A DNA stretch of 3,398 nucleotides, taken from the sequence record JQ966308.1; one strand, written 5' to 3'. Source of the stretch: Escherichia phage MS2. Below are positions 1-3,398 of the stretch, one piece after another. Each line of letters begins with the position of its first letter. Within the stretch, counting starts at the first letter, position 1. The position numbers and the translations under genes were made by a program. The notes below the pieces were generated by a model. That model worked only from the letters and a program-made list of their open reading frames with translations, was not told the DNA's origin and ran no database searches.

Positions 1-4
1 ACTC

Positions 5-1186
5 ATGCGAGCTTTTAGTGTCCTTGATCAGGAGTCCGAGACCTTCGTCCCTAGCGTCCGCGTTTATGCGGACGGGCAGGTCGAAGATAACTCGTTTTCC
101 CTAAAATACCGCTCGAACTGGACTCCCGGTCGATTTAATTCGACCGGGTCTAGAACGGAACAGTGGCACTATCCGTCCCCTTATTCTAGGGGTGCGCTCA
201 GTGTCACATCGGTAGATCAAGGTGCCTACAAGCGCTCTGGGTCATCGTGGGGTCGCCCGTACGAGGAGAAAGCCGGTTTTGGCTTCTCACTCGACGCACG
301 TTCCTGCTATAGCCTCTTCCCTGTTAGTCAGAATCTGACTTACATCGAAGTGCCGCAGAACGTTGCGAACCGGGCGTCGACCGAAGTCCTGCAGAAGGTC
401 ACTCAAGGAAATTTCAACCTTGGTGTGGCCCTAGCAGAGGCCAGGTCGACAGCCTCACAACTCGCGACGCAAACCATTGCGCTCGTGAAGGCGTACACTG
501 CCGCTCGTCGCGGCAATTGGCGCCAGACGCTCCGCTATCTTGCCCTAAACGAAGATCGGAAGTTCCGATCGAAACACGTGGCAGGCAGGTGGTTGGAGTT
601 GCAGTTCGGCTGGCTACCGCTCATGAGCGATATCCAGGGCGCATATGAGATGCTTACGAAGGTTCACCTTCAAGAGTTTCTTCCTATGAGGGCCGTACGG
701 CAAGTGGGCACTAACATTAAGTTAGATGGCCGTTTGTCGTATCCAGCTGCAAACTACCAGACTACGTGCAACATATCACGACGAATCGTGATATGGTTTT
801 ACATAAACGATGCACGTTTGGCCTGGTTGTCGTCTCTAGGTATCTTGAACCCACTAGGTATAGTGTGGGAAAAGGTGCCTTTCTCATTCGTTGTCGACTG
901 GCTCCTTCCTGTTGGGAACATGCTCGAGGGCCTCACAGCCCCCGTAGGATGCTCCTACATGTCTGGAACAGTTACTGACGTAATAACGGGTGAGTCCATC
1001 ATAAGCGTCGACGCTCCCTATGGGTGGACGGTGGATAGACAGGGCACTGCTAAGGCCCAAGTCTCAGCCATGCATCGAGGGGTGCAATCCGTATGGCCAA
1101 CAACTGGCGTATACGTGAAGTCACCTTTCTCGATGGTCCATACCTTAGACGCGTTGGCATTAATCAGGCAACGGCTCTTAAGATAG
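5..1186 (+). CDS. mat: Maturation (A / assembly) protein of an MS2-like ssRNA phage, 393 aa; pilus-binding attachment protein present at one copy per virion
   Basis: Full-length ORF from ATG at 5-7 to TAG at 1184-1186. The translation (MRAFS...LDARSCYSLFPVSQNLTYIEVPQNVANRAS...IRQRLLR) matches my recollection of the MS2 A protein over nearly its whole length and is the same size (393 aa). It is the first gene, as in all leviviruses. Confidence 0.93.
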   Translation: MRAFSVLDQESETFVPSVRVYADGQVEDNSFSLKYRSNWTPGRFNSTGSRTEQWHYPSPYSRGALSVTSVDQGAYKRSGSSWGRPYEEKAGFGFSLDARSCYSLFPVSQNLTYIEVPQNVANRASTEVLQKVTQGNFNLGVALAEARSTASQLATQTIALVKAYTAARRGNWRQTLRYLALNEDRKFRSKHVAGRWLELQFGWLPLMSDIQGAYEMLTKVHLQEFLPMRAVRQVGTNIKLDGRLSYPAANYQTTCNISRRIVIWFYINDARLAWLSSLGILNPLGIVWEKVPFSFVVDWLLPVGNMLEGLTAPVGCSYMSGTVTDVITGESIISVDAPYGWTVDRQGTAKAQVSAMHRGVQSVWPTTGVYVKSPFSMVHTLDALALIRQRLLR

Positions 1187-1197
1187 AGCCCTCAACC

Positions 1198-1217
1198 GGA
1201 GTTCGAAGCATGGCTTC
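1198..1217 (+). promoter_or_regulatory. Coat gene ribosome-binding region: Shine-Dalgarno GGAG plus a small initiator hairpin presenting the AUG in its loop
   Basis: GGAG at 1198-1201 lies 8 nt upstream of ATG 1210. GAAGC (1205-1209) and GCTTC (1213-1217) are perfectly complementary and flank the ATG, as in the known MS2 coat initiation hairpin. Confidence 0.7.
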
Positions 1218-1602
1218 TAACTTTACTCAGTTCGTTCTCGTCGACAATGGCGGAACTGGCGACGTGACTGTCGCTCCAAGCAACTTCGCTAACGGGGTCG
1301 CTGAATGGATTAGCTCTAACTCACGTTCTCAGGCTTACAAAGTAACCTGTAGCGTTCGTCAGAGCTCTGCGCAGAACCGCAAGTACACCATTAAGGTTGA
1401 GGTACCAAAAGTGGCTACCCAAACCGTCGGTGGTGTACAGCTTCCTGTAGCCGCATGGCGTTCGTACTTGAATATGGAATTAACTATTCCTATTTTCGCA
1501 ACGAACGACGATTGCGCGCTTATTGTTAAGGCGATGCAAGGTCTCCTAAAAGATGGAAACCCGATCCCCTCAGCAATCGCAGCAAACTCCGGAATCTACT
1601 AA
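1210..1602 (+). CDS. cp: Major coat (capsid) protein, 130 aa including the initiator Met; also the translational repressor of the replicase gene
   Basis: ATG at 1210-1212 lies inside the longer tabulated ORF 1093..1602. The translation MASNFTQFVLVDNGGTGDVTVAPSNFANGVAEWISSNSRSQAYKVTCSVRQSS... is the MS2 coat sequence apart from about three substitutions (Q at codon 1438-1440, D at 1507-1509, A at 1516-1518). GGAG at 1198-1201 is a plausible Shine-Dalgarno. The ORF ends with tandem stops TAA TAG (1600-1605). Confidence 0.96.
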   Translation: MASNFTQFVLVDNGGTGDVTVAPSNFANGVAEWISSNSRSQAYKVTCSVRQSSAQNRKYTIKVEVPKVATQTVGGVQLPVAAWRSYLNMELTIPIFATNDDCALIVKAMQGLLKDGNPIPSAIAANSGIY

Positions 1603-1780
1603 TAGATTCCGTCCATTCCAACATGAGGATTACCCATGTCGAAGACAACAAAGAAGTTCAACTCTTTATGTATTGATCTTCCTCGCGATCTTTCTCTCGA
1701 AATTTACCAATCAATTGCTTCTGTCGCTACTGGAAGCGGTGATCCGCACAGTAGAGACTTTACAGCAATTGCTTACCTAA
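1553..1780 (+). CDS. lys: Lysis protein L, 75 aa single-gene lysis protein (Sgl) with a basic N-terminal region and a hydrophobic C-terminal membrane domain
   Basis: ORF from ATG 1553 to TAA 1778-1780 in the +1 frame relative to coat and replicase. It overlaps the coat 3' end by 50 nt and the replicase 5' end by 145 nt. The translation METRSPQQSQQTPESTNRFRPFQHEDYPCRRQQRSSTLYVLIFLAIFLSKFTNQLLLSLLEAVIRTVETLQQLLT is nearly identical to my recollection of MS2 L, with the same length and position. Confidence 0.92.
   Translation: METRSPQQSQQTPESTNRFRPFQHEDYPCRRQQRSSTLYVLIFLAIFLSKFTNQLLLSLLEAVIRTVETLQQLLT
1600..1605 (+). terminator. Tandem in-frame translational stop codons (UAA UAG) ending the coat gene
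   Basis: TAA at 1600-1602 is followed immediately by TAG at 1603-1605 in the coat frame, the same arrangement as in MS2. Confidence 0.85.
1621..1639 (+). promoter_or_regulatory. Translational operator (TR) hairpin: coat-protein binding site that represses replicase translation and nucleates packaging
   Basis: ACATGAGGATTACCCATGT folds as stem 1621-1625/1635-1639 plus 1627-1628/1633-1634, with a bulged A at 1626 and a 4-nt loop ATTA at 1629-1632. The replicase ATG (1636-1638) is in the 3' arm and the GAGGA Shine-Dalgarno (1625-1629) in the 5' arm. The sequence is identical to the MS2 operator as I recall it. Confidence 0.93.
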
Positions 1781-3273
1781 GAGATGAGTTGCTTACTAAG
1801 CATCCATCATTGGGCAATGGTAATGACGAGGCGACCCGCCGGGCTCTAGCTATTGCTAAGCTCCGGGAGGCGAATGAGCGATGTGGCCAGATTAATAGAG
1901 AAGGTTTCTTACATGACAAATCCTTGTCATGGGATCCGGATGTTTTACAAACCAGCATCCGTAGCCTTATTGGCAACCTCCTCTCTGGCTATCGTTCGTC
2001 GTTGTTTGGGCAATGCACGTTCTCCAACGGTGCCTCGATGGGGCACAAGTTGCAGGATGCAGCGCCTTACAAGAAGTTCGCTGAACAAGCAACCGTTACC
2101 CCCCGCGCTCTGAGAGCGGCTCTACTGGTCCGAGACCAGTGTGCGCCGTGGATCAGACACGCGGTCCACTACAGCGAGTCATATGAATTTAGGCTCGTCG
2201 TAGGGAACGGAGTGTTCACAGTTCCGAAGAATAATAAAATAGATCGGGCTGCCTGTAAGGAGCCAGATGCGAACATGTACCTTCAGAAAGGGGTTGGTGG
2301 CTTCATACGCCGCCGCCTCCGTTCTATCGGTATCGACCTGAATGATCAAACGATCAATCAACGTCTTGCAAAACTCGGCAGTATCGATGGTTCTTTAGCG
2401 ACGATAGATTTATCGTCTGCTTCTGACTCCATATCGGACCGCCTTGTTTGGGAGTTTCTCCCACCGCAAATGTATGCGTACCTGTCTAAAATTCGTTCGC
2501 CACGAGGAATCGTTGACGGACGTATGATCGACTGGCACCTATTTTCCACTATGGGTAATGGATTTACCTTTGAACTAGAGTCCATGATCTTTTGGGCAAT
2601 AGTTAAGGCAACCATGACTCATTTTGGTAACCTTGGAACAATTGGCATCTATGGGGACGATATCATATGTCCCACAGAGATTGCACCTCGTGTGCTAGAG
2701 GCTCTCAGCTTCTACGGTTTTAAACCGAATCAGTCGAAGACGTTCATCACGGGTCGCTTTCGCGAGTCCTGTGGTGCACATTACTTCGGCGGTGCTGATT
2801 GCAAACCGATTTATATCAAGAAACCCGTTAACAACCTCTTCGCCGTCTGTCTGTTACTTAACAGACTGCGCGGCTGGGGTGTTGTGAACGGTGTGTCAGA
2901 TCCTCGCCTCTTCGAGACTTGGAAATGGCTATCCGAACGTGTTCCCTCGATACTTTTCGGTGGGTCAAACCTTGATGCAGACTATTACGTGGTCAGCCGC
3001 CAGGAAGCCAGGAAGCGTTGCGAGGATCATCCAGTATATGGACGTACCCTTGCTCATTTCCACAGCTCTCCTCATCGGTTGTACCGCGTACCCGCCTCTA
3101 AACGCGAATTTTCTTCGCGCGAAGAGTCCGGTCGCCTCATCACTTGGTACCATAATGGCGGTCAAATTATTGACACCACTACGACCCCAAGGGTTCGCCT
3201 TGTGCGAACATCGGAATGGCTAGCGGTAGTGCCATCCTTCCCTCAGGAAGATGACACACGCGAGCTCTCCTAG
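1636..3273 (+). CDS. rep: RNA-dependent RNA polymerase (replicase beta subunit), 545 aa
   Basis: ORF from ATG 1636 to TAG 3271-3273. The N-terminus MSKTTKKFNSLCIDLPRDLSLEIYQSIASVATGSGDPH... matches the MS2 replicase. RdRp motifs are present: motif A TIDLSSASDSISD (2401-2439), motif B MGNGFTFELES (2551-2583) and motif C YGDD (2650-2661). It has the same length as the MS2 replicase, but the C-terminal roughly 120 aa are noticeably diverged. Confidence 0.96.
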   Translation: MSKTTKKFNSLCIDLPRDLSLEIYQSIASVATGSGDPHSRDFTAIAYLRDELLTKHPSLGNGNDEATRRALAIAKLREANERCGQINREGFLHDKSLSWDPDVLQTSIRSLIGNLLSGYRSSLFGQCTFSNGASMGHKLQDAAPYKKFAEQATVTPRALRAALLVRDQCAPWIRHAVHYSESYEFRLVVGNGVFTVPKNNKIDRAACKEPDANMYLQKGVGGFIRRRLRSIGIDLNDQTINQRLAKLGSIDGSLATIDLSSASDSISDRLVWEFLPPQMYAYLSKIRSPRGIVDGRMIDWHLFSTMGNGFTFELESMIFWAIVKATMTHFGNLGTIGIYGDDIICPTEIAPRVLEALSFYGFKPNQSKTFITGRFRESCGAHYFGGADCKPIYIKKPVNNLFAVCLLLNRLRGWGVVNGVSDPRLFETWKWLSERVPSILFGGSNLDADYYVVSRQEARKRCEDHPVYGRTLAHFHSSPHRLYRVPASKREFSSREESGRLITWYHNGGQIIDTTTTPRVRLVRTSEWLAVVPSFPQEDDTRELS

Positions 3274-3398
3274 TCAGCACGGCTAGGGACCCCCGTAATC
3301 GGGGTGGGTGCCGCGAAAGCGGCTATTCATCGTAACAACGATGGATAGGAGTAACCTCCTAATTCGGTGACTAACTTTGCTTGGCTAGTCACCACCCA
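3274..3398 (+). other. 3' untranslated region of the phage genome, 125 nt, with a series of short hairpins and the levivirus 3' terminus ...ACCACCCA
   Basis: Perfect small stem-loops are visible: 3291-3295/3300-3304 (CCCCG/CGGGG, loop TAAT), 3310-3314/3319-3323 (GCCGC/GCGGC, GAAA tetraloop), 3328-3332/3339-3343 (CATCG/CGATG), and 3347-3351/3356-3360 (AGGAG/CTCCT, loop TAAC). The window ends in CCCA. Confidence 0.85.
3366..3398 (+). promoter_or_regulatory. 3'-terminal hairpin plus single-stranded ACCCA tail; likely the replicase initiation site for minus-strand synthesis
   Basis: GGTGACTA (3366-3373) pairs perfectly with TAGTCACC (3386-3393), an 8-bp stem with a 12-nt loop, followed by unpaired ACCCA (3394-3398). 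Levivirus genomes end in CCCA with a terminal hairpin immediately upstream. Confidence 0.75.

What the first reader, a model, noticed from the sequence alone, without database searches (positions are those of the whole stretch)
1..3398. Window is a near-complete MS2-like ssRNA phage genome, 3'-complete but lacking the 5' UTR
The four-gene mat-cp-lys-rep organisation, the TR operator hairpin and the CCCA 3' terminus are all present, so this is a whole levivirus genome written as DNA. Only 4 nt precede the maturation start. MS2 carries a 5' UTR of roughly 130 nt with a 5'-terminal hairpin needed for replication and a long-range structure that controls maturation-gene translation. As given, the molecule is either 5'-truncated (assembly or cloning artefact) or an engineered construct. 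Nothing here needs a new biological system to explain it.
Basis: partly seen in the sequence, partly recalled or inferred. Interest (0 to 1): 0.55.

Follow-up and report, generated by a model that had tools for sequence, protein, structure and literature searches.

The report
5'-truncated record of mosaic MS2-like phage
The window is the published, 5'-incomplete cDNA sequence of the environmental RNA coliphage isolate DL54: an MS2-like genome whose last third comes from a different, undescribed relative, so the missing 5' UTR is an ordinary sequencing gap.

Summary
The window carries mat (5-1186), cp (1210-1602), lys (1553-1780) and rep (1636-3273), the MS2 operator hairpin (1621-1639) and an ACCACCCA 3' end. 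Only 4 nt precede the mat start.

It is almost certainly GenBank JQ966308, isolate DL54. Its four proteins match AFN39797-AFN39800 exactly. Its length is the 3398 nt that Friedman et al. 2012 list as "nearly full-length". It is 96.8% identical to DL52, which has 127 more nt at the 5' end. The truncation is therefore a documented sequencing gap, not biology.

- **1-1784** is identical to DL52 and 2 nt from DL16.
- **1785-2255** is a unique MS2-like sequence.
- **About 2260 to 3398** (replicase C-terminal 338 aa plus a short 125-nt 3' UTR) belongs to a different lineage. Unrecombined genomes of that lineage now exist in four public assemblies.

The crossover lies in a 44-nt stretch conserved across genogroups. 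Recombination was already published. The exact breakpoint and the donor lineage come from this analysis and are absent from Friedman et al. 2012. A clonal 5' half shared by three isolates from one study series leaves natural recombination and laboratory chimera unresolved. Interest is low.

The parts
1..4 (+). Last 4 nt (ACTC) of the 5' UTR. The remaining ~127 nt are missing from the record: the 5' GGG hairpin, the upstream complementary sequence and the Shine-Dalgarno AGGAGGU.
   Evidence: window position 1 = DL52 nt 128 = MS2-numbering nt 126. DL52, DL16 and MS2 all carry the upstream sequence.
5..1186 (+). Maturation (A) protein gene, 393 aa. The start codon is ATG, where MS2 has GTG.
   Evidence: ORF. 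(PF03863, E 3.6e-202). (exact match to ABO33460.1, AFN39793.1 and AFN39797.1). (ATG versus GTG).
1210..1602 (+). Coat protein gene, 130 aa.
   Evidence: ATG at 1210 inside the listed 1093..1602 ORF. (PF01819, E 1e-67). (exact match to AFN39798.1 and others).
1553..1780 (+). Lysis protein gene, 75 aa, overlapping the cp 3' end and the rep 5' end in another frame.
   Evidence: (PF11125, E 1.3e-38). (exact match to AFN39799.1).
1604..1639 (+). Coat-protein operator (translational repression and packaging hairpin). The stem-loop is at 1621-1639 and includes the rep start codon at 1636.
   Evidence: RF02359, 59.6 bits, E 8.6e-13, full-length model match.
1636..3273 (+). Replicase (RdRp beta subunit) gene, 545 aa, chimeric. 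The N-terminal 207 aa (nt 1636-2255) are MS2-like: 98% identical to DL16, 64% to the donor type. The C-terminal 338 aa (nt 2256-3270) are donor-like: 96% identical to the SRR7550489 contig, 68% to MS2.
   Evidence: (exact match to AFN39800.1, seen on one 3398-nt contig only).
1..1784 (+). Mosaic segment A: the same clone as in DL52 (0 differences) and DL16 (2 differences, at 1494 and 1684).
   Evidence: Every other pair of the seven other MS2-like genomes compared differs by 95-159 nt over this stretch.
1785..2255 (+). Mosaic segment B: MS2-like but unique. It has 24 differences from DL52 and DL16, and its best match in the phage collection is 96.2%.
   Evidence: Of the 24 differing codons, 21 are synonymous.
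2221..2264 (+). 44-nt stretch GTTCCGAAGAATAATAAAATAGATCGGGCTGCCTGTAAGGAGCC, encoding VPKNNKIDRAACKEP. It is nearly invariant in MS2-like phages, GA-like phages and the donor lineage. The crossover from MS2-like to donor-like falls between 2256 and 2269.
   Evidence: best split 2256|2269, Fisher p 2e-97; DL52 splits at 2247|2256, p 1e-118. (alignment with GA, L080, L050, SRR7550489 contig and DL16).
2269..3398 (+). Mosaic segment C/D: 'JS' donor-lineage sequence covering the replicase C-terminal part and the whole 3' UTR. The coding part (to 3270) is 93% identical to the unrecombined SRR7550489 contig. It is about 74% identical to MS2-like genomes up to 3000 and about 42-51% beyond.
2956..3135 (+). 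Fast-diverging part of the replicase gene (aa ~441-500). Window versus DL52 is 75-87% identical. L053 versus the SRR7550489 contig is 62-72%.
   Evidence: 14 of 35 differing codons are non-synonymous in 2956-3270.
3274..3398 (+). 3' UTR, 125 nt (MS2 has 171). It is a row of short tetraloop hairpins of the donor type. Over the 93 UTR nt they share (3274-3366) it differs from the SRR7550489 contig at 2 nt.
   Evidence: alignment and MFE folds.
3366..3398 (+). 3'-terminal hairpin (3366-3393) followed by ACCCA. Relative to MS2 it carries one compensatory A-U to G-C pair change.

Best explanation
The window is the DNA-letter record of the plus-strand RNA genome of F-specific coliphage isolate DL54 (CICEET 24, Narragansett Bay), GenBank JQ966308, of the 'JS' subgroup of Levivirus genogroup I (Emesvirus).

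**The truncation.** The sequence was obtained by RT-PCR primer walking and was never extended to the 5' end. The first ~127 nt are therefore missing from the record, not from the virus. Everything else needed for an MS2-type life cycle is present:
- mat, cp, lys and rep in the MS2 arrangement;
- the coat-protein operator hairpin over the rep start;
- a 3' domain ending in a hairpin plus ACCCA.

**The mosaic.** The genome has three parts.
- Segment A (1-1784: mat, cp, lys and all inter-cistronic control elements) is the same clone as in DL52 and DL16.
- Segment B (1785-2255) is an independent MS2-like sequence.
- From a crossover at 2256-2269 onward, the replicase C-terminal 338 aa and the 3' UTR come from a distinct Emesvirus-like lineage. 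Unrecombined genomes of that lineage are now visible in public assemblies.

**Inferred mechanism.** The most likely origin of the B|C junction is homologous copy-choice template switching by the replicase during mixed infection of an F+ E. coli. The switch would occur within the 44-nt stretch that is almost identical in both parents. The identification, the truncation, the segment boundaries and the donor lineage are shown by tool results. The copy-choice mechanism, and whether it happened in nature, are inferred.
For: **Identity**
- Exact protein matches to AFN39797-AFN39800. The replicase is seen on one 3398-nt NCBI contig only.
- The length and the 96.7-96.8% identity to DL52 agree with the paper.

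**Truncation**
- The window starts at DL52 nt 128.
- Table 2 of PMC3499819 footnotes DL54 as 'nearly full-length'.
- The method was primer walking with three clones.

**Gene set and operator**
-.

**Mosaic**
- There are 0 differences from DL52 in 1-1784, then 110 in 1785-3365. The chance of that distribution is 2.7e-36.
- 81 of the 108 differences that lie in rep are at third codon positions.
- Among 366 informative sites, the window is MS2-like at nearly all sites (6 exceptions) up to 2247 and donor-like at nearly all after 2269.

**Donor lineage**
- The Logan contig from SRR7550489 (L005) is 86-99% identical to the window per 100-nt bin over 2201-3300, but only about 40-86% per bin (mostly 50-65%) before that.
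- Three further contigs carry the same unrecombined replicase type.
- The donor has the same gene order. Its coat protein is 75% identical and its maturation protein 56% identical at the amino-acid level.

**No frameshift**
- The replicase C-terminus aligns in frame with MS2 and fr.

**3' UTR**
- It is of the donor type and ends like all group I and II phages.
Against: - JQ966308 itself could not be fetched for a base-by-base comparison. Identity rests on proteins, length and published figures.
- Whether the last bases of the 3' end are primer-derived cannot be told. The Friedman 2009 methods paper is not held.
- For a natural origin of the mosaic, the recombinant-type replicase occurs only in the two GenBank records from the same authors. 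All four independent assemblies carry the unrecombined type.
- The clonal segment A is shared by three isolates sequenced by the same authors (DL16 in their earlier study). This is hard to reconcile with 6-10% divergence in the 3' halves.
- In segment C/D the window and DL52 are not each other's closest relatives.
Confidence: 0.88

Rival explanations
1. The record is DL54, but part or all of its mosaic is a laboratory product. The stock would have held a donor-type ('JS') phage plus MS2-like phage, either a DL16/DL52-like contaminant or a co-isolated strain.

MS2-based walking primers cannot prime on a donor-type 5' half that is only ~60% identical, so they would amplify the MS2-like templates instead. 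Amplicons would then be joined by PCR jumping, or by assembly across the 44-nt stretch identical in all templates. A variant of this reading is true recombination, but during mixed laboratory enrichment. This rival concerns the origin of the junctions only. It is compatible with the identification and the 5' truncation.
For: - Segment A has 0 differences from DL52 over 1784 nt and 2 from DL16. Every other pair of the seven other MS2-like genomes compared differs by 95-159 nt there.
- DL16, DL52 and DL54 were sequenced by the same authors with the same primer-walking approach, DL16 in their earlier study.
- DL52 equals DL16 right up to the conserved stretch: 2 differences through 2255.
- No independent assembly among 5.8 billion protein clusters carries the MS2-like|JS junction. 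Four carry the unrecombined donor type.
- The JS segments of DL52 and DL54 do not form a clade relative to the unrecombined contig. Identities are 91.8% against 93.0% and 94.9%, and quartet counts are 6:12:11 and 5:12:19. The junction would therefore have to have arisen at least twice.
Against: - Segment B is a third, unique MS2-like sequence, with a best match of 96.2% and mostly synonymous differences. A simple two-template chimera does not explain the window.
- Divergence between the window and DL52 in B (5.1%) is close to that in C (5.9%), as expected if B and C travelled together.
- The strains were plaque-purified, and three clones were sequenced per amplicon.
- An IMG/VR contig (L050) shows a GA-like to JS-like switch at the same stretch. 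This would fit a natural hot spot, although it could itself be an assembly chimera.
Confidence: 0.4
2. The molecule is genuinely 5'-deleted: a defective or subgenomic phage RNA lacking the 5' UTR.
For: Only the bare fact that the window starts 4 nt before the mat ATG.
Against: - The source paper labels the record 'nearly full-length', not a deletion variant.
- The isolate was propagated as plaques. From established MS2 biology this requires the 5' end, whose complement is the minus-strand 3' end that templates plus-strand synthesis, and the mat ribosome-binding site.
- The sister isolate DL52 has a normal 131-nt 5' UTR before its mat start.
Confidence: 0.02
3. The window is an engineered cDNA construct, for example an expression or armoured-RNA cassette starting at the mat gene.
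For: The start just upstream of the mat ATG resembles a cloning boundary.
Against: - There is no vector, promoter or tag sequence at either end.
- The sequence is about 12% diverged from laboratory MS2 over the part that aligns (1-3001).
- It equals an environmental isolate's proteins exactly.
- It ends precisely at the natural 3' terminus.
Confidence: 0.01

Closest known systems
Escherichia phage MS2 isolate DL54, GenBank JQ966308 (Friedman, Snellgrove and Genthner 2012, Viruses 4:1548; PMC3499819)
   Same: Length is 3398 nt. The ORF layout matches. All four proteins are identical (AFN39797-AFN39800). Identity to DL52 is 96.7-96.8%. The record is footnoted as nearly full-length.
   Different: Nothing detectable. 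The record itself was not available for a base-by-base check.
MS2 isolate DL52, JQ966307 (3525 nt, complete)
   Same: Same organisation and the same kind of mosaic. It is identical over window 1-1784. Its 3' UTR has the same length, with 2 substitutions.
   Different: - It has the 127 nt of 5' UTR that the window lacks.
- It equals DL16 up to 2255, whereas the window differs at 24 sites in 1785-2255.
- There are 86 further differences from 2256 onward. Identity falls to 77% in 3001-3100.
MS2 (NC_001417) and MS2-like isolate DL16 (EF108464), Emesvirus zinderi
   Same: - Gene order, ORF lengths (393, 130, 75 and 545 aa), the operator hairpin and the ACCACCCA terminus all match.
- DL16 differs from the window at only 2 of 1784 nt in segment A.
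   Different: - MS2 mat starts with GTG; the window's starts with ATG.
- From 2269 on, identity is about 74% up to 3000 and about 50% beyond.
- Whole-replicase identity is 78-79% at the amino-acid level.
- The 3' UTR is 171 nt in MS2 against 125 nt here, with different hairpins.
Unrecombined 'JS-donor' lineage: Logan contig SRR7550489_5525 (L005, 3295 nt), ENA OGVH01004572 (L053), and two more contigs of 3548 and 3462 nt
   Same: - Replicase nt 2270-3270 is 93% identical to the window (87% for L053).
- The 3' UTR is of the same type.
- The mat-cp-lys-rep layout is the same.
   Different: - The mat, cp and replicase N-terminal parts are only about 50-65% identical at the nucleotide level. Coat is 75% and maturation protein 56% identical at the amino-acid level.
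- The operator loop is AAAA instead of AUUA and does not reach the Rfam threshold.
- No deposited phage genome matches its 5' half above about 70%.
RNA-RNA recombination in Leviviridae (laboratory Q-beta recombinants; Friedman 2012 for environmental strains)
   Same: A crossover within a short stretch of near-identity is what homologous copy-choice would give. This comparison rests on general knowledge of Q-beta work, which was not re-read here.
   Different: - The published breakpoints for DL52 and DL54 are scattered: replicase nt 84-592, about 660, 787-1029 and aa 455.
- With the donor lineage available, the breakpoint is a single sharp switch at replicase nt 621-634.
- The paper does not discuss the clonal 5' segment.

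Membership tests
MS2-like levivirus (Emesvirus, genogroup I) | Four genes in the order mat-cp-lys-rep, with lys overlapping the cp end and the rep start in another frame | tested here: met
   (coordinates). (all four Pfam families, E 1e-38 to 1e-202). The ORF lengths equal those of MS2.
MS2-like levivirus (Emesvirus, genogroup I) | Coat-protein operator hairpin enclosing the replicase start codon | tested here: met
   RF02359, 59.6 bits (gathering score 40), 1604-1639.
MS2-like levivirus (Emesvirus, genogroup I) | 3' terminus ...ACCACCCA preceded by a terminal hairpin | tested here: met
   It cannot be excluded that the last few bases are primer-derived.
MS2-like levivirus (Emesvirus, genogroup I) | 5' terminus GGG..., with a ~130-nt UTR holding the 5' hairpin and the mat ribosome-binding site | tested here: not met
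   This is absent from the window, where only ACTC precedes the ATG. It is present in the sister record DL52. This is a gap in the record, so it bears on 'complete genome', not on family membership.
MS2-like levivirus (Emesvirus, genogroup I) | MS2-level nucleotide similarity along the whole genome (MS2-like strains are 91-99% similar to each other, PMC3499819) | tested here: not met
   Identity to the MS2-like genomes is 92-100% in segment A and 92-96% in B. It is only about 74% in 2256-3000 and about 42-51% in 3001-3398. Whole-replicase identity to MS2 is 78.3% at the amino-acid level. The window is an MS2-like/other-lineage mosaic, not a plain MS2 strain.
'JS' subgroup recombinants (DL52/DL54) | MS2-like mat, cp and lys, with a divergent replicase 3' part and a shortened 3' UTR | tested here: met
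   matching the description in PMC3499819.
'JS' subgroup recombinants (DL52/DL54) | Sequence identity with the deposited DL54 record | tested here: met
   Exact matches of all four proteins to AFN39797-AFN39800, on a contig of 3398 nt. The nucleotide record itself was not retrievable.
Natural recombinant RNA phage | The junction is present in single viral RNA molecules and seen independently of the original laboratory | not testable with these tools
   No independent contig carries the MS2-like|JS junction. L050 shows a GA-like|JS switch at the same stretch but may be an assembly chimera.

The most novel reading that the evidence does not exclude
The 44-nt stretch at 2221-2264 encodes VPKNNKIDRAACKEP and is nearly identical in genogroup I phages, genogroup II (GA-like) phages and the undescribed JS-donor lineage. 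It may be a natural recombination hot spot.

Through it, one 'polymerase C-terminal part plus 3' UTR' module would have been joined repeatedly to different mat-cp-lys modules. The candidate cases are:
- independently in DL52 and DL54;
- possibly in DL16;
- in the GA-like contig L050.

That would make modular exchange a regular feature of F-specific RNA coliphage evolution, a group usually regarded as almost non-recombining.
Probability: 0.35. Interest if true: 0.5.

Novelty: already known. Interest (0 to 1): 0.15.

Why it matters
As given, the finding matters little. It re-identifies a deposited, published and openly 5'-incomplete phage record, so no new system is involved.

There are two useful by-products.
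- The previously unidentified second parent of the 'JS' recombinants can now be named from public assemblies. That fixes the crossover to a 13-nt interval inside a universally conserved stretch, instead of the scattered breakpoints in the paper.
- The 5' 1784 nt are clonal among three isolates from one study series. This needs to be resolved before DL52 and DL54 are cited as the first natural recombinants among environmental Leviviridae, or used as distinct reference strains for read classification in wastewater studies such as PMC6963950.

Tried and rejected
- **Frameshift as the cause of the divergent replicase C-terminus.** The paper mentions a 2-nt insertion. Rejected: the C-terminus aligns in frame with MS2, fr and the donor type along its whole length.
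- **Fetching JQ966308 directly.** It is not in the collections. No gene with exactly the window's replicase product (P0001) is on record in the encoding-contig collection.
- **Fetching the longer donor-type contigs (P0121-P0123).** L053 was recovered through the metagenome scan instead.
- **Friedman 2009 methods (primer positions, how the termini were determined).** The paper is not held.
- **Origin of sample SRR7550489.** No paper mentions it.
- **Independent recombinant-type sequences.**
  - A junction-spanning protein query gave nothing.
  - On retry it returned only proteins of 364 aa or less, none of recombinant type, and did not even return the window's own replicase. This is a weak negative.
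  - The IMG/VR peptide scan found no close JS relative apart from L050, and an exact JS-specific 26-mer scan found only L050.
- **Lee et al. 2019 (PMC6963950).** Strains were reported only as proportions assigned to named reference strains. That does not test the junction.
- **Rfam at E up to 1.** Only the operator hairpin was found in the window.
- **Defective-RNA and engineered-construct readings.** Rejected; see the rival explanations.

Full report
**1. What is in the window**

The 3398-nt window has four ORFs in the MS2 arrangement:
- mat 5-1186 (393 aa);
- cp 1210-1602 (130 aa);
- lys 1553-1780 (75 aa, overlapping the cp end and the rep start in another frame);
- rep 1636-3273 (545 aa).

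Each hits its levivirus Pfam family: Phage_mat-A at 3.6e-202, Levi_coat at 1e-67, Phage_MS2_lysis at 1.3e-38 and RNA_replicase_B at 2.2e-199.

Rfam finds one family in the whole window, the MS2 operator hairpin, at 1604-1639 with 59.6 bits. The stem-loop ACATGAGGATTACCCATGT at 1621-1639 contains the rep ATG.

The window begins ACTC|ATG and ends with a hairpin (3366-3393) followed by ACCCA.

**2. Which sequence it is**

- Megablast against 50,697 phage records gives one full-length hit, JQ966307 (MS2 isolate DL52). It is 96.8% identical, and window position 1 aligns to DL52 nt 128.
- All other MS2-like genomes align only up to about 3000.
- Friedman et al. 2012 (PMC3499819) describe DL52 (3525 nt) and DL54 (JQ966308). 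DL54 is 3398 nt, footnoted 'nearly full-length genome', and 96.73% similar to DL52.
- An exact look-up shows the window's four proteins are NCBI AFN39797.1, AFN39798.1, AFN39799.1 and AFN39800.1. The replicase is known from a single 3398-nt contig.
- DL52's proteins are AFN39793-96, so the window's accessions follow directly.
- JQ966308 itself is not in the searchable collection. I nevertheless take the identification as almost certain.

**3. The missing 5' UTR**

DL52, DL16, MS2 and fr all carry 125-131 nt upstream of the point where the window begins. That stretch includes the GGGUGGGACCCC... terminal hairpin and the AGGAGGU ribosome-binding site of mat.

The isolates were sequenced by RT-PCR primer walking with three clones per piece, and the paper itself flags DL54 as incomplete.

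From established MS2 biology, an RNA starting at ACUCAUG could neither be replicated nor translate mat efficiently, yet the isolate forms plaques. Nothing suggests an engineered construct. There is no vector sequence, the aligned part (1-3001) is only about 88% identical to laboratory MS2, and the sequence ends exactly at the natural 3' end.

**4.

Sliding identity and site-by-site comparison give three segments.

*Segment A (1-1784)*
- It has no difference from DL52 and two from DL16 (at 1494 and 1684).
- Every other pair of the seven other MS2-like genomes compared differs by 95-159 nt over the same stretch.

*Segment B (1785-2255)*
- It is MS2-like but unique: 24 differences from DL52 and DL16, and a best database match of 96.2%.
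- Of the 24 differing codons, 21 are synonymous.

*Segment C/D (about 2260 onward)*
- Both the window and DL52 drop to about 74% identity with all MS2-like genomes, and to about 42-52% after 3000.
- They remain 94% (2256-3000) and 89% (3001-3398) identical to each other.

The 110 window-DL52 differences all lie in 1785-3365. The chance of none falling in the first 1784 nt is 2.7e-36. Of the 108 that lie in rep, 81 are at third codon positions. They therefore reflect real evolutionary divergence, not sequencing noise.

**5. The donor of segment C/D**

A protein search with replicase residues 221-545 returned three close clusters: the window itself (P0001), DL52 (P0003), and P0002, a 96%-identical protein from a Logan assembly of SRR7550489.

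The P0002 contig (L005, 3295 nt) is 86-99% identical to the window per 100-nt bin over 2201-3300. Upstream it is only about 40-86% identical per bin, mostly 50-65%. It is therefore an unrecombined representative of the lineage that supplied segment C/D.

Its cluster holds three more independent sequences:
- an ENA contig of 3548 nt;
- a Logan contig of 3462 nt;
- ENA OGVH01004572, recovered as L053.

All three have the donor-type N-terminus.

The donor has the mat-cp-lys-rep layout. Its coat protein is 75% identical and its maturation protein 56% identical to the window's at the amino-acid level. It has an MS2-L-like lysis ORF and an operator-like hairpin with an AAAA loop. No deposited phage genome matches its 5' half above about 70%.

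The window's replicase C-terminus aligns in frame with MS2, fr and the donor. The divergence is therefore replacement, not frameshift.

The 3' UTR is of the donor type. It is 125 nt with fewer hairpins than MS2's 171 nt, and differs from L005 at 2 of the 93 nt they share.

**6. The breakpoint**

Using DL16 and MS2 against the donor contigs gives 366 informative sites. The window is MS2-like at nearly all sites (6 exceptions) up to 2247 and donor-like at nearly all after 2269.
- Best split for the window: 2256|2269, Fisher p 2e-97.
- Best split for DL52: 2247|2256, p 1e-118.

This is replicase nt 612-634. It is sharper than, and different from, the scattered estimates in the paper: nt 84-592, about 660, 787-1029 and aa 455.

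The switch lies in a 44-nt stretch (2221-2264, encoding VPKNNKIDRAACKEP). That stretch is nearly identical in MS2-like phages, GA-like phages and the donor lineage, which is what homologous copy-choice would use.

**7. Natural or laboratory mosaic?**

This could not be settled.

*Points for a natural origin*
- Segment B is unique.
- Its divergence from DL52 (5.1%) is close to that of segment C (5.9%), as if B and C had travelled together.
- An IMG/VR contig (L050) is 90-97% GA-like upstream of the same stretch. Downstream it is 92-97% JS-like and only 62-70% GA-like. Its sibling L080 stays GA-like throughout.

*Points against*
- Segment A is one clone in three isolates, from New Hampshire, Rhode Island and North Carolina, all sequenced by the same authors (DL16 in their earlier study).
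- DL52 equals DL16 right up to the conserved stretch.
- The recombinant-type replicase exists only in these two GenBank records. All four independent assemblies are unrecombined.
- In segment C/D, the window and DL52 (91.8%) are less alike than either is to the unrecombined contig (93.0% and 94.9%). Quartet counts give no support for a window+DL52 clade. The junction would have to have formed at least twice.
- MS2-based walking primers would not prime on a donor-type 5' half. A mixed stock plus PCR jumping in the 44-nt stretch is therefore a realistic alternative.
- L050 could equally be an assembly chimera across that stretch.

I put about 0.4 on a laboratory contribution to at least one junction.

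**8. Comparison with known systems and verdict**

The window works like MS2 and, for two thirds of its length, is MS2-like. Its replicase is 78.3% identical to MS2's overall: 95% over the N-terminal 207 aa and 68% over the C-terminal 338 aa.

It meets every testable defining feature of the group except two. The 5' end is missing from the record, and uniform MS2-level similarity fails because of the mosaic.

It is an already known sequence with an already published recombination claim. The finding as written is correct and ordinary. What this analysis adds, beyond what Friedman et al. 2012 report, is the donor lineage, the exact crossover and the caveat about the clonal 5' segment.

Noticed in passing
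L005 (Logan SRR7550489_5525) 1-3295; also L053 (OGVH01004572): An apparently undescribed Emesvirus-like phage lineage, the unrecombined 'JS donor'. Its coat is 75% and its maturation protein 56% identical to the window's at the amino-acid level. It has an MS2-L-like 73-aa ORF at 1491-1712. Its operator-like hairpin ACATGAGGAAAACCCATGT (1554-1572) has an AAAA loop and does not reach the Rfam threshold. No deposited phage genome matches its 5' half above about 70%.
   Followed up: partly
L050 (IMGVR_UViG_3300019216_000186) 1235-1431, compared with L079 (GA) and L080: A GA-like (genogroup II) contig switches to JS-like sequence exactly at the 44-nt conserved stretch. Downstream it is 92-97% identical to the window and 62-70% to GA. 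The sibling contig L080, from another sample, stays GA-like. This is either a second natural recombinant background or an assembly chimera.
   Followed up: partly
L001 (DL52) versus L003 (DL16), window coordinates 1-2255 plus the 5' UTR: DL52 and DL16 differ by only 2 substitutions (1494 and 1684) and a 2-nt T-run length difference in the 5' UTR, up to the crossover stretch. They then diverge to about 75% identity. One of the two is a recombinant of the other's 5' two thirds at the same site as the window's B|C junction. The substitution at 1684 gives DL16 a unique R17C in the replicase.
   Followed up: partly
window 2956-3135 (replicase aa ~441-500): A fast-diverging patch within the donor-type segment. 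Window versus DL52 is 75-87% identical, and L053 versus the SRR7550489 contig is 62-72%. It has a high share of non-synonymous changes (14 of 35 differing codons in 2956-3270). Quartet support also changes along segment C/D, hinting at further mosaicism inside the JS lineage.
   Followed up: partly
window 5-7: The maturation gene starts with ATG in the window, DL52 and DL16, whereas MS2 uses GTG at the homologous position.
   Followed up: no
window 1303-1309 and 1612-1618: GAATGGA in the coat gene is the exact complement of TCCATTC just upstream of the operator hairpin. The positions correspond to the long-range (Min Jou) pairing that, from my recollection of the MS2 literature, blocks replicase translation until the coat gene is read. 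Both arms lie in segment A, so the recombination left this control unit intact (read by eye).
   Followed up: no
proteins P0008, P0128, P0131, P0144: MS2 replicase and maturation-protein fragments are deposited at NCBI as 'hypothetical protein, partial' of E. coli, Vibrio parahaemolyticus, Salmonella enterica and Klebsiella pneumoniae. P0008 is 99.5% identical to the MS2 replicase. These are probably MS2 contamination (for example control RNA) in bacterial assemblies.
   Followed up: no
PMC3499819 compared: The published replicase similarity of the JS strains to MS2-like strains (84-85%) and the published breakpoints do not match what is found here. Here amino-acid identity is 78-79%, with a single sharp switch at replicase nt 612-634. 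The paper does not mention that the 5' 1784 nt are identical among DL52, DL54 and (bar 2 nt) DL16.
   Followed up: yes

What the first reader, a model, noticed from the sequence alone, without database searches (positions are those of the whole stretch)
1304..1618. Long-range complementarity between the coat coding region and the sequence just upstream of the operator (Min Jou-type interaction), possibly in a shifted register
GAATGGA at 1304-1310 inside the coat gene is perfectly complementary to TCCATTC at 1612-1618, just 5' of the operator hairpin. In MS2 a 7-bp long-distance pairing between these two regions (as I recall, UGAAUGG with CCAUUCA) blocks the replicase start until ribosomes translating the coat gene open it. 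Here the downstream partner reads CCATTCC where MS2 has CCAUUCA, so the MS2 register would lose one pair. A register shifted by one nucleotide restores 7 contiguous base pairs, which looks like compensatory maintenance of the interaction.
Basis: partly seen in the sequence, partly recalled or inferred. Interest (0 to 1): 0.4.

Follow-up and report, generated by a model that had tools for sequence, protein, structure and literature searches.

The report
Min Jou pairing, one pair moved
This is the well-known long-range RNA pairing that stops an MS2-type phage from making its replicase until ribosomes translate the coat gene; in this strain the helix keeps the same six core pairs, has lost one end pair and has a new pair at the other end, which is a minor strain variant and not a new mechanism.

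Summary
The window is an MS2-like levivirus (Emesvirus zinderi, DL52/DL54 'JS' type). Window coordinate + 125 gives the MS2 coordinate. It sits exactly at the MS2 Min Jou (MJ) site, 1427-1433/1738-1744.

It is not a register shift. Six pairs (G1303-G1308 with C1613-C1618) join the same nucleotides as in MS2. The outer U-A pair is lost (MS2 A1744 is C1619 here). An inner A1309-U1612 pair exists because MS2 G1737 is U here. In MS2 and J20 that G is predicted to close the adjacent coat-terminator hairpin, so the helix junction moves by one nucleotide.

Folding places the helix in the MFE (core pairs p 0.93-0.99, new pair about 0.85).

Selected compensation is not supported:
- 16 of 25 natural group-I genomes carry C1744 with only 6 bp.
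- The U variant has one wild origin (window, DL52, DL16).
- The same G-to-U change also appears in two lab-evolved MS2 lines that still have A1744.

Verdict: a known mechanism in a known strain type. The recurrence of G1737U is a modest lead.

The parts
1303..1309 (+). 5' arm of the Min Jou helix, GAAUGGA. It lies inside the coat ORF at codons 32-34 counting Met as 1: GAA (Glu), UGG (Trp) and the first base of AUU (Ile). It corresponds to MS2 1428-1434.
   Evidence: It is paired in the MFE and centroid structures. Positions 1303-1308 are invariant in 20 group-I sequences.
1612..1618 (+). 3' arm of the Min Jou helix, UCCAUUC. It lies between the coat stop codon and the operator hairpin and corresponds to MS2 1737-1743. 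U1612 is the lineage-specific base (G in MS2, J20 and fr). The G-to-U change is synonymous in the lysis frame (CGG to CGU, Arg).
   Evidence: C1613-C1618 are invariant in group I, including fr.
1619..1619 (+). C at the position of MS2 A1744. It faces U1302, so the outermost MS2 pair (U1427-A1744) is absent. In the lysis frame it changes the codon from AAA (Lys) to CAA (Gln).
   Evidence: C is the commonest state among wild strains.
1590..1611 (+). Coat-terminator (CT) hairpin. It has 9 bp (1590-1598 with 1603-1611) and encloses the coat stop codons UAA UAG. It abuts the 3' arm of the MJ helix. In MS2 and J20 it has one more closing pair (C1714-G1737), which this strain lacks.
   Evidence: MFE structures. 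Covariation at window positions 1594/1609 (alignment columns 319/334), with pair types AU, CG, GC, UA and GU. The adjacency of CT, MJ and TR is described in PMC11979748.
1621..1639 (+). Replicase operator (TR) hairpin, ACAUGAGGAUUACCCAUGU. It contains the Shine-Dalgarno-like GAGGA (1625-1629) and the replicase AUG (1636-1638).
   Evidence: Rfam RF02359 matches 1604-1639 at 59.6 bits, E = 8.6e-13. All 7 pairs are invariant.
1210..1602 (+). Coat protein ORF. Ribosomes translating it pass through the 5' arm at codons 32-34.
   Evidence: The coat protein is identical to that of DL16 and of many wild contigs.
1636..3273 (+). Replicase ORF, the gene whose start is controlled by this pairing.
1553..1780 (+). 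Lysis ORF. It overlaps the 3' arm and so places a weak coding constraint on 1612-1619.

Best explanation
The two segments are the strain's version of the Min Jou (MJ) long-distance interaction of MS2-type phages.

Structure. The coat-gene segment G1303-A1309 pairs with U1612-C1618, directly 5' of the replicase operator hairpin. It is stacked between the coat-terminator hairpin (1590-1611) and the operator hairpin (1621-1639).

Mechanism. Ribosomes translating coat codons 32-34 unwind the 5' arm and transiently free the replicase start. Later, a coat dimer bound to the operator shuts it again.

Difference from MS2. The pairing register is the same as in MS2, with six identical core pairs. The outer U-A pair is missing because MS2 A1744 is C here. 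One inner A-U pair (A1309-U1612) is present because MS2 G1737 is U here. That nucleotide leaves the closing pair of the neighbouring coat-terminator hairpin and joins the MJ helix, so the junction between the two helices moves by one.

Shown here: homology, complementarity, the predicted structure, and the pattern of conservation and variation.

Inferred from MS2 work: the translational-coupling function.

Undetermined: whether the extra pair was selected. I think it is more likely a tolerated or mildly advantageous tuning variant than a specific repair of the lost pair.
For: - Identity of the genome: 96.8% to MS2 isolate DL52 overall and 100% over 1200-1700. The gene order and spacing match MS2, with an offset of 125.
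- MJ coordinates in MS2 are 1427-1433/1738-1744 (PMC11339067 and PMC12143590), which map to window 1302-1308/1613-1619.
- Rfam finds the MS2 operator at 1604-1639.
- RNAfold in three sequence contexts puts the helix in the MFE. Core pairs have p = 0.93-0.99, A1309-U1612 has p = 0.83-0.87, and U1310.G1611 has p = 0.25. The tool's MFE and centroid structures agree, with region z = -6.3.
- Junction migration is seen by comparing the window with the MS2 and J20 folds.
- The six core pairs are invariant in 20 group-I sequences, including fr, whose flanks have diverged.
- Group II phages have an equivalent helix with a different sequence (GCUUUC/GAAAGC). Its 5' arm lies 5 nt further 3', p > 0.94, and it is 6 bp in GA/DL10/DL20 and 7 bp in KU1/T72.
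- Model energetics: freeing the 5' arm costs 7.3 kcal/mol here, 3.8-5.4 in wild 6-bp strains and 4.3-6.2 in MS2-type strains.
Against: - There is no experimental structure or translation data for this strain.
- Within group I the core pairs never vary, so they give no covariation evidence either way.
- Cryo-EM of MS2 virions has not resolved MJ in packaged RNA (PMC12143590), so the helix is a state of the translating or free RNA.
- Thermodynamic predictions for a 436-682 nt RNA are only models.
Confidence: 0.85

Rival explanations
1. The G-to-U change at 1612 was selected specifically to compensate for the pair lost through the A-to-C change at 1619, restoring a 7-bp helix.
For: - The U1612 clade (window, DL52, DL16) is nested inside the C1619 clade, so U arose on a 6-bp background.
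- No natural genome carries both seventh pairs.
- The model gives +1.9 kcal/mol for U1612, against -0.9 to -1.0 for losing the outer pair.
- Position 1744 is functionally sensitive in MS2: A1744G is a non-viable 'cheater' (PMC11979748).
Against: - 16 of 25 natural group-I genomes, all from plaque isolates or abundant wild contigs, have C1744 with G1737 and only 6 bp. Compensation is therefore not required.
- There is a single wild origin, so n = 1.
- The polarity of A versus C at 1744 is ambiguous. The outgroup fr has C.
- The same G1737U change appears in two lab lines that retain A1744.
- The change costs a C-G closing pair in the coat-terminator hairpin.
Confidence: 0.2
2. G1737U (window U1612) is a generally advantageous or condition-dependent tuning mutation of the CT/MJ junction. 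It tightens coat-replicase coupling or loosens the coat-terminator hairpin, independently of the state at 1744.
For: - There are three independent origins: one wild clade, lab line 2 at generation 20 (clones L2.G20.1 and L2.G20.11), and lab line 3 at generations 60-70 (at least 9 clones).
- It is a transversion that is synonymous in the lysis frame, so an RNA-level effect is the obvious candidate.
- The model gives about +2.2 kcal/mol on either background.
- The coat-terminator hairpin is reported to influence replication (PMC11979748).
Against: - It stays polymorphic in the lab lines and is not seen in the later line-2 clones in the database.
- Most wild strains lack it.
- The paper describing those lines (Betancourt 2009) could not be read, so hitch-hiking or a mutational hotspot cannot be excluded.
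Confidence: 0.3
3. The extra pair is a neutral polymorphism. The site is weakly constrained and U1612 drifted to fixation in one lineage. The A1309-U1612 pair is incidental.
For: - The change is synonymous in the lysis frame and lies outside the coat and replicase ORFs.
- The neighbouring positions MS2 1732-1734 are highly variable.
- The 6-bp and 7-bp forms coexist in both genogroups.
Against: - The same transversion recurs in two lab lines.
- It breaks the closing pair of a hairpin that is otherwise maintained by covariation.
Confidence: 0.4
4. The complementarity is chance and the segments do not pair in vivo.
For: A 7-mer complement is common: there are 378 such pairs in the window.
Against: - The site is positionally homologous to an experimentally supported MS2 interaction.
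- It is in the MFE with p > 0.9 in every group-I strain context tested except fr fragments.
- The 3' arm is conserved in fr despite diverged flanks.
- An equivalent helix exists in group II.
Confidence: 0.03

Closest known systems
Min Jou (MJ) long-distance interaction of phage MS2 (nt 1427-1433 with 1738-1744), which couples replicase translation to coat translation
   Same: - The species is the same (Emesvirus zinderi).
- The homologous positions are the same, with an offset of 125.
- Six of the seven pairs are identical.
- The flanking coat-terminator and operator hairpins are the same.
(PMC11339067, PMC12143590, PMC11979748.)
   Different: - The outer U-A pair is absent (C1619).
- A new inner A1309-U1612 pair is present, with a possible U1310.G1611 wobble.
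- The neighbouring coat-terminator hairpin is one pair shorter.
- The predicted lock is about 1 kcal/mol stronger than in MS2.
MJ site of MS2 isolates DL52 (JQ966307) and DL16 (EF108464)
   Same: Both arms are identical to the window. DL52 is 100% identical over 1200-1700.
   Different: Nothing differs in this region. Elsewhere the window differs from DL52 (96.8% overall, 89% in the last 440 nt). It is probably the sister isolate DL54 (PMC3499819).
Wild 6-bp form of MJ (J20, FrHenna, FrBlood, FrSaffron, LT898437, Hu-Sh, fr, and nine metagenome/Logan contigs)
   Same: These carry the same C at MS2 1744 and the same six core pairs.
   Different: They keep G1737, which closes the coat-terminator hairpin, so they have no seventh pair.
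Equivalent coat/replicase helix of genogroup II phages (GA, KU1, DL10, DL20, T72)
   Same: - The architecture is the same: the coat codons around Trp32 pair with the segment just 5' of the operator.
- The 6-bp versus 7-bp polymorphism at the inner end is also present.

   Different: - The sequence differs (GCUUUC/GAAAGC).
- The 5' arm is displaced 5 nt towards the 3' end. That is a true register change, unlike the window.
Lab-evolved MS2 clones carrying G1737U (FJ799553, FJ799563, FJ799679-681, FJ799700, FJ799704-708)
   Same: They carry the same G-to-U substitution at the CT/MJ junction.
   Different: They are on the A1744 background, so the predicted helix is 8 bp. They arose in experimental lines, not in nature.

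Membership tests
Min Jou long-distance interaction (MS2-type coat-replicase translational coupling) | The 5' arm lies inside the coat ORF at the position homologous to MS2 1427-1433 (around the Glu-Trp codons). | tested here: met
   GAAUGGA at 1303-1309 corresponds to MS2 1428-1434 (offset 125; alignments).
Min Jou long-distance interaction (MS2-type coat-replicase translational coupling) | The 3' arm lies immediately 5' of the replicase operator hairpin and ribosome-binding site (MS2 1738-1744). | tested here: met
   UCCAUUC at 1612-1618 is 2 nt upstream of the operator at 1621-1639. Rfam RF02359 matches at E = 8.6e-13.
Min Jou long-distance interaction (MS2-type coat-replicase translational coupling) | The register is the same as in MS2: homologous nucleotides pair with each other. 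| tested here: met
   Six of the seven MS2 pairs are retained nucleotide for nucleotide. Only the terminal pairs differ.
Min Jou long-distance interaction (MS2-type coat-replicase translational coupling) | The helix is thermodynamically plausible in the context of the folded coat-gene domain. | tested here: met
   The helix is in the MFE and centroid structures, with p = 0.93-0.99 in three contexts.
Min Jou long-distance interaction (MS2-type coat-replicase translational coupling) | Comparative support, either conservation or covariation. | tested here: inconclusive
   - Within group I the core is invariant, so there is no covariation. The end pairs change on the 3' side only.
- Between genogroups both arms change and pairing is kept. 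That supports the class, but the alignment between the groups is not column-exact.
Min Jou long-distance interaction (MS2-type coat-replicase translational coupling) | Replicase translation depends on ribosomes passing the 5' arm (polarity of early coat nonsense mutations; derepression by arm mutations). | not testable with these tools
   This is known for MS2 (van Himbergen 1993 and Berkhout & van Duin 1985, as cited in PMC11979748 and PMC12143590; reporter data in PMC11339067). It is not tested for this strain.
Compensatory (covarying) base-pair substitution | Changes on both strands of a pair, or a second change that arises only where the first change has destabilised the helix. | tested here: not met
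   - Only the 3' side changes.
- 16 of 25 genomes with the 'loss' have no second change.
- G1737U also arises on an intact A1744 background.

The most novel reading that the evidence does not exclude
The nucleotide at MS2 1737 (window 1612) may be an evolutionary tuning knob at the junction of the coat-terminator hairpin and the Min Jou helix. G gives it to the hairpin and U gives it to MJ. On this reading the G-to-U switch has been selected repeatedly, once in the wild DL16/DL52/DL54 clade and twice in laboratory MS2 lines, because it tightens coat-replicase coupling by about 2 kcal/mol. Wild MS2-like phages would then sample several settings of replicase repression (6 bp, 7 bp with the outer pair, 7 bp with the inner pair).
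Probability: 0.3. Interest if true: 0.35.

Novelty: already known. Interest (0 to 1): 0.17.

Why it matters
The Min Jou interaction is a textbook case of translational coupling through long-range RNA structure, and it is now reused in synthetic mRNA circuits (PMC11339067). Finding it in another MS2-like strain adds nothing conceptually.

The useful by-products are small:
- Most wild MS2-like genomes carry only a 6-bp core. The 7-bp helix of the laboratory strain is not the natural norm.
- The seventh pair can be supplied at either end.
- One synonymous transversion at the hairpin/MJ junction recurs in nature and in two experimental-evolution lines. That gives a cheap, specific mutation for testing how finely replicase repression is tuned.

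Tried and rejected
- **Register shift.** Rejected. The alignment shows the same homologous nucleotides pair.
- **Polarising A versus C at MS2 1744 with fr as outgroup.** Ambiguous. Every scenario needs two steps, and fr also differs at 1427.
- **Pattern scans for the operator.** The IMG/VR and metagenome scans returned only two lab-type MS2 copies, one diverged levivirus and several unrelated contigs. A coat-protein scan of IMG/VR returned only the same MS2 contig.
- **The diverged levivirus L017 (OGVH01000845.1).** Its fold did not even form the operator hairpin and gave no credible MJ equivalent (p about 0.14), so it is uninformative.
- **Exact-protein look-ups.** The window's maturation protein is found only in DL16 and DL52. 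Its replicase is not on record. No further members of the U1612 clade were found.
- **Primary papers.** Not held in the library: van Himbergen 1993, Licis 1998, Berkhout & van Duin 1985, Betancourt 2009 and Friedman 2009. What I say about them rests on citing papers or on memory.
- **Text search for G1737U/G1737T.** No paper found.
- **Rfam.** It finds only the operator, because no family exists for MJ itself.

Full report
**What the window is**

The 3398-nt window is an almost complete MS2-like levivirus genome. It encodes the maturation protein (5-1186), coat (1210-1602), lysis protein (1553-1780) and replicase (1636-3273).

Megablast gives 96.8% identity over the full length to MS2 isolate DL52 (JQ966307). 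Identity to other Emesvirus zinderi strains is 88-93% over 1-3000. Over 1200-1700 the window is 100% identical to DL52. Window coordinate + 125 gives the MS2 reference coordinate (row H21).

Friedman et al. 2012 (PMC3499819) describe DL52 and its sister isolate DL54 as 96.73% identical recombinant 'JS' strains of 3525 nt. The window is therefore probably DL54 or something very close to it. Its exact replicase is not on record in the protein collection, and its maturation protein occurs only in DL16 and DL52.

**Checking the observation**

Its complement TCCATTC is at 1612-1618.
- A perfect 7-mer complement is not remarkable in itself. The window has 378 such pairs, against 348 +/- 24 in shuffles.
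- It is the only coat-gene 7-mer complementary to the 31 nt upstream of the operator, apart from the local hairpin.
- It falls exactly on the MS2 Min Jou (MJ) site. The literature gives MJ as 1427-1433 pairing with 1738-1744 (PMC11339067 and PMC12143590). That maps to window 1302-1308 and 1613-1619.
- Rfam finds the MS2 operator hairpin at 1604-1639 (59.6 bits, E = 8.6e-13).

**What differs from MS2**

Alignment of both arms shows the 5' arm is unchanged (GCUGAAUGGAU). The 3' side reads CCGUCCAUUCCAA here and CCGGCCAUUCAAA in MS2.

- Six pairs (G1303-G1308 with C1613-C1618) join the same homologous nucleotides as in MS2.
- The outer MS2 pair U1427-A1744 becomes U1302/C1619, which is not a pair.
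- The position that is A1434/G1737 in MS2 (no pair) becomes A1309-U1612.
- A further U1310.G1611 wobble is possible.

So the register has not shifted. The helix has lost a pair at one end and has a new one at the other.

**Folding**

RNAfold was run on three nested contexts (MS2 1132-1813, 1300-1800 and 1335-1770). In every context the helix is in the MFE:

- core pairs: p = 0.93-0.99
- A1309-U1612: p = 0.83-0.87
- the wobble: p = 0.25

The fold tool's MFE and centroid structures agree, and the region is far more stable than shuffles (z = -6.3).

Comparing MFE structures shows what the G-to-U change does. In MS2 and J20, G1737 closes the coat-terminator hairpin (C1714-G1737), which abuts the MJ helix. 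In the window that hairpin is one pair shorter (1590-1611) and the freed nucleotide extends MJ. The junction between two stacked helices has migrated by one nucleotide.

PMC11979748 describes the coat-terminator hairpin, MJ and the TR operator as adjacent elements that all affect replication.

**Model energetics**

I measured the ensemble free-energy cost of forcing the 5' arm to be unpaired, as a ribosome would.

| Sequence | Cost (kcal/mol) |
|---|---|
| Window | 7.3 |
| Window with U1612G (6-bp type) | 5.4 |
| Window with U1612G + C1619A (MS2 type) | 6.3 |
| Window with C1619A (both end pairs) | 8.2 |
| Natural C/U strains | 7.3 |
| Natural A/G strains | 4.3-6.2 |
| Natural C/G strains | 3.8-5.4 (fr 1.6) |

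In the model, U1612 more than offsets the lost outer pair.

**Comparative evidence**

*Within group I.* In 20 group-I sequences (18 distinct) the six core pairs never vary. The outer U-A pair is present in 5 sequences, the inner A-U pair in 2, neither in 11, and both in none. All changes are on the 3' side. There is therefore no true covariation within MJ.

The neighbouring coat-terminator hairpin does show classical covariation at one pair, with types AU, CG, GC, UA and GU.

*Wild contigs.* I looked up contigs that encode exactly the window's coat protein. This returned nine further wild genomes from ENA and Logan assemblies, and all read GGCCAUUCC, which is 6 bp.

*Tally of 25 natural group-I genomes.*

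| State at MS2 1744 / 1737 | Helix | Count | Members |
|---|---|---|---|
| A / G | 7 bp, outer pair | 6 | MS2, ST4, R17, M12, JP501, DL1 |
| C / G | 6 bp | 16 | J20, FrHenna, FrBlood, FrSaffron, LT898437, Hu-Sh, fr, nine contigs |
| C / U | 7 bp, inner pair | 3 | window, DL52, DL16 |

*Phylogeny.* Neighbour-joining trees of the non-recombinant part place the three U-bearing genomes as one clade nested among C/G strains. That implies one origin. Whether A or C is ancestral at 1744 cannot be decided, because fr has C.

*Coding effects.* The G-to-U change is synonymous in the lysis frame (CGG to CGU). The A-to-C change turns the lysis codon AAA (Lys) into CAA (Gln).

*Group II.* GA, DL10, DL20, KU1 and T72 have an equivalent predicted helix, GCUUUC/GAAAGC.

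- It lies just 5' of their operator, with the 5' arm 5 nt further 3' in the coat gene.
- Its pairing probability is above 0.94.
- It is 6 bp in GA, DL10 and DL20, and 7 bp in KU1 and T72.

That is a genuine register change between genogroups. It also shows the same inner-end length polymorphism.

**An unexpected parallel**

While checking short-query hits I found that the identical G1737U substitution occurs in 11 GenBank clones from an MS2 experimental-evolution series (host TOP10 F'). All are on the laboratory A1744 background.

- Line 2, generation 20: clones L2.G20.1 and L2.G20.11.
- Line 3, generations 60 and 70: L3.G60.3 and two neighbouring accessions, L3.G70.3 and L3.G70.10. By accession order, also L3.G70.7, 8, 9 and 11.

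The substitution has therefore arisen at least three times: once in the wild and twice in the laboratory. In the laboratory cases no outer pair had been lost.

The model gives about +2.2 kcal/mol for G1737U on either background.

The paper describing these lines (Betancourt 2009) is not held, so I cannot say whether the substitution was measured as beneficial.

Position 1744 is independently known to be sensitive. A1744G is a non-viable 'cheater' in MS2, with an inferred MJ defect (PMC11979748). My fold gives MJ p = 0.19 for that mutant. Even so, C1744 is the commonest wild state.

**Interpretation**

The feature is the Min Jou interaction and almost certainly works as in MS2. The closed helix hides the replicase start, and ribosomes crossing coat codons 32-34 open it.

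The structural facts are shown here. The function is inferred from MS2 genetics and reporter work (PMC11339067; and van Himbergen 1993 and Berkhout & van Duin 1985, as cited in PMC11979748 and PMC12143590).

- Most wild strains live with 6 bp.
- The U variant arose only once in the wild.
- The same change appears where there was nothing to compensate.

Two readings remain open. G1737U may be a neutral polymorphism. Or it may be a recurrently favoured adjustment of the hairpin/MJ junction. The triple origin of a synonymous transversion leans mildly towards the second.

**Novelty**

Both the mechanism and the strain type are already known, and the exact sequence of this region is in GenBank (DL52, DL16). 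I could not find any paper commenting on the natural 6-bp versus 7-bp variation or on G1737U. That is a minor observation, not a new kind of element.

Noticed in passing
window 2960-3398: The last ~440 nt (the replicase C-terminus and the 3' UTR) are only 89% identical to DL52 and about 70% identical to MS2 and fr over a partial stretch. The exact replicase protein is not on record in the protein collection. This fits the recombinant 'JS' strains of PMC3499819, whose other parent is unknown.
   Followed up: partly
window 1594/1609 (alignment A1 columns 319/334; MS2 1718/1733): One pair of the coat-terminator hairpin shows textbook covariation across group-I strains, with pair types A-U, C-G, G-C, U-A and G.U. 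That is much stronger comparative support than exists for MJ itself.
   Followed up: yes
L040, L042-L045 (FJ799707, FJ799553, FJ799563, FJ799679, FJ799700), at MS2 nt 1737: G1737U, the same change as window U1612, is present in 11 clones from two independent lines of an MS2 experimental-evolution series, on the A1744 background. The source paper could not be read.
   Followed up: partly
L010, L024-L027 (GA, KU1, DL10, DL20, T72): Group II phages have an equivalent predicted long-range helix, GCUUUC/GAAAGC, with the 5' arm shifted 5 nt. It is 7 bp in KU1 and T72 and 6 bp in GA, DL10 and DL20.
   Followed up: yes
L003 (MS2 reference) nt 1744: In silico, A1744G drops the predicted MJ pairing probability from 0.97 to 0.19. 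A1744G is the 'full cheater' mutation reported in PMC11979748, whereas A1744C (the wild state) lowers it only to about 0.87.
   Followed up: partly
L017 (OGVH01000845.1) 2309-2750: This metagenome contig encodes a diverged MS2-like coat protein (it keeps the NGVAEW and RKYTIK motifs) and carries an exact fr-type operator 19-mer. No convincing Min Jou equivalent was predicted.
   Followed up: partly
L015, L018-L021: Five other metagenome contigs carry an exact MS2- or fr-type operator 19-mer. Their upstream context does not resemble MS2. What they are was not examined.
   Followed up: no
window 1-5: The window starts at MS2 nt 126, four bases before the maturation AUG. The 5' UTR, including the 5' hairpin, is therefore absent from the window.
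   Followed up: no

What the first reader, a model, noticed from the sequence alone, without database searches (positions are those of the whole stretch)
1553..1780. Out-of-frame lysis gene embedded across the coat-replicase junction
A 75-aa ORF in the +1 frame starts 50 nt before the coat stop and runs 145 nt into the replicase gene, so three reading frames and the operator hairpin are all encoded in 1553-1780. In MS2, L translation depends on ribosomes terminating at the coat stop and reinitiating upstream. The protein keeps the basic N-terminal half and the hydrophobic C-terminal segment (LYVLIFLAIFLSKFTNQLLLSLLEAVI). Its few substitutions relative to MS2 (recollection: S5, E14, F19, Q23, E68) must also be compatible with the overlapping coat and replicase codons.
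Basis: partly seen in the sequence, partly recalled or inferred. Interest (0 to 1): 0.4.

Follow-up and report, generated by a model that had tools for sequence, protein, structure and literature searches.

The report
Known MS2-type lysis gene L
The 75-codon overlapping reading frame at 1553-1780 is the well-known lysis gene L of an MS2-like RNA coliphage (the window is the published isolate DL54), already annotated in GenBank, so the finding is correct but ordinary.

Summary
An ATG-started 75-aa ORF lies at 1553-1780. It overlaps the last 50 nt of coat (1210-1602) and the first 145 nt of replicase (1636-3273) and spans the operator hairpin (Rfam RF02359, 59.6 bits). It matches Pfam Phage_MS2_lysis (E=1.3e-38). 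The protein is identical to GenBank "lysis protein" entries AFN39799.1, AFN39795.1, ABO33462.1 and WZB35596.1. The window's replicase is exactly AFN39800.1 on a 3398-nt contig, so the window is isolate DL54 (JQ966308; Friedman 2012). The five recalled substitutions relative to MS2 are all confirmed.

Corrections:
- Coat and replicase share one frame, so this is three genes in two frames, not three frames.
- ORF length alone is not significant: 83.5% of synonymous shuffles give an equally long +1 open run.
- The real evidence is homology plus near-frozen replicase third-codon positions inside the overlap (2/48 versus 202/406 downstream, p=6e-11).
- T68E in L coincides with a radical D40R change in replicase.
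- Residues 5, 14 and 19 of L track compensatory base pairs in the lysis and coat-terminator hairpins.
- Coupling to coat termination is established, but for MS2's 50-nt overlap (written -50 nt spacing) the literature favours hairpin unfolding over back-scanning.

Novelty: already known. Interest: low.

The parts
1553..1780 (+). L (lysis) gene, 75 codons plus UAA stop, +1 frame relative to coat and replicase
   Evidence: ORF. Pfam PF11125 E=1.3e-38. Nucleotide-identical to the annotated L CDS of DL52. Protein equals AFN39799.1 'lysis protein'.
1553..1663 (+). L residues 1-37: polar, weakly basic N-terminal domain (net charge +2 over residues 1-36)
   Evidence: Charge and GRAVY. All within-group amino-acid variation in L except residues 68 and 71 lies here. 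Coat third positions in the overlap are not suppressed (6/16 against 39/114, p=0.79).
1664..1744 (+). L residues 38-64: hydrophobic (putative transmembrane) segment LYVLIFLAIFLSKFTNQLLLSLLEAVI, including the Leu48-Ser49 dipeptide at 1694-1699
   Evidence: Maximum Kyte-Doolittle 19-aa window is residues 40-58, score 1.74, with LS at 48. Invariant in all eight MS2-like relatives.
1210..1602 (+). Coat gene (130 aa) ending in tandem stops UAA UAG; its last 50 nt overlap L
   Evidence: Pfam Levi_coat E=1e-67; stop context TACTAATAGATT.
1636..3273 (+). Replicase gene (545 aa), same frame as coat; its first 145 nt overlap L
   Evidence: Pfam RNA_replicase_B E=2.2e-199; exact match to AFN39800.1.
1522..1577 (+). 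Lysis hairpin enclosing the L start codon (AUG 1553-1555 at the apical loop/stem junction)
   Evidence: MFE -16.2 kcal/mol, z=-2.95, same fold as MS2 at -14.0. RNAalifold consensus with a compensatory pair 1533/1566, G-C in 5 sequences and A-U in 3.
1590..1611 (+). Coat-terminator hairpin with the coat stop codons UAAUAG in and next to the loop
   Evidence: MFE -11.4 kcal/mol, z=-4.45. Pair 1593/1608 occurs as A-U, C-G and G-C in different strains.
1604..1639 (+). Replicase translational operator (coat-protein binding hairpin 1621-1639 containing the replicase AUG 1636-1638); also encodes L residues 23-29
   Evidence: Rfam RF02359, 59.6 bits, E=8.6e-13; fold; stem invariant in 8 genomes.
1547..1549 (+). 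UAA stop in the L frame two codons upstream of the L AUG (5' limit of the open frame)
   Evidence: L-frame codons upstream are AAG GTC TCC TAA AAG.

Best explanation
1553-1780 is the L gene of a genogroup-I (MS2-like, JS subgroup) levivirus; the window is isolate DL54. It encodes a 75-residue single-gene lysis protein with a polar, weakly basic N-terminal half and a hydrophobic C-terminal half carrying the conserved Leu-Ser dipeptide.

How it is expressed (inferred by homology to MS2): the L start codon is sequestered in the lysis hairpin (1522-1577) and has no good Shine-Dalgarno sequence, so it is silent on its own. It is switched on only when a ribosome finishes translating coat at UAA-UAG (1600-1605), about 50 nt downstream. 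That ribosome either holds the hairpin open for a new initiation or drifts back to the AUG. This ties a low level of L synthesis to coat synthesis and so delays lysis.

How it acts (inferred by homology to MS2): the product inserts into the inner membrane through its C-terminal domain, oligomerises, and causes envelope lesions and autolysis without blocking net peptidoglycan synthesis. The N-terminal domain only modulates this, through dependence on the chaperone DnaJ.

Shown here: the ORF, its homology and exact identity to annotated L proteins, its conservation, the dual-coding constraint, and preservation of the three hairpins.
Inferred from MS2 experiments: lytic activity, translational coupling, and membrane and DnaJ behaviour.
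For: - ORF and overlaps.
- Pfam Phage_MS2_lysis: E=1.3e-38, 131 bits against a cut-off of 25.
- Exact protein identity to four GenBank 'lysis protein' entries. The replicase is identical to AFN39800.1 on a 3398-nt contig. DL54 is listed as 3398 nt, 96.73% similar to DL52, with ORF3 of 75 aa (PMC3499819). The window is 96.8% identical to DL52 over its full length.
- The frame is open and co-located in nine annotated relatives. L residues 24-66 are invariant in eight MS2-like strains.
- Dual-coding constraint: replicase third-codon positions, which are L second positions, vary at 2/48 sites in the overlap against 202/406 downstream (Fisher p=5.7e-11). Variation resumes 5 nt after the L stop.
- Control: the +1 ORF at 1853-2113 is broken by stops in MS2, R17 and fr.
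- Structures: lysis hairpin, coat-terminator hairpin and operator are all preserved, with compensatory changes.
- Literature on coupling to coat termination: Berkhout 1987 and Schmidt 1987, as reviewed in PMC12548453.
- Literature on the protein: lytic activity lies in the C-terminal 35 residues, the protein oligomerises in membranes, and DnaJ interacts with it (PMC10688784). The four-domain layout, the LS dipeptide and N-terminal DnaJ dependence are described in bioRxiv 10.1101/2023.10.16.562596.
Against: - Nothing in the sequence argues against it.
- No functional test is possible with these tools.
- ORF length alone is uninformative.
- The C-terminal lytic domain carries one change relative to MS2 (T68E), whose effect has not been measured. 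It is shared by plaque-forming isolates DL1, DL16, DL52, J20, FrHenna and GER, so it is tolerated.
- The molecular target of L is unknown in the field, so the final step of the mechanism is uncertain for the whole family.
Confidence: 0.97

Rival explanations
1. Expression variant, the first reader's version: the same ribosome that terminates at the coat stop stays on the RNA, scans about 50 nt backwards and reinitiates at the L AUG. In this model the coat-terminating ribosome does not merely melt the lysis hairpin for a fresh initiation.
For: Scanning reinitiation was demonstrated for the homologous coat-L pair of phage fr (38-nt overlap, -38 nt spacing). It also operates in MS2 constructs when the coat stop is moved closer to the start (PMC12548453). 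The L start has no good Shine-Dalgarno sequence: the upstream sequence is gatgcaaggtctcctaaaagATG, and the only AAGG lies 11 nt from the AUG. That favours a ribosome that is already bound.
Against: For MS2's wild-type 50-nt overlap (-50 nt spacing), adding a second start codon 38 nt upstream of the coat stop gave initiation at both starts. The review interprets this as the unfolding model. The lysis hairpin is conserved and compensated here, and slightly more stable than in MS2, as expected if masking and unmasking of the start is the control point. The two models are not mutually exclusive.
Confidence: 0.35
2. The low variability of 1636-1780 reflects RNA-level constraints at the replicase start (operator, ribosome loading, packaging signals) rather than protein coding in the +1 frame. 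The ORF would then be an unexpressed by-product.
For: The region holds the operator hairpin. Other short invariant stretches exist with no overlapping gene, for example 0 variable sites in 1930-1959. +1 open frames of this length are common by chance.
Against: The suppression is specific to replicase third positions, which are L second positions (p=5.7e-11). It spans all 145 nt and ends at the L stop. The translated product matches a curated protein family at E=1.3e-38. L has been shown genetically and by plasmid expression to be the MS2 lysis gene. The control +1 ORF is not conserved.
Confidence: 0.02
3. The L ORF in this record is correct, but the window is a chimeric assembly. Its 5' 1784 nt, including all of L, would come from the same template as DL52 and DL16, so the L sequence would not be an independent observation of a DL54 L gene.
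For: There are 0 mismatches to DL52 over 1-1784, then 110 over 1785-3398. DL16 differs at only two sites in 1-1784. All three isolates were sequenced by one laboratory from sites hundreds of km apart.
Against: Natural recombination among co-circulating leviviruses is what the authors proposed. FrHenna, from another laboratory, encodes the identical L protein. Either way the identity of the feature as L is unaffected.
Confidence: 0.2

Closest known systems
Lysis protein of isolates DL54, DL52, DL16 and FrHenna (AFN39799.1, AFN39795.1, ABO33462.1, WZB35596.1)
   Same: 75/75 residues identical. The 228 nt are identical to DL52, with one synonymous-in-L difference from DL16. Same position relative to coat and replicase.
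   Different: Nothing. The window is the DL54 record itself.
MS2 L protein (YP_009640126.1, NC_001417 nt 1678-1905), the prototype type II single-gene lysis protein
   Same: Same length, frame, overlaps (50 nt with coat, 145 nt with replicase) and start and stop positions at a constant offset of 125 nt. 70/75 residues are identical. The hydrophobic domain and the LS dipeptide are identical, and so is the set of lysis, coat-terminator and operator hairpins.
   Different: - Five substitutions: F5S, A14E, R19F, K23Q, T68E.
- N-terminal net charge is +2 instead of +5.
- The lysis hairpin is 2.2 kcal/mol more stable through an A-U to G-C pair change at 1533/1566.
- The coat-terminator stem is rebuilt: C-G becomes A-U at 1593/1608, and the MS2 A·C mismatch at 1594/1607 becomes A-U.
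Phage fr lysis protein (CAA33137.1, 71 aa)
   Same: Homologous C-terminal domain, same frame and same stop position, and coupling to coat termination.
   Different: fr starts four codons further downstream, at a UUG (window-equivalent position 1565), which gives a 38-nt overlap with coat. Its N-terminal half is strongly diverged.

Membership tests
MS2-type L lysis protein (Pfam PF11125 Phage_MS2_lysis; type II Sgl) | Sequence match to the family profile above the curated threshold | tested here: met
   131.2 bits against a cut-off of 25, E=1.3e-38, profile positions 1-54 of 54 on residues 22-75.
MS2-type L lysis protein (Pfam PF11125 Phage_MS2_lysis; type II Sgl) | About 75-codon ORF in the +1 frame spanning the coat-replicase junction of a levivirus genome ordered mat-coat-rep | tested here: met
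   mat 5-1186, coat 1210-1602, L 1553-1780, rep 1636-3273. Same layout as nine annotated genomes.
MS2-type L lysis protein (Pfam PF11125 Phage_MS2_lysis; type II Sgl) | Four-domain layout: polar/cationic N-terminus, hydrophobic stretch, conserved Leu-Ser dipeptide, C-terminal domain | tested here: met
   Residues 1-36: GRAVY -2.11, net charge +2. Residues 37-75: GRAVY +1.23. LS at 48-49. Layout as described in bioRxiv 10.1101/2023.10.16.562596. The N-terminus is less cationic than in MS2.
MS2-type L lysis protein (Pfam PF11125 Phage_MS2_lysis; type II Sgl) | Reading frame maintained by selection in relatives | tested here: met
   No interruption in nine relatives, and residues 24-66 invariant in MS2-like strains. 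Replicase third positions vary at 2/48 against 202/406 sites, p=5.7e-11.
MS2-type L lysis protein (Pfam PF11125 Phage_MS2_lysis; type II Sgl) | Expression alone causes host lysis without inhibiting net peptidoglycan synthesis; DnaJ dependence through the N-terminal domain | not testable with these tools
   Known for MS2 L. Inferred here from 70/75 identity and from the viability of isolates that carry the identical protein.
Coat-coupled translational control of L (lysis hairpin / coat termination) | L start codon sequestered in a conserved hairpin, with the coat stop about 50 nt downstream | tested here: met
   Hairpin 1522-1577 has the same fold as in MS2, at -16.2 against -14.0 kcal/mol, with a compensatory pair at 1533/1566. 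The coat stop lies at 1600-1602, with a second stop at 1603-1605.
Coat-coupled translational control of L (lysis hairpin / coat termination) | L translation abolished when coat translation or termination is prevented | not testable with these tools
   Shown for MS2 and fr (Berkhout 1987, Schmidt 1987 and the fr study, as reviewed in PMC12548453).
MS2 replicase operator hairpin (Rfam RF02359) | Match to the covariance model above the gathering score, containing the replicase AUG | tested here: met
   1604-1639, 59.6 bits against 40, full model 1-36. The replicase AUG at 1636-1638 lies in the 3' stem.

The most novel reading that the evidence does not exclude
In this lineage the N-terminal half of L evolves as a passenger of RNA structure rather than under protein-level selection. 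L codons 5, 14 and 19 change in step with compensatory base pairs of the lysis hairpin (1533/1566) and the coat-terminator hairpin (1593/1608, 1594/1607). This has lowered the net charge of the DnaJ-dependence domain from +5 to +2, which could alter DnaJ dependence and lysis timing relative to MS2.
Probability: 0.3. Interest if true: 0.25.

Novelty: already known. Interest (0 to 1): 0.08.

Why it matters
It matters little beyond quality control. The gene is the textbook overlapping lysis gene of MS2 (Atkins 1979; Berkhout 1985 and 1987, as cited), and this exact protein is already deposited and named.

The window is a clean worked example of three points:
1. A long out-of-frame ORF is not evidence in itself. 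Conservation specific to codon position is.
2. The dispensable N-terminal part of an overprinted gene drifts with coat-synonymous sites and hairpin covariation, while the lytic C-terminal part freezes the synonymous sites of the replicase.
3. Natural variants with a much less cationic N-terminal domain exist. They could be used to probe the still-unknown role of DnaJ and the still-unknown target of L.

Tried and rejected
- ORF-length significance. Synonymous-codon shuffles of the replicase show +1 open runs of at least 76 codons in 83.5% of shuffles. The real gene has +1 ORFs of 86 and 110 aa. Length was therefore rejected as evidence.
- 'Three reading frames'. Rejected by modular arithmetic on the start coordinates.
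- 'All substitutions silent or conservative in the other frame'. Rejected for T68E/D40R.
- Rfam E-value scan of the whole window. It found only the operator, and no curated family for the lysis or coat-terminator hairpins.
- tblastn with L. It aligned only residues 17-75 in every record, so N-terminal conservation was read from direct translation of the annotated loci instead.
- Searches failed on an out-of-range end coordinate and were repeated. One search failed on a disallowed search term and was repeated.
- The primary papers on L mutagenesis and DnaJ dependence (Chamakura 2017, two papers) are not held. Those facts are cited through secondary sources. Whether T68 is a mutationally sensitive position could not be checked.

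Full report
**What the window is.** The window has four ORFs in the levivirus order:
- maturation protein, 5-1186
- coat, 1210-1602
- a 75-aa ORF, 1553-1780
- replicase, 1636-3273

Each ORF hits the expected Pfam family: Phage_mat-A, Levi_coat, Phage_MS2_lysis and RNA_replicase_B. Megablast against phage records gives 300 hits, all MS2-like. The best is isolate DL52 (JQ966307), at 96.8% identity over all 3398 nt. Friedman et al. 2012 (PMC3499819) describe a sister isolate, DL54 (JQ966308). They list it as 3398 nt ('nearly full length'), 96.73% similar to DL52, with ORF3 (lysis) of 75 aa. Exact-sequence look-up shows that the window's replicase is AFN39800.1, found on a single 3398-nt contig. 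Its 75-aa product is AFN39799.1, which is also AFN39795.1, ABO33462.1 and WZB35596.1, all named 'lysis protein'. The window is therefore DL54, and the feature is already annotated.

**Checking the observation.** The coordinates, length, start codon and translation are as stated.
- The overlap with coat is 1553-1602 (50 nt including the stop).
- The overlap with replicase is 1636-1780 (145 nt).
- The operator hairpin at 1621-1639 lies inside the interval (Rfam RF02359 at 1604-1639, 59.6 bits).
- The five recalled differences from MS2 L are exactly F5S, A14E, R19F, K23Q and T68E.

Two statements need correcting.
- Coat and replicase are in the same frame: starts 1210 and 1636 are both 1 mod 3, and L is 2 mod 3. 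The region carries three genes in two frames, and no base is read in more than two.
- The 'basic N-terminal half' is much less basic than in MS2. Residues 1-36 have a net charge of +2 against +5, and a pI of 9.5 against 11.3.

**Is it more than chance?** Not by length. In 1000 synonymous-codon shuffles of the replicase gene, 83.5% had a +1 open run of at least 76 codons. The real replicase contains +1 ORFs of 86 aa (1853-2113) and 110 aa (2891-3223). What sets 1553-1780 apart is homology and selection.
- The frame is open, at the same place, in all nine annotated relatives I fetched: DL52, DL16, MS2, J20, DL1, FrHenna, a German isolate, R17 and fr.
- L residues 24-66 are invariant in the eight MS2-like strains.
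- The control ORF 1853-2113 is interrupted by stops in MS2, R17 and fr.
- Among MS2-like genomes only 7/145 sites vary in the L/replicase overlap, against 36/145 in the next 145 nt and 313/1218 over 1781-2998 (p=3.3e-10).
- The effect sits in replicase third-codon positions, which are L second positions: 2/48 variable inside the overlap against 202/406 downstream (p=5.7e-11).
- Variation resumes within 5 nt of the L stop.

In the coat/L overlap, coat third positions are not suppressed (6/16 against 39/114, p=0.79). This fits the experimental finding that the N-terminal half of L is dispensable (Berkhout 1985, cited).

**The substitutions and the other frames**.

| Window position | Change from MS2 | Effect in L | Effect elsewhere |
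|---|---|---|---|
| 1566 | T>C | F5S | synonymous third position in coat |
| 1593 | C>A | A14E | synonymous third position in coat |
| 1607-1608 | CG>TT | R19F | in the 33-nt coat-replicase spacer, where L is the only frame |
| 1619 | A>C | K23Q | same spacer |
| 1753-1755 | GAC>AGA | T68E | replicase D40R, a charge reversal that rewrites the whole replicase codon |

The AGA state is shared by DL1, DL16, DL52, J20, FrHenna and the German isolate. MS2, R17 and fr have GAC.

Three of the N-terminal changes in L are tied to RNA pairing. In the RNAalifold consensus:
- 1566 pairs with 1533 in the lysis hairpin: G-C in five sequences, A-U in MS2, R17 and fr.
- 1593 pairs with 1608 in the coat-terminator hairpin: A-U here, C-G in MS2 and R17, G-C in the German isolate. 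L residues 14/19 read E/F, A/R (MS2; A/C in R17) and G/S accordingly.
- 1607 repairs an A·C mismatch present in MS2.

**How it most likely works.** Three conserved hairpins lie across the junction.
- The lysis hairpin, 1522-1577. It has the L AUG at the junction of apical loop and stem, at -16.2 kcal/mol against -14.0 in MS2, with an identical fold.
- The coat-terminator hairpin, 1590-1611. It has UAAUAG at the loop, at -11.4 against -12.0 kcal/mol.
- The operator, 1621-1639.

The L start has no well-placed Shine-Dalgarno sequence. [quoted passage not shown] For wild-type MS2 spacing, a recent review reads the data as unfolding of the hairpin by the terminating ribosome. Back-scanning reinitiation was shown for fr and for MS2 constructs with shorter spacing (PMC12548453). 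I infer the same coupling here because every element is conserved. This is inference, not shown.

For the protein, MS2 L lyses cells when expressed alone and does not block net peptidoglycan synthesis. It needs its hydrophobic domain and the LS dipeptide, and depends on DnaJ through its cationic N-terminal domain. It oligomerises in membranes through the transmembrane domain, and lytic activity lies in the C-terminal 35 residues (PMC10688784). The window's C-terminal 35 residues differ from those of MS2 only at T68E. The identical protein is carried by plaque-forming isolates from two laboratories. The cellular target of L remains unknown for the whole family.

**Comparison and novelty.** This is the L gene itself. 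Every sequence-level defining feature I could test is met: family profile, position and frame, domain layout, the LS dipeptide, the conserved frame, and the regulatory hairpins. The functional features cannot be tested here. It is already known and already annotated.

The only mildly new points are two. The variable N-terminal residues of L track hairpin covariation. The N-terminal charge in this lineage is much lower than in MS2. Both are natural-variation footnotes.

**Seen in passing.**
- The window matches DL52 at every one of positions 1-1784, then differs at 110 positions over 1785-3398. DL16 differs at only two positions in 1-1784. This is either recombination or amplicon carry-over among isolates handled in one laboratory.
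- Identity to all MS2-like strains falls to about 73% over 2401-3000 and about 47% beyond 3000. This is the published JS recombinant segment, with a shortened 3' UTR.
- The German isolate LT898437 has GUG at the L start, and fr uses UUG four codons downstream.

Noticed in passing
window 1-1784 against 1785-3398 (compared with L001 = DL52 and L002 = DL16): The window has 0 mismatches to DL52 over 1-1784, then 110 mismatches or gaps over 1785-3398. The first is at 1785, 5 nt after the L stop. DL16 differs at only 1494 and 1684 in 1-1784, and DL52 differs from DL16 at only two sites in 1-2255. Three isolates from different US coasts, sequenced in one laboratory, share a virtually identical 5' half. 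This points to a mosaic from recombination, or to amplicon cross-contamination or chimeric assembly.
   Followed up: partly
window about 2256-3398: Identity to all MS2-like strains drops to about 73% at 2401-3000 and about 47% beyond 3000. The 3' UTR is 125 nt against 171 nt in MS2, yet it ends in the levivirus signature ACCACCCA. This is the published 'JS' recombinant replicase and 3' UTR segment, and its donor lineage is unknown.
   Followed up: partly
window 1533/1566, 1593/1608 and 1594/1607: Compensatory base-pair changes in the lysis hairpin and the coat-terminator hairpin coincide with L residue changes F5S, A14E and R19F. Pair 1593/1608 occurs as A-U, C-G and G-C in different strains. 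L residues 14/19 change accordingly: E/F here, A/R in MS2, A/C in R17 and G/S in the German isolate.
   Followed up: yes
window 1753-1755: All three bases of replicase codon 40 differ from MS2 (GAC>AGA, D40R), and the same bases change L residue 68 (T>E). The AGA state is shared by DL1, DL16, DL52, J20, FrHenna and LT898437. GAC is found in MS2, R17 and fr.
   Followed up: partly
window 1853-2113 and 2891-3223: Two further ORFs lie in the same +1 frame inside the replicase: 86 aa with a TTG start and 110 aa with a GTG start. The first is broken by stops in MS2, R17 and fr. The second lies in the recombinant segment and is open in DL52. Such runs are expected by chance: 83.5% of synonymous shuffles contain one.
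   Followed up: partly
L007 (LT898437) 1678-1680; L009 (fr) 1691-1693: The L start codon is not fixed among relatives. The German isolate has GUG in place of AUG at the MS2 position. fr starts at a UUG four codons downstream, which shortens the coat overlap to 38 nt.
   Followed up: partly
window 1930-1959: A 30-nt stretch of the replicase has no variable site among the nine MS2-like genomes and no overlapping ORF. This suggests a local RNA-level or protein-level constraint that remains unexplained.
   Followed up: no
window 1-4: The record starts only 4 nt before the maturation-protein AUG, equivalent to MS2 nt 126. The whole 5' UTR, including the 5'-terminal hairpins, is missing, so the genome is incomplete at the 5' end.
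   Followed up: yes

What the first reader, a model, noticed from the sequence alone, without database searches (positions are those of the whole stretch)
1621..1639. Operator hairpin is fully conserved despite coat-protein substitutions
The 19-nt TR hairpin is exactly the MS2 operator, including the bulged A (1626) and the AUUA loop. The coat protein of this phage should therefore bind the same RNA, act as the replicase translational repressor and work with standard MS2 hairpin tagging. Such perfect conservation inside a diverging replicase gene shows strong dual constraint on this segment from coding and RNA structure.
Basis: partly seen in the sequence, partly recalled or inferred. Interest (0 to 1): 0.45.

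Follow-up and report, generated by a model that had tools for sequence, protein, structure and literature searches.

The report
Standard MS2 replicase operator hairpin
This is the textbook RNA hairpin that the coat protein of phage MS2 binds to switch off replicase synthesis, found unchanged in an already published environmental MS2 isolate (DL54), so it is real but ordinary.

Summary
Positions 1621-1639 are exactly ACAUGAGGAUUACCCAUGU, with the bulged A at 1626, the AUUA loop at 1629-1632 and the replicase AUG at 1636-1638 paired in the stem. The site hits Rfam RF02359 (MS2 operator hairpin) at 59.6 bits (threshold 40) and folds this way in every context from 19 to 1201 nt.

The window is MS2 isolate DL54 (JQ966308; replicase AFN39800.1), a published recombinant. 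Its coat differs from reference MS2 only at E76Q, S99D and E102A. All 13 RNA-contact positions are unchanged, so binding and repression are very likely, though untested.

The evolutionary argument is weak:
- Only 4 of the 19 nt lie in the replicase ORF. All 19 lie in the lysis ORF.
- The window differs from isolate DL16 at only 2 sites before 1785, so coat and operator were inherited together. Replicase divergence starts at 1785.
- 23.5% of all 19-nt windows are identical to MS2 (44.5% in the coat-to-lysis region).
- The hairpin is the 5' end of a 64-nt invariant run.

Real evidence for structural constraint comes from the wider genus: two stem pairs with compensatory changes, and invariant lysis-synonymous sites. 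Forty MS2 records, nearly all from lab-passaged lines, carry point mutations inside the hairpin.

Verdict: already known, low interest.

The parts
1621..1639 (+). Translational operator (TR) hairpin of the replicase cistron. Pairs are 1621-1639, 1622-1638, 1623-1637, 1624-1636, 1625-1635, 1627-1634 and 1628-1633, with bulged A1626 (-10) and loop A1629 U1630 U1631 A1632 (-7 to -4).
   Evidence: Exact MS2 19-mer. Fold confirmed. Rfam RF02359 at 59.6 bits.
1625..1629 (+). GAGGA, the probable Shine-Dalgarno element of the replicase cistron, lying in the 5' arm, bulge and upper stem of the hairpin, 7 nt upstream of the AUG.
   Evidence: Read from the sequence. Its role is inferred from established knowledge of the MS2 replicase ribosome-binding site.
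1636..1638 (+). Replicase start codon AUG (+1 to +3), paired with U1624, A1623 and C1622 in the lower stem.
   Evidence: ORF 1636-3273. Pfam RNA_replicase_B, E = 2e-199. Pairing.
1613..1618 (+). 3' strand (CCAUUC) of the long-range Min Jou interaction, immediately 5' of the operator.
   Evidence: Pairs with 1303-1308 at probability 0.93-0.99, and is in the MFE structure in 551-1201 nt contexts. Role taken from PMC5007439 and PMC11979748.
1303..1308 (+). 5' strand (GAAUGG) of the Min Jou interaction, inside the coat gene. It couples replicase translation to coat-gene translation.
   Evidence: Literature.
1210..1602 (+). Coat protein gene (130 codons), encoding the repressor that binds the operator. 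It carries E76Q, S99D and E102A relative to reference MS2 and is identical to the DL16 coat.
   Evidence: Pfam Levi_coat, E = 1e-67.
1553..1780 (+). Lysis protein L gene (75 codons). It overlaps the 3' end of the coat gene, the whole operator (codons Q23-C29) and the replicase 5' end.
   Evidence: Pfam Phage_MS2_lysis, E = 1e-38, matching residues 22-75. Codon table.
1636..3273 (+). Replicase beta-subunit gene (545 codons). It diverges from MS2-like isolates only from 1785 onward, most strongly from about 2256.
   Evidence: The exact protein is AFN39800.1.
1..1784 (+). Block identical to isolate DL52 and differing from isolate DL16 at only two sites (1494, 1684). It carries the maturation gene, coat gene, operator and lysis gene together.

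Best explanation
Positions 1621-1639 are the canonical MS2/R17 translational operator (TR) of an Emesvirus zinderi genome, isolate DL54.

Early in infection, ribosomes translating the coat gene open the Min Jou long-range pairing (1303-1308 with 1613-1618). The weak hairpin (-5.3 kcal/mol) then lets ribosomes reach the GAGGA and AUG of the replicase. As coat protein accumulates, a coat dimer binds the hairpin through A-10 (1626), A-7 (1629), U-5 (1631) and A-4 (1632). This locks the Shine-Dalgarno element and the start codon in the stem and represses replicase translation. The same complex serves as a high-affinity nucleation and packaging site.

Shown here: sequence, fold, Rfam membership, gene context, intact coat contact residues, and structure conservation across the genus. 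Inferred from the literature and not tested here: actual binding, repression and packaging by this isolate's coat protein.

The identity to MS2 has a mundane origin. Coat gene and operator sit in one 1784-nt block that is nearly identical to isolate DL16, and the divergent replicase 3' part was joined on by recombination downstream of the lysis stop codon.
For: - Exact 19-mer; none expected by chance.
- Canonical fold in all contexts from 19 to 1201 nt, with pair probabilities of 0.88-1.00.
- RF02359 at 59.6 bits against a threshold of 40, E = 8.6e-13.
- Levivirus gene order and Pfam families for all four ORFs.
- 96.8% identity to MS2 isolate DL52. The exact replicase protein is AFN39800.1, on a 3398-nt contig. 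This matches DL54 as described in PMC3499819.
- All 13 coat contact positions are identical to MS2. The three substitutions fall in the FG loop (E76) and at the base or start of helix A (S99, E102), which are mutable and away from the beta-sheet RNA face (PMC5895741; PMC7467689; PMC12356212). Q76, D99 and A102 each occur in other genus members, and fr has D99 and A102.
- Across the genus the architecture is kept while the sequence changes. There is G-C to A-U at -11/-1 (GA type), G-C to U-A at -8/-3 (L029) and A-U to G-U at -13/+2 (AVE017). 95.9% of cells are paired, against 71% or less when partners are slid, and 2 pairs show changes on both sides.
- In 13 MS2-like genomes the hairpin has 0/19 variable sites, against 5/18 immediately upstream (p = 0.02) and 24% genome-wide (p = 0.012). 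All 7 positions that are third codon positions in the lysis frame are invariant.
- The mechanism is described in PMC5007439, PMC7467689, PMC10610835 and PMC12803234.
Against: - No binding or repression experiment exists for this coat variant.
- The hairpin is not more conserved than its 3' flank (0/19 vs 9/141, p = 0.60), so part of the invariance could come from overlapping coding.
- The covariation sample is small: 7 distinct sequences, with 22/500 shuffles reaching the observed values.
- Thermodynamic stability in the 61-nt context is unremarkable, z = -1.38.
- Hairpin point mutants (U-5A, U+4C, U-6C) reach appreciable frequency in passaged MS2 lines. The exact sequence is therefore not indispensable for viability.
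Confidence: 0.93

Rival explanations
1. The invariance of the 19 nt is caused mainly by overlapping translation signals and coding: the lysis frame Q23-C29, the Shine-Dalgarno element, the AUG and replicase codon 2. Under this reading the coat-RNA interaction and the stem structure add little constraint.
For: - The hairpin is the 5' end of a 64-nt invariant run (1620-1683), followed by another 50-nt invariant run, all within the lysis/replicase overlap.
- Hairpin vs downstream overlap is 0/19 vs 9/141 variable sites, p = 0.60.
- The Pfam lysis-protein model starts matching at residue 22, just before the hairpin codons.
- L K23E and R20W are reported to reduce lysis expression (PMC11979748).
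Against: - 15 of the 19 nt are outside the replicase ORF.
- The lysis codons just upstream tolerate non-synonymous change. Positions 1607, 1608 and 1619 are first or second codon positions and vary.
- All 7 lysis-frame third positions in the hairpin are invariant in 13 MS2-like genomes. Lysis third positions do vary elsewhere (1609, 1612, 1684, 1735 and others).
- Stem changes across the genus are compensatory.
- The single change in fr is at loop position -6. From my own knowledge of the R17/MS2 operator literature, that is the position the coat protein does not read.
Confidence: 0.08
2. For this genome, the identity to MS2 says nothing about selection. It reflects recent common descent and co-inheritance of coat and operator in one recombination block.
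For: - The window is identical to DL52 and differs from DL16 at only 2 sites across 1-1784.
- 23.5% of all 19-nt windows are identical between the window and MS2, rising to 44.5% in 1210-1780.
- 8.9% of 19-nt windows are invariant across all 13 MS2-like genomes.
Against: This fully explains the pairwise identity but not the wider pattern. With fr included, the hairpin has 1/19 variable sites against 36% genome-wide. The hairpin architecture also persists in relatives whose coats are only 55-75% identical, with compensatory pair changes.
Confidence: 0.3
3. In this isolate the hairpin acts chiefly as the capsid-assembly and packaging nucleation site, and replicase repression is a minor by-product.
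For: - TR is described as a strong encapsidation site, and many operator-like stem-loops serve as packaging signals (PMC10610835).
- The deletion of nt 1764 (the +4 U of this hairpin) raises coat affinity (Kd 48 vs 137) and gives a packaging advantage (PMC7442481).
Against: The replicase start codon and the GAGGA element are inside the stem, which is the arrangement that makes binding repressive. Repression is the documented function (PMC7467689, PMC5007439). The two roles are not mutually exclusive.
Confidence: 0.07

Closest known systems
MS2/R17 replicase translational operator (TR; Rfam RF02359)
   Same: Identical 19-nt sequence, fold, bulged A-10 and AUUA loop. The position spans the replicase AUG in the coat-replicase intercistronic region. 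The cognate coat protein has identical RNA-contact residues.
   Different: Nothing differs in the element itself. The upstream flank differs from reference MS2 at five sites (1607, 1608, 1609, 1612, 1619). C1619 shortens the Min Jou helix from 7 to 6 bp, and the coat carries E76Q, S99D and E102A.
Phage fr operator
   Same: Same stem, bulge and position. The fr coat shares D99 and A102 with the window.
   Different: fr has A instead of U at -6, giving an AAUA loop.
Group II (GA/KU1, Emesvirus japonicum) operator
   Same: Same architecture: 5 bp, bulged A, 2 bp, 4-nt loop, with the AUG in the 3' arm.
   Different: The sequence is ACAUAAGGAAAACCUAUGU, with an A-U pair at -11/-1 and an AAAA loop (A at -5). 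The coat has S87 instead of N87. It scores only 18-23 bits on RF02359, below threshold.
Qbeta and PP7 coat-operator pairs
   Same: Same logic: a coat dimer binds a hairpin containing the replicase start (PMC7467689).
   Different: They have different hairpin geometry and recognition rules and were not compared by sequence here. The window does not resemble them.

Membership tests
MS2 operator hairpin (Rfam RF02359 / TR) | Covariance-model score above the curated gathering threshold | tested here: met
   59.6 bits against 40, E = 8.6e-13, full model 1-36, at 1604-1639
MS2 operator hairpin (Rfam RF02359 / TR) | 7-bp stem interrupted by a single bulged A (-10), two pairs below a 4-nt loop | tested here: met
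   (((((.((....))))))) is the MFE and centroid structure; A1626 is bulged
MS2 operator hairpin (Rfam RF02359 / TR) | Loop A-N-Y-A: A at -7 and -4, pyrimidine at -5 | tested here: met
   A1629, U1630, U1631, A1632. The rule itself comes from my knowledge of the Uhlenbeck-laboratory operator studies; contacts are partly cited from PMC12803234
MS2 operator hairpin (Rfam RF02359 / TR) | Replicase start codon in the 3' arm and ribosome-binding purines in the 5' arm | tested here: met
   AUG 1636-1638 is paired with 1622-1624; GAGGA lies at 1625-1629; ORF 1636-3273 is RNA_replicase_B
MS2 operator hairpin (Rfam RF02359 / TR) | Levivirus genome context: between coat and replicase genes, inside the lysis ORF | tested here: met
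   mat 5-1186, coat 1210-1602, lysis 1553-1780, replicase 1636-3273; all four Pfam families found
MS2 operator hairpin (Rfam RF02359 / TR) | Cognate coat protein with an intact RNA-binding site | tested here: met
   V29, K43, T45, S47, R49, N55, K57, T59, K61, E63, Y85, N87 and E89 are identical to MS2. The closest solved structures are MS2 coat-RNA complexes such as 1ZDI and 1ZDH
MS2 operator hairpin (Rfam RF02359 / TR) | Coat dimer binds the hairpin and represses replicase translation | not testable with these tools
   This needs filter-binding or EMSA and an in vivo repression assay with the Q76/D99/A102 coat
Emesvirus zinderi (MS2-like, genogroup I, JS subgroup) | Genome-wide nucleotide similarity and gene coordinates of MS2-like isolates | tested here: met
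   96.8% to DL52 and 85-90% to the other MS2-like isolates. The exact replicase is AFN39800.1 on a 3398-nt contig. Matches DL54 in PMC3499819

The most novel reading that the evidence does not exclude
The coat-operator-lysis module (1-1784) may be exchanged as one co-adapted cassette by natural recombination among MS2-like phages. The window's divergence from DL16 starts at 1785, five nucleotides after the lysis stop codon. Its sister isolate DL52 stays identical to DL16 until about 2255. That implies at least two separate template-switch events involving the same 5' donor, and possibly a preferred breakpoint at the module boundary. The evidence equally allows a laboratory chimera or contamination among isolates DL16, DL52 and DL54, which were sequenced in the same laboratory.
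Probability: 0.15. Interest if true: 0.35.

Novelty: already known. Interest (0 to 1): 0.07.

Why it matters
It matters little beyond annotation. The element is one of the best-characterised RNA-protein switches in biology, and the genome is a published one.

What is useful is the correction. A 19-nt identity between close relatives cannot be read as evidence of constraint, and the overlapping frame here is the lysis gene, not the replicase. The real evidence for constraint comes from compensatory stem changes across the genus and from invariant lysis-synonymous sites.

A practical consequence is that the DL54/DL16 coat variant (Q76, D99, A102) should be interchangeable with MS2 coat for hairpin-tagging, but that still needs a binding assay.

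Tried and rejected
The single-sequence model had mean pLDDT 53 and was not used. Placement of residues 76, 99 and 102 rests on the literature instead.
- The primary structural papers (PMC147404, PMC117284, PMC21323, PMC147100) and Betancourt 2009 (PMC2666518) are not held. The full contact-residue list and the A-N-Y-A rule therefore partly rest on my own knowledge.
- JP501 could not be fetched under AF227251, but JP501 record AH009279 carries the wild-type 45-mer.
- The whole-genome partition function timed out, so contexts up to 1201 nt were used instead.
- The permissive Rfam search found no other RNA family in the window.
- Thermodynamic z-score as evidence was rejected: z = -1.38 in 61 nt is not significant. 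The hairpin is weak, as expected for a site ribosomes must open.
- 'Categorically conserved' was rejected after finding U-5A, U+4C and U-6C variants in 40 MS2 records.
- The paper describing DL54 never mentions the operator or the hairpin.

Full report
**What the window is.** The 3398-nt window has the gene order of a levivirus: maturation 5-1186, coat 1210-1602, lysis 1553-1780 and replicase 1636-3273. Each ORF hits its Pfam family: Phage_mat-A, Levi_coat, Phage_MS2_lysis and RNA_replicase_B. Its best match is MS2 isolate DL52 (JQ966307), at 96.8% over the full length. All other MS2-like records stop aligning under megablast near position 3000. The replicase protein is exactly AFN39800.1, on a 3398-nt contig. 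Together with the 3398-nt 'nearly full-length' entry and the 96.73% similarity to DL52 reported in Friedman et al. 2012 (PMC3499819), this identifies the window as isolate DL54 (JQ966308), a published 'JS' recombinant. That paper never mentions the operator.

ACATGAGGATTACCCATGT occurs once, at 1621-1639, and nothing within 3 mismatches appeared in 200 shuffles. It folds as (((((.((....))))))), with A1626 bulged, the loop at 1629-1632 and the AUG at 1636-1638 paired. All seven pairs are in the MFE structure, at probabilities of 0.88-1.00, in contexts from 41 to 1201 nt. Rfam RF02359 'Bacteriophage MS2 operator hairpin' matches 1604-1639 at 59.6 bits (gathering 40), E = 8.6e-13. The neighbouring Min Jou long-range pairing (1303-1308 with 1613-1618) is also predicted at p >= 0.93. 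The hairpin itself is weak: -5.3 kcal/mol, with z only -1.38 in a 61-nt context. That fits a site ribosomes must be able to open.

**The coat protein.** Relative to reference MS2, the coat has E76Q, S99D and E102A. It is 100% identical to the coat of isolate DL16.
- All 13 positions I take as the RNA-binding site are unchanged: V29, K43, T45, S47, R49, N55, K57, T59, K61, E63, Y85, N87 and E89. Thr45, Ser47 and Tyr85 are cited from PMC12803234; the rest come from my knowledge of Valegard 1994/1997 and Peabody 1993.
- E76 is in the FG loop, described as the most mutable region, where mutations affect assembly rather than repression. [quoted passage not shown] The RNA surface is the beta-sheet (PMC5895741; PMC12356212; PMC7467689).
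- Across 19 coat sequences from the genus, Q76, D99 and A102 are common. D99 occurs in nearly every coat that is not identical to the MS2 reference coat, and fr has D99 and A102.

Binding and repression by this coat are therefore very likely, but they are inferred, not shown.

1. Only AUGU (1636-1639) lies in the replicase ORF. Positions 1621-1635 are intercistronic with respect to coat and replicase. All 19 nt lie in the lysis frame, as codons Q23-C29.
2. The replicase is not diverging here. Region 1636-1780 is 97-100% identical to all MS2-like isolates except M12 (95.2%; 86.9% for fr). The window is identical to DL52 and differs from DL16 at two sites (1494, 1684) across 1-1784. The first difference from DL52 is at 1785. 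Coat and operator were inherited together.
3. Pairwise identity is uninformative. 23.5% of all 19-nt windows are identical to MS2, and 44.5% in 1210-1780.
4. In 13 MS2-like genomes the hairpin is the 5' end of a 64-nt invariant run (1620-1683), the third longest in the genome. 8.9% of all 19-nt windows are invariant. The hairpin is not more conserved than the downstream lysis/replicase overlap (0/19 vs 9/141, p = 0.60).

**What does support a structural and binding constraint.**
- The 5' boundary is sharp. There are 5/18 variable sites in 1603-1620 against 0/19 in the hairpin (p = 0.02), and 0/19 against 24% genome-wide (p = 0.012).
- Three of the five variable upstream sites (1607, 1608, 1619) are first or second codon positions in the lysis frame, so lysis coding is a weak constraint there. 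All seven lysis third positions within the hairpin never vary.
- fr differs only at loop position -6.
- Relatives recovered from IMG/VR and metagenomes, with coats 55-75% identical, keep the architecture while the sequence changes. There is G-C to A-U at -11/-1 (GA type), G-C to U-A at -8/-3 (L029) and A-U to G-U at -13/+2 (AVE017), with loops AAUA, AAAA and AUAA.
- On 7 distinct sequences, 95.9% of cells pair, against 71% or less with slid partners. Two pairs change on both sides, with 22/500 shuffles reaching that. This is modest but consistent.
- Coat residue 87 tracks the loop. N87 goes with U at -5 (MS2, window, fr) and S87 mostly with A at -5. The sample is small and not phylogenetically independent.

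**The constraint is not absolute.** Of about 291 MS2 records, 241 carry the wild-type 45-mer 1620-1664.
- 27 records carry U-5A. These are 25 clones of passaged lines plus LC710217 and LC710218. LC710217 is a Japanese wastewater isolate 99.1% identical to reference MS2, with a wild-type coat. LC710218 was not examined further.
- 11 records carry U+4C.
- 2 records carry U-6C.

Published work on MS2 'cheaters' shows that deleting the same +4 U (nt 1764) raises coat affinity and packaging. The surrounding region of under 300 nt is described as information-rich and pleiotropic (PMC7442481 and PMC11979748).

**Mechanism.** The established model applies. Translation of the coat gene opens the Min Jou pairing and permits replicase initiation. 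Later, a coat dimer binds the hairpin, sequesters the Shine-Dalgarno element and the AUG, and nucleates assembly (PMC5007439, PMC7467689, PMC10610835). All the sequence-level prerequisites are present in this window. Binding and repression remain to be measured for this coat variant.

**Verdict.** This is a correct identification of an already known element in an already published genome, with an over-interpreted evolutionary argument. Interest is low.

Noticed in passing
window 1-1784, 1785-2255, 2256-3398 (vs L001 DL52 and L002 DL16): The genome is a three-part mosaic. In 1-1784 the window is identical to DL52 and differs from DL16 at 2 sites, although the three isolates came from RI, NC and NH. 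In 1785-2255, DL52 is identical to DL16, while the window differs by 3-8%, largely at third codon positions. From about 2256 both JS strains diverge from DL16 (53-86% identity). The two JS strains therefore have different 5' breakpoints. That implies either repeated recombination with one donor or a laboratory chimera. The paper reports a single recombination event.
   Followed up: partly
L033-L037 (FJ799566, FJ799633, FJ799682, FJ799690, FJ799712), L039 (LC710217); equivalent to window 1630, 1631, 1639: Laboratory-passaged MS2 clones carry point mutations inside the operator: U-5A in 27 records, U+4C in 11 and U-6C in 2. LC710217, a Japanese wastewater isolate, and LC710218 (not examined further) are among the U-5A records. 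The U-5A variant coexists with a wild-type coat protein.
   Followed up: partly
window 1619: The window has C where reference MS2 has A (MS2 nt 1744). This gives lysis K23Q and shortens the Min Jou helix from 7 to 6 bp. It is a natural A/C polymorphism shared with J20, fr and the Fr* phages. A1744G at the same site is a published 'cheater' mutation.
   Followed up: partly
L026 (OGVH01000181.1) about 1900-1920; L029 (Ga0255252_1001044) 1682-1700: Two divergent operator variants turned up in metagenomic relatives. L026 has a 20-nt hairpin, ACAUGAGUAAAAUACCAUGU, with a G-U/A-C upper stem and a different loop size. L029 has a GU/AC upper stem, an AUAA loop, and coat residues I85 and D87.
   Followed up: no
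L030 (OGVK01002762.1) downstream of 1528: A coat relative (62% identity over residues 1-98) has no canonical operator-like hairpin in the 250 nt after the end of the coat match.
   Followed up: no
window 3274-3398: The 3' UTR is 125 nt, against 171 nt in MS2, but ends in the levivirus terminal signature ACCACCCA. The replicase 3' end (3001-3150) is only about 53% identical to MS2-like isolates and has no closer match than DL52 in the phage collection. The donor of the 3' segment is therefore unknown.
   Followed up: partly
window 1-4: The record starts 4 nt before the maturation-protein AUG, so about 125 nt of 5' UTR are missing. The genome is incomplete at its 5' end.
   Followed up: yes
coat residues 99 and 102 (window 1507-1509, 1516-1518): S99 and E102 of the reference MS2 strain are the unusual states in the genus. 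D99 is present in nearly all relatives, and A or T at 102 is common. The 'substitutions' in the window may therefore be the ancestral residues.
   Followed up: partly

What the first reader, a model, noticed from the sequence alone, without database searches (positions are those of the whole stretch)
2880..3273. Replicase diverges sharply toward its C-terminus while the upstream genes stay almost MS2-identical: possible mosaic or distinct lineage
The maturation, coat and lysis proteins and the first roughly 200 aa of the replicase are nearly identical to MS2 as I recall it. From about residue 415 to the end of the replicase (...VSRQEARKRCEDHPVYGRTLAHFHSSPHRLYRVPASKREFSSREESGRLITWYHNGGQIIDTTTTPRVRLVRTSEWLAVVPSFPQEDDTRELS) only scattered motifs are shared (GR-I-W-H-GG-I, RTSEWL, FPQE). 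This 5'-conserved, 3'-divergent gradient would fit recombination between an MS2-like and a more distant group I phage, or relaxed constraint on the replicase C-terminal domain. I cannot align from memory with certainty.
Basis: inference. Interest (0 to 1): 0.5.

Follow-up and report, generated by a model that had tools for sequence, protein, structure and literature searches.

The report
Known MS2/JS mosaic RNA phage genome
The window is the published RNA coliphage DL54, whose front two-thirds is MS2-like and whose last third comes from a different, still unnamed sister phage lineage; the mosaic was reported in 2012, but the donor lineage and the exact join can now be pinned down.

Summary
The divergence is real but already published. 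The window is coliphage DL54 (GenBank JQ966308): its replicase exactly matches AFN39800.1. Friedman et al. 2012 described DL54 and DL52 as 'JS' recombinants.

I add four points.
1. The lineage switch is not at 2880 or 3001. It lies at window 2248-2268 (replicase codons ~205-211), inside the conserved KNNKIDRAACKEPD stretch.
2. The missing parent exists. A non-mosaic genome (Logan SRR7550489, L010) is 86-100% identical to the window from 2269 into the 3'UTR. It is only ~55-67% identical upstream.
3. The collapse of similarity at 2992-3141 is not a breakpoint. It is a hypervariable, predicted-disordered loop that varies in every lineage and is absent in GA. The last five codons are frameshifted relative to MS2 over a conserved RNA hairpin.
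4. The window has a second boundary at 1784/1785. Upstream it is identical to DL52 and differs from DL16, an isolate the same group sequenced earlier, at 2 sites. Downstream it differs from DL52 by 4-15%.

That pattern needs several exchange events or a laboratory chimera. I found no mosaic-type replicase outside the two GenBank records.

Verdict: already known, moderate-low interest.

The parts
1..1784 (+). Zone A: 5' part with the maturation gene (5-1186), coat gene (1210-1602), lysis gene (1553-1780) and replicase codons 1-49. MS2-like of the DL16 type.
   Evidence: 0 differences from DL52 and 2 from DL16 (positions 1494 and 1684). DL16 itself differs from other MS2-like strains at 101-149 sites in this stretch. 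ORFs.
1785..2256 (+). Zone B: replicase codons 50-207. MS2-like, but a variant of its own.
   Evidence: 24 differences from DL16/DL52, 21 of them at codon position 3. Best database match is 96.1% (MT830620). Only 67% identical to L010. The boundary with zone A is sharp: 0/1784 against 24/472 differences, Fisher p = 3e-17.
2248..2268 (+). Crossover interval between the MS2-like part and the JS-lineage part (replicase codons ~205-211, ...AACKEPD...).
   Evidence: The last DL16-type informative sites are 2247 and 2256, and the first JS-type site is 2269. The maximum-chi-square split is 2256|2269 for the window and 2247|2256 for DL52. The surrounding 2221-2268 stretch is nearly identical in both lineages.
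2269..3398 (+). Zone C: JS-lineage segment, comprising replicase codons 212-545 and the 3' UTR.
   Evidence: 94.1% (2269-2879) and 91.4% (2880-3273) identical to the non-mosaic genome L010, against 74% and 58% to MS2. 100% identical to L010 over UTR 3274-3340. L014 gives the same pattern.
1636..3273 (+). Replicase (RdRp beta subunit) CDS, 545 aa. A chimeric protein: N-terminal ~207 aa MS2-like, the rest JS-type.
   Evidence: ORF. Exact match to AFN39800.1 and Pfam PF03431. The AlphaFold model (pLDDT 87) matches the Qbeta replicase beta subunit 3MMP_F with TM 0.79.
2992..3141 (+). Hypervariable stretch (codons 453-502), containing a predicted disordered loop at aa 458-476 (window 3007-3063).
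   Evidence: Nucleotide identity is 42% to MS2 but 86% to L010. MS2 against fr is also only 0.45-0.55 here. GA and AVE017 lack 20 aa here. pLDDT is below 50 at 458-476. dS and dN are both raised, with dN/dS of 0.09-0.13. The in-frame alignment to MS2 scores 77 against a shuffle maximum of 44, and the other frames score 16-22.
3256..3273 (+). Last five codons plus stop (TRELS*), read in a different frame from MS2 (...ASSPR*) across the nucleotide-conserved GCGAGCTCTCC. Part of a hairpin that contains the stop codon.
   Evidence: Nucleotide and protein alignments. The hairpin CCUAGUC/GGCUAGG pairs in the predicted fold, and MS2 has CCUCGGU/ACCGAGG at the same place.
3274..3398 (+). JS-type 3' UTR, 125 nt against 171 nt in MS2. 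It lacks two MS2 hairpins and keeps the terminal hairpin and ...ACCACCCA.
   Evidence: Alignment gaps of 19 nt and ~34 nt. The predicted multi-hairpin fold has z = -4.6. Identical to DL52 apart from 2 sites.

Best explanation
The window is the nearly complete genome of F-specific RNA coliphage DL54 (JQ966308). It is a three-piece mosaic.
- Positions 1-1784 are of the DL16 type of MS2-like phage (Emesvirus zinderi).
- Positions 1785-2256 are a different MS2-like variant.
- Positions 2269-3398 (replicase codons 212-545 plus the 3'UTR) come from a separate sister lineage, the 'JS' lineage. That lineage also exists as a non-mosaic genome with its own maturation, coat, lysis and replicase genes.

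The join to the JS part lies in a 21-nt interval (2248-2268) inside the most conserved stretch of the replicase gene. That is where homologous copy-choice template switching between two co-replicating RNAs is expected. The mechanism is inferred. The composition and position are shown.

The steep loss of similarity at 2992-3141 is not a breakpoint. It is a fast-evolving, probably disordered surface loop of the polymerase C-terminal region that is variable or deleted in all relatives. The final five codons differ because a 1-nt indel shifts the frame over a structurally conserved RNA hairpin.

The palm-thumb part of the replicase and the 3'UTR it must recognise travel together as one module. Any functional coupling between them is inferred.

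The confidence given applies to the composition and the position of the join. Whether the mosaic molecule arose in nature or in the laboratory is scored separately under the first rival.
For: Identity of the window. The replicase is an exact match to AFN39800.1, from a 3398-nt contig. The paper gives 3398 nt as the length of DL54. DL52 is 96.8% identical over the full length.

Mosaic structure. Informative sites split 785:6 | 25:293 at 2256/2269.

Donor lineage. L010 (Logan SRR7550489) and L014 (OGVH01004572) are JS-type on both sides of the junction. All four members of that protein cluster carry the JS-type N-terminus. L010 proteins are 58% (maturation), 75-81% (coat) and 66% (replicase) identical to MS2 and fr.

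Hypervariable loop..

Second boundary..

Published recombination claim. PMC3499819.
Against: The sequence alone does not show that the mosaic RNA molecule exists in nature.
- Zone A is identical in DL54 and DL52 and nearly identical in DL16. All three were sequenced by one group, DL52 and DL54 by primer-walking RT-PCR clones.
- The JS parts of DL52 and DL54 differ by 8.2%, and each is closer to the non-mosaic L010 (7.0% and 5.1%) than to the other.
- No mosaic-type replicase was found in about 5.8 billion protein clusters, in IMG/VR, or in the metagenome contigs.
- Only one near-full-length donor genome could be read, and its sample metadata are unknown.
Confidence: 0.85

Rival explanations
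1. Laboratory chimera. DL54 and DL52 are really JS-lineage phages, or mixed stocks. Their MS2-like 5' parts were amplified from a co-handled DL16-like template. The pieces were then joined by RT/PCR template switching or by assembly in the conserved 2221-2268 stretch during primer-walking Sanger sequencing.
For: - There are 0 differences between the window and DL52 over 1784 nt, and only 2 against DL16. DL16 differs from other MS2-like strains at 101-149 sites in that stretch. The 3' parts of the two genomes nevertheless differ by 6-15%.
- The sequencing method was primer walking with cloned amplicons.
- The true JS 5' region is only ~55-67% identical to MS2, so MS2-based primers would favour a contaminant.
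- The non-mosaic form turns up in four independent assemblies. The mosaic form appears only in the two GenBank records.
- The two 'recombinants' are not each other's closest relatives in the JS part.
Against: - Zone B of the window (1785-2256) matches no known strain better than 96.1%. Its differences are 21/24 at third codon positions, which looks like natural divergence rather than contamination by DL16.
- Synonymous divergence between the window and DL52 is equal in zone B (0.227) and zone C (0.235). That is what a shared recombinant ancestor would give.
- The isolates were reported as plaque-purified.
- Both JS strains share 2 differences from DL16 in zone A.
Confidence: 0.22
2. No recombination. 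The phage belongs to one distinct lineage whose replicase C-terminal half simply evolves faster through relaxed constraint.
For: Codons 455-502 are hypervariable in every lineage, and dN/dS rises to 0.4-1.35 in codons 503-545 within the JS lineage. The loop is predicted disordered.
Against: - The same 3' segment occurs at 91-94% identity in L010 and L014, joined to a 5' part only 55-67% identical to the window.
- The change is a step at 2256/2269, not a gradient.
- Synonymous divergence from MS2 jumps from 0.29 to 1.2 across the junction. Relaxed protein constraint cannot produce that.
Confidence: 0.02
3. The real breakpoint is at about 3001 (replicase aa 455). This is what the 2012 paper's manual alignment suggests and where all megablast matches end. 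On this view the last ~400 nt come from yet another, more distant donor.
For: Megablast matches to all MS2-like genomes stop at 2998-3001. The paper places the amino-acid divergence at residue 455. JS-MS2 amino-acid identity in 481-545 (0.40-0.50) is much lower than fr-MS2 (0.85-0.90).
Against: - L010 stays collinear at 86-100% across 2880-3340, with no step at 3001.
- Nucleotide identity to MS2 is already 74% from 2269 on.
- MS2 against fr also dips to 0.45-0.55 at the same place.
- The megablast stop is explained by the hypervariable loop together with its 3-nt indel.
Confidence: 0.04
4. The amino-acid divergence is a frameshift artefact. The 2-nt insertion reported in the paper would shift the frame, followed by compensating indels, over otherwise MS2-like nucleotides.
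For: The paper reports a 2-nt insertion at ORF4 nt 1374. The last five codons really are frameshifted relative to MS2.
Against: For aa 450-500 the in-frame alignment to MS2 scores 77 (shuffle mean 25.8, maximum 44). The two other MS2 frames score 16 and 22. Nucleotide identity there is only 42%, so the nucleotides themselves have diverged.
Confidence: 0.02

Closest known systems
Coliphage DL54 (JQ966308) and DL52 (JQ966307), 'JS' subgroup of genogroup I; Friedman, Snellgrove & Genthner 2012, Viruses 4:1548 (PMC3499819)
   Same: The window is DL54 itself: same 3398-nt length, and the replicase is an exact match to AFN39800.1. DL52 shows the same mosaic and the same junction interval. The paper already claims recombination within the replicase gene and names DL16 as a parent.
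   Different: The paper gave scattered breakpoint estimates (aa 133-273, 326-343 and 455-460). It had no JS parent. It favoured aa 455 by manual alignment. Here the join is placed at codons ~205-211, the donor lineage is identified, aa 455 is re-read as a hypervariable loop, and a second boundary at 1784/1785 is added.
MS2-like isolate DL16 (EF108464), Emesvirus zinderi
   Same: 99.9% identical to the window over 1-1784 and 94.9% over 1785-2256. The maturation, coat and lysis proteins are identical.
   Different: 75.6% identical over 2269-2879, 57.5% over 2880-3273, and a different 3'UTR architecture.
Non-mosaic JS-lineage genomes from public assemblies: L010 (Logan SRR7550489_5525, 3295 nt), L014 (ENA OGVH01004572, 1325 nt), and proteins P0121 and P0122
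   Same: 86-100% nucleotide identity to the window from 2269 to ~3340, including the hypervariable loop, the frameshifted end and the 3'UTR.
   Different: Upstream of the junction they are only 35-80% identical to the window. Their maturation protein is 57% and their coat protein 75% identical to the window's. The replicase is 544 aa with a JS-type N-terminus, and they carry their own L-like lysis ORF. No record in the phage collection resembles this 5' part at better than ~67%.
Phage fr (X15031)
   Same: Another divergent genogroup-I phage with the same gene order and a 545-aa replicase. It also dips to ~0.5 identity against MS2 at the same hypervariable stretch.
   Different: fr is diverged from MS2 along its whole genome. 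It is no closer to the window's 3' part than MS2 is (74% and 49%). It is not the donor.
Qbeta replicase beta subunit (PDB 3MMP, 4R71, 3AVT)
   Same: Same polymerase fold: TM 0.79 at 28% identity.
   Different: Different genus. It gives no information on the mosaic.

Membership tests
Coliphage strain DL54 / GI-JS subgroup | Sequence identity with the deposited record | tested here: met
   The replicase is an exact match to AFN39800.1, from a 3398-nt NCBI contig. The length equals that given for DL54. The record JQ966308 itself is not in the searchable phage collection. Sister strain DL52 is 96.8% identical.
Emesvirus (MS2-like levivirus) genome | Gene order maturation-coat-(overlapping lysis)-replicase, a coat-protein operator hairpin at the replicase start, and the 3' terminal ACCACCCA | tested here: met
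   ORFs at 5-1186, 1210-1602, 1553-1780 and 1636-3273. Rfam RF02359 at 1604-1639, 59.6 bits. The sequence ends ...CACCACCCA.
Emesvirus zinderi (species) | Replicase close enough to MS2 for species membership. I recall an ICTV criterion of about 80% RdRp amino-acid identity but did not verify it here. | tested here: inconclusive
   The whole chimeric replicase is 79% identical to the MS2-like cluster representative P0004. By segment it is 95% for aa 1-207 and 80% for aa 208-414, and about 40-50% for aa 441-545. The non-mosaic JS replicase is 66% identical to MS2.
Homologous (copy-choice) RNA recombinant | Two parental lineages, each matching one contiguous segment, with a statistically supported breakpoint | tested here: met
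   With parents DL16 and L010, informative sites split 785:6 | 25:293, chi2 = 962.
Homologous (copy-choice) RNA recombinant | Crossover inside a stretch of high local identity between the parents | tested here: met
   Positions 2221-2268 are almost identical in DL16, L010 and L014. L010-DL16 identity is 0.88 over 2203-2302, against 0.38-0.68 just upstream.
Homologous (copy-choice) RNA recombinant | The recombinant molecule is recovered independently of the original amplicon-based assembly | tested here: not met
   No mosaic-type replicase or junction-spanning contig was found in the protein collection, in IMG/VR or in the metagenome contigs. Raw reads could not be searched. Absence here is weak evidence.
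Homologous (copy-choice) RNA recombinant | Descendants of a single event form one clade and show similar divergence on both sides of the junction | tested here: not met
   Window-DL52 differences are 0/1784 in zone A, 24/472 in zone B and 82/1005 in the JS coding part. In the JS part each strain is closer to the non-mosaic L010 than to the other. More than one event, or an artefact, is needed.
Levivirus RNA replicase beta subunit (Pfam PF03431) | Family profile match, YGDD catalytic motif and RdRp fold | tested here: met
   PF03431 is precomputed for P0001. YGDD at aa 339-342 is invariant in the alignment. The fold matches Qbeta replicase 3MMP_F at TM 0.79.

The most novel reading that the evidence does not exclude
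The two JS mosaics arose by separate crossovers in the same 21-nt stretch of the replicase gene. The parents were MS2-like phages and an undescribed sister Emesvirus species. This would mean leviviruses, long regarded as almost non-recombining, have a natural recombination hot spot. That hot spot would swap a 'polymerase palm-thumb plus 3'UTR' module between species. The mirror-image reading is that the only cited example of natural levivirus recombination is a laboratory chimera.
Probability: 0.3. Interest if true: 0.55.

Novelty: already known. Interest (0 to 1): 0.3.

Why it matters
DL52 and DL54 were presented as the first natural recombinants among single-stranded RNA phages. They are used as reference 'GI-JS' strains in water-quality work.

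Finding a non-mosaic donor genome and the exact join makes the published claim testable at last. One can now design reads or amplicons that tell the mosaic from its parents. One can ask whether the exchange happened once, repeatedly, or only in the laboratory.

There are two further practical points. Read-assignment surveys that report 'DL52/DL54' may in fact be counting the non-mosaic JS phage, which carries a different coat protein. And that lineage probably deserves description as a separate Emesvirus species.

Tried and rejected
1. Frameshift as the cause of the unalignable residues 455-500. Rejected: the in-frame score is 77 against 16 and 22 in the other frames. Only the last five codons are frameshifted.
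2. A hidden overlapping gene in the alternative-frame ORF at 2891-3223 (110 aa). Rejected: the start codon is lost in DL52 and L010, there are three stops in L014, and there are stops in all MS2-like strains.
3. A second donor from 3001 onward. Rejected because L010 is collinear through that point.
4. fr, GA or AVE017 as the donor. Rejected: they are no closer to the 3' part than MS2 is.
5. IMG/VR contig L013, which looked like a 100% match across the junction. It is a distant levivirus that shares only the conserved motif.
6. A junction-spanning DNA pattern in IMG/VR gave no match.
7. A second protein search with the junction-spanning 201 aa returned only proteins of 352 aa or fewer, none above 81% identity. 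It found no mosaic fragments, but it also did not list the window's own protein, so its reach is limited.
8. Contigs of cluster members P0121-P0123 could not be looked up.
9. Friedman 2009 (primer positions) and Vinje 2004 (definition of the JS group) are not held.
10. No paper mentions SRR7550489.
11. Rfam finds nothing in the window beyond the operator hairpin.
Full report
WHAT THE WINDOW IS

The window carries the four genes of an MS2-type RNA coliphage: maturation 5-1186, coat 1210-1602, lysis 1553-1780 and replicase 1636-3273. It has the MS2 operator hairpin at 1604-1639 (Rfam RF02359) and ends in ...ACCACCCA.

Its replicase is an exact match to NCBI protein AFN39800.1, which comes from a 3398-nt contig. 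Friedman et al. 2012 give 3398 nt as the length of strain DL54, JQ966308. That record is not in the searchable phage collection. Its sister strain DL52 (JQ966307) is the best hit at 96.8% over the full length.

The paper's central claim is that DL52 and DL54, the 'JS' strains, are natural recombinants within the replicase gene. So the finding concerns a published feature of a published sequence.

CHECK OF THE OBSERVATION

Confirmed parts:
- The maturation, coat and lysis proteins are 95.9%, 97.7% and 93.3% identical to reference MS2.
- Replicase aa 1-207 is 95.2% identical to MS2.
- The C-terminal ~100 residues are only 40-50% identical.
- Every MS2-like genome's megablast match ends at 2998-3001.

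Two details are off:
Residues 415-452 are still 63% identical to MS2.
- Divergence does not start there. Replicase aa 208-414 is already only 80% identical to MS2, and nucleotide identity over 2269-2879 is 74%.

WHERE THE LINEAGE CHANGES

Sliding-window comparison with DL52, DL16, DL1, J20, FrHenna, MS2 and fr shows steps rather than a gradient.

A protein search with the diverged part of the replicase found a cluster of 544-aa replicases, P0002 with three further members, from Logan and ENA assemblies. One of these, contig L010 from SRR7550489 (3295 nt), could be read almost in full. Window identity to L010 by segment:

| Window segment | Identity to L010 |
|---|---|
| 2269-2879 | 94.1% |
| 2880-3273 | 91.4% |
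| 3274-3340 (3'UTR) | 100% |
| 1-1784 | 55.5% |
| 1785-2256 | 66.9% |

A second independent contig, L014 (ENA OGVH01004572), is JS-type on both sides of the junction. All four cluster members carry the JS-type N-terminus MSKSTKKYNSLCIDFSSDL....

Taking DL16 and L010 as parents, 1109 informative sites split 785:6 to the left and 25:293 to the right of a breakpoint between 2256 and 2269 (chi2 = 962). For DL52 the best split is 2247|2256, with counts 802:0 and 20:302.

The crossover therefore lies in 2248-2268, replicase codons ~205-211. This sits inside the KNNKIDRAACKEPD stretch, where both lineages are nearly identical at the nucleotide level. In MS2 numbering it is about nt 2373-2393.

It is close to the positions given by the paper's RAT and RDP3 analyses (about aa 133-220). 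It is not close to the manual-alignment estimate of aa 455 that the authors preferred.

WHAT THE DONOR IS

L010 encodes a maturation protein 58% identical, a coat protein 75-81% identical and a replicase 66% identical to MS2 and fr. MS2 and fr are 78.5%, 87% and 83.5% identical to each other.

L010 has its own L-like lysis ORF at 1494-1712 and an operator-like hairpin before the replicase start. No record in the GenBank phage collection resembles its 5' two-thirds at better than ~67%.

It is thus a sister lineage lying outside MS2 plus fr. It is probably an undescribed Emesvirus species. NCBI taxonomy lists only three named species in the genus.

WHY SIMILARITY COLLAPSES AT 2992-3141

This stretch (codons 453-502) is 42% identical to MS2 but 86% identical to L010. 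It is therefore not a breakpoint. Several results show it is a hypervariable segment in every lineage:
- MS2 against fr falls to 0.45-0.55 at the same place.
- GA and AVE017 lack 20 residues there.
- L014 differs from the other JS sequences by 25-42% there.
- Both dS and dN are raised, with dN/dS of about 0.1.
- In an AlphaFold model (mean pLDDT 87, fold of the Qbeta replicase beta subunit at TM 0.79), residues 458-476 have pLDDT below 50.

The segment is still homologous in frame. The alignment score to MS2 is 77, against a shuffle maximum of 44 and scores of 16 and 22 in the other two frames. A frameshift does not explain it.

A genuine frameshift exists only at the very end. The last five codons, TRELS*, overlie the nucleotide-conserved GCGAGCTCTCC, which MS2 reads as ...SSPR*. 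Both phages have a predicted hairpin at the replicase stop codon, with different stem sequences that still pair.

Within the JS lineage, codons 503-545 show dN/dS of 0.4-1.35, against 0.03 for MS2-DL16. The counts are small.

The JS 3'UTR is 125 nt against 171 nt in MS2 and lacks two MS2 hairpins.

A SECOND BOUNDARY AND AN UNRESOLVED PROBLEM

Differences between the window and its two closest relatives:

| Segment | Window vs DL52 | Window vs DL16 | DL52 vs DL16 |
|---|---|---|---|
| 1-1784 | 0 | 2 (sites 1494, 1684) | 2 |
| ~1785-2250 | 24 | 24 | 0 |
| 1785 to the 3' end, all | 110 | - | - |

- DL16 differs from other MS2-like strains at 101-149 sites over 1-1784. The near-identity of the three genomes there is therefore not due to constraint.
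- The step at 1784/1785 is highly significant: 0/1784 against 24/472, Fisher p = 3e-17.
- Zone 1785-2256 of the window is a unique MS2-like variant. Its best match is 96.1%, and 21 of its 24 differences from DL16 fall at third codon positions.
- In the JS coding part (2269-3273) the window and DL52 differ by 8.2%. Each is closer to the non-mosaic L010, at 7.0% and 5.1%.

A single ancestral crossover followed by divergence cannot give this pattern. Either several exchanges occurred at or near the same sites, or part of the mosaic was made in the laboratory.

All three genomes were sequenced by one group. DL52 and DL54 were done by primer walking with cloned RT-PCR products. The true JS 5' region is too diverged for MS2-based primers.

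Two things speak against a simple contamination story. Zone B is unique to the window. And synonymous divergence between the window and DL52 is equal in zone B (0.227) and zone C (0.235).

I found no mosaic-type replicase or junction-spanning contig outside the two GenBank records. Raw reads could not be searched, so this absence is weak evidence. I put the laboratory-chimera reading at roughly one in five.

COMPARISON WITH WHAT IS KNOWN, AND VERDICT

The feature is the JS mosaic of Friedman et al. 2012.

This analysis adds the donor lineage, a 21-nt crossover interval, the re-reading of 'aa 455' as a hypervariable disordered loop, the terminal frameshift, and the second boundary with the conflict it creates.

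None of this changes the classification: already known. It is of modest interest, mainly because the one cited case of natural levivirus recombination can now be properly tested.

Noticed in passing
L010:1-3295 (Logan SRR7550489_5525): A near-complete non-mosaic 'JS' genome. Its maturation, coat and replicase proteins are 58%, 75-81% and 66% identical to MS2 and fr. It has its own L-like lysis ORF (1494-1712) and an operator-like hairpin before the replicase start at 1568. It is probably an undescribed Emesvirus species. Nothing in the GenBank phage collection is closer than ~67% to its 5' part.
   Followed up: partly
window 1784/1785: A sharp switch. There are 0 differences from DL52 over 1-1784, then 7 differences within 1785-1815 and 24 by 2217. 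The switch falls just after the lysis gene stop at 1780. The last strictly DL16-specific site upstream is 1612, so the true boundary could lie anywhere in 1613-1785.
   Followed up: partly
window 3256-3273: The last five replicase codons are read in a different frame from MS2 across the conserved GCGAGCTCTCC. Both phages have a predicted hairpin at the stop codon, with different stems that still pair: CCUAGUC/GGCUAGG here and CCUCGGU/ACCGAGG in MS2.
   Followed up: partly
window 3274-3398: The 3'UTR is 46 nt shorter than in MS2. Two MS2 hairpins are missing (gaps of 19 nt and ~34 nt). The terminal hairpin carries a compensated G-C/A-U change relative to MS2.
   Followed up: partly
window 2891-3223, + strand, alternative frame: A 110-aa GTG-started ORF overlaps the diverged replicase end. 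It is not conserved: the start is lost in DL52 and L010, there are stops in L014, and there are stops in all MS2-like strains.
   Followed up: yes
L014:1-1325 (ENA OGVH01004572): A JS-type contig whose hypervariable stretch (window 2944-3139) differs by 25-42% from the other JS sequences, while its flanks are 93-99% identical. This shows how fast that loop turns over within one lineage.
   Followed up: no
L011 (IMGVR_UViG_3300011370_000027) and L015 (FUIF01025674): Both are essentially identical to the reference MS2 laboratory strain along their whole length. They are probably spike-in or laboratory MS2 in environmental data sets.
   Followed up: no
window 1604-1639: Canonical MS2 coat-protein operator hairpin at the replicase start (Rfam RF02359, 59.6 bits). 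It lies in the MS2-like part of the mosaic.
   Followed up: yes
PMC6963950 (Lee et al. 2019): A wastewater survey reports DL52 and DL54 as dominant 'GI-JS' strains. How reads were assigned to strains was not checked. The 5' 2250 nt of DL52 equals DL16, and the 3' part equals the non-mosaic JS phage. Strain-level counts could therefore conflate three different genomes.
   Followed up: no

What the first reader, a model, noticed from the sequence alone, without database searches (positions are those of the whole stretch)
3274..3398. 3' UTR appears shorter than MS2 and is built from a chain of short perfect hairpins
The 3' UTR is 125 nt, whereas I recall about 170 nt for MS2. This suggests a deletion or a different 3' domain architecture, while the terminal hairpin and the ACCACCCA end are retained. 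Four small hairpins plus the terminal 8-bp hairpin are directly visible, including one with a GAAA tetraloop at 3315-3318. This region holds replicase recognition elements and, in MS2, part of the long-range structure regulating maturation-gene expression and minus-strand initiation.
Basis: partly seen in the sequence, partly recalled or inferred. Interest (0 to 1): 0.4.

Follow-up and report, generated by a model that had tools for sequence, protein, structure and literature searches.

The report
Short 3' end of JS-type MS2-like phage
The 125-base tail of this RNA phage genome really is about 46 bases shorter than MS2's because it lacks three of MS2's seven tail hairpins, but this was published in 2012 for the same "JS" strains (DL52 and DL54), and it is the normal tail of a separate phage lineage, not a fresh deletion.

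Summary
Observation confirmed, novelty refuted. The window is almost certainly phage DL54 (JQ966308), a published "nearly full-length" 3398-nt record lacking the 5' UTR. Its 3' UTR is 125 nt against 171 nt in MS2. DL52 (JQ966307) has the same length with two base differences. Friedman et al. 2012 already reported the 3' UTR deletions and the retained ACCACCCA end.

What I add is a hairpin-level map.
- Kept: the stop-codon hairpin R1, a CCCCG hairpin, the closing helix ld IX (UGGGU/ACCCA), a CCGC-GAAA-GCGG hairpin identical to fr/DL16, a lengthened third hairpin (10 bp, AACA loop), U2 and U1.
- Missing relative to genogroup I: the first GAAA hairpin, the UUCG hairpin and the A-rich V2 hairpin.
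- The U1 loop keeps UGCUU. Its complement CAAGCAA lies about 1.29 kb upstream and is conserved in all eight genomes compared.

The same 3' UTR occurs in metagenome contigs (L008, L004, L009) whose 5' 2.2 kb is only about 66-68% identical to MS2. The domain is therefore native to a sister lineage and came with the 3' third of the replicase gene.

In passing: the 5' 1784 nt are 100% identical to DL52 and 99.9% to DL16, which raises a laboratory-chimera question.

The parts
3266..3289 (+). R1, the hairpin holding the replicase stop codon (TAG 3271-3273 in the 5' arm). Pairs are 3266-3267 with 3288-3289 and 3269-3275 with 3281-3287.
   Evidence: MFE fold. Four of its pairs change on both sides across JS, genogroup I and genogroup II (helix 1).
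3291..3304 (+). Hairpin CCCCG-UAAU-CGGGG, lying between R1 and ld IX.
   Evidence: Present in MS2, fr, GA and KU1. The only variant within the JS type (L009, UAAC) is in the loop.
3305..3309 (+). 5' strand of ld IX (UGGGU), pairing with the 3' terminal ACCCA.
   Evidence: MFE folds. Invariant in all 8 sequences that reach the 3' end (helix 3). ld IX is described for all Leviviridae in PMC3561173.
3310..3323 (+). Hairpin H2: G + CCGC-GAAA-GCGG + C, a GNRA tetraloop at 3315-3318.
   Evidence: The sequence CCGCGAAAGCGG is identical to the second hairpin of fr, DL16 and DL1.
3324..3347 (+). Hairpin H3: 10 bp with one G.U, loop AACA. It is a lengthened homologue of the third hairpin of fr/MS2 (GCUCAUCA-GAAA-UGGUGGGU in fr).
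   Evidence: Identical in DL52, L004 and L008.
3348..3359 (+). U2: GGAG-UAAC-CUCC. It aligns with MS2 GGGA-UUC-UCCC.
   Evidence: The C/U variant at 3355 lies in the loop.
3360..3365 (+). Unpaired linker UAAUUC between U2 and U1.
   Evidence: The C/U variant at 3365 is unpaired.
3366..3393 (+). U1, the 3' terminal hairpin. It has 8 bp (GGUGACUA/UAGUCACC, the same stem sequence as GA and KU1), an A3374 x C3385 mismatch, 2 further bp, and a loop UUGCUU that contains the family-wide UGCUU.
   Evidence: Two pairs covary (helix 9). The UGCUU loop is described in PMC3561173. U1 binds the maturation protein in MS2 and Q-beta (PMC8880383).
3394..3398 (+). 3' strand of ld IX, the genome terminus ACCCA.
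2086..2092 (+). CAAGCAA in the replicase gene. It is the candidate long-range pseudoknot partner of the U1 loop UUGCUUG (3377-3383), about 1.29 kb upstream.
   Evidence: This is the only AAGCA alignment column shared by all 8 genomes compared, GA included. It lies in a stretch that is almost invariant at nucleotide level. The Q-beta precedent is described in PMC3561173.
2221..2256 (+). Crossover block. Upstream the window is MS2-like. Downstream, through the 3' UTR, it belongs to the JS lineage.

Best explanation
Positions 3274-3398 are the complete 3'-terminal domain of a "JS-type" F-specific levivirus. The window is very probably strain DL54, JQ966308.

Architecture. It is a reduced version of the genogroup I 3' domain. 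The helix ld IX (UGGGU 3305-3309 with ACCCA 3394-3398) closes a multibranch loop of four hairpins: H2 with a GAAA loop, a lengthened H3, U2 and U1. MS2, fr and DL16 have seven hairpins there. Missing are the first GAAA hairpin, the UUCG hairpin and the V2 hairpin with its large A-rich loop.

Length arithmetic against DL16: 171 - 19 - 36 + 3 (H3) + 2 (U1 loop) + 4 (earlier stop codon) = 125 nt.

Origin. The domain was not produced by deletion in an MS2 genome. It is the native 3' end of a sister lineage of genogroup I, and it is carried here together with the 3' 1.14 kb of that lineage's replicase gene.

How it probably works (inferred by homology, not shown here):
- ld IX sequesters the terminal CCCA and so controls access of the replicase for minus-strand initiation.
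- U1 is the binding site of the maturation protein.
- The U1 loop UUGCUUG can pair with CAAGCAA at 2086-2092, as in the replication-essential Q-beta pseudoknot.
- H2, H3 and U2 are structural spacers or coat-protein contacts, and their number is evolutionarily free.
For: Identity of the record.
- The replicase is 100% identical to an NCBI protein whose longest contig is 3398 nt.
- DL52 is 96.8% identical over the whole window.
- Table 2 of PMC3499819 lists DL54 as 3398 nt and nearly full-length. The text reports 3' UTR deletions and the retained ACCACCCA.

Architecture.
- Folds of the window, DL52, L008, MS2, DL16, J20, DL1, fr, GA and KU1.
- The alignment shows a 19-nt gap and a roughly 36-nt gap.
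- On that alignment 88% of cells are paired, against 34-48% for slid controls. Fourteen pairs change on both sides, against 8 or fewer in the controls.
- All 3 substitutions and the 1 indel seen within the JS type fall in loops or the linker.

Native lineage.
- L008 (3548 nt), L004 and L009 carry the same 3' UTR. They are 90-97% identical to the window from about 2256 onward, but only 40-76% identical upstream.
- The best match of L008's 5' 2300 nt in the phage collection is MS2 at 66-68%.
- L008 versus MS2, amino-acid identity: replicase 65%, maturation protein 56%, coat 74%. It is an outgroup to MS2 plus fr and closer than GA.

Pseudoknot partner.

Functional roles from the literature: PMC3561173 and PMC8880383.
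Against: - There is no covariation for ld IX (it is invariant) and none within the JS type, whose 3' UTRs are 98% identical or more. The JS-specific hairpin H3 therefore rests on thermodynamics and on homology to fr/MS2 H3.
- The last 12 nt (AGUCACCACCCA) are supported only by DL52 and DL54, which come from one laboratory and might be primer-influenced. L008 stops at window position 3386.
- The functional roles are all transferred from MS2 and Q-beta. Nothing was measured for this sequence.
- The conservation of CAAGCAA could be partly a protein-coding constraint (the Q-A codons in the KKFAEQAT motif).
Confidence: 0.88

Rival explanations
1. A recent internal deletion or deletions in an otherwise MS2-type 3' UTR.
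For: Hairpin H2 is identical to fr/DL16, and the flanks (R1 context, CCCCG hairpin, ld IX, U1 loop) are recognisably homologous.
Against: - The remaining UTR sequence and the adjacent 1.1 kb of coding sequence are only 46-79% identical to MS2.
- The same UTR sits on genomes that are non-MS2 throughout.
- The U1 stem is GA-like, and H3 and U2 differ in sequence.
- Hairpin loss probably did occur, but deep in the JS lineage and not in an MS2 background.
Confidence: 0.04
2. An RT-PCR, cloning or assembly artefact: the polymerase skipped stable hairpins, so the real UTR is longer.
For: The deleted segments are very stable GC-rich hairpins, and DL52 and DL54 were sequenced by primer walking and cloning in one laboratory.
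Against: Two independent metagenome assemblies from different samples (L004 from Logan SRR7550489, L008 from ENA ERZ781410) show the identical architecture across both deletion sites. L009 agrees as far as it extends.
Confidence: 0.02
3. The 3' UTR is genuine, but the genome it sits on is partly a laboratory chimera. On this reading the MS2-like 5' 1.8-2.2 kb of DL54 and DL52 comes from a co-handled DL16-like template. The real phage would then be a pure JS-lineage virus like L008, and the pairing of an MS2-type maturation protein with this 3' domain would never occur in nature.
For: - Window 1-1784 has 0 mismatches to DL52 and 2 to DL16. Both isolates share those same 2 differences from DL16. 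The next closest natural strain is 94.5% identical.
- The JS-type parts of the same two isolates differ by about 7.5%. That is incompatible with uniform divergence from one ancestral recombinant.
- The crossover lies in a 35-nt universally conserved block, which would be an ideal primer or template-switch site.
- Each chimeric replicase cluster has a single member, from NCBI only. The non-chimeric form is seen in 4 metagenome samples.
Against: - Window 1785-2255 is MS2-like but matches no deposited strain better than 96%. At least that junction flank is therefore not DL16.
- Homologous recombination would also favour a conserved block.
- Four recombination programs supported recombination in the original paper, although they cannot tell natural from artificial chimeras.
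- I could not inspect raw reads.
Confidence: 0.4

Closest known systems
3' UTR of phage DL52 (JQ966307), JS subgroup of Levivirus genogroup I (Friedman et al. 2012, PMC3499819)
   Same: It has the same length (125 nt), the same hairpins and the same ACCACCCA end. Identity is 123 of 125.
   Different: There are two substitutions, 3355 C/U in the U2 loop and 3365 C/U in the linker. Both are unpaired.
Genogroup I 3' terminal domain (MS2, DL16, J20, DL1, fr), the seven-hairpin domain described in PMC3561173
   Same: Shared features are R1 around the stop codon, the CCCCG hairpin, ld IX, a CCGC-GAAA-GCGG hairpin (identical in fr and DL16), an H3 homologue, U2, U1 with the UGCUU loop, the ACCACCCA end, and the upstream CAAGCAA.
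   Different: - It lacks the first GAAA hairpin (GUGCUC-GAAA-GAGCAC), the UUCG hairpin and the A-rich V2 hairpin.
- H3 is longer (10 bp, AACA loop).
- The U1 stem is GGUGACUA rather than GGUAACUAGC, and its loop is 2 nt longer.
- The stop codon lies in the R1 stem rather than in its loop.
- The UTR is 125 nt against 171-176 nt.
Genogroup II 3' terminal domain (GA, KU1)
   Same: The size is similar (119 nt in GA). There are four hairpins inside ld IX. The U1 stem sequence is identical (GGUGACUA...UAGUCACC).
   Different: GA and KU1 keep an H1-like hairpin, and GA has a V-like hairpin with the loop CAAAA. They lack the CCGC-GAAA-GCGG hairpin and the long H3. Apart from ld IX and U1, the interior is not alignable.
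3' domains of PRR1, C-1, Hgal1 and M (PMC3561173)
   Same: There is no hairpin V. A short unpaired U/A-rich stretch joins U2 to U1: UAAUUC here, UUAAU in C-1 and UAUA in Hgal1.
   Different: Those phages have only two hairpins inside ld IX and are distant in sequence. The resemblance is architectural only and comes from the paper's description, not from a test here.

Membership tests
Leviviridae/Fiersviridae 3'-terminal domain | The genome ends in ...CCCA (ACCACCCA in Emesvirus genogroups I and II). | tested here: met
   Window 3391-3398 is ACCACCCA, aligned with the ends of MS2, fr, GA, KU1 and DL52.
Leviviridae/Fiersviridae 3'-terminal domain | The long-distance helix ld IX pairs the very 3' terminus with an upstream stretch and closes the domain. 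| tested here: met
   UGGGU 3305-3309 pairs with ACCCA 3394-3398 in the MFE and centroid structures. It is 100% paired and invariant in 8 sequences, so there is no covariation evidence.
Leviviridae/Fiersviridae 3'-terminal domain | A terminal hairpin U1 with a conserved UGCUU loop. | tested here: met
   U1 spans 3366-3393 and its loop contains UGCUU at 3378-3382. Two stem pairs covary.
Leviviridae/Fiersviridae 3'-terminal domain | A complement of the U1 loop lies about 1.2 kb upstream in the replicase gene (pseudoknot proven only for Q-beta). | tested here: met
   CAAGCAA at 2086-2092 is the only AAGCA column shared by all 8 genomes. Pairing itself was not tested.
Leviviridae/Fiersviridae 3'-terminal domain | A hairpin V/V2 with a large adenine-rich loop. 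It is usual but not universal, and is absent in PRR1, C-1, Hgal1 and M. | tested here: not met
   No such hairpin appears in the window fold. The MS2/fr V2 segment falls in the 36-nt gap.
Genogroup I (MS2/fr-type) seven-hairpin 3' domain | Seven hairpins inside ld IX (H1 GAAA, H2 GAAA, H3 GAAA, UUCG, V2, U2, U1) and a UTR of about 171-176 nt. | tested here: not met
   There are four hairpins inside ld IX and the UTR is 125 nt.
JS subgroup (DL52/DL54) of Friedman et al. 2012 | A replicase 3' part and 3' UTR of JS type, with a 125-nt UTR and about 53-55 nt of deletions relative to MS2. | tested here: met
   Identity to DL52 is 96.8% overall and 123 of 125 in the UTR. The replicase is 100% identical to an NCBI record whose longest contig is 3398 nt (paper text).
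Rfam families | A match of the 3' UTR to any curated RNA family. | tested here: not met
   At E <= 1 the only hit in the window is the MS2 operator hairpin, RF02359, at 1604-1639.

The most novel reading that the evidence does not exclude
The 125-nt domain is the native 3' end of an unnamed F-specific levivirus lineage that is sister to genogroup I. Against MS2, its amino-acid identities are replicase 65%, maturation protein 56% and coat 74%. Its complete, non-recombinant genome (L008, about 3560 nt) exists only in metagenome assemblies.

On this reading, the published "natural recombinants" DL52 and DL54 owe their MS2-like 5' 1.8-2.2 kb to a DL16-like laboratory template rather than to recombination in the environment.

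If instead the recombinants are real and infectious, they show that an MS2-type maturation protein and replicase N-terminus work with a GA-like U1 and a V2-less 3' domain.
Probability: 0.4. Interest if true: 0.45.

Novelty: already known. Interest (0 to 1): 0.2.

Why it matters
As a finding about the 3' UTR it matters little. The shortened UTR of JS strains was published in 2012, and the number of hairpins in this domain is known to vary from three to seven across ssRNA phages.

Two modest points have value.

1. The hairpin map shows which elements every Emesvirus-like phage keeps: R1, the CCCCG hairpin, ld IX, U1 with its UGCUU loop, and the upstream CAAGCAA. It also shows which are dispensable: H1, the UUCG hairpin and V2. 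That is useful for designing minimal MS2-type replicons or packaging adapters.

2. Metagenome contigs now supply the missing parent of the JS "recombinants". They also expose a pattern that calls for re-examining what has been cited as the first case of natural recombination in environmental Leviviridae. The pattern is 0 mismatches over 1784 nt next to 7.5% divergence downstream.

Tried and rejected
- IMG/VR scans found nothing. I tried the replicase C-terminus, a pattern specific to the JS junction and the apex of H3.
BLAST against L008, MS2 and GA, plus reading its context, showed it to be an unrelated chance match.
- A protein search with only the C-terminal 141 aa returned nothing. The full-length replicase was needed.
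- The exact look-up of the window's own replicase found no contig.
- Rfam has no family for this domain.
- I fetched more distant relatives, L016 (55% replicase identity) and L017, to polarise hairpin gains and losses. Their contigs stop before U1, so they were not used.
- Could H3 (loop AACA) be an MS2-operator-like coat-protein site? The loop fits A-N-Y-A, but the stem has no bulged purine at the -10 position. I therefore do not claim it.
- A local fold around CAAGCAA was not informative about whether that site is exposed.

Full report
**What the window is**

The window encodes a complete MS2-type gene set:
- maturation protein, 5-1186
- coat protein, 1210-1602
- lysis protein, 1553-1780
- replicase, 1636-3273

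The 5' UTR is missing, because the maturation ATG is at position 5. The 3' UTR is 125 nt and ends ACCACCCA. Rfam recognises only the coat-protein operator hairpin at 1604-1639.

In the phage collection the only full-length match is JQ966307, isolate DL52 (3525 nt), at 96.8% identity. All other MS2-like genomes align by megablast only to window 1-2998. The window's replicase is 100% identical to an NCBI protein whose longest contig is 3398 nt.

Friedman et al. 2012 (PMC3499819) describe two "JS" strains, DL52 (JQ966307, 3525 nt) and DL54 (JQ966308, 3398 nt, "nearly full-length"). The window is therefore almost certainly DL54.

- About 53 nt are deleted, beginning about 40 nt after the stop codon.
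- The ACCACCCA signature is kept.

It gives no secondary-structure analysis.

**Check of the observation**

The length claim holds: 125 nt here against 171 nt in MS2 (NC_001417, replicase 1761-3398 of 3569).

The UTR folds at -54.7 kcal/mol against -36.7 +/- 3.7 for dinucleotide shuffles (z = -4.9, 0 of 200). With the stop-codon hairpin included, z = -6.4. MS2's own 3' end gives z = -4.2.

Two corrections apply. The third hairpin (3324-3347) has 10 bp and is not small. The elements do not form a chain: UGGGU 3305-3309 pairs with the terminal ACCCA 3394-3398 and encloses four hairpins. This closing helix is the ld IX described for all Leviviridae (PMC3561173).

**Hairpin-level comparison**

I folded the 3' regions of DL52, L008, MS2, DL16, J20, DL1, fr, GA and KU1 and aligned ten of the sequences.

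In DL16, J20, DL1 and fr, the genogroup I domain inside ld IX holds seven hairpins. This matches the "seven hairpins in MS2" of PMC3561173:
- H1, GUGCUC-GAAA-GAGCAC
- H2, CCGC-GAAA-GCGG
- H3, with a GAAA loop
- a UUCG hairpin
- V2, with an A-rich loop
- U2
- U1

The window compares as follows:
- It keeps H2 with identical sequence.
- It keeps a lengthened H3 (AACA loop), U2 (GGAG-UAAC-CUCC) and U1.
- It lacks H1 plus its linker (a 19-nt gap).
- It lacks the UUCG hairpin and V2 (a 36-nt gap).

It also gains 3 nt in H3 and 2 nt in the U1 loop, and 4 nt of UTR from a stop codon that sits 4 alignment columns earlier. The arithmetic closes: 171 - 19 - 36 + 3 + 2 + 4 = 125.

The U1 stem (GGUGACUA/UAGUCACC) is the genogroup II (GA/KU1) sequence, not the MS2 one.

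Counting the window's structure on the ten-sequence alignment gives 88% paired cells, against 34-48% when partners are slid. Fourteen pairs change on both sides, against 8 or fewer in the slid controls. The covariation is concentrated in R1, H2/H3 and U1. ld IX never varies.

Within the JS type, variation is minimal and always unpaired:
- 3355 C/U, in the U2 loop
- 3365 C/U, in the linker
- a loop change in the CCCCG hairpin of L009
- a U1 loop one U shorter in L008

**Where the domain comes from**

The full-length replicase search found a cluster, P0003 (83% identity, four members from four metagenome samples). Its proteins are nearly identical to the JS replicase from about residue 207 onward. 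Their N-terminal 200 residues are divergent from both MS2 and JS.

The contigs are L008 (ENA ERZ781410, 3548 nt), L004 (Logan SRR7550489) and L009 (Logan ERR3201760). They carry the same 3' UTR as far as each extends:
- L008 reaches window position 3386.
- L004 reaches about position 3366, stopping at the start of U1.
- L009 reaches the ld IX 5' strand.

Sliding identity and mismatch maps show the window is 90-97% identical to these contigs from about 2256 to the end, but only 40-76% identical upstream. The best match of L008's 5' 2300 nt in the phage collection is MS2 at 66-68%.

Amino-acid identities:

| Pair | Replicase | Maturation | Coat |
|---|---|---|---|
| L008 vs MS2 | 65% | 56% | 74% |
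| MS2 vs fr | 83% | 78% | 87% |
| MS2 vs GA | 52% | 44% | 61% |

The lineage is thus a sister of genogroup I, and the 125-nt domain is its native 3' end.

With GA as outgroup, H1 and a V-type A-rich hairpin are probably ancestral and were lost in this lineage. This is a parsimony inference.

**Likely function (inferred)**

Three roles follow from the literature, not from measurements on this sequence:
- ld IX sequesters the 3' CCCA.
- U1 is the stem-loop bound by the maturation protein in the MS2 and Q-beta virions (PMC8880383).
- In Q-beta, the U1 loop forms a replication-essential pseudoknot with a sequence about 1200 nt upstream (PMC3561173).

I tested the last point at sequence level. Among all AAGCA sites, exactly one alignment column is shared by DL54, DL52, DL16, MS2, fr, L008, L009 and GA. 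It is window 2087-2091, within CAAGCAA 2086-2092, which is complementary over 7 nt to the U1 loop UUGCUUG 3377-3383.

It lies in a 46-nt stretch that is almost invariant at nucleotide level, even in GA. Both partners are the same in the MS2-like and JS lineages, so a recombinant would keep this interaction.

No element replaces V2. The unpaired UAAUUC between U2 and U1 resembles the situation described for PRR1, C-1, Hgal1 and M.

**Side observation on the genome as a whole**

The mismatch maps show a sharply uneven pattern:
- DL54 and DL52 have 0 mismatches over window 1-1784, then 110 mismatches downstream. That is about 5% in 1785-2255 and about 7.5% in the JS part.
- DL52 differs from DL16 (EF108464, from the same laboratory) at only 2 positions over 1-2255. 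DL54 shares those 2 differences.
- The next closest natural MS2-like strain is 94.5% identical over 1-1784.
- Window 1780-2255 matches nothing better than 96%.
- In both isolates the MS2-to-JS crossover lies inside a 35-nt block identical in all genomes compared (2221-2256).
- The chimeric replicases are known only from the two GenBank records, whereas the non-chimeric form occurs in four metagenome samples.

Uniform divergence from one ancestral recombinant cannot give 0 of 1784 mismatches next to 7.5%. Either a nearly clonal DL16-like 5' segment was acquired repeatedly, or part of the 5' sequence is a laboratory chimera. I cannot decide between these with the tools available. It does not affect the reality of the 3' UTR, which the metagenome contigs confirm.

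**Verdict**

The "different 3' domain architecture" reading is correct. But the feature is already published for these very strains and falls within the known variability of this domain.

The remaining interest lies in two things: the identification of the non-recombinant parent lineage, and the question it raises about the JS "recombinants".

Noticed in passing
window 1-1784 and 1785-2255: The 5' 1784 nt have 0 mismatches to DL52 and 2 to DL16 (both isolates share those same 2 differences from DL16). The 3' JS-type parts of DL54 and DL52 differ by about 7.5%. Window 1785-2255 is a third, MS2-like piece that matches nothing better than 96%. This mosaic is hard to reconcile with a single natural recombinant ancestor. 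It suggests either repeated exchange or a laboratory chimera.
   Followed up: partly
L008 1-3548 (ENA ERZ781410 NODE_606); also L004, L009, L010: This is a near-complete genome of an undeposited levivirus lineage: 5' UTR 129 nt, maturation protein 394 aa, coat 129 aa, replicase 544 aa, and a 73-nt coat-replicase spacer with a putative lysis ORF at 1725-1946 starting at the coat stop codon, as in GA. It is about 66-68% identical to MS2 in its 5' 2.3 kb. It is the apparent donor lineage of the JS 3' part.
   Followed up: partly
window 2221-2256: A 35-nt block, GTTCCGAAGAATAATAAAATAGATCGGGCTGCCTG (encoding VPKNNKIDRAAC), is identical in DL54, DL52, DL16, MS2 and L008 (L004 differs by one base). 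It coincides with the crossover point in both JS isolates.
   Followed up: yes
window 2050-2095: A roughly 46-nt stretch of the replicase gene is almost invariant at nucleotide level in MS2, fr, L008 and GA, including synonymous positions. This suggests an RNA-level constraint. It contains CAAGCAA, which is complementary to the U1 loop.
   Followed up: partly
window 1-8: The record starts 4 nt before the maturation gene, so the whole 5' UTR (about 130 nt) is absent. The maturation gene starts with ATG here, whereas I recall GUG for MS2. The MS2 start codon was not read with the tools.
   Followed up: no
window 3269-3275: The replicase stop codon lies in the 5' arm of hairpin R1 in the JS type. 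In MS2 and fr it lies in the R1 loop. Relative to MS2, the replicase has one extra residue near position 467 and one fewer at the C-terminus.
   Followed up: no
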